Both the position numbers and the translations under genes were made by a program. From Mobula hypostoma (lineage: Eukaryota), in NCBI RefSeq assembly GCF_963921235.1, contig NC_086097.1, forward strand, positions 108,378,001 to 108,442,000: DNA of 64,000 nt, written 5' to 3'. Shown piece after piece: positions 1-64,000 of this stretch. Every line of letters begins with the position of its first letter. Positions within the stretch are counted from its first letter, which is position 1. The notes under the pieces are model-generated. The model was not told where the DNA came from. It did no database searches and saw only the letters and a list, made by a program, of their open reading frames with translations.

Positions 1-99
1 CCAAATCATTGACATACATCGTAAAAACCTATCCAAACTTTTCCAATAACTCAGGTCCTCAAGAGCTTTGTAAATTTTCTCTGTATTCTTTACCTTTCC

Positions 100-285
100 T
101 ACCCAGCTGGCTTCACCTTTTACCTTCCAGCAAGCCTCCTATCCCCCCCCCCACCTTTTTATTCGGGCACCATCCCCCATCCTTTCGAGCCCTGAAGAAG
201 GGTTTTGAGCCAAACCTGCTACTGTTGTTCACTTCCATTAATCCTGTCCAACCTGCTGAGTTCCTGCAGCATTTCGTGTGTGTTA
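100..285 (+). mobile_element. Penelope-like element pLTR remnant
   Basis: Pyrimidine-rich tract, decayed hammerhead core (cctgaagaagggtttt...) and terminal cctgctgagttcctgcagcatttcgtgtgtgtt, shared with many copies in the window. Confidence 0.7.
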
Positions 286-329
286 CTTATATATTCAGTT
301 CTATACAATACCTTCCAATAATTTACTCA

Positions 330-1320
330 CTACTGAACTCAGTCTCACAAGCCTATACATTTCCGGGCTTATTCTGAGAATCTTTCCAGAGCAATGGTAC
401 ATTAGTGGTCCTCCGGCACCTTATCCATGGCCAGGGGTGTTTTAAATACCTCCATTAGTACCCTGCAAACTCTGCACTAGCCTTCCACAAGGGCTGAGGG
501 GACTTACTGACCCTAATTTGCCTCAAGGCAACAAGTGCCTCCTCCATCTCCTGAGCACATACAGATGCAACAAATCCATTTAAAATCTCGCCCCATGCTC
601 ACCATGCTGATCCTCAAATGGACCAATTCTGTCTCTTTTGCTTTTAATAGATCTGTAGAGGCCCTTGAGATTCTCCTTCACCTTGTCTTCTAGAGCAATC
701 TCCTGCCTTCTTTTAACCCTCCTGATTTCCCCCTTAAATGTTCTCTTGCATTTCTTATACTCCTCAAGTACCTTGTTGCCTATACCTGCTATGCACCACC
801 TTCTTCTTAACCAGGGTCAATAACACTCGAAAGCCAAGGTTCCATTAACCAGTTAGCCTTGTCTTTTACTCTGGGCGGCATGGAGGGTAGCAGTTAGCGC
901 AATCACTTTACAGTGCCAGAAATTATCAGTCAGAGTTTAATTCCCGTTGCTGTCTCATTAGGAGTTTGTATATTCTCCCTGTGACCACATGGCCTGGTTG
1001 CCTTCCACATTTCAAAGGTGTAAGGTTAGGGTTAGTGTGGGTTATGTTGGTGCTGGAAGTGTGGCAATACTTTCCAAGATGTTCCTAGCACAACCCTCGT
1101 TGATTTGATTGGACGCAAATGATGCATATCACTCTGTTTTGATGCTCATGTAACAAGTAGAACTAATCTAATCTAAAACCAAGAACATACTCTGTACTCT
1201 CAAAATTTTCCAAAGAAGCCCTTCCACTTTCTAAGGTTACTTTTGCCAGAAAACTAACTGTCCTAATCCACACCTGTCAGATCCGTTCTGATTCCATCAA
1301 AATTGACCTTTCTTCAGGTA
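330..1320 (-). mobile_element. Old CR1 LINE ORF2 fragment, interrupted by a SINE at about 876-1175
   Basis: Similar to the less decayed CR1 copies at 6900-7600 and 60150-60700; no open frame left. Confidence 0.6.
876..1175 (+). mobile_element. tRNA-derived HE1/V-SINE-like SINE (decayed)
   Basis: Head gcggcatgg...gttagc...gagtttaattccc...ggagtttgta..ttctccctgtgacc, homologous to 11006-11280. Confidence 0.65.
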
Positions 1321-2789
1321 GCTATAAAAGATGTTCAAAAATATCTAAAAACTCAGCTTCACTCACGTGCTCCTGGAAAAATGGAAGCCAACTTGAAGGA
1401 TGAATTTGAGTGGGTGGGAAGGGTGGAGATGGAGATGAATTTAATCCAAGCTGGCGACTGTCGTATGTCTCAAGTCTATGCGATCTGGAGCAGTTCAAGG
1501 AGGTTGAAGAACTTGGGCAAGACGTTGTGCTTTTTGTCACACAGGACTGTTGCAAAATTGTCTTTGGGTTTTTTCCCTTTGCTTTTTGTATTGGAGTATC
1601 CAATTTAAAAAAAATTGTGAATTCTAAACTGGTACACAAGTTTGAGTTATTCATATATTAATCCCTAATAACTAGTATTGGGAGAAGTTGGATGTTTGAT
1701 GTCTGAGTCTTCAATAAGATCAATTAAGAATTCTCTTCCTTAAAAAGGCATGATAGTCTTGAAAAGTGAAGAGTGCTGTTGTGGAACAAACCACCAAAAT
1801 GATGGGTCTCACTTGTGAAAACTCTTTTGCATGATGTAGGTCTAATTTACCATCAGTAGAGTTGGTTGCAGTTACCAGCTTGGGCATTGACAATACAGGT
1901 CTTATCCTGACTTGTTTGATTAAACTCACCATTGTGGCACAGTCGTGTAGATTGTGTGTCATTTAACTCTTACCTTGGCTATTACCCACGCCACGTTATC
2001 AGGATCAGGTTTAATATTACTGGCCTAAGTCGTGAAATTCGTCGTTTTCTGGCAGCAGTACATTGCAATACATGATAACAGAAAATGTATAAATTAAATG
2101 AGAAATATAGTTCTGAAAAAGAAATTAAATTAGTGCAAAATGAGAACAAAAAAGAATAAAATATTGAGTTAGTGTTTTTTGTACATTCAGAAATCTGATG
2201 GTGGAGACAAAGAAGCTGTTCCCAAAACATCTTCAGGCTCCTGTACTACTACTTTGATGGTAGCAATGATAAGAGGACTTATCCTTGGTGATGGGGGTCC
2301 TTAATGATGGATGGTGCCTTTTGAAGACGTCCTCGATGATGCCTACTTTCAGATAGTTTCCTGCAAGTTTTTGTGCTTAATTTTCAATTTCCCTTGATGT
2401 ACAGCCCTTGCTATTGTTGATGAAATTCTATGACACTATGCTGAAGTAAACTTGCTTCAATACATATAAAGCCACTGTTATTGCACTGCTTGCAATCCTG
2501 TCCTCCTGTGATAGATTGTTTTGAAGACAGCACAGACTGGAATGCAGTCATTAAATGCTAATTTTTTTTCATTGTTGCAGAGTAGTGAGGGTAATAAATA
2601 ACGATTCAGGAACAGCTTCTTCCTTTCCGTTATCAGATTTCTGAATTGTCCACGAACACCGCTTTATTATTCCTTTGCACTCTTTATTTATCTTGTAATT
2701 TAGAACTATGTGCACTGTGCCGCTGTTGCAAACAGTAGATTTTCTCATCAGGTAAGCAGTGATAATTTACCGATTTTGATGCGGAGGCA

Positions 2790-3120
2790 TGTTTGTTTGT
2801 TTATTTATTGAGACACAGCTTGGAGTAGGGCCTTCTGGGCCTCTGAGCCACGCCACCAAGCAACCCCAATTTAACCCTAGCCTAATCACAGGGCAATTTA
2901 CAATGACCAGTTAACCTACCCGGTACGTCTTTGGACTGCAGGAGGAAACTGGAACTTATGGAGGACTTCGGATGTTGAAGGAAACTAGAGCATCTGGAGA
3001 AAACCCACATGGCCACAGACAGGAGTAGCAAACTCTATTCAGATAGTGCTTGAGGTGAGGAATGAGACTTGCTTCTCTTGGATCCTGAAGGCACCAACAC
3101 TCACTGTAACTGTGCTCTTG
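2790..3120 (-). mobile_element. tRNA-derived V-SINE-like SINE (decayed)
   Basis: Reverse complement of the 11006-11280 body (ttaaccctagcctaatcacagggcaatttacaatgaccagttaacc), with a ttta-type tail. Confidence 0.7.
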
Positions 3121-3811
3121 CCAAGAATTTTTCACAACAAATCGAGCCTTGAACATCTCGGTTGACCTCTTCAGCTGTTTGGTTGAAGCGATTTCACTTG
3201 TATTTGGTAAATTGGTTGATTATTGTCACATGTACTGAGCTACGAGAGTATCAAGTTGGTATCAACAATAATGAAACTACTGGATTGTCATTAAAACTGA
3301 TGTGGCTCGCTGCTGGATTCCTGAAAGATGTGGACTTAAGCATTATTGAGATGAAGCTGCAGGTCAAAATTTAATCCTGCAAATGTCCACTGCCAACTTT
3401 ACAAACTGAGCTCTGCTTATAATTGAGGGACATTTCGGTCATGGAGTGTACAACTGCTCCAATTTGTTAATAATTCTTCATAATATTGAACTCTCATCAT
3501 GGCATTTGAGTAAGTTTATGATGTTTTAGTATACGCCATCAAGGAAACTTCCGCCTGCTTTATGTTATTTAGACTACCTTAGTCGCAAAGTCTCATTCGA
3601 GTTTACTCTTTGCAGAAAAGAGTTATACCCCTCAAGTCCCCATAAACTTCCTCGTTTCCATTCTAAACCTATAGTTTTAGATATCTAACTATAGAAAACA
3701 GATTCTGCGTATATAGGCTATTTATCCATCTCATAATATTATGTACATCTAAGAACTACATGGTTGTGTGGGTTGGTGGCAAGAGTGAGTCACCCAATTT
3801 CAGTAAATGCT

Positions 3812-3912
3812 GGGCCAGATGGATTGAAAAGGCCGGGTGTCAGGACCAGGTGGATTGGAAAGGCCGGGTGTCAGGACCAGATGGATTGAAAAGGCTGGGT
3901 GTGGGGACCAGA
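3812..3912. repeat. 31-bp tandem repeat, about 3.2 copies (ggaccagatggattgaaaaggccgggtgtca)
   Basis: ccag recurs at 3815, 3846, 3877 and 3908. Confidence 0.85.
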
Positions 3913-4271
3913 GGTGACGGTCAGCTGGTTCTGCTCACTGCTCTGCAACGTTTACTCTGCTCTTTGCTGCTTTGAGACTGAGGCTCTGGGCTAGCTCCAG
4001 CTTCTCTGGACTGTGTGCCTGCAGGCTCCTTGATGTTTACTCTGCTGTGTGCTGAACTGAGGCTGAGGCTGCAGGGCTTTGTGTCTGAGGATTCACTTTT
4101 GTTCTAAATGCTATTTGCTTACTTTTATTATTTGCTTGATTTGGTTCTTCTCTCCCTCTCACCCTCCACATTTCAGTGTCGGGTATTTTGTTTATTATGG
4201 GTTTTGTTGGGTTTCTTGTTTCGTGGCTGCCTATAAGGAGACGAATCTCAAGGATGTATAATGTATACATA

Positions 4272-4874
4272 CGAGGGGTGACTGATAAGTTTGTGGCCTA
4301 AGGTAGAAGGAATCAATTTTAGAAAACCTAGCTCATTTATTTTTCAACATAGTCCCCTCCTACATGTACACACTTAGTCCAGCAGTCATGGAGCATACGG
4401 ATCCCTTCTTTGTCGAAGTGGTCCACAGCAGGGGTGATTGATAAGTTCGTGGCCTAAGATAGGCAATGAGTTATTAACTTCAAACTTTCTGCGTTATTGC
4501 TCAAAGAGTTGATCTGCACGTGCATGTAATGAGAGCGTCTTGGACCTCCAGGTGATTGATAAGTTTGTGGCCTAAGGTAGAAGGAGATGAGTTATACAGC
4601 TCTCGTTACATGTGCGTGCAGTTCAACTCTGAGTGAAAATGCAGAAAGTTTGAAGTTAATAACTCATCTCCTCCTACCCTAGGCCACGAACTTATCAATC
4701 ACCCCTGCTGGGGACCACTTTCTGGAGGTCCAAGATGCCGACTTCTACAAAGAAAGGATCTGTATGCTCTATGACCACTGGACTAAGTGTGTAAATGTAG
4801 GAAAAATAAGTACGCTAGGTTTTCTAAAATTGACTCCTTTTACCATAGGCCATAAACTTATCAATCACCCCTCA
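4272..4874. mobile_element. Mariner-type non-autonomous element (MITE), TA target duplication
   Basis: TIR cgaggggtga(c/t)tgataagtttgtggcctaaggtagaagga at both ends; TA at 4270-4271 and 4875-4876; internal TIR copies. Inserted in a LINE 3' tail. Confidence 0.88.
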
Positions 4875-5349
4875 TACTTTGATAGTAAGTGTACTTTGCA
4901 CTTTGAACATTGAGTCATTTACCACTCACCACTCTTCTAAATTGTTCCACTTGGCTTTAGCTAATCTCCTTATCTCACATACCATCTTCTGTGTGCAAGT
5001 ATGTGGCTGTCTATCTTTTGCTTTCATTAATTATTTTGCATATCGTTATTTGTATGTGTCATTCTCAGCCTTTCAACTACTTCCTATGTGACATCTTAGA
5101 GGGTCTTACTAGCTTTTAGTTTGTTTATCTTGGTTTGCACTTTCTCTTGCTCTGCTCCTCCCTTCAGTTATCCCTTGAGTTGCCAAAGGGATGTGTTTCT
5201 GGAAAATATTTTGTTAAGCAAAGTACTGCAAATTGGAAAGGCTGAGGAAGTGAGCCGTGTGATTTTGTCATATTCTTAAAGGGAGCACAGTGTTCATTAT
5301 AGAGGAAAAGAGATGGCAAAGCGAAGCTATTACCCCAAAGGAGTCAGTG

Positions 5350-8300
5350 GTGTTACATAGAGCACGGAACAGTACAGGAGCAGGTCTTTCAGCTCATAGT
5401 GTTGTGCTGAACCAATTAAAGTAATAATCAATGGGTTAACTAAACTAATCTCTTCTGCCTACTCAATGTCCATATCCTTCTGTTTTCCACACATTCATGT
5501 GTCAATTTAAATGTCTCTTAAAAGTCTCTAATGCATCTGCCTCTACCACCAGCCCAGGTAGTGCATTCCTGGCATCCAACACTCTCTGTGTAAAATAAAA
5601 CTTGTCCTTTTCATCTTGTTTGAAATTACCCCATCTCACTTTAACTTGCATGCACCTGATATTAGACATTTCAACCCTTAGAAAAATATGTTGTCATTTA
5701 AAGTTAAATTGGATAGGTATATGGACAGGAAAGGAATGGAGGGTTATGGGCTGAGTGCAGGTCGGTGGGACTAGGTGAGAGTAAGAGTTCAGCACGGACT
5801 AGAAGGGCCGAGATGGCCTGTTTCCGTGCTGTAAGTGTTATATGGTTGTTATTATATGTTATATGTTGTCTGTTTACTCTATCTGTGCCTCTCATAATCT
5901 TACAAACCTCTATCAGATCTCCCCTCAGCCTGCGCCACTCCAGAGAAAACAACTCAAGTTTGTCCAGCCTCTTGTTATAGCACATGCTCTCTAATCTAGG
6001 CTACATGCTGATAAGCCTCTTGTGTACTCTGTCCAAAGCCTCAAGATCCTTCCTATAATGGGGTGACCAGAACTGAATGCACTACTAGATGCAGATGCAG
6101 CCTAACTGGAGTTTTGTGAAGCTGCAACATAACTTACTGACTTTTGAACTCAATGCCTTGACTAAAAAAAGCAAGCGTGTCATATCCCATCTTAGCCACC
6201 CTATCAACCTGTGCGGCCATTTTCAGGGAGTTATGAACTTGGATCCCAAGAACCCCCTTGCCCTTAACAGTGTATCTTTACATTTGCCCTGCCAAGATGC
6301 AACACTTCACATTTGTCTGGGTTAAGTTCCATATGCCATTTCTTTGCCTATATCTGCAACTGATCTATATCTCACTGTATTCTTTGCAATCGAACAATAT
6401 TGCCAATCTTCATAGTATCTGCAAACCTATTAACACACCCATTTATATTTATATCCTGTACATCACAAACAGCAGAGGTCCCAGTACAGATCCCTGCGGA
6501 ACACCACTCATCACAGACCTCCAGCTCAAATAAGTCTCTTTGATCACTACCCTAGTCTTCTATGGGCAAGCCAGTTCTGAATCCAAATGACCAGTTTACC
6601 ATGGATCCCATGCACCTTAATCTTCTGTATGAGCCTCCCAGGAAGGACCTTGTCAAATGCCTTACTAAAATCCATGTAGGCGACATTCACAGCTCTACCT
6701 TCATCAGTCAACCCTTATTACTTTGTTAAAAAACTCAATCAAGTTAGTCAGATGTGACTTACCCCACACAAACCCATGCTGCCACTCTTCAGTGAGGCCA
6801 TGGTTTTCCAAATGCTCATAAGTCCTATCCCTAAGAATTCTCTCCAGTAACCTCCCTACCGTTGACATGTGAGTCACAGGATTATTCCTGGTTGCCTTCT
6901 CGAATAATGAAATAACATTAACTACTCTCCACTCCTCCGGGACCTCGCCTGTGGCTAGGAAGGACATGAAGATATTGGTCAAGGCCCTAGCAATCACTTC
7001 TTTTGCCTCTCTCCATAACCTGGGGTATATCCTGTCAGATCCAGGGGACTTATCCACCTCTAAAGGTTCTTTAAGAGACCCACCTTCCTTTACCTCAAAA
7101 TGCCCTAGAATGTCAGTACATCGGTACTGATCTCCCTATCGTCCACGTCCTTCTCTTTGGTAAATACTGATGTAAAGTATACTCATTAAGGTCCTCACGC
7201 ACATCCTCCACTTCCCTCCTCCGAGCTATCCTCTTGCTCATGACATATGGAATTCTCTTTAATCCAATGTGACAACTTTTCATGGCCCCACCTGGTTTTC
7301 CTAATTCCCTTCTTGAGATCTTCTCTGGCTTCTTTATTATCCCCAGGGCTCTGTTTGATTCTTAGCTTCCTAAACTTTACATATATTTCCTTTTTCTTCC
7401 TGACTAAATTCATCACCTCTCTCAATATCTAGGATTCTCTTACCTTGCCATCCTTGTCCTTCCTTCTGACTGACACATACATACCTGTCCTGTACTGTGT
7501 GCAGTTGGTCTTTAAACACTCTCCATGAGTCAGATGTGGACCTGCCTAAAAACAGCAGATCCCAATTAAATCTCCCTACTTCCTGCCTAATGTTCTCATA
7601 ATTTGCCCTGCTCCAATTAAATACTCTCCCGTAAGGTCCATTCTTATCCTTGTCTATAGCTATTTTAAAATGTAAGGAGTTGTGGTCACTGTTCCCCAAC
7701 TGGTCACTCACTGAAAGGTTGGTCACACGTCCAGGCTCATTACCCAACAGCAGGTCCTCCTCTTGTTGGACTATTTACATATTGATTTAATAAACCTTCC
7801 TACACGTACCTAACAGATTCTGCCCCATCTAAACCTCTTGCACTCAGAAGTTTCTAGTTTATATTAGAGAAATTGAAGTTCCCCATCACGACAACCCTAT
7901 TGTTTTCATACTTTTCTTTAATCGGCCTGTATCCAGTATGTATTTGTCAGTGTGTGGGTGGCTATCATGGGGGAGATGGGGTGGTCTGTGGTACAATGCA
8001 ATCAGAGTGATTGCACGTTGCGGTTTTGACTCGATGGACTAGGCCTCCATTATGTCCCCTCTAAGTGCAGCTGTGATACTGTCCCTCATTAGCAGTGCAA
8101 CTCCCCCACCTCATTTACCTTCCTCTCTACCTTCTCTAAAACATTGAAACCCTGGGACATTAAGCACTCATTCCTGTTCCTCACTCAACAAAGTCTCTGT
8201 AATGTATAATCATCATAGTTCCATGTACTGATCCGTGCTGTAGGTGAATCACCTTTACCATAATACTCATAGCTTTAAAATAGACACACTAACCAATCAT

Positions 8301-8940
8301 CTGTCCCATCGTATCTATTAACTTGCTCCTGCCTATTTTTACTAACTCTGACATCTACCTTCCTTTCCACCCTTCTATTTTCTGACCTGGTGCTCTGGTT
8401 CCTGACAAACTAGTTTAAAACCTCCTGAGTAGCACTAGCGAACCTCCCCAGCCAGGATATTGGCTCTCCTCCATTTCAGGTGCGACCTGTCCCTCTTGTA
8501 CAGGTCACCCCTGCCCCAGAAAAGGTCCGAAACCCTGGCCCCTGCAGTAGTTCCTTAGCCATGCATTCATCTGTACTGTCACCTGTTTCTGCTGTGACTT
8601 GCACACGGTACTCGGAGTAATCGATAGATAACTATTTTGGAGCTCCTGCCCTTCAGTCTCTTCCCTAACCCCCTGTACTCCCTGGCAGGACCTCTTCCCC
8701 CTTTCTACCTATGTCATTGGTGCTAATGTGCACCACGAGCTCCGGCTGCTCACCCTCCCCCTTGGGAATATTCTGCAGCCGCCGTGAGACATCTTTGACC
8801 CAAGCACCTGGGAGGCAACCCACCACCCTGGCACGTCTCGTGGCCACAGAATCTCCTGTCCATCCCCCTAACTACTGAGTCCTCTCACTGTAGCTCTGCC
8901 TGATTTTTCCCTTCCCTGCTGAGTCTCAGATCTGGACACA
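5350..8940 (-). mobile_element. Long decayed CR1 LINE: ORF1 esterase remnant, APE endonuclease, RT, 3' UTR. A short + strand CR1 3' end is inserted at about 5700-5840
   Basis: ORFs 8665-8847 (CLPGA..KDVS...VVHISTNDIG, SGNH-like ORF1), 7370-7747 (LGNSDHN, APE), 6704-7057 (KSPGSD..YPR..QHGF..GKS.LTNL) and 5704-5985 (LFSLEWRRLRGDLIEV). Confidence 0.9.
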
Positions 8941-9209
8941 TTGCCACTGACCGAGATACGCTGAAAATTTATACATTGAATGTTGTAAATCAAAGAACAG
9001 CTGTGAATCTTCAGTAACCTTCAGTTCTGATGAAGAGTTATACCCGAAATGCCTGCTGATTTAACGAGTATTTTTTTTCTTGCTTGTTACATTGTACAAA
9101 CTCAATAGGATCTAAATAACTGCTTTAAGATTAGGACAGGTTTATTGATCCAACCTATTTTAATACAGTATTCGTTTGTCCGTGCTGCAGAATTAAAAAC
9201 ATGAGATAT

Positions 9210-9380
9210 TCTGATTCTGGAAATCCAGAGTCACGCACACAAAATGCTGGTGGGTCCCAGCAGGTCAAGCAGCAGCTACTCAGACCTGATGAAGGGTTTC
9301 GACTCGAAATGTTGACTCTTTATTTCTCACCATGAATGCTGCCTGACCTGTTGTGACCCTCCAGCATTTTGTGTGTGTTA
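9210..9380. mobile_element. Penelope-like inverted pLTR pair (decayed)
   Basis: cacacaaaatgctgg...ccagcattttgtgtg arms around the decayed hammerhead core cctgatgaagggtttcgactcgaaa. Confidence 0.7.
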
Positions 9381-10114
9381 AGGCTGATTTATACTTGTGT
9401 GTCAAATGTATGCCGTAGGTACTGCGTAGCCGTTACCCTACGCCGAACCCTACGCTGTAGCCTAATGCGCACCCCTCCCAAAATGTAACTATGTGTCGCA
9501 GACCGCAACAACTGTGGTTGGTCCGCTTAGTAGCATCGCATTTCCTCCTACGCTGCAATAGCTTCTCATCGGGCGACTGAAGGACAGGGAAGGAACTCTG
9601 GCTGCAATGCTTTCCATAAGGCTTTACAGACCTCCGAAATTATGAAGGACCCTGTGCTTGACGCCAGTTTGTAGCTAGCTGCTACAGCCTGTTGATTTCC
9701 ACCTGAAGCTAAAAGTCGAATGGTGATTACCAGTTTCTGAGTATACTGTGCATACACTGATGCGAAATAAGTGGTTGGAGATGATGAACCAAATCGTCAA
9801 ATCTACCTGCCAACATCCAAAAATATTTGAAATGCATTTCCTCGTCCATGTCTCTCAGTGGCCAGACAAGCACAGAAATTTCACCCTCCTTCAGTTTCAG
9901 TCGCCATTATTTGAAGTTTGAGTTTCTTCGTGTTGAGTTTCAACACGAAGAAACTTAACACAGTGGCATAGAAACCCCACCACCAACTAGCGTTTTGGCG
10001 GTGAATTGCAGAGTGAGGCAGACACACCAATGCACAAGTATAAATGCTCACAATGGTGTAGCCCACTTGCATAGGCTACAGCATTAGCTAGTACGCACAA
10101 GTATAAATCAGCCT
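9381..10114 (-). mobile_element. PIF/Harbinger non-autonomous element with transposase remnant
   Basis: TIRs aggctgatttatacttgtg / cacaagtataaatcagcct; 3-bp flanks tta/ttg. ORF 9566-9757 ([21 protein letters not shown]...[11 protein letters not shown]) resembles the HTH of Harbinger DDE_4 transposases. Confidence 0.85.
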
Positions 10115-11005
10115 TTGCTCTGCCCAACTGCGACTGCCAGTAGTCACAAAAGCATGCTTAATTGCTGTTGGTAGTGTGTAGCGTAATGCTGCTTGTTGAG
10201 CATTGCCACCAAAAGTTGGGTTGCGTGAGCCAGGCTTGATTCCTACCACTGCTTTTAAGTTTGTACGTTCTTCCCCGTGACTGTGTGGGTTTTCTCCAAG
10301 TACTCCGGTTAATTGGTCATTGTAAGTTGTTCAGTGGTTAGGCTAGGGTTAAATTGTGGGAATTGCTGGGCGCATGGCTTGAAGGGCTGGAAGGGCCTAT
10401 TCCATACTGTATCCCTATAAATAAATAAGCATTGTCCCCCATTTAAAAGGGAAAAAAAACACACAAGGAAGCATCCCTTCATGAAGCACGATGCTTTCTG
10501 CGTTATAATTGTTTTTTCACAAACATATTTCATGTGGGTTCCTTAGATATTGGGACAGTAGAAATATGTGAGAGAATACGTAGTAAAGAAATTAAAGAAA
10601 TACCTGGGATGTGGTTACAAGGAAGAAGTCATTGAAAACCACCCAACCACTGAAATGATGAACTGCTCGTTTGAAAGTGAAACTCAGAAATTAGCATTAG
10701 CTAAAGACAATTATCAAGTAAATTACTGGGTCTGAAAGTAATAAATACTGAGGTAATGACATGCATCCTAATATTTTGAGGTAACACACACAAAATGCTG
10801 GAGGAACTCAGCAGATCAGGCAACATAATTGGAGATGAATAAACAGTCAATGTTTTGGGCTGAGATGCTTCATCAGAACTCATCAAAAATCATATGTCTA
10901 TGATTTTGCTAGTATTTGAAGAGTTGGAAAAGGTGGATGCTGTATTTCAAGCTTGTACTTTAGAATAGTTCCACAGCCTGGAAAATAGAAAATGCAGCCT
11001 CACTA

Positions 11006-11280
11006 GCAGCACAGTTGTGTAGCGGTTAGCACAACGCTTTACAGTGTCAGCGACCCGGGTTCATTTCCCTTTGCTGCCTGTAAGGAGTTTGTACGTTCTA
11101 CCTGGACCATGCGGGTTTCCTCCGGGTGCTCTGGTTTCCTCCAGCAGTCGGAAGACGTACTGGTTGGGAGGTTAATTGGTCATTGTAAATTGTCCTGTGA
11201 TTGGGCTGGGATTAAATCAGATTGCTGGGCAGCGTGGCTCAAGATGCCGGAAGGATCTATTCTCAATAAATAAAATAAAT
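11006..11280 (+). mobile_element. tRNA-derived HE1/V-SINE-like SINE; related decayed copies at about 10170-10430 (+), 35070-35300 (+) and 56490-56720 (-)
   Basis: A-box-like tgtgtagcgg, B-box-like gggttcatttcc, V-domain-like gggtttcctccgggtgctctggtttcctcc, aataaa tail. Confidence 0.8.
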
Positions 11281-11524
11281 ATAAATATTTAAGAAAGGAG
11301 GGAGAAGAATATGTTTAATGAGCATTTAGCCTGATATCAGTAGTGGGTAAAATTCTGCAAACTACGGTAAGAAAATGGTAATTGGGCAATTACAATGTAA
11401 ACATTGGGCATGGTCTAATTTATGGACAATTGCGTTTGACATCTCTGTTCAGAAAGTTTTGAGGTTGTATTGATGAGTTTAGCTAAGGTTAAACCAGTTG
11501 AACAAAAAGCCCTTCAATAAGGTT

Positions 11525-11731
11525 TACTGTTCCCTTTAAGCTGCGCGGGTACGTGGCTGCACGGTAACTGAAATGCTCCCACACACATAGTCTTTGTTCC
11601 TGCACAGTTGAAATTATCTTTTATATATTGTTTTATTAAAGTGTTGGACAGTTTTCAGGCCATGTAAAAATTTCTTGCTCAGAGCAATGGTTGGTCAGCA
11701 CAGCTGTCAAAAAAAATGAGAGAGACCATTG
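11525..11731. mobile_element. hAT-type MITE
   Basis: 8-bp flanks ataaggtt (11517-11524) and ataaggtc (11732-11739); degenerate termini tactgttccc / agagaccattg. Confidence 0.6.
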
Positions 11732-11998
11732 ATAAGGTCTCATACCATATTGCAGACAGCGGGGAGGTGAGGTCATATTCTGGCATTGGTTAAGGGTCAC
11801 TTGAACAGAGAACGTTAGAAATAAATGCAACACATACAAAATGCTAGACATGCCCTTTTCGCACTGTTACCATCAGGTAGGAGGTACAGAAGCCTGAAAG
11901 CACACATTCAGCGATTCAGGAACAGCTTCTTCCCCTCTGCCATCCAATTCCTAAATGGACGTTGAACCTGTGAACACTACCTCACTTTTTAAATATAT

Positions 11999-13502
11999 TT
12001 AAACAGGGTGACCCGTTGGGGCACTCTTTGAGAGAAGGGTAGTGCGGTCTGATATGACCAGAATGAACATTAAATTTTCCTGAATGCTATTGCTATCTCT
12101 TTGATTTGGAAATTAAAGAAAAAAAACTCAGCTTATTAAAGAAGAAAGATGCATAGCAAGACAAATATGTGACCAGAATTAACATTAAGTATCCATGAAG
12201 TAAATTTGAAGGAATCGGGCTTACTGGGTCGGGTCTGGAATTAAATGTCTGATGTAATGATGGACTTGGCCTTGAATAATCACAGAAGGATTCCTTCGAT
12301 TCCTAGCTGGAATGACTTCTTTGGCACCAAAGGATGTCATTTGGAAGAGGCAATTTTATTGTCTGATGTTTTTCCTGAACTCATTTGCAATAGGTTCATC
12401 ATTGCTGTACAAATTGAGAAGTTCATTAGGTACAGGCTGCAAATTGCCTATCCTGACCTGTCCCTTCATACAGCAGAAATGTGTGGTTTCTCCAGTGAAT
12501 AGGAAGGCACGACAGTGAGGGCATACTCTGGTCATCGAACCAACATCAGCAGAAATGTGATGGCATGGGAGTTGTGCATTTTGCCTTGCCCTTTCTCTGT
12601 TGAGGTACTGTTGTTGAAAGTGGCCATTGTCGTCTTCAGCAACTCTCGCAATAATTGCTCTGTGCCACATATTCTCGAGTTGATCTTTCCTTTTCTCCTC
12701 TGTCTCTTCCTCTCTCCTCCTTTTCTGCCTGTTTTTGTCATTCTGGAGACATGCAGCCCTTTCAACCTTCGTCTCTTCATCTCTTCTACCATTTGTTCTT
12801 CTTCTCTGATCCTGGAGTCGTGTGGTCCTGGCCTGATCGGATTCTTGTTCTCTCCTCCATCTGTGTCTATTGTTGTCATTTTGGAGACGTGCATATCTGT
12901 CCTCCTCTGTTTCGTCTTCTCTCATCTTTTTTGTCCTGACTCTTTGATCCTGGAGTCGTGCGGCCCTGGCCTCATCCAATTGTTGTTCTTTCCTTCTCCT
13001 TGCCGCTTCCCGACGACGTTTAGTGTCATCTCTTGACCATAATGTCCCCCTTCTCTTTCCACGCGGCATAATTAGGCTATCCATATATTTTCACCCTAGT
13101 GCTTGATAGAAGATAGGAAGCAGTAACACCCAAGCCTCCAAGCTGCTGAGGCTGGCCGTGCGCATGCGCAGTGGTGTGGCGTCGCAGTCTCCATGGAAGG
13201 TGGAGCCAGCTCTGTGAGCATCGTGAGGCGCTGCTGAGGCTATCCGTGCGCATGCGTCGAGCTGTGGCATCCCGATTTCCATGATGGCCAATCGGGTCTC
13301 AGGTGAAAGAGAGCCTGTTGATTTTTGGCGAATGAGCAATTTTGTATGAATATATAACCCTGAACTTTGCCTGCATTCTGTAAGTTAGCGCATTTTAATT
13401 CGATTTAGCCAAAAAAAGTGCCGCTCTAATGCACTGTTTGCACTAATTGGAGGTCACAAACAGACAGACAGACAGAGCATGAGAGTTTTAGTAGTATATA
13501 AA
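11999..13502 (-). mobile_element. Helitron, internally deleted, retaining the N-terminus of RepHel
   Basis: 5' end t(t)tatatactactaaaactctc...(tctg)n. Subterminal 3' hairpin gtg-ccc/ggg-cac at about 12008-12024. ORF 12356-13084 has CPHC..CC..GQV..FRKNIRQ and reads on through stops as NCLFQMTSFGA...IIQGQVHH...RFLQIYFMD. Splits a Rex1/Babar 3' tail. Confidence 0.88.
12190..13084 (-). pseudogene. Helitron RepHel N-terminal pseudo-ORF (23-aa STPR-like repeats, Zn finger, pre-Rep motifs)
   Basis: A single frame with two in-frame TAA stops; motifs as listed for the Helitron. Confidence 0.85.
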
Positions 13503-13577
13503 TATTATTTTTGTTTTTTGCTTGATTTTTAATCTATTCAATATACATATACCGTAATTGATTGATATTCTGATTCT

Positions 13578-13735
13578 GAGGAACTCAGCAGGCCAGGCAG
13601 CATCTATGGAAAGGAGTAATCGACGTTTCAGGCAAAAACCCTTCATCGGGACCTGATAGATGCTGCCTGGCCTGCCGAGTTCCTCCAGCATTTTCAGTGT
13701 GTTGATTTGGATTTCCAGCATCTGTAGATTGTCTC
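13578..13735. mobile_element. Penelope-like inverted pLTR pair (short)
   Basis: gaggaactcagcaggccaggcagcatctat ... atagatgctgcctggcctgccgagttcctc, ending ttccagcatctgtag. Confidence 0.75.
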
Positions 13736-15227
13736 ATGTTTGTGATTGGAAATAAATGGGTTGTCTTCAGGTGGGATGCTGCAGGGACTGGTGCTGGGGC
13801 ACCAGCTGTAATAATTGATAAAGAAATGAATGAATCAAATTATGTTATTCTACCAAAATATTCAGCATTATACTTCACCTGCCGCTTGCTTGCCCATTCC
13901 ATCATTATGGTCATTGTCACAGTTTATCCCACAAACTTTTATGTCATCTGTAAACCTGGAAATTGTATACCGTTCACACCAGGTTATTAATGTACAGTTT
14001 CGTAAAGCAGTGTTCATTGTACTGAGTCCTGTGGGCACCGTACACTTCCCTTGTTCAAGAAATAAGCTTGCACTTCTAAATGACATCAATGTAATTCAAC
14101 CAAAAAAGAAGCAGAGATGAGTAAATAACTCTCGGAGCAGTGAGCTGGATGCCAGCCCATCCCCCACCTCTGGCCACGATACCCTGATCTTTTCAATTTG
14201 GCCCAGCGCTTAAATCGTCCTAACCTCAGGTCAGTCCTTGATCTCGGAGCCGGACCCTGCCACTTTGATGCACGCTCAGATTGAGTATCTTGGGCTTCAA
14301 TATTTTGATGTTACAAAGTTTTGCAATTCTTTATCTCAACTCTTTCACAGACACTATTTGGCTGTGTAAACACATTTACAAAAGGCAAGGAGGATTTTAT
14401 TGTATTTAAATTTGTTTGCCTCACTTGACCTGTTTCAGCATTGTTCAGAAGTTTTGCTCAGTTGCAATAATTGGCTTCCATTGAATATTTTGAATAGAGT
14501 GCTAGGTGAGCCCTGATAATTAGGTTATCAAAGCTCTAGGTGTTCAATACTTTGGGTATTTGTGCTGTGCCAGAAGTCACGTTGTTATCTTTGAAAATGC
14601 AATATGAGCAGTAGGAGCTTGTTAGGAGATGTAATCATCCAGTGCACACAGCGCAGGGAATGTTGCATACACAGATTAGGTAATGGCATCCTCACTAAAA
14701 TGAGCCAAAACGATGACACCTGACATTTTTGTAGACCCAGGTGACTTCTTCCAGATCTTCCGCAAGGAGGGTCAATGCTTCTGCTGCTGCCCGTGCACGG
14801 GAGGGGAGCTGGGAGGCTTTGGGCTTCTGAAGTTACTGTCATTCATTCTTTGGGGTTTCTTGTTTCGTTGTTGTCTCTATGAGGTGTAAGAATTTCAGGT
14901 TGTATACTACATACATTCTCTGATATTAATTTCAAACGTCTGAACACAGGTCACAAACCTGTGAGAGAAAACAAATTTTTGAATTTCTGAAGGGGTGGAA
15001 ATTGGGTGGTGAAAGGGGGAGACGGGCCACAGAAAATATCTCTTGACCGTTTGAACCAAGTTTGCCATGGTGATAACCTGTTGATGAAGTCATTTGGTTA
15101 TTAATGAAGAAAGTTAGAAAGAGAAATAAAATAAAGGAGCTTGTAAAAACTGAAATGCTGGTGAGGTGTGTGGGAAGTGCTCTGCACAGTTGGCAGTGTT
15201 GTGATGATAGAATTCTTCTCTTCGTCA

Positions 15228-15800
15228 ATCTTTTTATTAATTTAAAAAAGTACATATATACAAACAAGTGGAGGATTATCTCATATCTCTATCGATAACA
15301 ATATGTATAAAAGGTAAAATAAATATTATCAAGATCATACATAGTGTTAATCTAATAGTATATAATAAAAATAAAATACTCAATTCTCCTCTTATTTCAT
15401 AAAAAGAAAAAAAAGAAACTTTTATAATTTTTGTATATAGAAAAAAACCCACTATTCTCTATAAACAAAAAAAAAATTAATAAAAAGGGAAAAAAGGACT
15501 GGGCAGCCCGTATTGAGAGTAAAGCAAGAAAAAAGAAAAACTTTTTGATCAAATCCAAAGTTTAGAGAAACTAACTGGAAGAGCAATAAATCAAGCCATG
15601 TGAAAATATTGAATAAAATTTCGCCAGGTTTTTTCAAATTTGAGGGATGTATCAAATGTCCGACTTCTTATTTTCTCTAAACTTAGACAGGACATAATGG
15701 AGGAAAGCCAATCAAAAACAGTAGGTGGATTAGAGTCATTCCATTTAAGCAAAATAGCTCTCCTTGCCAATAAAGTTGTAAAAGCTATCATCTGTTGAGC
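15228..15800 (-). mobile_element. L1-clade LINE 3' end (ORF2 C-terminus and 3' UTR)
   Basis: ORF 15591-15791 IAFTTLLARRAILLKW..NPPT...W...L.LEKIR....FEKTW..FI resembles the fish L1 ORF2 C-terminus; T-rich UTR with aataaa. Confidence 0.7.
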
Positions 15801-16515
15801 GGAAACAGGTGGTGATGGAATTCTGAGTTAATGTAACAAATGGATAACCTGGAGCAGAACTGGCCTGTAGCCCAGCGCCTCCTTTCACCACTCCATCGGA
15901 AAACTTGGTGGCATTGGGTGGTAGTGAAGGGCTGTTTTTCAAATTGGAGGCCTGTGACCACAAGGGTAGGTGTTGGGACTTTGTTGTTTCATTTGAATGG
16001 GAATGTCGGTGGCATAATTGTAAGCTTGCAGTTGACACCAAAATTGCGGGTGAATAAGATTATCTCAGGTTATGACAGGATATACAGGTAAGTACATGTT
16101 TGGCACAGCATTGTGGGCCGAAGGGCCTGTATTGTGCTGTAGGTTTTCTATGTTTCTATGTAGATCACCTGGGCAATAGGCAAAGGAACAGCTTATTTAA
16201 CACAGACAAAACAAAAGGTTCAAAGGTTCATTTATTATCAAAGTACACAATTCTGAAATTCTCTACAGATAACCACGAAGCCAAGAAATAAAAGAATGGT
16301 CGCATGATCATCAACTCCCAAATCCCTTCTCCATGCAAAAAAAAACTGGAGCAGGCACTTCGACCTCCAAAACTACCCTCCCCCCCCCACACAAAAAAAA
16401 ACTGAAAGATTGGGTGAAAACACAGACTATAAAAAAACTGTAAGACTGAAAAAAAGTATATCGTCCCGAGTCCACATCCAAATCATAGAAAACCTGGGCA
16501 CAGTGGCAGGCCTTT

Positions 16516-16695
16516 CCCTCTCCGTTAGCAGAGTGGACTCACCAGCAATCAAAGTCAGTCTCTCCTCTCCAGCAGCAGAGCGATCCCACTGGCAATCAAA
16601 ATGCAGTCTCCCCTCTCCAGTAGCAGAGTGATCTCACCAGTGATCAAAAGGCAGTCTCTCTTCTCTAGCAGCGGAGAGATCTACCAGTGTATCAG
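16516..16695. repeat. About 4 degenerate copies of a 47-49 bp unit within a LINE-like remnant
   Basis: Recurring cctctccagcagcagagcgatc..accagcaatcaaaa.gcagtct. Confidence 0.7.
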
Positions 16696-16785
16696 TGGAA
16701 TGGAGTCCAACATTGTCTCACGCCCTGTCCCGCAGCCATCTTACCTCGAGGTTCCCATACGCTGCCTCTGCCTCCTGGAATCGGA

Positions 16786-17065
16786 TAGAGGGGAAGCCTT
16801 TTAGGACCGAGATTAGGAAAAACTTCTTCACACAGAGAGTGGTGAATCTGTGGAATTCTCTGCCACAGGAAACAGTTGAGGCCAGTTCATTGGCTATATT
16901 TAAGAGGGAGTTAGATATGGCCCTTCTGGCTACGGGGGTCAGGGGGTATGGAGGGAAGACTGGGGCGGGGTTCTGAGTTGGATGATCAGCCATGATCATA
17001 ATAAATGGCGGTGCAGGCTCGAAGGGCCGAATGGCCTACTCCTGCACCTATTTTCTATGTTTCTA
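16786..17065 (+). mobile_element. Young CR1 3' end
   Basis: Encodes FRTEIRKNFFTQRVVNLWNSLP; tail tttctatgtttctatg; closely matches 46950-47230. Confidence 0.92.
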
Positions 17066-17681
17066 TGTTTCTGTGTTGGGTTCACACATCTGGTACTGTT
17101 TCTGTGCTGGGTTCTCACATCTGGTACTGTTTCTGTGCTGGGTTCTCACATCTGGTACTGTTTCTGTGTTGGGTTCCCACATCGGGTACTGTTTCTGTGT
17201 TGGGTTCCAGCATCTGGTACTGTTTCTGTGTTGGGTTCACACATCTGGTACTGTTTCTGTGCTGGGTTCTCACATCTGGTACTGTTTCTGTGTTGGGTTC
17301 CCACATCTGGTACTGTTTCTGTGCTGGGTTCTCACATCTGGTACTGTTTCTGTGTTGGGTTCACGCATCTGGTACTGTTTCTGTGTTTGGTTCCAGCATC
17401 TGGTACTGTTTCTGTGTTCGGTTCCAGCATCTGGTACTGTTTCTGTGTTGGGTTCACGCATCTGGTACTGTTTCTGTGTTGGGTTCACGCATCTGATACT
17501 GTTTCTGTGTTGGGTTCCAGCATCTGGTACTGTTTCTGTGTTTGGTTCCAGCATCTGGTACTGTTTCTGTGTTTGGTTCCAGCATCTGGTACTGTTTCTG
17601 TGTTCGGTTCCAGCATCTGGTACTGTTTCTGTGTTCGGTTCCAGCATCTGGTACTGTTTCTGTGTTGGGTTCTCACATCTG
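17066..17681. repeat. Minisatellite, 31-bp unit tgtttctgtgttgggttc(ac/tc/cc)acatctggtac, 20 copies (last partial)
   Basis: Units start at 17066, 17097 ... 17655 (exactly 19x31), with no net indel. Confidence 0.97.
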
Positions 17682-18794
17682 CAGTCTCTTACATCTTCGT
17701 GGTAGTGCTGAGTTTCTGCTACAATTGGGTGAAGTGGCTGACACACCTATGTGTATGTGTATATATTGGCTTCTGGTTAATAACCGGAATAAACCAGTAC
17801 ATTTTGGCCCAATAAGTGGCTGTTGTAATTAGCCAAAGTTTTATGGAAATAGTTTTTTAAAAAGTGTTTAAAAAAGACAAACTGCCGTTTAACTGAGTAA
17901 TATATTATGCACATAAATGAAATACAGAACAAATTAGAATGCCACCAATACTACTGTGGTTGTCTGTCATATCTGATGATGACAAGAAACCTGTGCAGGA
18001 GAGTTTTAAAGTGGAAATGTTTTAAAGTTGCTCTGGGGCAGTTCCACTCCTTTGACTTCAGATGACCAGTGAGACAAGTGGATGTCACAACAGGAGACTT
18101 CCCTGGTTGTAATGTGTGACCACAGCTGGGTTGTGCCTTGTCATGCCCTTCCCTCTCCACGAAGCGCTGCAGAGCCGCCTTCCAGGCCATTGGCTCTCAC
18201 CCGCCATGTCTGCGGGAGCTGACTTCACATGCACGGACAAGCGTATCCCTATCTCACCGGGGTATGAGACCTGCCAGCTACCTCCTGTCGAAGTGGCATA
18301 TTGTCACAAGTAAAGAAAGGGTATCCTTGCTGTTGTCTTGATTTGTTTTTGTAGCTGCCCAATTAGCCGAGTTCACTGTGTGTATATATACATTTGCACT
18401 GGATGGACTGATTTTAAATTAGTGTGAAGGAAGGTATAGTCACTGTTCAGTAGATACCATCCCTGTCACATGCTCAACTTCATTGGACTTGTGCTTCATT
18501 TTTTTGAGCGCATTAGTGGGAAAGCCTTCTCCTCTAGCCTAATATGCATTTGGGACTGGAAGGGGCTCCTTCACTATGAATCAACAGGCATCTGTTGTAA
18601 GCCACTCTACCCTGGCAGGCGAAGTTAGTTTTGAAGTATTGCTGTGACTGTGAGCAGATACGTGCATCATCTGTGCATTTATCAGGAAGGACCAAGGCAT
18701 GGGATTCAAGTGCCAGCTAGAGAGATGTCTGTCCTTGTGGTCCTGTGTTTCAGGAGTTAGTGAGAAGTGTAACTGTGTATCCTTGTGTATGTAA

Positions 18795-19540
18795 AGGAGA
18801 TGTATAGGAGAGAGATAGATTGGCTGGTTGAGTGGTGTCACAACAACAACCTCACACTCAACATCAGTAAGACCAAGGGTTTGATTATGGACTTCAGGAA
18901 TGGGAAGTTGAGAGAACACACACCAGTCCTCATTTAGTGGTTCAATGGCTGAAAGGATGAGTGGCTTCAAGTTCCTGGGTATCAACATCTCAGAGGGCCA
19001 TTCCTGGGCCCAACAAGTTGATGCAATCACAACGAAGGTACACCAGCGGCTGTTCTTTATTAGGAGTTCAAAGAGCCTTGCTGTGACACCAAAGACCTTT
19101 TCAAATTGCCACAGCTGTTTGTATGGTGGAGCATATTCTGACTGGTTGCTTCACCACCTGGTACAGAGGCTCCAATGCACAGGATCGAAAGAGGATTGTA
19201 GACCTCGCCAACTCCATCATGGACACAACCCTCCCTGCCTCTAAGGACATCTTCAAAAGGCTGTGCCTCCAGAAAATAGCCTCTGCTATTCGGGATGTCA
19301 CCACCCAGGACATGCCCTCTCATCATTGCTACCATCAGGGATAAGGTGCAGGAGCCTGAACACCCACACTAAGCATTTTAGGAACAACTTCTTCTCCACT
19401 ATCAGATTTCTGGAAGCCCGTGAATACTACCATGCTATTCCTCCTTTCCCTATTTATTGTAACTTATAGTTATTTTTATGTCTGGACTGCCGCAAAAAAA
19501 ATGACAGATTTCACAACATATGAACCTGATTCTGATTCTA
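18795..19540 (+). mobile_element. Rex1/Babar-like LINE 3' part (decayed)
   Basis: Reads WC..NNLTLNISKTK..IMDFR, FKFLGINISE..SW; tail ctgattctgattct. Confidence 0.7.
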
Positions 19541-20482
19541 AAGTGCAGTGTCAGGTGTCAGAGCACTAATCTGGGCATATCTCTCGTTGGGAGTTCCCGT
19601 GACACTGCATTAGCAGCTGCAGGTGATCTCCGTGGCTGCTGCCTACCATTTGTATTTCCTGGTCATTTTGTTGGACAGTCTACAGCGGTTGGCAAAAGCC
19701 TGAGACCCCTCATTTACCAGCTAAAAACAAAACATATGGCAAACACTCAGCAGGTCAAGTGGCATCTGTGGACAGAGGAACAGGTCAAGTCTCTTTGCCA
19801 TGAACATAATCAGAGCCTTTGGAATTCTGACCATGTTCACAGTGAATGGACTTGATATGTTAGCCCGTCCACAGATGCAACTGGACCTTCGGGTGCCTCG
19901 AGATATTTCAGTATTTCTTTCAGCTTTCCAGTGTGTGCAATTTTCATCCACCCAGGCTGTTAAAATCCTTCCAGTGGAGAGCCTCTCAGTGACAGCACAC
20001 AATTCAGCAGTCGACAGTGCACATTGAAAGGTAAAGCCCTGCATCGTGAGTTGAGAGGTGGTTGATGTTGAATCAGTGATCCCACATATTAACAGATTAA
20101 GGGTAGCACTGCACCCTTTGGAGCGTAGCGTCTATCATCAAGGACCCCCGTCTTCTGAGTCGCGCTCTCTTCTTGCTGCTGCTGTCAGGAAGGAAGTGCA
20201 GGAGCCTTAAGTTAACCACCACCAGGTTCAGAAACAGTTATTGCCCTCAACCATCAGGCTCCTGAACCAGAGGGGAGATCACTTCACTCAACTTTACTCA
20301 CCTCTACACTAAACTGTGGAATGGAGGGTACTGGGAATCAGGACGGAAAGTGGAGTTGAAGTCAGTCAGCATAGTACTCACGATAAACACGAGGAATTCT
20401 GCAGATGCTGGAAATTCAAGCAACACACATCAAAGTTGCTGGTGAACGCAGCAGGCCAGGCAGCATCTCTAGGAAGAGGTAC

Positions 20483-20518
20483 AGTCGACGTTTCGGGCCG
20501 AAACCCTTCGTCAGGACT
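20483..20518 (-). ncRNA. Minimal type I hammerhead ribozyme (PLE type), intact core
   Basis: Minus strand AGTC-CTGACGA-A-GGGT(TTCG)GCCC-GAAAC-GTC-GACT. Confidence 0.85.
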
Positions 20519-20694
20519 AACTGAAGGAAGACTGAGTAAGGGATTTGAAAGTTGGAGGGGGAGGGGGAGATCCAAAATGATAGGAGAAGACAGGAGGGGG
20601 AGGGAGAGGGAGACCCCTCCTGTCTTCTCCTATTATTTTGGATCTCCCCCTCCCCCTCCCACTTCCAAATCTCTTACTAGCTCTTCCTTCAGTT

Positions 20695-20730
20695 AGTCCT
20701 GACGAAGGGTCTCGGCCCGAAACGTCGACT
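20695..20730 (+). ncRNA. Minimal type I hammerhead ribozyme (PLE type), intact core
   Basis: AGTC-CTGACGA-A-GGGT(CTCG)GCCC-GAAAC-GTC-GACT: stem I AGUC/GACU, palindromic ACGU in place of stem III, predicted cleavage after C20726. Confidence 0.85.
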
Positions 20731-21079
20731 GTACCTCTTCCTAGAGATGCTGCCTGGCCTGCTGCGTTCACCAGCAACTTTGATGTATATTACTCACGAT
20801 GTTGAATGGCAGAGCAGGCATGACACCAACATGGTCCACAGAGGGGACTGGAATGTCACCACCCATCCTGACAGCCTCCAGTGTACCTGAGCACACAGTC
20901 ATCATTCAATTTCTGGTTTAATTGTCCTTCAACCAAATACATGAATACAGCCAAATGGAACAGTGTTCCTCTGAGGCCAAGGTACAAAACACTGCACACA
21001 CAGTCACCCACAGCACATATAGTTATGATAGCAGTAAACATACAGTCACAAAAAAATTATAGCTGGAGTCCCTGAGTGT

Positions 21080-23460
21080 CATGCCTGTAGCTGGATGGCT
21101 TATGGGATATTGTCTTGGAGCCACGTTGCTGCAAGAACAAATTTCTGCTTTAAGAAGACCAGTGTTATCCCGGTACCGAAGGAAAACAGGGTAATGTGCT
21201 TTTATTGGTAGCTCTGACATCCACCATCACGAAGCTGGTCATGGCACACATTAACTCCAGCCGCCCAGACAACCTCAACCCACTGCAATTTGCCTACGGC
21301 TGACACTGGTCTATAGTAGAATCCATTTCTATGGCACTATGCTCATCTGGACAGTAAAGACACGTATGTTAGACTATTGTTTATCGACTACAGTACTGCC
21401 TTCAATACTATTAGTTCCAAGGAAACTAGTCATAAAATTCCTAGACCTGGGGGTCACTACCTCCTTTTGTAACTGGATCCTTGACTTCCTGACCAATAGA
21501 TTGCAAGCAGTAAGGATTGGCAGCAACACCTCTGCCACGATTATCCTGAACACCGGTACCCCACAAGTTAGTCCTCAGGCCCCACTTTACTCCCTGTACA
21601 CTCACAACAGTGTGGCCAGATTCTGCTTTAATTTCATCTGCAAGTTTGCAGATGACATCACAGTGGTGAGCTGTATCTCAGATAGCTATGAGTCAGAGTA
21701 CATGAAGGATACAGAGAGCTTAGTAACATTGTGTCAGGACAATGACCTTTCCCCTAATGTAAGTGAAACAAAAGAGCTGGTAAATGACGTCAGGAACAGG
21801 GGCGGTTAACATACTGGTGTTTACATCAATGGTGCTGATTGATTGAAACACAGCCAAGAAAGCTCACCAACGCCTCAACTTCTTCAGGATGCTAAAGATG
21901 TTTTGACACTCATCAATTTTTATTGATGCACCATTGAAAGCATCCTGTCTGGAAGCATTTCATGGTTTGGTATTGCAACTGCTCTGCCCAAGACAGCAAG
22001 AAACTCCTGAGAGTACCTGGAAATCAGCTACCCCTCCATTGACTCCTCTCTGCTTCTTGCTGCCTTAGTAATGCATCAAACCCAGCCTTTCTGGACACTC
22101 TTCTCCCCTCCTCCTATTGTGCAGGTACAAGAGACTAGAAGCATATTCCACCAGGCTGAAGGATAGATTCTATCATTATAAGACTATTGAATAGTTCCCT
22201 AAGATGGTAAACTGAGCCCTTGACCTCACAATCGACCTCATTATGACCTTGCACTCTATTGTCTACCAACACTGCACTTTCTCTGTAAATGAACCACTTT
22301 ATTCAGCACCCTGTTAATGCTTTACCTTCCTCTACCTCAGGCTACGTCCACACTATGCTGGATAATTTTGAAAACGAAGCTTTTTCTCTTCGTTTTGACC
22401 CTCTGTCCACACTAAAACGGCGTTTTCATCCTCTGAAAATAGAGATTTTCAGAAACGGTCTCCAGAGTGAATAAATCTGAAAACGCCTAATATCTGTTGC
22501 AGTGTGGACATGGTAAACAGAGCTTTTTAAAACCGCTGTCATGACGTGCCGCAACAGATGACGGCAGTGTGGCATTTCATTGTTTTATTATTATTACTTT
22601 ATTGTCGCCAAACAATTGATACTAGAGCGTACAATCATCACAGTGATATTTGATTCTGCGCTTCGCAGAACTTAACAATTTCAGAACAGACGGCAACAAG
22701 ACTGAAGCCAGAAGAGTTAGAAATGTACTCACCAAATACTTTGACCCATAGCTTACTGAATAAATAATTATACCCACTTTGCCCGGTTTTCTGTCCTTGC
22801 TTGGATGAAGGTAAGTACAGAAAACACCCTCCGCCACCTCCAGTTTAAATTCTATGCGGAATATTTTGGAGGACCAAGAACCAAGAACCAAGGTGGTTTA
22901 CCTATTTATGCAAGTACTTCTCTGACAATAGATGTGTAACAGCCTAATGTAACATTGTGTGGAAATACAAGATAACACTGATACAGACATATTTTATACA
23001 TTTAACAAGGTGCTTTATTAATGCAACAGAGTTAGTCAGTTTTTCAATGTTCGTCGTCAGCTGAGTCATACTGTCCGTGAACTCCCTGTCGGTTGCCTCC
23101 ATGCGCTCCAGTATTTGTTTTTTTTTAGTTTTAAGTCCTCCTGCGCGAGAGCCAAGAGCAATTCCTTGGAAGTTTTTCTACTCTGTAACTGGACAAACGC
23201 GCACCAGGTATACCATTTCCTCTTCGCTTGTTTTCTGTGTGTCCTGCGCATGCCCAGTAGGAGGAGATTCGCCCAAATATCCGTCTAATGTGGACAGAGA
23301 TATTTTGAAAATCGCTTAGTGTGGACGCCTGTCGTTTTTACTCGAAACCGGAGTTTTCAAAATTATGCAGCGTAGTGTGGACGTAGCCTCAGTGCACTGT
23401 TGTGATGATTTGTATGAAAGGTGTGCACGACAAAGCTTTGGGACAATAGTAAAACAAATT
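21080..23460 (+). mobile_element. Rex1/Babar-like LINE (RT and 3' end), interrupted by a Harbinger element at 22340-23388
   Basis: ORF 21339-21809: [16 protein letters not shown]...TGTPQ...PLYSLYT...KFADDITVV..IS...ESEY. Confidence 0.8.
22340..23388 (-). mobile_element. PIF/Harbinger non-autonomous element, TSD TCA
   Basis: TIRs ggctacgtccacacta.gctg.ataattttgaaaac; TCA at 22337-22339 and 23389-23391; internal remnant ELLLALAQEDLKLKK similar to the Harbinger Myb-protein C-terminus. Confidence 0.88.
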
Positions 23461-23581
23461 CACTGTTTTTCTTTTTGTTACCTTTTTACGTCACAGCCAG
23501 CCAGCTGATTTGGTTCGGATCCCGATCACCAACAAATACATAATCACCCTGCACTGCATATTACTAAATTTGGAGCATACA

Positions 23582-24114
23582 CTGCACTGTGCAGAAGTTT
23601 CAGGCACATAGATACAGCTAGGGCGCCTAAGACTTTTGCACAGTACTGTAGTGATTTTATGTATTGCACTGTACTACTGCCACAAAAAAAACAAATTTTA
23701 TGACATATGCGAGTGATGATGAATCTAATCCTGATATAGGTCTCTATTGTGGACTGAGAGTGGGAAGGGGCCAGGGAGAGGAGAATTATGGTTGGGAAAA
23801 GGGAAAGGAAGAAGGGAGGGAGTGGGAAGCACCAGAGAGACATTCTATAATGATCCATAAACCGATTGTTTGGAAACAGATGACCTTGCTTGGTGTTTCA
23901 GGGCTGGGTGTGCTAACCCCTGCCCCTGGATCTAGTTCACTACCACTTGTCCCACACCCCTGCTGCAGCACTTCACCCTCGCCATTCCCAACATCCTTTG
24001 CTCCCGCCAGATTTACAAACTTGTTCTCTGTTCCCAAATTGACAAATACAGTACAGTGCAAAAATCGTAGGCACCCTCGCTACACACAATGCTCACAACT
24101 TTTGCACAGTACTG
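23582..24114. mobile_element. Composite Tc1-type element: two ~67-bp mini-MITEs (23582-23648, 24049-24114) in inverted orientation around captured DNA
   Basis: Each unit has cagtactgtgcaaaag.. / ..cttttgcacagtactg ends, mostly with TA flanks; the internal asymmetric sequence (gctaggg vs ccctcgc) is inverted. Confidence 0.7.
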
Positions 24115-24889
24115 TACCTGCCACAAGATGTACTTCATTTGTGTCCATAAGACCATAAGATATAGCAGCAGAAATCAGCCATTTGGCCCATTGATTCTAT
24201 TCTGCCATTTCATCATGGCTGATCCATTTTTCCTCCACTCCAGTCTCCTGACTTCTCCCCGTATCCCTCCATGCCCCGACCAATCAAGAATCTATCGACC
24301 TCTGCCTTAAATGTACATAAAGATTTGGCCTCCACAACTGCCTTTGGCAACAAATACGACAGATTCACCACTTGCTAGCTAAAGAAATTCCACTTCTTCT
24401 CCATTCTAAAAGGATACCCCTTTATTCTGAGGCTGTGTCCTCTGGTGTTGGATCTCCCACCAAAGGAAACATCCTCTCCACAAACACTATCAAGGCCTTT
24501 TATTATTTGATAGGTTTCAATTAGGTCACCCCTCATTCTTCTGAATTCTAGTGAATACAGGCACAGAGCCATCAAACGCTCTTCAATGACAGGCCATTCA
24601 ATCCTGGAGTCATTTTCCTGAACCTCTCCAGATTCAGAATGTCCTTTCAAAGATAAGGGGCCCAAAACTACTCACAATACTCCAAGTGAGCCTCATCCGT
24701 GCTTTGTAAAGTCTCAACATTACATCCTTGTTTATTTTATTCTAGTCCACTTGAAATTAATGCTAACATCACATTTGCCTTCCTCACCACAGACTCACCC
24801 TGCAAATTAACCTTTAGCGAATCCTGCAGAAGGACTCCCATGTCCCTTTGCGCCCCAGTTTTTTTGTACTTTCTTTCCATTTTGAGAAT

Positions 24890-26563
24890 TAGAGTTACAG
24901 AATACACGTGGACTAAGATGTTAACTGTCCTGTGCTATCACCATTGGGATCATTAGTTGATCTGCCACCTGTCTTCAGGAGTTTCGGCCCGCTTATGATC
25001 AAGACTCCCTCGAGGTGGTGGGCCAGCAGTGCTAAAGCACCATCTCCCACTGGTGAGCTTAAAAAAACTTGGCATCTGCCTCTATCAGAGTTGTTGGTCG
25101 CTTCTATCCAACAGATAGTCTGCTCTTCAGGTGTCTATGCAACTGCTGAAGGGTTTGCAAAAGATGTATACACTGTCTGACTATCTGCCCCTCTGGACAT
25201 ACTTGGTCCACACCCATGCTGATCCTTTCTCTGCTGCCTCAGCTACAGCCCTGCTGGTTGACTTGATCTCTCTTCTAGTGAAGCCAAGGTCACGCAGCCA
25301 CTTCTGGAGAGTGAATGTAATAAACCCGCGGCAGCCTATTTCGAATGGATAGCATGAGACCTTCCACCCTCTGGCTCTGCACTCTGATCTTAATTCTGCA
25401 TACTTGGTTAACTTGCGCTCATTGGCTTCATTGATGTTGTCTTCCCAGGGGACTGTGAGTTCACCAATAACCACTTCTCTACTGGTGCCAGACCATACGA
25501 TTATATCTGGACGCAATGTTGTGAAAGCTATTTGCTCCGGGAAACTGCCTTTCCCGTCGAGGTCGGCCTTGACACACCAATCATTGGCTGACGAAAGTAT
25601 GCTTGATCGTGAGCCTGCGCTGTACACCCTTGTCTTGGAGCCTTCTTTCACAAATGATATACGATATTCTGTGCAGCATGGGGCATGAGATAAGTTGTGC
25701 TGCAGTACTCTCTGCTCAACCGCTTCTGTTACAACTTTGAGAACATCATTATGTCTCCAAGTGTACATGCAGCTGGAAAGATTGACTCTGCATACACTCA
25801 AGATATGTTGAAGTGTTCCCTTCTTGCCACAAGCAGCACACCTGTCTGTCTCATCTTCATACCAGGTGCTGAGGTTGGCAGGTGTTGGGAGCAGATCGTA
25901 CACTGCTCTGCATAGAAAAGAAATGCGGAGCGGTTCCATCTGCCACAGAATATTCCAAGATTGATGTCATTGTTCAACACTTTCCCACCGGGTTCAAGCC
26001 CCTTGTTTGGCCAGGCCAGCTGTTTTAGTTAACCTCTTCTCCTCTTCTACCTCTCGTATTTCTTGTGTTACAAGCTCATAGTGCTCCTTAGAAGATGACC
26101 ACCACTTGTGGGTTGTCCATCCAAGTCCCTGGCAGCCTAGCTGGATAGCCCCAACCGTCTCCTTGTGCTTCGATCTAGACTCTGCCTCATCAACTGCTAC
26201 ACGGGCTGACCACTTCCTGCCTGATCGCACATCCAGCTGGGTGTTCTTAATGACAGGGTCTTTTGAGTCTCGAAGCATCAAGAATGATCTTACCTTGGCT
26301 ACCTTGACCTCCTCAACAAGGGATTGCACTGGGATGGTAAGCTTTGTCTGGCTACTGTGGATTGCAACATTGGTGAGGCTGCTTGGTACTCCAAGCCACT
26401 TCTTCACATACTTGTTGATCTTCCATTCCATTGCCTCAACGTGGGACATTGCCACTTCATAGACAGTTAATGGCCACATTATCCGTGGCATCAGTCCATA
26501 CTGCAAGCACTACAACTTCTACTTGCCAGGCAAGCCACACTTGTCAACAGACATCAGACCTCT
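24890..26563 (-). mobile_element. 5'-truncated Hero-clade non-LTR retrotransposon (late RT/thumb, CCHC knuckle, restriction-like endonuclease, 3' UTR), 12-bp TSD
   Basis: TSD CATTTTGAGAAT at 24878-24889 and 26564-26575. One frame, broken by stops: LPGK..QYGLMPRIMWPL.VYEV, WSARVAV, YDLLPTPANL, C..C....LQHILS.C, YTWRHN.VL, RPDI..WS.....ELTVPWE......RKLTKY, EIGCRGF. Confidence 0.88.
24938..25056 (-). ncRNA. Predicted structured RNA in the Hero 3' UTR (double pseudoknot, k-turn, hammerhead-like core words)
   Basis: Five complementary helix pairs plus a hairpin, read directly from the sequence (see findings). Function unknown. Confidence 0.6.
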
Positions 26564-28724
26564 CATTTTGAGAATAGTCTACCCTTTCATTTCTTCTCCA
26601 AACTGCATGACCATACACTTCCTGACACTGTATTCCATCTGCCACTTCTTTGCCCATTCTCCTACTCTATCTAGGTCCTTCTGTAGCCTCTCTACTTCCT
26701 CAAAGCTACCTATCCCTCCACCTATCTTAGTATTATCAACAAACTTTGCAACAAAGCCATCAATTTCATCATCCAAATCATTGACATATAATGTAAAAAG
26801 AATCTGTCCCAGCACAGACCCCTGTGGAACACCACTAATCACTGGCAACCAACTGGAAAATGCTCCCTTATTCCCACTCTTTGCCTCCTGCCAGTCAGCC
26901 ACTGCTTTATTCATGCTAGATTTTTCCTGTAACATCATGGGCATGTAGTTTGCTAAGCAGCCTCAAGTGTGGCACCTTGTCAAAGGCCTTCGTAAAAATC
27001 CAAGTGCACAACCTCAACTGATTCTTTTTTGTCAGGCATTATTTTCCCATGAGGAAACCATGCTGACTACAGCCTATTTTATTGTGTGCCTCCACATCCT
27101 CAACAATCAGCTCCAACACCTTCCCAATCACTGAGGTCAGACCAACTGGCTTGTAAATTCTTTGTTTCTGCCTCTGTCCCTTCTTTAAGAGTGAAGCGAC
27201 ATTTGCAATTCTCCAGTCTTCTGGAACCATTCCAGAATCTAGTGCTTCTTGAAAGATCATTACTAATGCTTCTACAATTTCTTCAGCCACCTCATTCAGA
27301 ACTCTGAGATGTACAACATTTGGTCCGGGTGACTTATCTACCTTCAGACCTTTCAATTTTTCAAGAACCATCTCTCTAGTAATGGTAAATTCACACACTT
27401 CATGACCCCTGACACCTTAGAACTTCCACCACACTGCTAGTGTCTTCCACAGTGAAGACAGATGCAAAATATTTATTCAGTTTGTCTGCTATTTCCTTGT
27501 TCCCCATTACTACTCCAGCATCATTTTCCAGTGGCCGTTATCTGGTTTAGGTATAGCCCATCCCTTTTAACTTCCCCAGAAGAGATCCCAATAATCCATT
27601 ACTCTGCCACCTACACCAGTTCCTCAACGACGCATTCACCTGTCAAATCGTTCTATTCTTACACTCACTGGTGTGTGGCACAGGCTTTGCTGGATGACTT
27701 TGACAATAAACTTCCACAATGACAGGAATAATAGGTGCATCAGACCACCAACTCAAGTTGCCCTAAATTCATGTACAGCTTTCAGTCTTTAATTTATTGC
27801 CATACCTTTGTTGTTGTTTTCAGATATTGGAATCCCCTATCAAATGTTAATGTGATCAACCATTTCACCTTAAGACATGGGAGCAGAATTAGGCCATTCA
27901 GCCTGTCAAGTCTTCTCCCCCATTCCACTATGGCTTCCCCCTCAACCCCACTCTCCTGCCTTCTCCATTACTAGCTGTGCAAAAGACATCCTATCAACTC
28001 TGAGGGATATTAGGATGGGGTCTAAAAGCCAACCTTGCATTCCTGTAGATTAATTTTGAAGTCTTGTTTTAGACTATGAGCAGCTGTAAATACATCAGTT
28101 GAAATTATATTAGCACGGAAAGCAAGTTGTATCTAGTATAATTCTTATTATACTTTCTAAAGCAACAAGTAAAATGATGAATTGTGTGCATCATTTTGAA
28201 GAATTCACATTTCACCAACGTGATATGAAAAATGGAAATGCAGTTATTGGAAATCTGAAATATAAACAGAAAATGCGTGAGGTACTTAGCAAATCAGACT
28301 GCATATATGGAGAGAGAAACGGAGTTCATGTTACAGACAAGGGAAAGCATTGAAAGAACAAAAATGCAGGTGTATGATCACTTGAGACTTGGAGAAACCG
28401 AGTAACAGTTGGCGCTGGTGCCAGCAGAGACAAGCTGATGCTACTTGTCTGAATGAGATGCATAAAGAAGATGGTTAAACAAAGAGGTGGGTTTAAAAAA
28501 TCAGATTCAGGTTTATTATCACTGACACATCATGAAATTTGTTGTCTTGTAGCAGCAGTACAGTGCAATACATACAATTATTGTAATTTAAGATAAGAAA
28601 TATAAATGTAAATCTTTATTATAAAGTACATGAATCTTTTATGCACTGCTGCTGCAGAACAACATTCTGATTCTGAAAAGAAAAACAACACTCAGTATGA
28701 GATGCAGTACACAGGAATTATCTT

Positions 28725-29210
28725 AGGGCCCCTTATCTAAGAAAGGATGTGCTGACATTGAGAGGGATCAAATAGATTCATGAAAATGATTCCGGAATTA
28801 AAGGGCTTGTCATATGAGTGTTTAATGGCTCTGGTCCTATACTCACTGGAATTCAGAGGAATGAGGGGGGACCTCATTGAAACCTGTCGAATGTTGAAAG
28901 GCCTTGACAGAGTGGATGTAGAGAGGATATTTCCAATGGTGGGAGAGTCTAAGGCCAGAGGACACAGCCTCCAAATGGAGGGATGTAGATATGGAGGAAT
29001 TTCTTTAGCCAGAGGTGATGAATCTGTGGAATTCATTGCCACAAGTGGCTGTGGAGGCTAAGTCATTGGGTATATTTAAGGTATGAAGGGCTATGGGGAG
29101 AATGCAGGAGATTGGGGCTGAGAGGGAGAATGGATCAGCCCTGATGAAATGGTAGCGCATGCTCGATGGGCCAAATGGCTTAATTCCGCTTCCATATCTT
29201 ATGGTCTTAA
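28725..29210 (+). mobile_element. CR1 3' fragment
   Basis: ORF 28780-29061 LYSLEFRGMRGDLIET; tail cttatggtctta. Confidence 0.85.
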
Positions 29211-32189
29211 TTGCTCGAAATAAAATAGAATGCTTCAACTGGTTAGAAGGCCAGGAAGCATCTGCGGGGAGTGAAAAACTGAGTAATGTACAGCTGGATG
29301 AATTCCAGGGACTGCATTCTGCCCACATGCATTTTTTTGAGGTGCTGTTCCTTGGTCTTTGTTGGAACTGTGTAGGAGACCAAACTCTGAATGGAATGTA
29401 GGATCAAAGTCTTCGGCAGTTATAGCCAGGATCATTCTCATGGACTGACTGGTGGCGTTCTTCTGAAGATTTATTGCTTTATGCAGCACTATAGTGAGCG
29501 CTGCCACAAGAAAGCAGCATCTATCAGCAAGACCCCCCTTCCCCATCCAGGCCTTGCTCTTTTTTTTTCTGCAGCCATCAGGAAGGAGGTACGGGAGCCT
29601 TGGGTCCCACACTACCAGCTTCAGGAACAGCTGTTACCCTTCAGCCATCAGGCTCCTGAACCAGCGTGGATAACTTCATTCACTTTACCACTGAACTGAT
29701 TCCACAACCTGTGAATGCACTCACCAGGAATCTACAGCTTATGTTCTCATATTTATTTATTTATGTTTGTATTTGCAGTTTGTCTTTTTTAAATTTTATT
29801 TTTGGCTGTCTTTGTGTGTAGGTTTTCACTGATTCAATTGTATTTCATTCTCCTGTGAATGCCTGTGATTAAATTAATCTCAGGGTAGTATATGGTATAT
29901 GTACTTTGATAAATTTACTTTGAACTATTAATGATCTTTTCGGTATGCTTTTCAAAAAGTGGTTGGATCCCCAAGCTGTTTCTGAGTTACAATTTTATAG
30001 TTTGGTGAGCTAGTTAGCATGACTTACTTTCTTGTGCTACAGTTAAAGTTAATTGTCGATTATTTGCTTGTATTTCGTGGGCTTTATATCTGACTTCAGG
30101 TATCACATCCATAGTACCATTAGTTTCTTCTTTTATGGGTCTGTTATGCTGTTACCTGCCTCAGAACTCTACTATTTGGGTTTGATTAGACATGTTTGAC
30201 CAGTTTTCTGAAGCTCAAGCAGCTGATTCTGTCAATTTTATCAACTTTTTGCAAATCTACCACTGCTTCTTGAACTTATTCCCTCATCTGCCCTTTCTGG
30301 TTACCTTTCACACCCTAAAGACATGCAGGTTGTTAGGTTAATTGGCTGCATCAAATTACTGCTCATGTAGGTAGGTGGTAGAATGATGGAAAAATAGGGA
30401 ATTTGAGCTGGCATAGATTTGAAGAGCAGTCTCCTATGTTGTAAGGAAATAGGATTTTGAGTTATCCGGGCTCAGCAATTACCTCAGCTTAGGCATCCTT
30501 CTCCCTAAATCTCCAACAGCTGCCCAACAGTTCTCCAGTTCTGCTTGCTTAGTTGAACTGACAAAATGCCTGTTTCCAATACATCCATTACTCCACTGGT
30601 TTAGCCATTGTGTTTGGATCCATTTGGACTTTGTCAAGCTATATGACTCATTTGTTTTCTGGGTACATGAAAAGAACACGGGAGGAGAATGGGCCTTTCT
30701 TCATCTCTCAGCCCATTCATTCCATCTGACCATCTGTAGTTAAAATCCTTTTTTATTCTATAATCATCAGTACATTGTGGAGCAAACAGTGATCAACCTA
30801 ACTTTTGGAATTAACCACCTGATGTCACCAATCATGTCCTAATTTAAATGTTTCTCTATCCATCTCCTCTTTCCCATTTTAGCCTTTCTTGCCAGTAAAA
30901 TTGTGGCTACGCAGATCGATTAGGGTGGCTAAGAAAGCAATATGGCATGCTTGCCTTCATTAGTCAAGGCACTGAGTTCAAAATTTATGTTGTAGCTTTA
31001 TCAAACTCTAATTAGGTCACATTTGAAGTATTGCATACAGTTCTTTTCCAAGGGTGGAAGTGTCTAATACCAGATGACATTCATTTCAAGTGAAGGGATA
31101 ATTCCAAAGGAGATGTGAGGAGTAAGTTTTTTTTACATAGAGCGTTGTGGGTGCCTGGAATGCACTTACTGGGGTGGCAATAAAGGCAGAAACTTTGGGA
31201 ACTTTTGTTTAGATAGGCACATGAATGTGGGGAAAATGGAAGGGTTTAGACAGAAGTGATTAGTTAGCCAGTTGGTTATTAATTTAATTGGTTTGGCACA
31301 ACATTGTGGGCGGAAGGGTCTGTTCCTGTGCTGTACTGTTCGATGTTTATGAAATTCATTGTGTTTTCTATATTCTTCACTGCTGTTATCTGTGTTATGC
31401 TGTCAATGCTTCACTAAACTCCTTTAACAAGTTCTTTAGCTCTGTTGATAGATCTTGACCATCAGGGTAATGATGTGTGTGCCATTGTCATTACAATGGT
31501 GTTGCCAAAAATGGCAGACATTCCAGCATATCAAAAAAAATTTAGACAAGGATTTCTGAACAAGCAGTGACTAAATATTTTATTAGTTTAGGTTTTCATA
31601 AATTCTCTGTGGGAATATTCCCTTTAGTCTGCTTGCCAATATGTGTTATGACTTTGAAATGTCTGTCCTGCTTAAATCCTAACCTGCAACTTCAGTGCAG
31701 AACACTCAGTATCAAATTACAAGCAAGAAGTGTTTGGGTGGACAAAAATCATCCAAAGTGCTGTATGTAGTGGTGTGCAAACTCATTATAGACATACTGA
31801 ATTTCAGTAGTGCAAGGGTTAAGCACTGGAATGCGTCCCTCCTATTGAAAAAAAATAGCTTGCGGATGGAGAATGGATTCAAATGAATTGTGCATTGGTA
31901 ATGAAGGCAAACTCCTTCAGATGCGTAAAGCCATCTTCAGCATTGATCAAGCTCCTTGAAAGCTGATTCATAATTCATTTGTGAACAGTCTAAACTGGTC
32001 CAGTAAATTAGAGACTGGAAGAAGAAAGTGCTGTTTTATTATTATGAAATTAGAGGCATTGCTTTCGAGTGTGAGTTTTTTTAGGTAAATCAGTTTGTCC
32101 CTCAGCCAAGCTGGGTTCAAAAGCCCTGTGACTAGCCGGGGGGAACAAAAGCATGGAACTAATACGCACCTTGCCTCGCCTGTTTTCAG

Positions 32190-32272
32190 ATACCGGACAG
32201 AAGAAGCTTCAGGAGAAGAAAGATACACGGTGGATGTCTTCCCAGAAGCCCAAAGGGACCATAGAATACACG
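32190..32272 (+). CDS. OXR1: OXR1 coding exon (83 nt, phase 1 to 0): (D)TGQKKLQEKKDTRWMSSQKPKGTIEYT
   Basis: Acceptor tgttttcAG at 32188-32189, branch-like ctaat at 32159, donor CG|gtgagt. The peptide matches vertebrate OXR1 DTGQKK...MSFQKPKGTIEYT as recalled. Splices in frame to 54576. Confidence 0.95.
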
Positions 32273-32399
32273 GTGAGTCAGGCTAGCTGGTTGTGCAGGA
32301 AGGAAATATCTATTCAGATTCTATTTATAATGGAAGACACTCATTTAGTTAGGGGGAAGGAAAATTTCAGTTTCTCCTCTTGTACGCATGCAGAGACAG

Positions 32400-32468
32400 A
32401 GACGCAGACAGGCGCATACACATACACACACACATGCGCACACATACACATACATAGACACACACTCT
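32400..32468. repeat. Degenerate (CA)n microsatellite
   Basis: Alternating purine/pyrimidine run catacacatacacacacacatgcgcacacatacacatac. Confidence 0.8.
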
Positions 32469-32978
32469 CACCTCTCTGGAATTTGGAATTGATCTTCCTG
32501 TGTAACTGACCTCTATTTACCAGTATTAGAGGCAAAATGGAGCCTGTTTTCTGTCAATGATATGCTCTTGAAATGACCTGTGATAAATTGCAGTCTGTGT
32601 AGGAGAATCACTTCTGAGATATTCATTTATGTGAATTTCATATGGCAATTGAAAACGTCAGACTGCCCCTTCCACTTGGTTTACTGTTTATTGAACTTGT
32701 AATTACGTCAGGTTTTTGAAAGTCTTTTTAAATATATGAGTATGTCGTATCAAAAGTGTGCCGCTTAGTTTCTAGCTACCTTGCCGTATTTTGTGGTGTT
32801 TGTCCTCAAATATTTCTATTTTAAACCTGCCTGTCACAAGAACAGTCGCAACAGTTTTGTTGGTATCGATGAAATTTGGGTAAGGAATTACTCCTATTTG
32901 CAAGTAATCTTATCAGTTACCTTGTTACTGAATTTATTCCTCAGCCACCGCCACCAAAATCGAAATATTAGGTTGATT

Positions 32979-33270
32979 TTTTTTGGTGTCTGCCTGTGTG
33001 CATGCGAGTCTGTGCGTGCGTCCGTGATTATGTCTTTTTCATGGCTTTTTACAAGGCACGGAGCGAGAGAGAGAGACGGTGTGGCGCACCACTCCTCACA
33101 CAGATATTTTCGCAGTATTTTCCCTTTATTTTACGAGGTCGAGTTGCGATTTTGACACTCAACCCGGCACGGATGGAAAGCGTACTCGGGAGCGGACCTG
33201 ACTAGTTTCGACCCCAGGAACCTCTACTCCCGGGTCCGGCGCCGATGTCGTTACACCACCAGCCGGCCCG
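32979..33270 (-). mobile_element. Young CpG-rich tRNA-derived SINE with 9-bp TSD AGGTTGATT
   Basis: Minus strand has A-box-like tggtgtaacga and B-box-like gggtcgaaac; A-tail at about 32979-32984; TSD at 32970-32978 and 33271-33279. Confidence 0.8.
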
Positions 33271-33449
33271 AGGTTGATTATTTATTTCAATTGTGTAGTA
33301 TTTTACTGCATATGTAAATTGCCAGTGATTGCAGACTCAACAAAGTGACTGGATTTCAAAGGTAGTTCATTAGTTTCACATTGTTTTGGATGTCCTGAGA
33401 TAGTGGAAGGCAATATACAAATTAAAGCTCTGTTTATTACGGACCTGAA

Positions 33450-33900
33450 TTTCAGGACTGGAAAAGAAGGGGGCAGAAGCCAGAATAAGAAGGTGGGGAG
33501 GGGAAAAGCTAAGTTCTGGTAATTTCTCACCCCTCCCCCTCCTCTCTTTTTCCATTCCCCATTCTGGTTCCCCTGTCACCCCTTCTCACCTACGCACCTC
33601 CCTCTGGTGCTCCTCCTCCTCCTCCTCCTCCTCCCCTTTCTCCTATGATCCTCTGTCATCTCCTATCACTTTCCAGCTTCTTACTTCATTCCTCCAGCCT
33701 CCTCACCTGGTTTCACTTATCACCTGCCAGCTTGTCCACTTTTCCCTTCCTTCCACTCCCCACCTCCTTATTCTGGCTTCTGCCCCCTTCCTTTCTGGTC
33801 ATGAAGAAGGGTTGTGGCCTGAAATATTGATTGTTTACTTGCTTCTATAGATGGTGCCTGACTTGCTAAGTTTTTCCAGCATTTTGTGTGTGTTGCTATT
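33450..33900. mobile_element. Penelope-like pLTR with short inverted segment; (TCC)n at about 33611-33632
   Basis: gaagggggcagaagccagaataagaaggtgggg is inverted against ccccacctccttattctggcttctgcccccttc; decayed hammerhead; ccagcattttgtgtgtgttgc end. Confidence 0.75.
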
Positions 33901-34464
33901 GTTTCAAAGAAGAGGATAATAAGATTGGAAATAGGAGCAAGAGCCTCCTGGATGCTGCTATACTATACAATAACAACATAGTTGATCAGAATTTGGCTTC
34001 CTCTTTTCTTGCAGTTTGCCACATCCCTTGATTTCTCTGCAATTCAAAAAAGCAAGTTTGATTTTCAGTGCATTCACGGGGTCAACCTCCATAGTTCTCT
34101 GGAAAAGAGAGTTCTGGAGAAGACAAGCCTGAGAGAGTGTTCAAAGAGTTCAGATTAGATTTATTATCCAATTACCATATACTACCCTGAAATTCATTTT
34201 CTAGCAGACATTCACTGTGGAATGAAGAACTATAGTACAATAGAGTCAATGCAAAACTACATATAAATAAAGACTAACAAATGACTAATGTGCAAAAGGA
34301 GACAAATTGTACAAATGGGCAGAAGTTATTAATTCATTCATTAACACTGAGAACATGAGTTGTAGAGTCCTTGAAAGTGAGGTCCTGTTCAGTGTTGACC
34401 CTTAATTGAGACTGGAAAGGAAAAAGGACAGAAGCCAGAATAAGAATCATTTCAGTGTTGAGCA

Positions 34465-34595
34465 TAAATGCGGGTTCTTTTTTAACATTTAAGAATAAAT
34501 TGGACAGATACATGGATGGGAGGTGTATGGAGGGATATGGTCCGTGTGCAGGTCAGTGGGACTAGGCAGAAAATGGTTCGGCACAGCCAAGAAGG
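34465..34595 (+). mobile_element. 131-bp CR1 3' UTR fragment, nearly identical (inverted) to 58796-58926
   Basis: One mismatch found on comparison by eye. Confidence 0.9.
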
Positions 34596-36543
34596 TATCT
34601 GTGCTGGTTCAGGAGCCTGATGATATGTAGGCTAATATCTGTTCCTGTATCTCCTTCCTAGTGGCAGCAGCAAGAAGAGAGTATGGCCTGGATGTTGGGG
34701 GTCTCTAATGCATCTCTGTCTTAAATGAATGACTTCTCATTCTGAAACTATGCCCGCTAGTTTAAGACTAGATTCATGTATGGAGCGGCATGTTTTCAGC
34801 ATCTGCCCTTTCAACACCCATCCCTTCCCTCAAGCAGAAAAGCCTTGTGTATTTCAACAAGAACTCTCATTCTTCCAATCTCCAGAGAGTATCGACAAAA
34901 TAAGAAATCCCATAAGGACAAAATCAAAGTTTATATGTTGCCTTACAAAGTGAATTTCAGCCACATCTGTTTTAAAGAAAACAATATCTGATACCTGATA
35001 TTCTCAAATTAGTATATCCGCACAGTTCAGCACCAGACGAGTCCCATTCTTTGCTGGCTGCACCACTGCCATCAGTATTACCGCCTTTCAGCTTCATCGA
35101 CCTGGGTTTGATTTGCAACTCAGATCCCGTGTTTGGAGTTTGTATGTTCTTCCTGTGACCGCGTGGGTTTCCTCTCTTACTCCAGCGTCTTCCTACATCC
35201 CAAAGACACAATGGTGGGTTAGTGTGCACAGGACAGGTAAGTAGCAAAAGAGTCAAAGGGGAGTTAGTGAGCAAGTTGCGGGTTTACTGGGAGATTAGAG
35301 AGATGACGGGACTGATGGGTTTGCTTGGAGCTGCCTCCGCTGGTGTAATGTACTGCTAATGCACAGGTTGCCTGGTCTGCAGACATGCTGAGTCTTCCTT
35401 GCACTTGTGTCTCGCTGGAAGATGTGGAAATGGACCATAGACCCAGGAAACACTACAGGCAGCCACAAGGACTATATGGGGGAAGATAATTCGCCTGACT
35501 CCTTCATTCTTGGAGTGTCAAAACTACCTGTCATTAGGTCCTGCGGTACTCCAGGAGTAGGTATGTAGGGCAAAGTGATAGCCATCTTAGAAGTGCCTGT
35601 GAGAGGTCCAGGCAGATTGCACTTATAGCAAGAGCCCTGACACCAACAGAAGCTTTATAAAGACCAGGCAAGGCCTCTTTAAATCGTGATGGTGCTGTCT
35701 GCAAAGTGCCTACATTCCTCACCAAGCAAGGTCTCGCACCATGTACTCACCTGTATGAACCATTAATTTAGGGTGCCTGTGTCAGGCTGGCCAAAGAAAA
35801 CTCATCTGGCAGGGCACCTGTCTCTCACAAACAAGATTTTAAGCATTAGGAAGATTTGCAGCACAGTCATTCTCATCTCACTTGCAGGTTTGTTTAAGGG
35901 ATTACTATATTTTATGACTGCTCATAAGTCACTCGCAAGCGCATATCAACTGCAGCACCACATAAATTATTAATGATTTGAAGGAAAAAAAATCTTTGTC
36001 CCACACACAGGAGTCTGATGTGCTCTAACACAGTTCACAGTCTCTGACAACACTTGACTGATTGCCTAATGCTCTTTATTGTCATCACAGTGATCCATTT
36101 CCATGTCTGTGAATGCTGCTCGAGATTAGATGTCCAGCTGCTTTAGTCTTCATGCATATCAACTGCTGACTCCTGAACGAATCTCCTCAATCTCCTCTGA
36201 GGTTGAATACCATCATGGCAGCAGTTCTTTCCATTCGCCCATCTTGCAGGCACTTATCAAATGACACACACACTGTATAAAATTATAGAAATTCATGGCA
36301 TAGAGCGATCACAATAACTAGGCCTCCCTGCTGCTACTACGTAACTGCAGGTTAGAGCTTTCCCTTTGCTCATCCAAGTGTTTTTAGATGCGATGATGAT
36401 TTTTAAAGCAGTGAGTTCCATACCCCTAGCACTGTAAAATGACTTTCATTCAACTATCTTTAGCCTTTTATGCTCCCTGGTTACTTACCACCCTGTTAGA
36501 GCTAGTAACTCCTTACTATTTGGCTTGCCTAGGCCTCTGATAA

Positions 36544-37328
36544 CACTGGACAACAACAATTTTGCTTCCTGAATCCTTCTGGTGTATCTCAATGTATTTT
36601 GGACCGCTGATAATGAAAAACACCATGAAATTTCCCTATCATGCACCATTTTAAAAAAAATCCTATTTCAATTCATAATTCAAGTCAGAATTACTGATGC
36701 CAAGATTAAGGAAGGCATTTCTGTTGGTCTACAAGTCAAACAGGTCATCAATGACAGGCAATTTGAAGAACTTCTGATGAGAGCAGGAAAAATCGCATGG
36801 AAGACTTTCAAGAATGTTGCTGAAAATTTCCTTGACAACTGCAGAGCACCAAGCTGGTTGACAACATGTTTCTAATGTACAAAACCATGAAGTGCAACAT
36901 GTCACTAAAGATTCATTTCCTACATTCCCAGTCAGACTTCTTCCCTACAAGTCTTGCCGTTGTCAGCAACGAGCATGGTGAGAGGTTTCGCCAGGATATT
37001 GCGGTCATGGAGAAACAGTGTCAGAGCTACTGGAATCCATCGGTGCTGGCTGATTATTGTTGGACGTTTAAGTGAGAAGCCTTGGGCACTGAGTACAAAT
37101 GAAAATCAATGACAAAGCATTTTTTAAGCTTAGTTGAACTGTTGCAAAGAGTCAGCACCATTATGTAATTAAACACATTATATTCAATAAAACTTAATTT
37201 CTTTTCTCCAAATTCCTATGTGATACAAGTGGTCTGAAATGATATTTGTGTTCAGCTTCAGGTGGTCTATCATAACAAGAAAATATTTATGAGGAAGCAA
37301 CACTTTTGAAAAAAATTGTTGTCCAGTG
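36544..37328 (+). mobile_element. Chapaev3 (CMC superfamily) internally deleted DNA transposon, TSD TAA
   Basis: TIRs cactggacaaca / tgttgtccagtg with taa on both sides. Transposase C-terminus KIKEGI.VG.Q..., CNMSLKIHFLHS..DFFP..L..VSNEHGERF.QDI..ME.....W...LADYCW. Confidence 0.85.
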
Positions 37329-37344
37329 TAAGTTTCACACTTTA

Positions 37345-38545
37345 ATTAATTCTCCTCCATCTCTTGTTTGAAAGAAAACAACCCCAGAATACACATTCTC
37401 TCTCCTCTTTAACTTCAGTTCTGTAGTTCTGGAACCATCCTTGTAAATCTCTCCTGCAGGCTCTCTAATGCTATTGAATCCTGCCTGGTGTTCAATTACC
37501 ACAGTTAACAGTACTCTAGCAGTGATCTAACTACTCTAGGTCTTGCATGATCTTCCCCAGCCTCACTGTTGTAATTTGTGTCTCTGTCAATAAAGGCAGG
37601 GATCCCATGTACATTCTTACCCACTTGAGCTACATGTCCTGACATCAGTTGACATACACTTCAGATTCTTTGTGCTCTAAAGCTCTTCTGACAACATATG
37701 ATCCACTCCCTTTGCTTTGGCCCCCTTCCCCAAATGAATTACCTCCCATTTCTACAGTGAAATCTGTATGGCCACCTTTGTGTCTAGTCAGGCCATTGAT
37801 CTCTTCCTATGGCCTAGAACCAATTTCCTCACCCCCAGTGATGTTGCCAATTTTGATACTGTCAGACCTTTTAATTATGGGCCCTACGTTTGAATCCGGG
37901 CCAAGTGCAAGGTGTTGCATTCCGGTAAGATAAACCGGGGCAGGACTTGCAAAAGTAAATGGTAGAGCCATGGAGAGTATTGTGGAACAGGAGACCAAGG
38001 CATATGGTTCCCTGAAAGTGGTGTCACAATGTAGACGGAGTAACAAAGAATGCGTTTATCACGCTGGGCTTCATCATTGAGGGCACTGAGTACAGCAGTT
38101 GGGATGTTATGTTACATCTCAACAAGCCGTTAGTGAGACCACACTTTGTAGTTCTGGTTGTCCAGGGAAGAGAAAGATGTCATTAAGCTGGCAAAGATCA
38201 AAGTAGGTTCGTGAACGTGTTTTACAGGGGTTGGAGGGCTTGAATTTAATAGAATAGGCTGGGATCTTTTCCTTGGAGTGCAGAAGGCTGAGGGGTGACC
38301 CTGTGAATAAAATCAAGAGGGGCAGAGGTATGGAGGATGGTCACAGTATTTCCCCAGGGTCCAATTTGTGAGAACATAACTTTAAAGTTAGGGCAAAAAA
38401 TCAAAGAGTAATTTTATTAATAGAGGCTGGTGGGTATATTGAAAGGGTTTCAGGAGATGCAGGAAAATGGGACTAGCTCAGGTAGATGGTTGAGTTGAGC
38501 CAGTGGGGCCTTTTTCAGTGCCGTTTATCTCTATGGTTCTATGAC
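37345..38545. mobile_element. Two decayed CR1 3' fragments (minus at about 37345-37870, plus at about 37890-38545)
   Basis: ORF 37807-38046 ends IKIGNITGGEE; the second fragment ends in a ctctatggttctatg tail. Confidence 0.65.
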
Positions 38546-39356
38546 AGTTTGTATGTACCACAAGCTAAAAGTGGCCTTATTCTGAGCCCTGCGAGGCCTA
38601 TCTGACTACAGCCAATCAGTGAAGTTATTTGTTGATCCTTTGCTTTCTGCTTGTTAACCAGTGTTTAATCCAGCCTCTACTTCATTTGAGATCCTTGGCC
38701 TTTTCTTTTTAATCTGTGTGGGATTTTAGCAAAGGCTTCCTAAGATCCATGTTAAGTACATCAAATGTTGTACTTTCATCAACTCTATTTGCTACCTTTT
38801 CAATATAAATTCAAGGAAGCCAGATCCGAACCTCCCATTACATATTATCCTTGGTGAATTTGTGTCACCCTAGAAGCAGATTTAGGCTGACTGTTGGAAA
38901 TTATTTCAAAAATTTGACTACTCTGAATGTTAGTCTGACTGCCGTGCTTTCAATTCCTCAATCCCTCCCGCTCCCTTTAAACAACAACATCACATTGGCA
39001 ACCTTCCAATTCTCCCAACACCATGTCTGTGTCCAAAGAGCCTCACCACCAGATTCAGGAACGGTTATAACTCTTCAACCATCAGGCTCCTGAACCAGCG
39101 TAGATACCTTAACACTGATCTGATTCCACAACCTATGGATTCACTTTCAAGGACCCTACAACTCATAAACATGAGAAAGTCTGCAGATGCTGGAGATCCA
39201 AAGCAATAGACACAATATGCAGGAGGAACTCAGCAGGTGACTTACCATCTATGGAAATTAATAAACAGTCAACGTTTTGGGCCAAGACTCTTCTTCAGGA
39301 CTGAGAAAGAAGGGGAAGATGCTAGAATAGAAAGGTAGGTGGAGGGAAAGGAGCCT

Positions 39357-40033
39357 CACAACACGCTGGAGGAACTCAGCAGGTCGGGCAGCATCCGTGG
39401 AAACGATGAGTTGACATTTTGGGCCGGAACCCTTCGTCAGGACTGTAGAGGGAAGGGGCAGAGGCCCTATAAAGAAGGTGGGGGAGGGTGGGAAGGAGAA
39501 GGCTGGTAGGTTCCAGGTGAAAAACCAGTAAGGGGAAAGATAAAGGGGTGGGGGAGGGGAAGCAGGGAGGTGATAGGCAGGAAAGGTGAAGAAGGAATAA
39601 GGGAAAACACAATGGGTAGTAGAAAGAGGCGGAACCATGAGGGAGGTGATAGGCAGCTTGGGGGAGGGGGAAGAGTGAAATAGGGATAGAGGAAGGGAGG
39701 GGGAAGGAATTACCGGAAGTTGGAGAATTCTGTTTTCATACCAAGGGGCTGGAGACTACCTAGACGGTATATGAGGTGTTGCTTCTCCAACCTGAGTTTA
39801 GCCTCATCATGGCAGTAGGGGAAGCCGTGTATGGACATATCTGAATGGGAATGGGAAGCAGAGTTGAAGTGGGTGGCTACCGGGAGATCCTGTCTGTTGT
39901 GGTGGACGGAGCGGAGGTGCTCGACGAAGCGGTCCCCCAATCTGCGTTGGGTTTCACCGATGTAGCGGAGACTGCACCGGGAGCACCGGATGCAATAGAT
40001 GGCCCCCACAGACTCGCAAGTGAGGTGTTGGAA
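39357..40033 (-). mobile_element. 5'-truncated Penelope-like element with GIY-YIG endonuclease, 14-bp TSD
   Basis: ORF 39710-40009 IYCIRCSRC...YIGET.RRL..RF.EH.......PVATHFN...H...RLE.QHLI..LGSLQPLG; TSD agggaaaggagcct at 39343-39356 and 40034-40047. Confidence 0.92.
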
Positions 40034-41489
40034 AGGGAAAGGAGCCTACCTGGAAGTTGATAGGTAAACTCTAGTGGGTGGGAAAGGTAAGGATCTGGAG
40101 AAGAAGGAATCACAATTCCTTCCTCAAGTTCTCAGTGTTACTTATATACTTAATTTTTTTTGTTTGTTTGCACTGATAGTCTTTTGCACATTGGTTGGTT
40201 GTCCTCTTTGTGTAGTTTTTCATCAATTTTATCATATTTCTTTGTTCTATTGTGAATGCCTGTAAGAAAATGAATCTCAGGTTAATATATGGTGACACAT
40301 ACGTACAGTACTTTGAAAATAAATTTACTTTAAACCTTGAATAATGTCAGAGCTTCTGCTGTTCCTCCCTTTCTCTTAAAGAGCCTATGATGTGTTGTTT
40401 CTGGACCTCGTATCTTACCCATTTTTGAAAGTAAAAGCACTGTTATTGTGTGATTTCTCCTGTTGTTGCCAATACCTAATATTCCTTGTCCTTAATGTCA
40501 ATGCCTATTAACATAACATTCTGTGATGATTTGGGCCTCTAATTGGACTTGCGCTTGGTAATCATCTTTGCCATGATTATGTCTCTGTTTAGCTGAATAG
40601 CTTGCATATTACAGACATCCCTGTATTAACATGGAACATAGAACGTTACAGCACGGTACAGGCCCTCTAGCTTACAATGTTGTGCTGACCTTTTAACATG
40701 CTCTAAAATTAATCTTATCCTTTCCTCCTACTTAGTCTTCCATCTTCTGTCATCCATGTGCTTATCTATAAGGTCATAAGATCATAAGATATAGGAGCAG
40801 AATTAGGCCATTTGGCCCATCGAGTCTGCTCCACCATTTCATCATGGCTGATCCAATTTTCCTCTCAGCCCTAATCTCCCACCTTCTCACTCTATCCCTT
40901 CATGCCCTGACCAATCAAGAATCTATTAACTTATGCCTTAAATATACATAAAGACTTGGCCTAACATATAACAGTTTAAGAATTCACTCTTACCATCCCA
41001 AGGTATTGCTGCAGAAGTCATTTGACAGCAAAAACAAACTGGAATTAGGTATCATGAACCTTGATCTCCACGACAACAGTGACATTGCATATAATCCTCT
41101 CCCACCACCATCCCCACTTAAAACATGCTGCTTTCTTACTCATCCAGTTCTGATGCAAGATTATCAAAATATTATTTCTGTCTCACTTCCTACAGTTGCT
41201 GCATAACTTGCTAATTATTCCAGCATTTCAATTTTTCGACATTCCCGTACAACATGATAGGAGGAGATGAACTCTATCTAACCTATGCTGGTTCACAGGG
41301 CAATCACATTTGCTCATTAATTCTCTGAACATTCCCATCAATTCCACCACTCACATTACACTTGGGGCAACTTTCTTTCATACAAAATATTGAATATTTC
41401 AGGGTTCCGTTGTTTTACATGCAACAGAGTGCAAGGGGTTAAAGGAGGGATGGCCTCACTAGTCAGGGAGCATTTCACAGTAATACTCT

Positions 41490-41900
41490 GTTAGAACAGA
41501 CTGGAGAACTCATCTAGTGAGGCTTTATGGGTGGAACTGAGAAATAAGGAAGGTATGACCATGTTAATGGGGCTATAATATAGACCACCCAGCAGTCCAA
41601 GGGGTTGAGAGGAACAAATCTGCAGAGAGATCACAGAGTGTTGCAAGAAACATAAGGTTGTTATCGTAGGTGATTTTAACTTTGCACATACTGTATTATC
41701 TGGGTCACCCAAAAGAATTGATGGGATAAAGTTTGTCAAATGTGTCAGGAAAGTTTCCGTAATCAGTACGTGGAAGTCCCAACGAAAGACTGTGCAATAC
41801 TTGATCTGCTATTAGGAAATGAGACAGGGCAGGCAAAAGAAGTTTGTGTAGGGGAACCCTTTGCACCTAATCATCACAATGACATCAAAGTAAATGTACA
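41490..41900 (+). mobile_element. CR1 APE endonuclease fragment
   Basis: Reads LWVELRN...YRPP...VGDFNF...FRNQYV..PT...AILDLLL.N. Confidence 0.8.
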
Positions 41901-44900
41901 AAACTCACCTCATAAGTTTACTTATTTTATTTGTTTTTTTTTATATTGAGGTCCTAATATAACTGCTGGGGGAATAATGTTGGGAAATAAAGATCCTTAT
42001 TTCTACAATCCTTTGTGAAAAGTGCCCCTTGGACAGCCCAATCCTAATTATTCCATCTTGTAAAGTCATTGTTCAAGGTGTCTCAATTGCAAATGATGCA
42101 CTGAGTTCTGAGATTACTACAGAGGATTGCTGAAATGTTATTGATTATATATAAAATTAGATAGGCTGTAAAGGGCTGGTGGGGTCTTGGAACTGAAAAA
42201 TTTGCTCAAGAATCAGAATCAGGTTTATTATCATGTGACGTGAGATTCGTTAAATCAAATGCATACAGCCTCACTGTGGACTTTCTCCAATGCTTAATTG
42301 ATTGTATTATATTATTTCAGCTGGAACTTTACTTAGTTTCCTGTCCCCAGGCATTGATCTCCTCTGTTCCAAATCATACAGTTACTCTTCATGAACACAA
42401 AATAAACCTGAATTCTCCTACCCTTGTTTGCAATTACCTCACTTTCAAACTATTTCTTCACTCACGTTTATTCAATTGGTCACAAGCAATGGCTCGTTCT
42501 GATGAGTATCACCAATATGAAACTCTTCTCTTCACAAATCCTACGTAATTTGCTAATAATAACCAGATTCTTGATTTTAATTCATTTTCTCTCAAAGGTC
42601 CTTCAATGTGCCCTTCCCTCCTCATTTTTGCTATATCACTTTCAATCCCATGACCTATATCTTTCAGTCAGGTTGTCATTTTCCAGCAATAACAAAACGT
42701 CTCTAACTATAGTGTATTACCTCTCCTCAACCTCTCTAATTGTCGTGGTGTAGAATGATTCTCTTATTCCTCCTGTAATGGCCCTCCACTGTTCATGAGT
42801 TCATTTGATTCTCCTTTTACAGGAGATAAAGCACGGTGACAAAAAACTGTCACTGCACTCCCACCACCTCACCACTGGAATTTCTCCATGAATGCATTGC
42901 TGGTCCTTCTTTCTCATCTTGCTGTTATCTCTTGATGTCATTCTAATAAGTCTCAAGATCAGATAGTTCTTTTGCATGTGGATCTCAACAGGTCAAAGTC
43001 TAGAGGCTGTCAGTTCTGACACAAACTCTGTACTTGTGTTACTGGATAGAATCATGTTTGAGCTGGTTTAGGAATCAGAAAGTTGCTCTTACAGAATCCA
43101 CAAAACACTGTCCAAAATTTTAAGTATGGAACACAATTTGCTCTCATAGAATTTACTTGGTGGAGGGAGTAAATAAAGAAATGCAAAATTAATTTATTTT
43201 AATGGTGATGTCTAGTTTCATAACCTCTTTGCAATGCTGATATTACTTGTATAGTTTTTTGTCAGCCACTCCCTTGGCCCCAGGTTCACCCTGCTTTTAC
43301 TTGACTCTTGAGTCTATGCATGAATTCTTTAAGCTAATGTGCATGCACAGACGTGCACGCATGTGTGCATGTAATCTTGTATCCTGTCCCTCCCCCTCAC
43401 ACCCAACCAGCTGGCTGAAGTATTATGGGGATATAAACTTTTCCCAGACAGTTTCTGAAGAAGATGCAGGTTGTGTCAGGACTTCCCAGTTATGTCCAGT
43501 TAAATTTGCCATGGTGTGACATTTGCATTTTGAAAATATTAGACATTGCAATTTGCATTCTGACGTTTGGTGGTGCATGTACACATCATTGTGCTGCATC
43601 ATGGCTGCTGCAGAAGGCAGGACATTGTAGCTGTGCACATTGGTGCTTCAAGGACTTTTATTTTCCCCCGAATCTTCTCTGAGCAATGACGTATCACTAA
43701 CAGGCATGTCTCCAGTGACGTGCTGCACAAATGTTCCATTCCTATAGTATTTCGAAAAACTGAAGCTGTTTGTATTTACAATGACATATTTACTTAGTGG
43801 CCCAGTTATGGTTTCTGGCTTGTTTGTTTTCTCTCCACTGAAATGCAAGCTTCTTAGCAAGGTAGCATTATAAGTATGACTGCAAGTTAATGCCATCCGA
43901 TGGATATGATCGACTTGAAAATTAATGTATGTTCATCAAATCTGTTAACGTGAAAAATTCTTCTAATAGAAAATTGGGACTTTTGATGAGATTCCCATCT
44001 TAATCTCAGCAGGCTGGCCCTGCTGCCAGTTGAATTCACCCATATTCCTGTTGAGTTATGATGTCACTGTCCAAGGCAATCATCAGGCTTTTGTATAGTC
44101 CTAGAGTATATCTTGGCCCTGAGTTTTCTCCCAACAACGACTTATCACTTACAGACACATTTCTGGTCACGTGCTGCAGGGATGTTCAATTCCTGGTAGT
44201 ACTTTAAGATACTGGAGGCGTTCCTATTTATGATGCCATCTTCAGTTGGTTAAGGTTTCTGACTTAATATGTTTTTCTCTCTACTGGCTGTGTAGGAATT
44301 TCGGTAATGCAGGCCTGAAATGTCAGCTGCTTATTCCCCTCTGTAGGGGGAGCTCAGCTAGACCTGCTGAGTTCCTCCAGCATTTCGTGTGTGTTGCTCT
44401 GGATGCTCAGCATCTGCAGAAACTGTTCGACTTGTAGAACACTGTAGCACATGGCAGGCCTTTTGGCTCATCTAGTCCATGCTGAACTATTAATCTGCCT
44501 GATCCCATCGACTTAACAGCCGAACCATAGCCCTCCGTACCCTTGCTGTTCTTGTACTATCCAAGTTTCTCTTAAATGTTGAAATTGAACCCAAATCTAC
44601 AACTTCCGCTGGCTCTTGTGTTAAATGTCCTTTTTTTCCCCACATTGTTGCTATCAAAACGAATCCAAGGTTTTGTTGTTATGTTAAAAATTCATGGTTC
44701 TTGATTAATTACAGTTAAGCTGTTGCATTAATTGAAATGCGTTTCTTATGGTTATCAATGTTTTTTTAAAAAAACAAATAAAATGAAATGTGTTCTACCT
44801 GTTGGTTTCTTGGAGTGGATTGTTGTGAAGGAACAGAAGAGGGAAGGAAACATCTGTGTGAAGTTCGATATCTATGCCTTGAAGTGCAGGAATCCTTGGC

Positions 44901-45718
44901 TTCAGCTTCAGCTTGCTCATTAGTTTTCCAGTCCCTACTCCAACCCTTCAGGCTGTGCTGCAGTAGACAAGCAAATATACTTTGCATCTGAAATAATCTG
45001 CCAGGAGTGTGCAGCTTAAGATCAGAGCATGTCAGAGAGGAGGTGAGGGAGCCCATGGTATGATGGTGCAGAGATTTGGGGAGAGGGGTGAAGCAGGTTG
45101 TTAGCAAGCTTTTCTCATTTCTGTGCATACGTACCACCTCCACATATGACCACCAGGTTGAGTCTGGCCTTCAGCTACTTGTCACTGGAACAAGTTCTCA
45201 CTCTGGTAGTTGGTTGGAAATGGTTACCCCTCATCGCATACAGGCAACTTCCACTTCTCATGAGGTTGACAACCCAGAATGACAGGTCCAGGAGTGACAG
45301 AGCTGATCATTATGCTGCTGTAGCTTGAGTGGTCAGAAGCTTGGTGTGGGTGCTTATTTGGAAAGGGTGGGCAGAATTGTTTAAACGGTGCAAATTTGAA
45401 GAGGCATGCCTTTGTGACGGGCACTCAGTGGCTCAGTGGGCTGGGAGCTTGTGAGATGCTCTTTAAAAAAATTTACAGTGTTCTTGAGAACTTCAATATT
45501 GATCTTCTTGCAGTGTTTCCATTGACACTGTCATGGGATCAGATTGATGGAGGTAAACGAGCAGGTTAAATGTCAGTCCAACAATAACTGATGCATGTCA
45601 CGGACTCAGTTGATGAGCCATAAATGTAATCAGAGAGGTACTGGTGTCTGGATTGACAATATTGCAGAGAGGTCTCATGCTCCTCTCTGATGAAATGGAG
45701 GATTGCGTCTTTTGCAAG

Positions 45719-47230
45719 AAATAGTGGATGCATTAGTGATAATTTTTCAAAACTCTTTAGATTCTGGATTAGTTCCTGAGGATTGGAGGGTGGCTAATGT
45801 AACCCCGCTTTTTAAAAAAGGACGGAGAGAGAAACCGGGGAATTATAGACCGGTTAGCCTGACATCGGTGGTGGGGAAAATGCTAGAGTCAGTTATCAAA
45901 GATGTGATAACAGCACATTTGGAAAGCGGTAAAATCATCGGACAAAGTCAGCATAGATTTGTGAAATGAAAATCATGTATGACGAATCTTAGGGAATTTT
46001 TTGAGGATGTAATTAGTAGAGTGGATAGGGGAGAACCAGTGGATGTGGTATATTTGGATTTTCAAAAGGCTTGACAAGGTCCCACACAGGAGATTAGTGT
46101 GCAAACTTAAAGCACATGGTAATGGGGGTATGGTATTGATGTGGATAGAGAATTGGTTGGCAGACAGGAAGCAAAGAGTGGGAATAAACGGGACCTTTTC
46201 AGAATGGCAGGCAGTGACTAGTGGGGTACCGCAAGGCTCAGTGCTGGGACCCCAGCTGTTTACAATGTATATTAATTACTTAGATGAGGGAATTAAATGC
46301 AGCATCTCCAAGTTTGCGGATGACACGAAGCTGGGTGGCAGTGTTAGCTGTGAGGAGGATGCTAAGAGGATGCAGGGTGACTTGGATAGGTTAGGTGAGT
46401 GGGCAAATTCATGGCAGATGCAATTTAATGTGGATAAATGTGAGGTTATCCACTTTGGTGGCAAGAGCAGGAAAATAGATTATTATCTGAATGGTGGCCG
46501 ATTAAGAAAAGGGGAGGTGCAACGAGACCTGGGTGTCATTGAAAGTGGGCATGCAGGTACAGCAGGCGGTGAAAAAGGTGAATGGTATGCTGGCATTCAT
46601 AGCAAGAGGATTCGAGTACAGGAGCAGGGAGGTTCTACTGCAGTTGTACAGGGCTTTGGTGAGACCAGACCTGGAGTATTGTGTGCAGTTTTGGTCCCCT
46701 AATCTGAGGAAACACATTCTTTCCATAGAGGGAGTACAAAGAAGGTTCACCAGATTGATTCCTGGGATGGCAGGACTTTCATATGATGAAAGACTGGATG
46801 AACTGGGCTTGTACTCGTTGAAATTTAGAAGATTGAGGGGGGATCTGATTGAAACGTATCAAATCCTAAAAGGATTGGACAGGCTAGATGCAGGAAGATT
46901 GTTCCCGATGTTGGGGAAGTCCAGAACGAGGGGTCACAGTTTGAGGATAAAAGGGAAGCTCTTTAGGACCGAGATTAGGAAAAACTTCCTCACACAGAGA
47001 GTGGTGAACCTGTGGAATTCTCTGCCACAGGAAACAGTTGAGGCCAGTTCATTGGCTATATTTAAGAGGGAGTTAGATATGGCCCTTGTGGCTGAAGGGA
47101 TCAGTGGGTATGGAGGGAAGGCTGGTACAGGGTTCTGAGTTGGATGATCAGCCATGATCATACTGAATGGTGGTGCAGGCTCGAAGGGCTGAATGGCCTA
47201 CTCCTGCACCTATTTTCTATGTTTCTATGT
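45719..47230 (+). mobile_element. Young 5'-truncated CR1 LINE (RT to 3' tail), with frameshifts
   Basis: ORFs 45703-45969, 46043-46702 (SGVPQGSVLGP, KFADDTK) and 46533-47138; tail tttctatgtttctatg. Confidence 0.95.
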
Positions 47231-47574
47231 TTTCTCAGACTGTTGTTGTGTCTTCCTTGAGGACGCAGGCCAGTGACTTTTTCAAGTTTGTAACCAAGGA
47301 CTTCTTTTCCAGTGGTACCTTTCAGGTTAGGGGTATATGCAAGTTTGGGACGTAACCACGACATGCTCTTTAGAAAAAAAAACTATGGTTCACTCATCCC
47401 ACCAAGAGGGCTGCTAAGATACCAGGCAGTTTTATATTGCCAGCAAAATTTACTTCAGGAAGACACCTTGCCTCTTGCTTTGCCTTCGAGGAAAACACAT
47501 ACCCATAGCTGCAATCCTCAGTACAGTTGCCTCAAAACCGGAAGCTGTGGTTAATACCAAGTAGAACTTTGAAA

Positions 47575-47875
47575 GTAACACACACAAAATACTGGAGGAA
47601 CTCAGCAGACCAGACAGCATCTATGGAAAAGAGTTAACAGTTGACATTTTGGGTCAAGACTCTTCATCAGTACTAACGTTGAAGGGATGATTTAAACTTC
47701 TTCAGGGTAGGTTGACTTCACAGTAGTAGTAGTATCACGAACATGAGAAAATCTGCAGATGCTGGAAATCCAAAGCAACACACACAGAGTGCTGGAGGAA
47801 GTCAGCAGGCCAGGCAGCTTCTATGAAAGAAAGTACACGGTCAACGTTTCAGGCCAAGACCCTTCTTCAGGACTT
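47575..47875 (-). mobile_element. Two tandem Penelope-like pLTR ends
   Basis: Repeated aacacacacaaaatactggaggaactcagcag...caagac(c)cttc(a/t)tcag. Confidence 0.75.
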
Positions 47876-49539
47876 GATCATTGATTTGAACTTGCTTGTT
47901 ACCCAGTTGGTCAGTGGTAATCATTCCCATTTCTATCATTCTAGTTCAAGTTCATTGAGCCAAGCCTATGATGAGATCTGGGGCTGAGTGCTCCTGACAG
48001 AATTAAAAAGTGTCCCTCAACAGTTGTTGGTCAGTTGTGCTTCATCACGCTGTCAACAGCACCTTTCATGCTTTAGTCATGATCTGATTTCTCTGGGTAC
48101 GTTTCCACATTGTGAAAACAGAACTTGTTAGAAATGCTCTGCAGATCAAACTATGGCCTTGGAGAAGGTAGCATTGATTTTCCAGGTCCATCACCCATCA
48201 TTGGCAGCTGAATCAAGCTGCGCTGAAGATCGTGGGATGAACTGGACCAAGTGAATGATGCAGTTAGTGGAGGTGTCAGCTGGGACAGGCGCTGATGGCT
48301 TGTTAATCACAGATTAGCTGCCTGGAATGGATGTTTAGAAGGTGAAGGAGGGGAAGTACCAAGTACTGTAATTACTGGAAATCAAAAATAAAAGCAAAGG
48401 TGTTAATACCTTGCAAATGTGGCAGACTCCCCACTCTTTTCTATTCTTCATTGTGGTTTACCTTATGGCTGCACCCTTGTAAATTTTTTCGGTAGTCTTT
48501 CTGGTTTGATACACTTCTCGTGGGCGGCTTGTGGGTTGGGCTCTGTAGTTCACGTTCTGTTGTTTTTCTGGTCGCTCCTTTTGTTACTATTTTGGGCAAC
48601 TTTGAGTCAGGACAGCGTACAGCCTGCAGATAAAGAAAACTGAGCTGAACTGAATATGCCTGGGATCTTTTGATAATTGGGTTTTATATTCTGTTATTTT
48701 CACTCCATTTTTTTTTGTTGCCATGCACTATTTGTTTTTATTGCAGGTGGGGGGAGGTTTGATGCTTTCGTTCGACCAGGTTCCATGGTTTTCTTTGTCT
48801 CATGGCTTTCTGTGGGGAAGACTAATCTCAGGGTTGTATACTACATACATACTATGATAATAACTATACTTTGAATCTTATAGTAAGGCAGCTAAAACAG
48901 AACACAATACCCTTCCCCAACTGCTGTCTCAGCAGCGTCCTGTACAACTGCACTATAAACCCCTAACTTTTATACTCAATACCCTTACTTATGAATTTCT
49001 GTGTGCCAAAAGCCTCCTTCATCACCATGTTTACCTGTATCTTCACTTTCAATGAACTATGTGATTGTAGTCCAAGCTTCCTTTGATCTACAACACTCCC
49101 TAGTGCCCTGCCATTGACTGTGAAAGTCCTACCTAGATCTGACTTTACGAAATGCAACACTTTGTACTAATCCAATACTACTGTAATTAACTGTTCCCCA
49201 ATTTAGCACTTCCCATGAAGGATCATTCCTGTCTTTTCCATAACTATCTAAGGTTTTATGGAGTAATGATGACAGTTCCCAAAATGCTCTCTCGCTGAAA
49301 CACTGATCATCTGGCCAGGCTCATTTTTCAGTACAAGGTCTTGTGTAGCTCCTTGCTTATTTGGACTGTCTACATACTGTGCAAGAATCCTGAATGGACT
49401 GAGAAAATTCTGCCCCATCTAAGTTTCTGACACTCAGGAAGTCCAAGTTAGTATTGGGGAAATTAAAGTCACTGCCCCGCAGTTTTAAAATGGTTAAAAG
49501 TCAAGAAAAAGAGAATAGGAAAAAATGTTTTAAGGTATA

Positions 49540-50120
49540 AAGCTATAAGATATAGAAGTAGAATTAGGTTATTTGGTCCATCGAGCCTGCTCTTCCATTC
49601 TATCATGGCTGATTTATTATACCTCTCAATCCCATTCTCCTGCCCATTACCTGTAGCCTTTGATGCCCTTATTAATCAAGAACCTATCAACCTCTGCTTT
49701 AAACATATCCAGTGACTTGACCTCCACAACCAACCGTGGCAAAGAATTCTACAAATTCACCACCTTCTGGCTAAAGAAACTCCTCCTCATCTCTGTTCCA
49801 AAAGGACCTCCGTCTATTCTGAGGCAGTGCCCTCTGGCCTTAGACTTCCCTACTCTAGGAATATCCTCTGCACGTAGACTCTACCTAAGCCTTTCAATAT
49901 TTGATAGGTTTCATTGCAATCTCGCCTCATTTTTCTAAAGTTGAGCGAGTACAGGCCCAGAGCCATCCAACATCCTTCATAAGTTAACCCTTTAATTTTC
50001 AGGATCATTTTCATAAACTTCCTCTGGGCTCTCTCCTGTGCCAGCACATCCTTTCTTAGATAAGAGAACCCCAAACTCTTCATAAGTGTGGGCTGACCAA
50101 TACCTTATAAAACCTCAGCA
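49540..50120 (-). mobile_element. CR1 3' fragment
   Basis: ORF 49850-50083 (LGLYSL.FRKMR.D); homologous to 24148-24700. Confidence 0.85.
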
Positions 50121-51929
50121 GTAACTGGTGAAGACCACAGGAATTGATTGTTGGGCTTCAGTTTAGCTTAATAAGCATGAACAATCTGGATGAGATAACA
50201 AGATGTTTCAAGGTTTGCCAATGATACTAAACTGGGCAAGGTTTACTCTGTGAGGTGGGTACAAAATGGTTTCAAGGCCATTTAAATGGATGGTGTGAGT
50301 GTACAAAACACTGCAGGTTCATTGGTAGAAAAACAAAGTTGGCAGATTATTTTAAAAAGTATTAAATTAGAATTGTTTATGTAAGAGGAGACTTGGATAA
50401 CCTTGAACAACAGTCACTGAAAGCCAATATGCGGCTTCAGTAAACTGTTAAGACACAAGAGACTGCAGATGCTGAAATCTGGAGCAACATACAATCTGCT
50501 GAAGGAACTCAGTGGGTCAGGCAACAGCTGTGAAGGAAAGGGATTGTGGACATTTCTGTGCATCAGGAGTAAGAACAGGGAAGGAAAATAGCTAGTCTAC
50601 AACCCAATAGTATGAACATTGGATTTTCCAATTTCAGGTAATCCTCACTTCCAGAATCTTTTCCTTCCAACCCCATCCTCTTATTCTCAGTTTATCTCCA
50701 GTCCTTTCATTTTCGTCCCCCTCCTGGTTGCATCCATCTAGTTCCCACACATTTTACCACCTGGTCCTGAATCCTTCCCCATCTGGTTCTGGCTCGATCT
50801 GACCTTCACCTATACTCTAATAGTTCCCATTATCAAGTTATTTACTTAACAGATTCCAGTGTTAGCAGCCTTTGTGTTTCTCCGTACAGCTGAATTCGAC
50901 TTCACCCTCCCTTCCTCCCAGCTGGTTCAACATGCCTCCTTTTTTTATCTGCCTTTATCTATCATTCAGCCATCTTTGCCTAGTGACTCTCCCCTCCGTC
51001 TTCCCTCTCCACTATCTGGTTCCATCTTCCCATCATCCATTACACTTCTTGGGCTACCATTTGGCCCCTCTCTCTCCATTCTTAGTCCTGATGCAGATAG
51101 ACCACAACTGGAATACTATGTGCAGTTTTTACCTCCCTCTCTAAGAAGGGGTACACTAGTTAGAGAGGGAATAGAGAAAGAATGCCTCAAATTGTTTCCT
51201 GGGATGGTGGGAGATTTAGTTGTCTAGGTTTGTATTCCTATAACCTGGAGGCGATCTATTTGAAGTTTAAGAAATGTTGACAGAGGTAAGTAGAGTGAAG
51301 GTGGGAAAGATCGTTCCTGTGATAAGGGTGTCCAGGTTTGAGAGGTCACGGACTCCATTTAAACTGGAGGTTTAGTACTGAGATGAGGGAACATTTCTTC
51401 ACTCAAAGGGAGGTGAATCTGAAGACTGGGAATGTGTTGTCTTTGAATTTTTTTTGGAGAAGGAATTAGAGGCATCGAGGGTTTTGGGATGGGAATGAAA
51501 GTATGGTAGTGAGATGGAGCGTCAGTGATATTTGTTTTGATTGGTGAAGCAAGTCCAAAGACCAAGTAGTTTACTGCTTTTCCTATTTTATATGTGAACG
51601 TTTTGTACTTTACAACTTATCCATTTCTTGTTTTCAATCAAATAGTACCTTTCACTGTTCATCTGATGCGCTTCTTTGATAATTGCATCCCAACAGAAGC
51701 AGGCCATGCATGTACATTTAAATGTCTGCATGGCTGCTGCCGTGTTCTCAATCTGTAAGATGTGACACAGACACAAAGAATGCTACACATTGAGTAGTGT
51801 ATGTGCAGAGAGAGGAGGTATTACTGTTTCAGGTCAAAGACCCTTCATGATTTGCATAGTTTATAATGACCAGCCTGATGACAAGTAATGTCACCTAATT
51901 AATAGCCATGGAGGCTGCCTCAGTACATG

Positions 51930-52965
51930 CAGTGGTATGTAAAAGTTTGGCACCCCTGGTCAAAATTTCTGTTACTGTGAATAACTAAGTGGGTAAAATA
52001 TGAACTGATTTCCAAAAGGCATAAAGTTAAAGATGACACATTTCTTTAATATTTTAAGCAAGAAAACTTAATATATTTCCATCTTTTACAGTTTCAAAAT
52101 AACAAAAAAGGAAAAGGGCCCAAAGCAAAAGTTTGGGCACCCTGCATGGTCAGTACTTAGTAACACCCCCTTTGGCAAGTATCACAGCTTGTAAACGCTT
52201 TCTATAGCCAGTTAAGAGTCTTTCAATTCTTCTTTGGAGGATTTTCACCCATTTTTCCTTGCAAAAGGCTTCTAGTTCTGAGAGATTCTTGGGCTGTCTT
52301 GCATGCACTGCTCTTTTGAGGTCTATCCACAGATTCTCGATGATGTTTAGGTCGGGGGACTGTGAGGGCCATGGCAAAACCTTCAGCTTGCGCCTCTTGA
52401 GGTAGTTCATTGTGGATTTTGAGGTGTGTTTAGCATCACCTGTTGTGGAAGCCATCCTCTTCTCATCTTCAGCTTTTTTTTTACAGACGGTGTGATGTTT
52501 GCTTCTAGAATTTGCTGGTATTTAATTGAATTCATTCTTCCCTCTACCAGTAAATGTTCCCTGTGCCACTGACTGCAACACAAGCCCAAAGCATGATCGA
52601 TCCACCCCCGTGCTTAACAGTTGGAGAGGGGTTCTTTTCTTGAAATTCTGCACCCTTTTTTCTCCAAACGTACCGTTGCTCATTGCGGCCAAGAAGTTCT
52701 ATTTTAACTTCATCAGTCCACAGGACTTGTTTCCAAAATGCATCAGATTTGTTTAGATGTTCCTTTTGAATACAGCTTTGAATTTTTTTGAATAAAAAAA
52801 AATGTTGAACTTTTTTTGAATAAAAAAGTTTTCTTGCTTAAAATATTAAAGAAGTGTGTCATTTTTAACTTTATGCCTTTTGGAAATCAGTTCATCTTTT
52901 ATTCGCTTAGCTATTCACAGTAACAGAAATTTTGACCGGGGTGCCCAAATATTTGCATGCCGCTG
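51930..52965 (-). mobile_element. Tc1 (DD34E) transposon, internally deleted, long TIRs
   Basis: Ends cagtggtatgtaaaagttt / tttgcatgccgctg-ta; matching aaaatttctgttactgtgaata arms; ORF 52150-52455 contains WPSQSPDLNIIENLW. Confidence 0.92.
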
Positions 52966-54575
52966 TATATTTAAGACAAGGTTGGATAAATTTTTGCACA
53001 GAAGGGGAATTAAGGGTTATGGGGAAAAGGCAGGTAGGTGGAGATGAGTCCATGGTCAGATCAGCCTAAACCTTATTGAATGGTGGAGCAGGTTGGACAG
53101 GCCAGATGGCCTACTCCTGCTCCTATTTCTTAAGTTCTTATGTTCTTGTCAGAGTCAAGTTTATTGTCCTATGGCACAAGTACAGATACACTATTGCAGT
53201 GAAAAACTTACTTGCTCAGCAACAAAGACGCAAATATTGTAGCTAAACAATTTGTCGACAAATTTCGGTAGTATCTTCAGCGCCATACAAGTCATCAGTT
53301 CATGGGGGTGGACCATCTGCCTGTTCCCTAGCTGATCAGGCATCAATGCCAGAGAGTCGTCAAACTAGAATCAATTTAGTGCCTTTGTGATCTGGGTGTG
53401 TGTATTTTTTTGGAAATCTTCCTCACTTACTTACTGGCCTGAACTTTTGCTGTGGCATTATAAGACCTCACAATTTGACCAAGTCATATTGACCAGTTTG
53501 CAAGCAGTGTGACCAAGACCAGGGTATACTTGTCCGTTGTAAACAGTGTTATCAGTTGTTTGCATTTTTTACTTTTTTGCTTAACCATATTAATGTCCTT
53601 GATTTGACTTTCTAACCATTGTTCTTGGGTCTGTTGAACACTGGGAGCAACTACAATTTATACCAAAGCATCAAATTTTCCTGTGAAGTTAAACTGCAAT
53701 GAGCAATAGGACCAAAGTTTTACAACTTTCATTGTTCACTCTACTCCTCTGTAACCCATTTCTTCCACTGCCATAACTCCTTCTATTTCTCACTTTTCAG
53801 GTTTTTCAGTTTGTACCTTGTATTTCAGTTGTAAATCTCCCCTGTATCTTGGTAGTACTGTTCACTGATATGAACCAGTGTGATGTGTATTTGTGTTGGA
53901 GTAGATTGTGTGAACTCCTAAGCCTCTTCCTCCATTTAGCAAGATTCTTGGCCTGAACTTCACCTTCTTGTCCCCACACTCTTGAAGTCCCTTGCTCTTC
54001 ATAAAATTACCATTCTCAGCATCGAATGCTGAGCAACTGCTGAACCACAGCTATGTGAGACCGACAATTTCAGATTCACGACCTGTCCAATCCTTCATCC
54101 TGCGACTATCTTCCCTTGTTCCATAATCGCCAATCAGAAGGAACAACTTCTGACATCACCTCAAGCCTTCTCAAAATCTTCAGTGCTTTACTGATCTTCA
54201 CTCGTTCTACTGCAGGTGCTGCTGAATCATTGCTCCTTCCAAAAATCAAAACTGGAAAGCTTCCTTCACAGCACCTTTAGTAAAGCAAGTTTACTCCCAT
54301 GACTTCAGATTCTGGTTTCCCAACATATGAAAACATACACCATCAATCTCCTTAATTATCTTCAAGGTCTGTGTTAGGTCACCAGCTTCTTCTTTCCTCG
54401 ATATCTCCAGCCTGAGAATATGTAATAAATATTGAATGTTGCGTGGTGAGATTTGGCTGGATAGGAGTTTGCACGAATGCAGTAGGCCAAATGACCTGTC
54501 TCTGTATTGTTTGCTTTCTGTGATTCTTTAAATAACTACTGATCTTCTGACCTTGCAGAGTGGTTTCTTTGACAG

Positions 54576-54683
54576 GTTGAATCAAGGGACTCGTTGAATA
54601 GCATTGCTCTCAAGTTTGACACTACGCCTAATGAGCTTGTGCAGCTGAATAAGTTATTCTCCAGAGCTGTGGTTCCAGGCCAG
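54576..54683 (+). CDS. OXR1: OXR1 coding exon (108 nt, phase 0-0), LysM domain: VESRDSLNSIALKFDTTPNELVQLNKLFSRAVVPGQ
   Basis: Acceptor tttctttgacAG, donor CAG|gtaacg, 36 open codons. Near-identical to the OXR1 LysM and distinct from the paralog NCOA7. Confidence 0.97.
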
Positions 54684-54979
54684 GTAACGAGCTCTCTTGT
54701 ACAATCATGAAAGAGCTGTTTATATTTTACAGACTATATGCATTATATGTAAATAAATATAACTATATCTATGAATAGTTATGTGCTGTTATCTTTGATT
54801 ACCTTAAGATTTACATAATTTCTCACACACGCTTACCATGTAGAGAACCCAAGGGCAATGAGTAGGATGAAGAAGGAACTATTAGCCAGTGAACATAATT
54901 GTTCCTCAGACATTGCTTTGTACTTCAGTCAGGTGCATCCAAACAGCAGACAAAATTTAGTTTTGTTTAATTAGATCAA

Positions 54980-55585
54980 AATACGTATTTTTCACCATAT
55001 ACAACTCTGAGATTCATCTTCTTGTGGGCATACTTAACAGGATCAATGAAAGATCAACCAGAGTGTAGAAGAGAACAAACTGTGCAAATGCAAACATAAA
55101 TAAATAGCAATAAATAACAAGAACGTGAGATAAGGACTACACAAAGTGAAGTCATTGGTTGTAGGAACAATGGTGGGACAAGTGAATGCCGTTATCCTCT
55201 TTTATTCAAGAGCCTGATCGCTGAGGGGTAGTAACTGCTCTTGAACCTGGTGGTGCAAGTCCTGTGGATCTTGTACCTTCTACCTGATGGCAGCATCGAA
55301 AAGAAGACTTGGCCTGAGCGGTGGGGACCTCTGATGATAGATGATGCTTTCCTATGGCAGAGTTTCATGTAGATGTCCTCAATGGTGAGAGGGCTTTGCC
55401 CATGAAGTACTGGGCCGAATCCACTACCTTCATAGGCATTGGTACTTTCATACCAGGCCGAGATGCAGCCAGTCAGTGCACCCTCCACTACACATCGAGG
55501 GAAATTTGTTAAAGTTTTAGATGTCATGCCAAATCTCCACAGACTCCTAAGGAAGCAGAGGCACTGCCGTGCTTTCTTCACAGTT
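54980..55585 (-). mobile_element. Rex1/Babar-like LINE 3' part
   Basis: ORF 55192-55581 KKARQ.L.FLR.L.RFGM..KTL.NF.RC.VE..LTGCI..WY...LPSGRRY....TTRFKSSYYP.AIRLLN. Confidence 0.8.
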
Positions 55586-56844
55586 ACACTTCCTTAAATG
55601 TGAATGCTTCCTGAATACAGTACACGATTAGCCATTTATTTGGTATCGTTCTAGCTTCGAGTGATAGTTTGAACATGCAATCTCTGACAGGATCAGATTG
55701 CTGTCTGCTGAGCCAAGGTGAACATCTCTGCCATGCTGGTGAGTTGTCTCTGTGATGTGACCTGAGGCTTCTGGCATCAGACTGGAGTCTCCTCAGATTC
55801 ACTGTTTACAATGACCAGTATTACAGGAATTGTAGGCTGACTAGAGATTTCTTTTGGTGAATAATAACTAATCAGAATTCCTTATTCTGTAATGAAATGT
55901 CTTTATTTGAAGTTAAGAGATTATAACAATCCCAAACACTAGGATCCCCTTCCTTCTTTCCCTAACGCTCCTTGCCAGGTGCCAACTATTTATTATACTC
56001 ACAACCATTCTGGTAACCAGTCCAACAATGATCTCATGATTTCCCCAGCACACTTCCTTTGGTGAATGTTTTGAGTTTCCCTGTCCTGACTACAACCTGC
56101 CTCAGTGGTTGAGTTCCTAAAACACCACACAATCACTGTGGCCACCCTGTGCCAACAAGTACCCCAGATCAGCCAACAGTATATGTTGCTCATATTTTCA
56201 TTCAGTCACCAGTTGCCCCTTTTCTCTTTCACTTTCTATATCCCTCTTCCGCTTCACTTTTCCCAGCTCTAATGTTGGGTCATCTGTCTGAAACATTAGG
56301 AGACAGAAGAGACTACAGATGTTGGAATCTACAAAAACCAACTGCCAGAAGAGCTTAGCAGATCATGTAGCATCTGTAGAGAGAAATGAACTGTGGACAT
56401 TTTGGATCAAAACCCTTCACTTGGACGGAATATGACAATCCAGATGAAGTGTTTGACCCAAAGCGTCAACTGTCCATTTATTTTGTATTATTTATAGACA
56501 CAGCATGGTAACCGGCCCATCCAGCCCAATGAGCCTGTGCCGCTCAGTTATACCCATGTGACCAATTGTGCATTTTCGGACTGTGGGAGTAAACCCGAGC
56601 ATCCTGAGGAAACCTACACGGTCACGTAGACAGACACTCCTTACAGACAGCAGTGGGAAGTAAACCTAGGTCCTGATGATGCTGTAAAAGTGTTGTGCTA
56701 ACAGCTACGCTACAGAGCTGCCCCATTTGCCTGATGAATTCCTCTAGCAGTTTGTATTTTTAAATCCGTTTTCCATTTTTACAGTTGCTGCTTGGCTTGC
56801 TGAGTATTTCAACCATCTTCTGTTTCTTCATTCGCTAAACTCAG

Positions 56845-57395
56845 TAGTGTTAGGAGTTTGAGCAGATTTGATTTGTCACCTAAAACACTCAAAAACTTCA
56901 ATAAATGTACAGTGGAGAGCATTCTGACTGGCTGCATCACCATCTAGTATGGGCGGGGGGGAGGAGGCTACTGCACAGGATCAAAATAAACTGCAGAGAG
57001 TTGTAAACATCATGGGTACTAGCTTCCATAGTATCCAGGACATCTTCGAGGAGCGGTGCCTCAGAAAGGTAGCATCTATCATTAAGGACCCCCACCACCC
57101 AGGGCAAACTTTGTTCTCATTACTACCAACAGAAAGGAGGTACAGAAGCCTGAAGGCACACACTCAACAATTCAGGAACAACTTCTTCCCTTCTGCCATT
57201 CTAAATGGACATTGAACCCATAAATACTACCTCACTTTTTCTTATTATTTCTGCTTTTGCTCTGCTATTTTAAATTTAACATATATATATAATTTAACTT
57301 TTTTTATATTTATCATGTATTGCATTGTAGTGCTGGTGCTAAGTTAACAAATTTCACAATGTATGCCAGTGATATTAAAACTGATTCTGATTCTG
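56845..57395 (+). mobile_element. Rex1/Babar-like LINE 3' part
   Basis: ORF 56949-57215 (IIKDPHHPG..LFSLLP..RRYRS...T..FRN.FFP.AI); ctgattctgattctga tail. Confidence 0.8.
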
Positions 57396-57766
57396 AAAGT
57401 GATTGTGCAAAAGATCAGTGTCAAGTCTATGATTTGTGCTTGCCCTTAATGGTGATAAATCACACTTCTGCCGGTGCGTTCCAGACACTGATGTGGAACA
57501 GCAATTCCTGTTTTTATCTTCCTTTCTCTCTTCCTCCAAGTTCAGTTGTACATTCCTGCCAAATGCCATTGCTACATTTATGAAGCTGCATTGTGTTAAA
57601 ATGATGAAGTAGAAGATAAAGTCTATCTTTTGTCTTCTGTATAATTTCTTTATTGATTTTAAATCAGCTGTTTAATGGAGTACTTCAGAAAAATTTGGAA
57701 TAGCACAGATCCTACAGTGGTTTATAATTAGTTGTTGAGTGCCTTTTTTTGCTCTCTCTTCTGTAG

Positions 57767-57880
57767 AATCTCTATGTTCCTGACCCAGACTATATTTCCA
57801 GTGTGGAGAGTTCACCGTCACTGAGTCCTGTCAGTCCTTTATCTGCAACATCTTCGGAAATAGAGTTTGAGAAGCCTTTG
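57767..57880 (+). CDS. OXR1: OXR1 coding exon (114 nt, phase 0-0): NLYVPDPDYISSVESSPSLSPVSPLSATSSEIEFEKPL
   Basis: Long polypyrimidine tract plus ctgtAG acceptor, donor TTG|gtaaga. Completes the LysM (LYVP) and adds the Ser/Pro-rich SSVESSPSLSPVSPLS segment of OXR1. Confidence 0.96.
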
Positions 57881-58751
57881 GTAAGAACCTGAGAAAACGG
57901 AGAAAGTATGACTCATAGCAGAAATGGGAGCTGCTTTAAAATTTAAACTACAAGAATGAGCTTGTAATATAATGTTAATGTAGTTTGTTTATTTTTATAT
58001 CAATGGAAAATGGTGAGTAGGAGTAATGTGAGATCTGTGACGTTGGATATGTGGATGTATTTCAAGGTAAGGAAATGGCAGACTTATTTGAATACATGCT
58101 GAGCGTTAGACTTCATAGGTTGAGGATGCAAAGAGAAACAAAAAATAATTCACATGTTGTCATCTTGAAATGACAAATTGCTGAAGTCATCCCATTTCTT
58201 AAAGGGAGAGAAGGGATTCTATCATTGTCTAGTGTGTGAGAATTTTTTTTTCTACTCTATGTATAAATGAGAAGTTGCAAGTAATGTTTGTGGACTAGCA
58301 CAAACCATTTAGTAATTTTGCAAGAAGAGGTTGCTAATAAAAATCTGAAAACCTGGATTTAAAGTCATTTCATTGCCCTGGGAAAGGTGAATGGCTGTGC
58401 TCCTCAGGGTTTGTACTCACACCTTTGTTGTGTTTGCAAATCTAAGTAAGAATTAGTCAGCTCCGTCATGGACACTAGCCTCCATAGTATCCAGGACATC
58501 TTCAAGGAGCAGTGCCTCAAAAAGGCAGCTTCCATCATTAAGGATCCCTCACCATCCAGGTCATGACTTGTTCTCAGGAAGGAGATACAGAAGCCTCAAG
58601 GCACACACTCAATGATTCAGGAACAGCTTCTTCCCTTCTGCCATCCGATTACTGAAATGGATATTGAACCTATGAACACTACCTCACTACTGTTTTATTC
58701 CTATTTTTGCACTACTTATTTAATTTAACTATTTAATATAATACAATCTTA

Positions 58752-60710
58752 CCATAGAACCATAGAAACTACAGCACAGAAACAGGCCCTTTGGCCCTTC
58801 TTGGCTGTGCCGAACCATTTTCTGCCTAGTCCCACTGACCTGCACACAGACCATATCCCTCCATACACCTCCCATCCATGTATCTGTCCAATTTATTCTT
58901 AAATGTTAAAAAAGAACCCGCATTTACCACCTCGTTTGGCAGCTCATTCTATACTCCCACCACTCTCTGTGTGAAGAAGCCCCCTCTAATGTTCCCTTTA
59001 AACTTTTCCCCCCTCACCCTTAACCCATGTCCTCTGTTTTTTTTCTCCCCTTGCCTCAGTGGAAAAAGCCTGCTTGCATTCACTCTATCTATACCCATCA
59101 TAATTCTATATACCTCTATCAAATCTCCCCTCATTCTTCTACGCTCCAGGGAATAAAGTCCTAACCTATTCAACCTTTCTCTGTAACTGAGTTTCTCAAG
59201 TCCCGGCAACATCCTTGTAAACCTTCTCTGCACTCTTTCAACCTTATTTATATCCTTCCTGTAATTTGGTGACCAAAACTGAACACAATACTCCAGATTC
59301 GGCCTCACCAATGCCTTATACAACCTCATCATAACATTCCAGCTCTTATACTCAATACTTCAATTAATAAAGGCCAATGTACCAAAAGCTCTCTTTACAA
59401 TCCTACCTACCTGTGACGACACTTTTAGGGAATTTTGTATCTGTATTCCCAGATCCCTCTGTTCCACTGCACTCCTCAGTGCCTTACCATTAACCCCGTA
59501 TGTTCTACGTTGGTTTGTCCTTCCAACGTGCAATACCTCACACTTGTCAGTATTAAACTCCATCTGCCATTTTTCAACCCATTTTTCCAGCTGGTCCAAG
59601 TCCCTCTGCAGGCTCTGAAAACCTTCCTCACTGTCTACTACACCTCCAATCTTTGTATCATCAGCAAATTTGCTGATCCAATTTACCACATTATCATCCA
59701 GAGCATTGATATAGATGACAAATAACAATAGACCCAGCACTGATCCCTGTGGCACACCACTAGTCACAGGCCTTCACTCAGAGAAGCAATTCTCTACCAC
59801 CACTCTCTGGCTTCTTCCATCGAGCCAATGTCTAATCCAATTTACCACCTGTCCATGTATACCTAGCGAGTGAATTTTCCTAACTAACCTCCCATGCGGG
59901 ACCTTGTCAAAGGCCTTACTGAAGTCCATGTAGACAATATCCACTGTCTTCCCTTCATCCACTTTCCTGGTAACCTCCTCGAAAAACTCCAATAGATTGG
60001 TCAAACATGACCTACCACGCACAAAGCCATGTTGACTCTCCCTAATAAGTCCCTGTCTATCCAAATGCTTGTAGATTCTGTCTCTTAGTACTCCCTCCAA
60101 TAACTTACCTACTACTGACGTTAAACTCACCGGCCTATAATTTCCTGGATTACTTTTCGATCCTTTTTTAAACAACGGAACAACATGAGCCACTCTCCAA
60201 TCCTCCGGCACTTCACTCGTAGACAGCGATATTTTAAATATTTCTGCCAGGGCCCCCGCAATTTCAACACTAGTCTCCTTCAAGGTCTGAGGGAACACTC
60301 TGTCAGGTCCCGGGGACTTATCCACTTTAATTTTCCTCAAGACAGCAAGGACCTCCTCCTTTTCAATCAGTACAGTTTCCATGGTCTCACTACTTGATTC
60401 CCTCAATTCCATAGATTTCATGCCAGCTTCCTTAGTAAATACAGACGCAAAAAACCTATTTAAGATCTCCCCCATTTCCTTTGGTTCCGCACAAAGCTGA
60501 CCACTCTGATCTTCAAGAGGACCAATTTTATCCCTTACAATCCTTTTGCTCTTAATATATTTGTAAAAGCTCTTTGGATTATCCTTCACTTTGACTGCCA
60601 AGGCAACCTCATGTCTTCTTTTAGCCTTCCTGATTTCTTTCTTAAGTATTTTCTTGCACTTCTTATACTCTTCAAGCACCTGATTTACCCCCTGTTTCCT
60701 ATACATGTCA
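58752..60710 (-). mobile_element. Young CR1 LINE (about 1.95 kb, 5'-truncated), inserted in a Rex1/Babar tail (58455-58751 and 60710-60775)
   Basis: ORFs 59774-60727, 59360-59767 and 58949-59332 share one frame, broken only by two TGA stops; full RT motif set; tail tttctatggttctatgg. Confidence 0.96.
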
Positions 60711-61122
60711 TTGTAATTGTAATTCATAGTTTTTTTTCTCTATTATGAATTGCATTGCAATGTACCGCCACTGCACTGTTTGATGGTAGAAAATGCATTT
60801 AAAATTGTCATTCATTGGAGGAAAGGTTTAGAAACTGACATTACAAAATATGAAGGAACAGAGACATTTTGGAGGTTCAAAACAAATAAATTAAAGCCAG
60901 TGGAATGATTCAGAAACTGAATTGTGGACTGTATGTGGAACTGAAAGTTGAGTAATAGGCATTTAGAGCCTATGAGAGGCTGGCTTTTGGCATGCATCGA
61001 AAGCAGGGTGAATGTGTTCCGAGAGGGATTGCAGTGGATTTAAGGGATTAAATAATGAGGGTAAGTTGTGAATATTAGATTTATGTTTTTTTTTGCATAT
61101 GGATGGTTAAGTGACCATTTAA

Positions 61123-61402
61123 CTCAGAGACACAAGAGGTACTGCAGATGCTGGAAATCTGGAATCACACACACAATGTGTTGGAGGAGCCCAGCAGGTC
61201 AGGCAGCATCTATGGATGGAGATAAACAGGGAATGTTTCGGGCCAGGGTGTTTCATCAGGACTGGAAAGGAAGGGGGATTTCTGACTTCTTCCCCCTTCC
61301 TTTCCAGTCCTGATGAAATCTCCTGGCCCGAAGCATCGACTGTTTCTTCCCGTCCATAGATGCTGCCTGACCTGCTGGGCTCCTCCAGCACATTGTGTCT
61401 AT
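61123..61402. mobile_element. Penelope-like inverted pLTR pair with 11-bp TSD TGACCATTTAA
   Basis: TSD at 61112-61122 and 61403-61413; complementary arms about 61161-61278 and 61290-61398; decayed hammerhead cores. Confidence 0.85.
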
Positions 61403-64000
61403 TGACCATTTAATTGAGGTGTTTAAGATGACTGAAGGAATTAGTAGAAAAGAAGTAACTTTTCCTTCTGAGGGTTGGGTGGTTCTGAAGAAGTCGTTGG
61501 CTTAAATCTACAGCAGAGCTCTCCATTCTGCTGTGATGTGATGGAGTGGTTCTTCATGTAAAGGTTAATGGAAATCTTATTCTACAAAAGATAAGGTACC
61601 TGACTAGAATATTTCAGAACAAAGACTGATGCATGTTTTACAGCCAGATATATCACAGAAGCTGAGATGGAATATTAAATTTGTTTACTGGGCTTTGTTT
61701 TCAAACTAATGTGCTCAATTTACTTGCTCAAGTTCCAATCTAATGATTTCAATTAAATGTTGTGCTCTTCTCAACACTGATGATGAAACACAAATGATTC
61801 AAATTTTTGACCCTGTAATTGGGCCCTTGCAGACTTTCAGCTGCTTCTCTATTCATAGTGTTGGGATTTAAAAACCATTAATTGCACAATTGCCGTTGGT
61901 ACTGGCGAGTGTCTGTTAAGGAAGCTGTGCAGCTTGTTCATCAGCCTCTTATTATGAAGAGGCTGCAGTTCCTGTTGCGTATTTCTAAATATATTTGCCT
62001 TAGCAGCAGGAAGCTGGCAAAAAGGAAGTACAAGAGCCTTAATTTGCTATGACATGCATTCCGGAAGTCCTTCAATGACTTTGTGATTGCAGTTGCTGTC
62101 AGCGTGTGTTTTTGTTTCTAAATTATAACATAGAGAAATTGATGGTTCTTGTTAAAGGGGTAGTGACATAAAATTAAATGGAGCAAGTTGTGATGTGTTA
62201 TAAATACCTTTTGGCCACCCTTTAGATCTTATTTGTACTATAGAAATAAAAAACCTTTTAATTTTTGTGGACTAATCATCAGGCAAATGCATCTCTGGCA
62301 GAAATTCAGGAAAGGGTGTGATGTCTTGCTTTTAGGAAATAGTGTCAGTGTTCAAAGCTTAAAGTAAATTTATTATCAAAGTACGTATATGTTACTATAT
62401 ATATCCAGAGATTCATTTTCAAGGTTCAAGATTTAATGTCATTTTTAATGTCATTTTCAGTACGCAAGTGTAAAGAAATAATTGTTAGCTCCAGATCTGA
62501 TGCAGCATAAAAAAAAACACATAAGATAAAGAACACAGTAATAAAAAAACACATTAAAAAGGTGTATCCTCAAGAAGAGTTTCAATGCTCATCCACCTAA
62601 CCTGGGTGCGAGGTTGGATTGCTCAAAGCGCCAAGCCTATTTGGGGAGATCGAGAACAGCCTGGGACTGTGTGGTCTGGGTATGTCGCTGTGCCGGGTCC
62701 AGGTTCTAGACCAAGGCACTACTCAGTGCTTGGACAATTTAAAAGGCCGTCCCAGATAGATTGGAAAGCCTGTGTGTGGAAGCGCGGGTCGGGCTGACTT
62801 TGCTCGTTCTCCCGCAATGTTCATTCTTCACTGTGGTGGCTGTCATCTCTGTGAGGTTTACGGCGTTTTTGCCCACTAATATGATGAACTGAGATTGAGG
62901 CTTGGGCCTACTACACCGGCTGCTCCAGAGAGTGGATCCAAGGACTCAATCTGGTTCAGAGTGCTGCCATTTGCTCCCATTGTTGGCATGATGTGTCTTT
63001 TGCTTTTTCCTTTTTCTGCACAGTAATTATGTTCTTTCTTTTTTTTTAATTGGATATTTCAGGTTTCTTTCTTTGTGGCTACCTGTAAGCAAACAAATCT
63101 CAAGGTGTATAATTTATACATTCTTTATAATAAATGTACTTTGAGTTGATTTGATTTGATTTGAAGAAACGTCTCAGCCCAAAAGGTCGATTGTTTATTC
63201 ACATCCATAGATACTGCCTGATCTGCTGAATTCCTTCTGCATTTTGTGTGTTACATTAAAATATAAGTACATAAGATAGCTTATATACCTAGATGGTCTG
63301 GCCACAAAGTGGCGCGAGGTACACGAGTGTCTGCGTGTGAAGTGACTCTGACAGGAAATGACAAAGCAGTGTTAAAATATGATAAACTGGAAACTGTTGT
63401 TTTGCAGGCATTCACAGTGGAACAAAGGCATAGACTAGAATCAATGAAAAACTACACACAGACTGACAAACAACCAATAACCAAAAGGAGACAAACTGTG
63501 CAAATACAAAATAAACAAACAATCATAAATAAATCCATACATAAATACTACTGAGAACATGAGTTGTAGAGTCCATGAAAGTGAGGCCATAGGTTGTGGA
63601 GTCAGTTCAGAGTTGAGGTGAGTGAAGTTATCCACTCTGGTTCAGGAGCCTGATGGTTGAAGTGTAAAGAAAGGGTGTATCTTTGGGTCTCTTTTACTTC
63701 AATTGCAACGACAATTTCATGCATAACTTAGCAAAAGATTGCAGGGTACTTTGCAAGAGTATATCCAACAGAATTTGACACTATATCACATGAAAGCATC
63801 GGGGCAGGTATTTAGAATGTTGTTCGAAGCAGTAGCTTTTAAGAAGTGTCAAAGGAGAAGAGAGAGGAAATGAGGCAAATGAATTTCAGGGCAGAAATCC
63901 AGAACCTTTGCAAAGATTGCAGTGTATAGATGGAGAGTTAATTCAACATTATTAAAACGTCAAGATTTTTGTGATTTTTTGTAAAAACAGATCCAGTTTT

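Follow-up and report, generated by a model that had tools for sequence, protein, structure and literature searches.

Hammerhead ribozymes are represented in Rfam by the families Hammerhead_1, Hammerhead_3, Hammerhead_II, HH9 and HH10. Rewiring of the hammerhead has been known since 2023, when Eckert, Friedrich, Weinberg and Weinberg described the non-circularly permuted type SGC (HRIMA-1) and showed that such RNAs cleave (PMC10085705). According to the sections of that report consulted here, type SGC RNAs cut at the predicted site with an enhancement of more than 10^6, cleavage requires all four helices, and the blocks of the hammerhead were assumed to be uninterruptible. One point of the chain accommodates insertion, as parts of two other reports describe an additional nucleotide that separates positions 9 and 10.1 and is tolerated or kept in natural hammerheads (PMC3705267, PMC4209133), and a U stands between the same positions in the type SGC alignment (PMC10085705).

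Here we analyze an RNA motif within a 64,000-nucleotide stretch of Mobula hypostoma DNA (contig NC_086097.1, positions 108,378,001 to 108,442,000), which we refer to as the window. A first-pass annotation of the letters alone had reported helices and hammerhead core words on the minus strand of the 3' UTR of a Hero-type element, and we located all of them there at the coordinates given below. Based on the conservation and topology of this RNA, we propose with moderate confidence that the domain is a 3'-UTR hammerhead of Hero-type LINEs that is non-circularly permuted and doubly pseudoknotted, and for which cleavage is predicted.

Results

The motif lies downstream of a Hero-type open reading frame

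All features described here are on the minus strand. The last ORF piece of the host element (25181..25966, with its stop at 25181-25183) encodes a zinc knuckle and a restriction-like endonuclease, as its translation contains a Cys/His knuckle and PD...E...K-like residues, and it shows a weak match to zf-RVT. Another fragment of this frame-broken element, from its reverse transcriptase, is found at 26579..26962 (Pfam RVT_1, E = 6e-9). When longer proteins were searched, the C-terminal ORF piece had 306 relatives at E ≤ 1e-5, many of which are approximately 1000-1100 aa in length and contain RVT_1. The arrangement found is that of the Hero clade, in which a reverse transcriptase is followed by a zinc knuckle and then a restriction-like endonuclease within a single ORF. 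Relatives of the ORF occur in lancelet, sea urchin and fish, which agrees with the Hero host range given in the consulted part of PMC9004415.

The window motif comprises 119 bases (24938..25056) and is a slightly damaged copy of the Hero-tail RNA. An alignment of 30 copies placed the motif 47 nt from the end of the element in every copy, and the 3' tail of the element in the window (24891..24937) extends to the end of likeness among these copies, with no poly(A). First-look searches returned 1731 and 1566 candidates, which corresponds to more than 1000 copies in the genome.

Read from its 5' end, the motif begins with one strand of a closing helix, P1 (25045..25056), which pairs with 24938-24949 at 11 of 12 positions, and the interval between P1 and stem II is occupied by P2 (25025..25044), a hairpin in the MFE fold. 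The next strand corresponds to positions 10.1-10.5 of stem II (25020..25024, partner 24986-24990), with the G at 25024 as the analogue of G10.1. The 5' strand of a fourth helix, helix X (25013..25018, partner 24965-24970), is followed by an N-G-A linker (25010..25012), which separates helix X from stem III and serves as the non-bulged strand of a kink-turn-like loop. One strand of stem III (25004..25009, positions 16.6-16.1, with U16.1 at 25004; partner 24977-24982) then leads to H17, a C at 25003, and to the first strand of stem I (24997..25002, positions 1.1-1.6, partner 24957-24962), which from core position places the predicted cleavage between 25003 and 25002. A linker joining stem I and stem II (24991..24996), which is 1-8 nt across the family and mostly A-rich, precedes the second strand of stem II (24986..24990, positions 11.5-11.1, partner 25020-25024), the core GAA formed by G12, A13 and A14 (24983..24985), and the second strand of stem III (24977..24982, positions 15.1-15.6, with A15.1 at 24982). 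The bulged strand of the kink-turn-like loop (24971..24976) consists of 3 nt, a G-A and 1 further nt, and is followed by the 3' strand of helix X (24965..24970, partner 25013-25018) and the second strand of stem I (24957..24962, positions 2.6-2.1, partner 24997-25002). The motif ends with the CUGANGA-like word from C3 to A9 (24950..24956) and the 3' strand of P1 (24938..24949), which begins directly after A9. The first-pass annotation had viewed stem II as replaced by two helices; we assign its five-pair helix 25024-25020/24990-24986 as stem II itself and P1 as an extra closing helix.

Because an A replaces G5 at 24954, the window copy is, judged from its core, probably dead. The question raised by the annotation, whether the family consensus reads CUGAUGA, was answered by the sister copies, 28 of 30 of which contain this word with G5 intact as well as a perfect P1. 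A perfect 12-pair P1 was present in most of the other 29 genomic copies, and G5 and a perfect P1 also formed the family majority in Logan contigs from four runs. The nested-only fold of the window copy was unremarkable in stability (z = -1.61), which is expected of an RNA that is pseudoknotted. A contig-depth step of approximately 15-fold near 24983 was considered as a fragment boundary. It arises from another repeat, in which the 3' half of the Hero tail is also present, and is therefore uninformative on cleavage.

The motif is conserved across divergent Hero-like elements

The family was sampled through 80 metagenome contigs whose encoded Hero-like C-termini share 32-48% identity with that of the window. 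The motif was present in 61 of these 80 loci, just 3' of the ORF and on the coding strand. Covariance-model search recovered 56 of the 61 at E ≤ 1e-3, with a best E of 2.6e-18, and the other five consisted of one locus recognized by strict parse only (L079) and four weak or cut matches. We also applied a strict descriptor consisting of the core words and the four helices, each with at least 4 perfect pairs. The descriptor matched 39 of the 80 loci, every match lay 0-700 nt 3' of the ORF on the coding strand, and no match was found elsewhere on the coding strand or on the opposite strand of the 80 loci. When all 80 loci were shuffled twenty times, a single match arose in total.

Eight loci that extend 190 nt or more beyond the ORF lack the motif (L036, L059, L081, L089, L096, L103, L105 and L110), and inspection by eye showed that L036 retains its 5' half. 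Core mutations occur in single loci, with G12 changed to A in L053, L107 and L108 and other changes in L072, L090, L097 and L101. Three of the mutated cases alter the G of a CpG. The core-mutated cases look like decayed individual copies. Stretches in the 3' UTRs of L061, L062, L073 and L078 appeared tRNA-like by eye, and ARAGORN detected no tRNA in them.

The hammerhead core is nearly invariant and its helices covary

Core conservation and covariation were counted over 53 distinct family sequences. The strand from C3 to A9 is retained almost throughout (C3 in 51, U4 in 53, G5 in 52, A6 in 52, G8 in 52 and A9 in 51), as are G12 (50), A13 (53), A14 (53), A15.1 (52) and U16.1 (52). Position N7 is free (U in 30, C in 12, A in 9 and G in 2), and position 17 is C in 20, A in 19, U in 13 and G in 1, such that 52 of 53 sequences have a nucleotide other than G. 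The pattern of invariant positions and of variable positions (N7 and H17) matches that of catalytic hammerheads. The order of site, then GAAA, then CUGANGA was found in all 40 parsed loci, which together with the core counts bears out the permuted order of the hammerhead words proposed by the first-pass annotation.

Across the four helices, 91.1% of cells were paired, versus 60.6% in shuffles, and 0 of 500 shuffles reached the observed value. The covariation score was 0.729, versus 0.195 in shuffles and at most 0.173 in slid controls, and 21 of the 23 pairs showed changes on both sides. Pairing and compensatory change were found in each helix: stem I (92.1% of cells paired; compensatory change at 6 of 6 pairs), stem II (89.6%; 4 of 5), stem III (93.3%; 5 of 6) and helix X (89.2%; 6 of 6). 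Stems I and II reached these levels even though they lie outside the structure of the search model. Stem II opens with a G-C pair in 43 sequences and a G-U pair in 5, or 48 of 53, and this first pair resembles the G10.1-C11.1 pair of ordinary hammerheads. The expectation that the fold would be conserved and would covary is therefore supported by its presence in 61 of 80 loci and by the excess of pairing over shuffles.

The chain is opened between the CUGANGA word and stem II

In the Hero motif, A9 is not continuous with stem II, and the corresponding strand of stem II instead lies 5' of the block that contains the site. A canonical stem II, formed by the strand after A9 and the strand before G12, was considered and rejected, as 45.8% of its cells were paired versus 44.9% in shuffles, and 182 of 500 shuffles reached the observed level. 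The strand after A9 instead belongs to P1, which when anchored directly after A9 averaged 8.4 bp versus 4.6 bp in shuffles and in 40 of 51 sequences was no shorter than 6 bp. A hairpin-forming P2 linker of 10-29 nt was found in most members, whereas in L064 and L077 the linker is just 1 nt. In the parsed loci, helix X and stem I are 0-3 nt apart, and in most of these loci 0-2 nt separate helix X and stem II.

We defined a strict kink-turn pattern as GA directly 5' of stem III, with stem III followed by 3 nt and GA on the opposite strand. The kink-turn proposed for the window copy fits this pattern, but the feature is not universal in the family: 27 of 53 members contain it, and the rest have a bulge in the 5' strand or other loops there.

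Discussion

In the secondary structure derived here, stems I, II and III enclose a complete hammerhead core, and helix X connects the outer ends of stems I and II with that of stem III, in many members by way of the kink-turn-like loop. The three arms thereby link two junctions through short linkers of 0-3 nt, in a shape like the Greek letter theta, with the chain opened between A9 and G10.1 and both ends leaving through P1, usually with the hairpin P2. Intact copies would cut after H17, the equivalent of C25003 in the window copy. The two products would remain joined by approximately 29 bp contributed by P1, stem II, helix X and stem III, and for this reason cleavage would nick the RNA rather than separate it. 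Such cleavage may be reversible or gated by the protein of the element, and the domain is probably also the RNA handle of the Hero protein for target-primed reverse transcription.

Support for cleavage comes from type SGC, which has the same cyclic order and the same fourth helix and is catalytic. The place at which the Hero motif is opened also coincides with that of the additional nucleotide separating positions 9 and 10.1 in other hammerheads, which we count in favor of a ribozyme. Other observations count against one. A CUGANGA block detached from stem II is without precedent. The closed theta form, with its linkers of 0-3 nt, would also have to fit the known geometry of the core, and the authors of PMC10085705, in the portion consulted, regarded a direct link from stem III to a helix as not obviously compatible with the crystal structure. 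Furthermore, every genomic copy carries approximately 112 nt of the element 3' of the predicted cut. Among 29 copies fetched with a 112-113-nt query representing the 3' product, none starts at the cut, and the nearest start is 48 nt upstream; a second set, which is biased by its longer query and shares some places with the first, likewise has 0 of 29 copies starting there. These results indicate that templates were intact across the site when they were copied. The Rfam hammerhead models gave no match at E ≤ 1, either in the window from 20000 to 32000 or in 12 loci with intact motifs, such that the Rfam check suggested by the first-pass annotation found no family at the motif. This silence is expected because the order of strands differs.

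The strongest rival explanation, which we consider rather unlikely, is that the domain is a protein-recognition fold only. In this case the 3' UTR would be what the reverse transcriptase of Hero grips for priming, perhaps jointly with a kink-turn-binding protein, and the core would be a rigid junction, either descended from a ribozyme or convergent, that does not cut in the cell. The fixed location of the motif in the 3' UTR of every copy is consistent with this explanation, as is the finding that copies always span the would-be cut, and the added elements, P1, P2 and the kink-turn-like loop, are not known to take part in catalysis. Among relatives, R2 has been studied most, and its protein binds structured, pseudoknotted RNA of the 3' UTR, as described in parts of PMC12222951 and PMC10499050. 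In addition, insertion of a Penelope-like element in vitro did not require its hammerhead, at whose site no reads ended in the consulted part of PMC11167929, which suggests that a conserved hammerhead in the tail of a retroelement need not act as guessed. However, a purely structural junction would be unlikely to retain all 11 of the catalytic nucleotides in 50-53 of 53 sequences, to free exactly N7 and to exclude G at position 17, and the published type SGC RNAs cleave with the same fold. Recognition and catalysis are also not mutually exclusive.

We regard as improbable that the domain is the relic of a permuted hammerhead captured by an ancestor of Hero, which would persist mainly by descent and maintenance of its helices with no present role. 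The core mutations of the loci listed above and of the window copy are what a relic would predict, but the mutated cases resemble individual copies in decay, including the three that change the G of a CpG. Moreover, a near-invariant core and compensatory changes in the helices accompany proteins that have diverged to 32-48% identity, which requires continuing selection in active lineages. Chance resemblance, in which helices and words were picked from a GC-rich repeat, is consistent with the lack of significant stability in the nested-only fold but is refuted here by strict matches that all fall at the expected place versus a single match in twenty shuffles of all loci, by the covariation controls and by model matches as strong as E = 2.6e-18 in unrelated contigs.

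A cleaving, permuted hammerhead is the reading that we carry forward. More tentatively, we suggest that the motif represents a further permutation of the hammerhead beyond the six thought possible, in which CUGANGA is cut from stem II within a theta-shaped cage with a kink-turn, and that it may have been a 3'-UTR module of this LINE clade since early animal evolution, acting as a protein-gated nick-and-reseal switch that decides template use. The novelty that the first-pass annotation claimed for the topology stands in part. The cyclic order with a fourth helix was already published in 2023 as a cleaving RNA (sections of PMC10085705), but we found no description of the form with a split CUGANGA, P1 and P2, a frequent kink-turn-like loop and a location in the 3' UTR of a LINE. 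Within the openly accessible literature, our search returned no link between a hammerhead and Hero or any other LINE with a restriction-like endonuclease.

If intact copies cleave, the rule of three uninterruptible blocks, by which the consulted part of PMC10085705 enumerates permutations, would be too strict, and descriptor searches based on it would miss whole families. Permuted hammerheads would then be no mere curiosity of viroid-like RNAs but a standard part of a widespread clade of animal retrotransposons. LINEs with restriction-like endonucleases are reportedly under development as tools for gene insertion, and in the event of cleavage these LINEs would acquire a 3'-UTR RNA module that is compact, well defined and open to direct tests of its role in template choice. 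If intact copies do not cleave, the motif would clearly exemplify a ribozyme core put to new use as a scaffold for protein binding.

Comparison with known systems

Like canonical hammerheads of types I, II and III, the Hero motif has the catalytic core, the surrounding stems, a G10.1-C11.1 pair and variable N7 and H17, but its strand order is not a circular permutation of theirs, it is pseudoknotted, and A9 is discontinuous with stem II. The minimal hammerheads of Penelope-like elements, as described in sections of Cervera and De la Pena 2014 (PMC4209133) and of PMC11167929, likewise have an extra nucleotide between 9 and 10.1. They differ in that they are ordinary type I hammerheads whose stem III is tiny and which are believed to act as dimers. 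Their hosts belong to another class with a GIY-YIG endonuclease, and their topology is also unlike that of the Hero motif.

Two comparisons concern other LINEs. The 3' UTR RNA of R2 is similarly a structured, pseudoknotted RNA of a restriction-like-endonuclease LINE and a likely template handle for its protein, whereas a hammerhead core is not reported for it in the consulted sections of PMC10499050 and PMC12222951. The HDV-like ribozymes of R2 and other LINEs also place a self-cleaving ribozyme in a LINE transcript, with cleavage of the Hero motif being predicted. They are of a different class, lie at the 5' end and have a clear processing role in release from the co-transcript, as stated in part of PMC3774820.

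The closest relative is type SGC, for which we rely on the main text and part of the supplement of PMC10085705. Both RNAs have the block order of site, GAAA and CUGANGA, the same conserved core nucleotides, helices I, II and III plus a helix that joins the remaining sides of stem I and stem II, a short linker between stem I and stem II, and two pseudoknots in the core. In type SGC, a strand of stem II follows CUGANGA and the chain ends at stem III and helix X. In the Hero motif, by contrast, that strand of stem II and a strand of helix X are at the 5' end, the opening of the chain falls between A9 and G10.1, inside 'block C', this opening is closed by P1 and P2, and both strands of helix X connect to stem III, in many cases through the kink-turn-like loop. 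A word search of those portions of PMC10085705 returned no eukaryotic hosts, retrotransposon hosts or kink-turns. The hosts also differ: type SGC is from metatranscriptome contigs with hairpin ribozymes, whereas the Hero motif resides in the 3' UTR of an autonomous LINE.

Copies of the Hero-like element in the window and genome

Direct inspection of the window sequence confirmed the folded RNA described in the first-pass annotation: the minus strand at 25056-24938 reads exactly as transcribed there, and every helix lies at the coordinates assigned to it. Upstream of this motif, translation and Pfam searches revealed frame-broken ORF pieces of a non-LTR retrotransposon, including a reverse-transcriptase fragment at 26579-26962 on the minus strand (Pfam RVT_1, E = 6e-9) and, as the last piece, 261 residues encoded at 25181-25966 on the same strand that feature a zinc knuckle and restriction-like-endonuclease residues. 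A protein search with the 261-residue piece returned relatives of ~1000-1100 residues that contain RVT_1. For the C-terminal domain of this vertebrate element, the nearest named relatives were lancelet and sea urchin proteins (59-63% identity, a single sea urchin), with only ~42-47% identity in many teleosts and some bivalves, a pattern that would point to old Hero lineages kept separately or to horizontal transfer. The host range described for the Hero clade agrees with these hosts (PMC9004415), and we use Hero to mean Hero-like, a putative assignment made from domains and host range rather than from placement in a tree.

A first-look search of the 3.5-Gb Mobula genome yielded 1731 candidate copies, and 39 other scored copies showed 96-97% identity to the window copy. 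Alignment of 30 copies placed the element end at ~24891, 47 nt past the motif, without poly(A). The first-pass annotation had asked whether the family consensus carries CUGAUGA; it does, with the word intact in 28 of the 30 aligned copies and A at G5 in the window copy and one other genome copy (L002). Most of the aligned copies also have a perfect 12-bp closing helix, P1, and contigs from sequencing runs side with the family majority at two changes specific to the window. The copy in the window is thus a damaged one.

In the sequencing-run contigs, depth changes stepwise near 24983, and the cause is another repeat, which contains the 3' half of a Hero tail. This abundant repeat (loci L141-L160) ends with sequence matching window 24891-24981 on the minus strand, from the second strand of stem III to near the element end, and features an altered core word, with A6 replaced in most copies, and extra terminal bases of its own. 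We counted 731 exact matches to a 27-nt word of this repeat. Same-strand pairs often lie about 4.1-4.8 kb apart (e.g., L147 and L148, 4095 nt on one contig), with shared internal sequence after the first member, an arrangement like that of long terminal repeats in LTR-type elements.

Other repeats of the window were also recorded. CUGAUGA with GAAA shortly after it occurs in dispersed repeats of family D6 (9281-9379, 33796-33894, 61305-61403, and 63156-63254) and in the same arrangement in the related families D2 and D5; these repeats resemble the minimal hammerheads found in Penelope-like elements. A 181-nt inverted repeat at 20419-20794 (94% complementary, 14-nt spacer) gave dozens of sub-threshold matches to microRNA models; a foldback or MITE-like element is a more probable identity for it than a microRNA. 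Finally, a tandem array of family D1 at 16942-17799 (31-nt unit, ~27 units) is flanked by a 288-nt repeat that has a second copy at 46945-47232.

The fold is conserved in distant relatives and contains a hammerhead core

Because copies within the genome are too alike for a test of structure, we took the DNA around distant protein relatives, which comprised 80 metagenome contigs with encoded C-termini 32-48% identical to that of the window. A strict descriptor, which specifies the site, GAA, and CUGANGA strands in order and four helices of at least 4 perfect pairs each, matched 39 of the 80 contigs, in every case on the coding strand and at most 700 nt past the ORF. No strict-descriptor matches were found elsewhere in the 80 loci or on the opposite strand, and shuffling all loci 20 times produced a total of 1 match. 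A covariance model was built from 34 strict-descriptor sequences, with its structure limited to stem III and the fourth helix, X, and gave matches at E ≤ 1e-3, the best at 2.6e-18, in 56 of the 80 loci. Including L079, which has a strict parse missed by the model, and four weak or cut model matches (L037, L085, L094, and L095), the motif is present in 61 of 80 loci. Among the remaining 19 loci, 11 have less than 150 nt past the ORF and 8 have at least 190 nt, one of which (L036) has kept only the 5' half.

Two further features of these contigs were noted. Comparison with L032-L034 showed that the end of contig L031 coincides with H17, the nucleotide at which cleavage is predicted, which as one case in 80 could be chance and was not counted as evidence. 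Stretches resembling tRNA D- and T-arms lie just past the ORF, before the motif in L061 and reaching the contig end in L062, L073, and L078; ARAGORN called no tRNA in these four stretches.

Our first alignment consisted of sequences picked by a pairing descriptor, which inflated pairing there, and a second set was gathered by the model. In this set of 53 distinct model-aligned sequences (1162 cells), standard pairs occupied 91.1% of cells, compared to 60.6% in column shuffles, with 0 of 500 shuffles as high. The covariation score was 0.729, versus 0.195 for shuffles and at most 0.173 when partners were slid by 1-3 columns. Changes occurred on both sides in 21 of 23 pairs, and the helices outside the model structure paired as well as those within it (89.6% for a five-pair helix and 92.1% for stem I). 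The matches are specific in place and strand, which shows that the signal is not a product of how the sequences were selected. The conservation of the fold proposed in the first-pass annotation holds across a whole retrotransposon clade.

The hammerhead core words recognized in that annotation were likewise kept: C3, U4, G5, A6, G8, A9, G12, A13, A14, A15.1, and U16.1 were each present in 50-53 of the 53 sequences, N7 was unconstrained (U in 30, C in 12, A in 9, and G in 2), and position 17 was C, A, or U in 52. This pattern is that of a hammerhead core. G12, which is there the G of a CpG, was changed in three of the few departures, and these rare departures look like decayed single copies.

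The permuted chain forms a theta-like topology

From 5' to 3', the chain begins with the P1 5' strand, the P2 hairpin, a 5-6-nt strand, the X 5' strand, and a short linker often ending in GA. It continues with a stem III strand, H17, a stem I strand, a mostly A-rich linker of 1-8 nt, the partner of the five-nt strand, and GAA, and closes with the stem III partner, often 3 nt plus GA, the X partner, the stem I partner, CUGANGA, and the P1 3' strand. Of the 53 sequences, 43 have G-C and 5 have G-U as the first pair of the five-pair helix; this pair shows no covariation and resembles G10.1-C11.1 of ordinary hammerheads (PMC4209133). Because this pair behaves like G10.1-C11.1, we conclude that the five-pair helix is stem II, which replaces the earlier proposal that this helix and P1 together substitute for stem II. 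The sequence that follows A9 was ruled out as the stem II partner of the strand preceding G12 (45.8% paired versus 44.9% in shuffles). Its actual partner is the far 5' end, with which it makes P1; this helix has a mean of 8.4 bp, compared to 4.6 bp for shuffled sequences, and 40 of 51 sequences reach 6 bp or more. The far ends of stems I and II converge with that of stem III-plus-X on a second junction, so that three arms join two junctions in a theta-like arrangement. The sole opening of the chain lies between A9 and G10.1 and is bridged by P1, usually together with P2; at this very position an additional nucleotide is tolerated or even retained in natural hammerheads (PMC3705267, PMC4209133).

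The kink-turn pattern proposed between stem III and X fits the window copy, but within the family only 27 of 53 sequences, and the others have a 5'-strand bulge or other loops there. Some bend would be supplied in every case, although not always by a kink-turn. A contig of a divergent subfamily (runs X1 and X2) differs at both ends of the stem II 3' strand (24986 and 24990), and no compensating change is recorded for 25020 or 25024; the helix register may have shifted in this subfamily. By eye, P2 loops in loci L040-L109 often contain self-complementary six-letter words (UGAUCA in ~20 of 51 sequences, UGGCCA in four, and GACGUC in two) that are absent from window 25025-25044; kissing-loop pairing between two RNAs via P2 is conceivable.

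Predicted cleavage and role

We favor, with some reserve, the prediction that the motif is a protein-modulated permuted hammerhead by which the protein would also grip the 3' UTR. A binding scaffold that has lost cutting is the main rival and appears less likely. Cleavage is favored by the exact catalytic conservation pattern of the core in the 53 sequences and by the proven activity of the sister topology, the type SGC class of non-circularly permuted hammerheads (Eckert et al., 2023; PMC10085705). Constitutive cutting is opposed by the ~112 nt of element past the predicted cut in every genomic copy, and none of the 29 copies fetched with 3'-product sequence starts at the cut, the nearest start being 48 nt upstream. 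After cleavage of the predicted hammerhead, P1, stem II, X, and stem III, with 29 pairs in all for the family of the window copy, would keep the two products joined. The RNA would carry a nick but would not come apart, and its resealing is plausible. For a Penelope-like element, cutting by the hammerhead needs the element's protein, the ribozyme is dispensable for insertion in vitro, and no RNA-seq read ends derive from it (PMC11167929), which provides precedent for a retroelement tail with a ribozyme that is conserved yet acts only conditionally.

Comparison with type SGC hammerheads

The first-pass annotation knew of no description of the fold. Literature outside subscription journals, covered for hammerheads in Hero, non-LTR, and restriction-like-endonuclease elements or with a kink-turn, gave no account of this element, and later papers there that use the terms of PMC10085705 do not concern retrotransposons. 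A word search of the available text and supplement of that study revealed no mention of eukaryotic hosts, retrotransposon hosts, or kink-turns. The study describes natural hammerheads with a non-circular permutation, located in metatranscriptome contigs in which hairpin ribozymes are present as well, and its type SGC cuts at the predicted site with more than million-fold acceleration and requires all four helices (PMC10085705). The reported type SGC order is stem III, site, stem I, 3-nt linker, stem II, GAAA, stem III, and 0-44 nt, followed by fourth helix, stem I, CUGANGA, (U), stem II, N, and fourth helix. The first-pass interpretation is correct in outline, apart from stem II and this precedent.

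Type SGC and the Hero motif share four helices and their cyclic order. However, the piece comprising a stem II strand plus a fourth-helix strand lies at the 5' end in the Hero motif and at the 3' end in type SGC. The Hero chain therefore opens inside block C, an interruption assumed to be impossible in PMC10085705; the former type SGC ends are joined, often by a kink-turn-like loop, and P1 and P2 are new. Taken together, these comparisons indicate that, subscription journals aside, this permutation and its LINE 3' UTR home appear to be new within a fold class that is already known.
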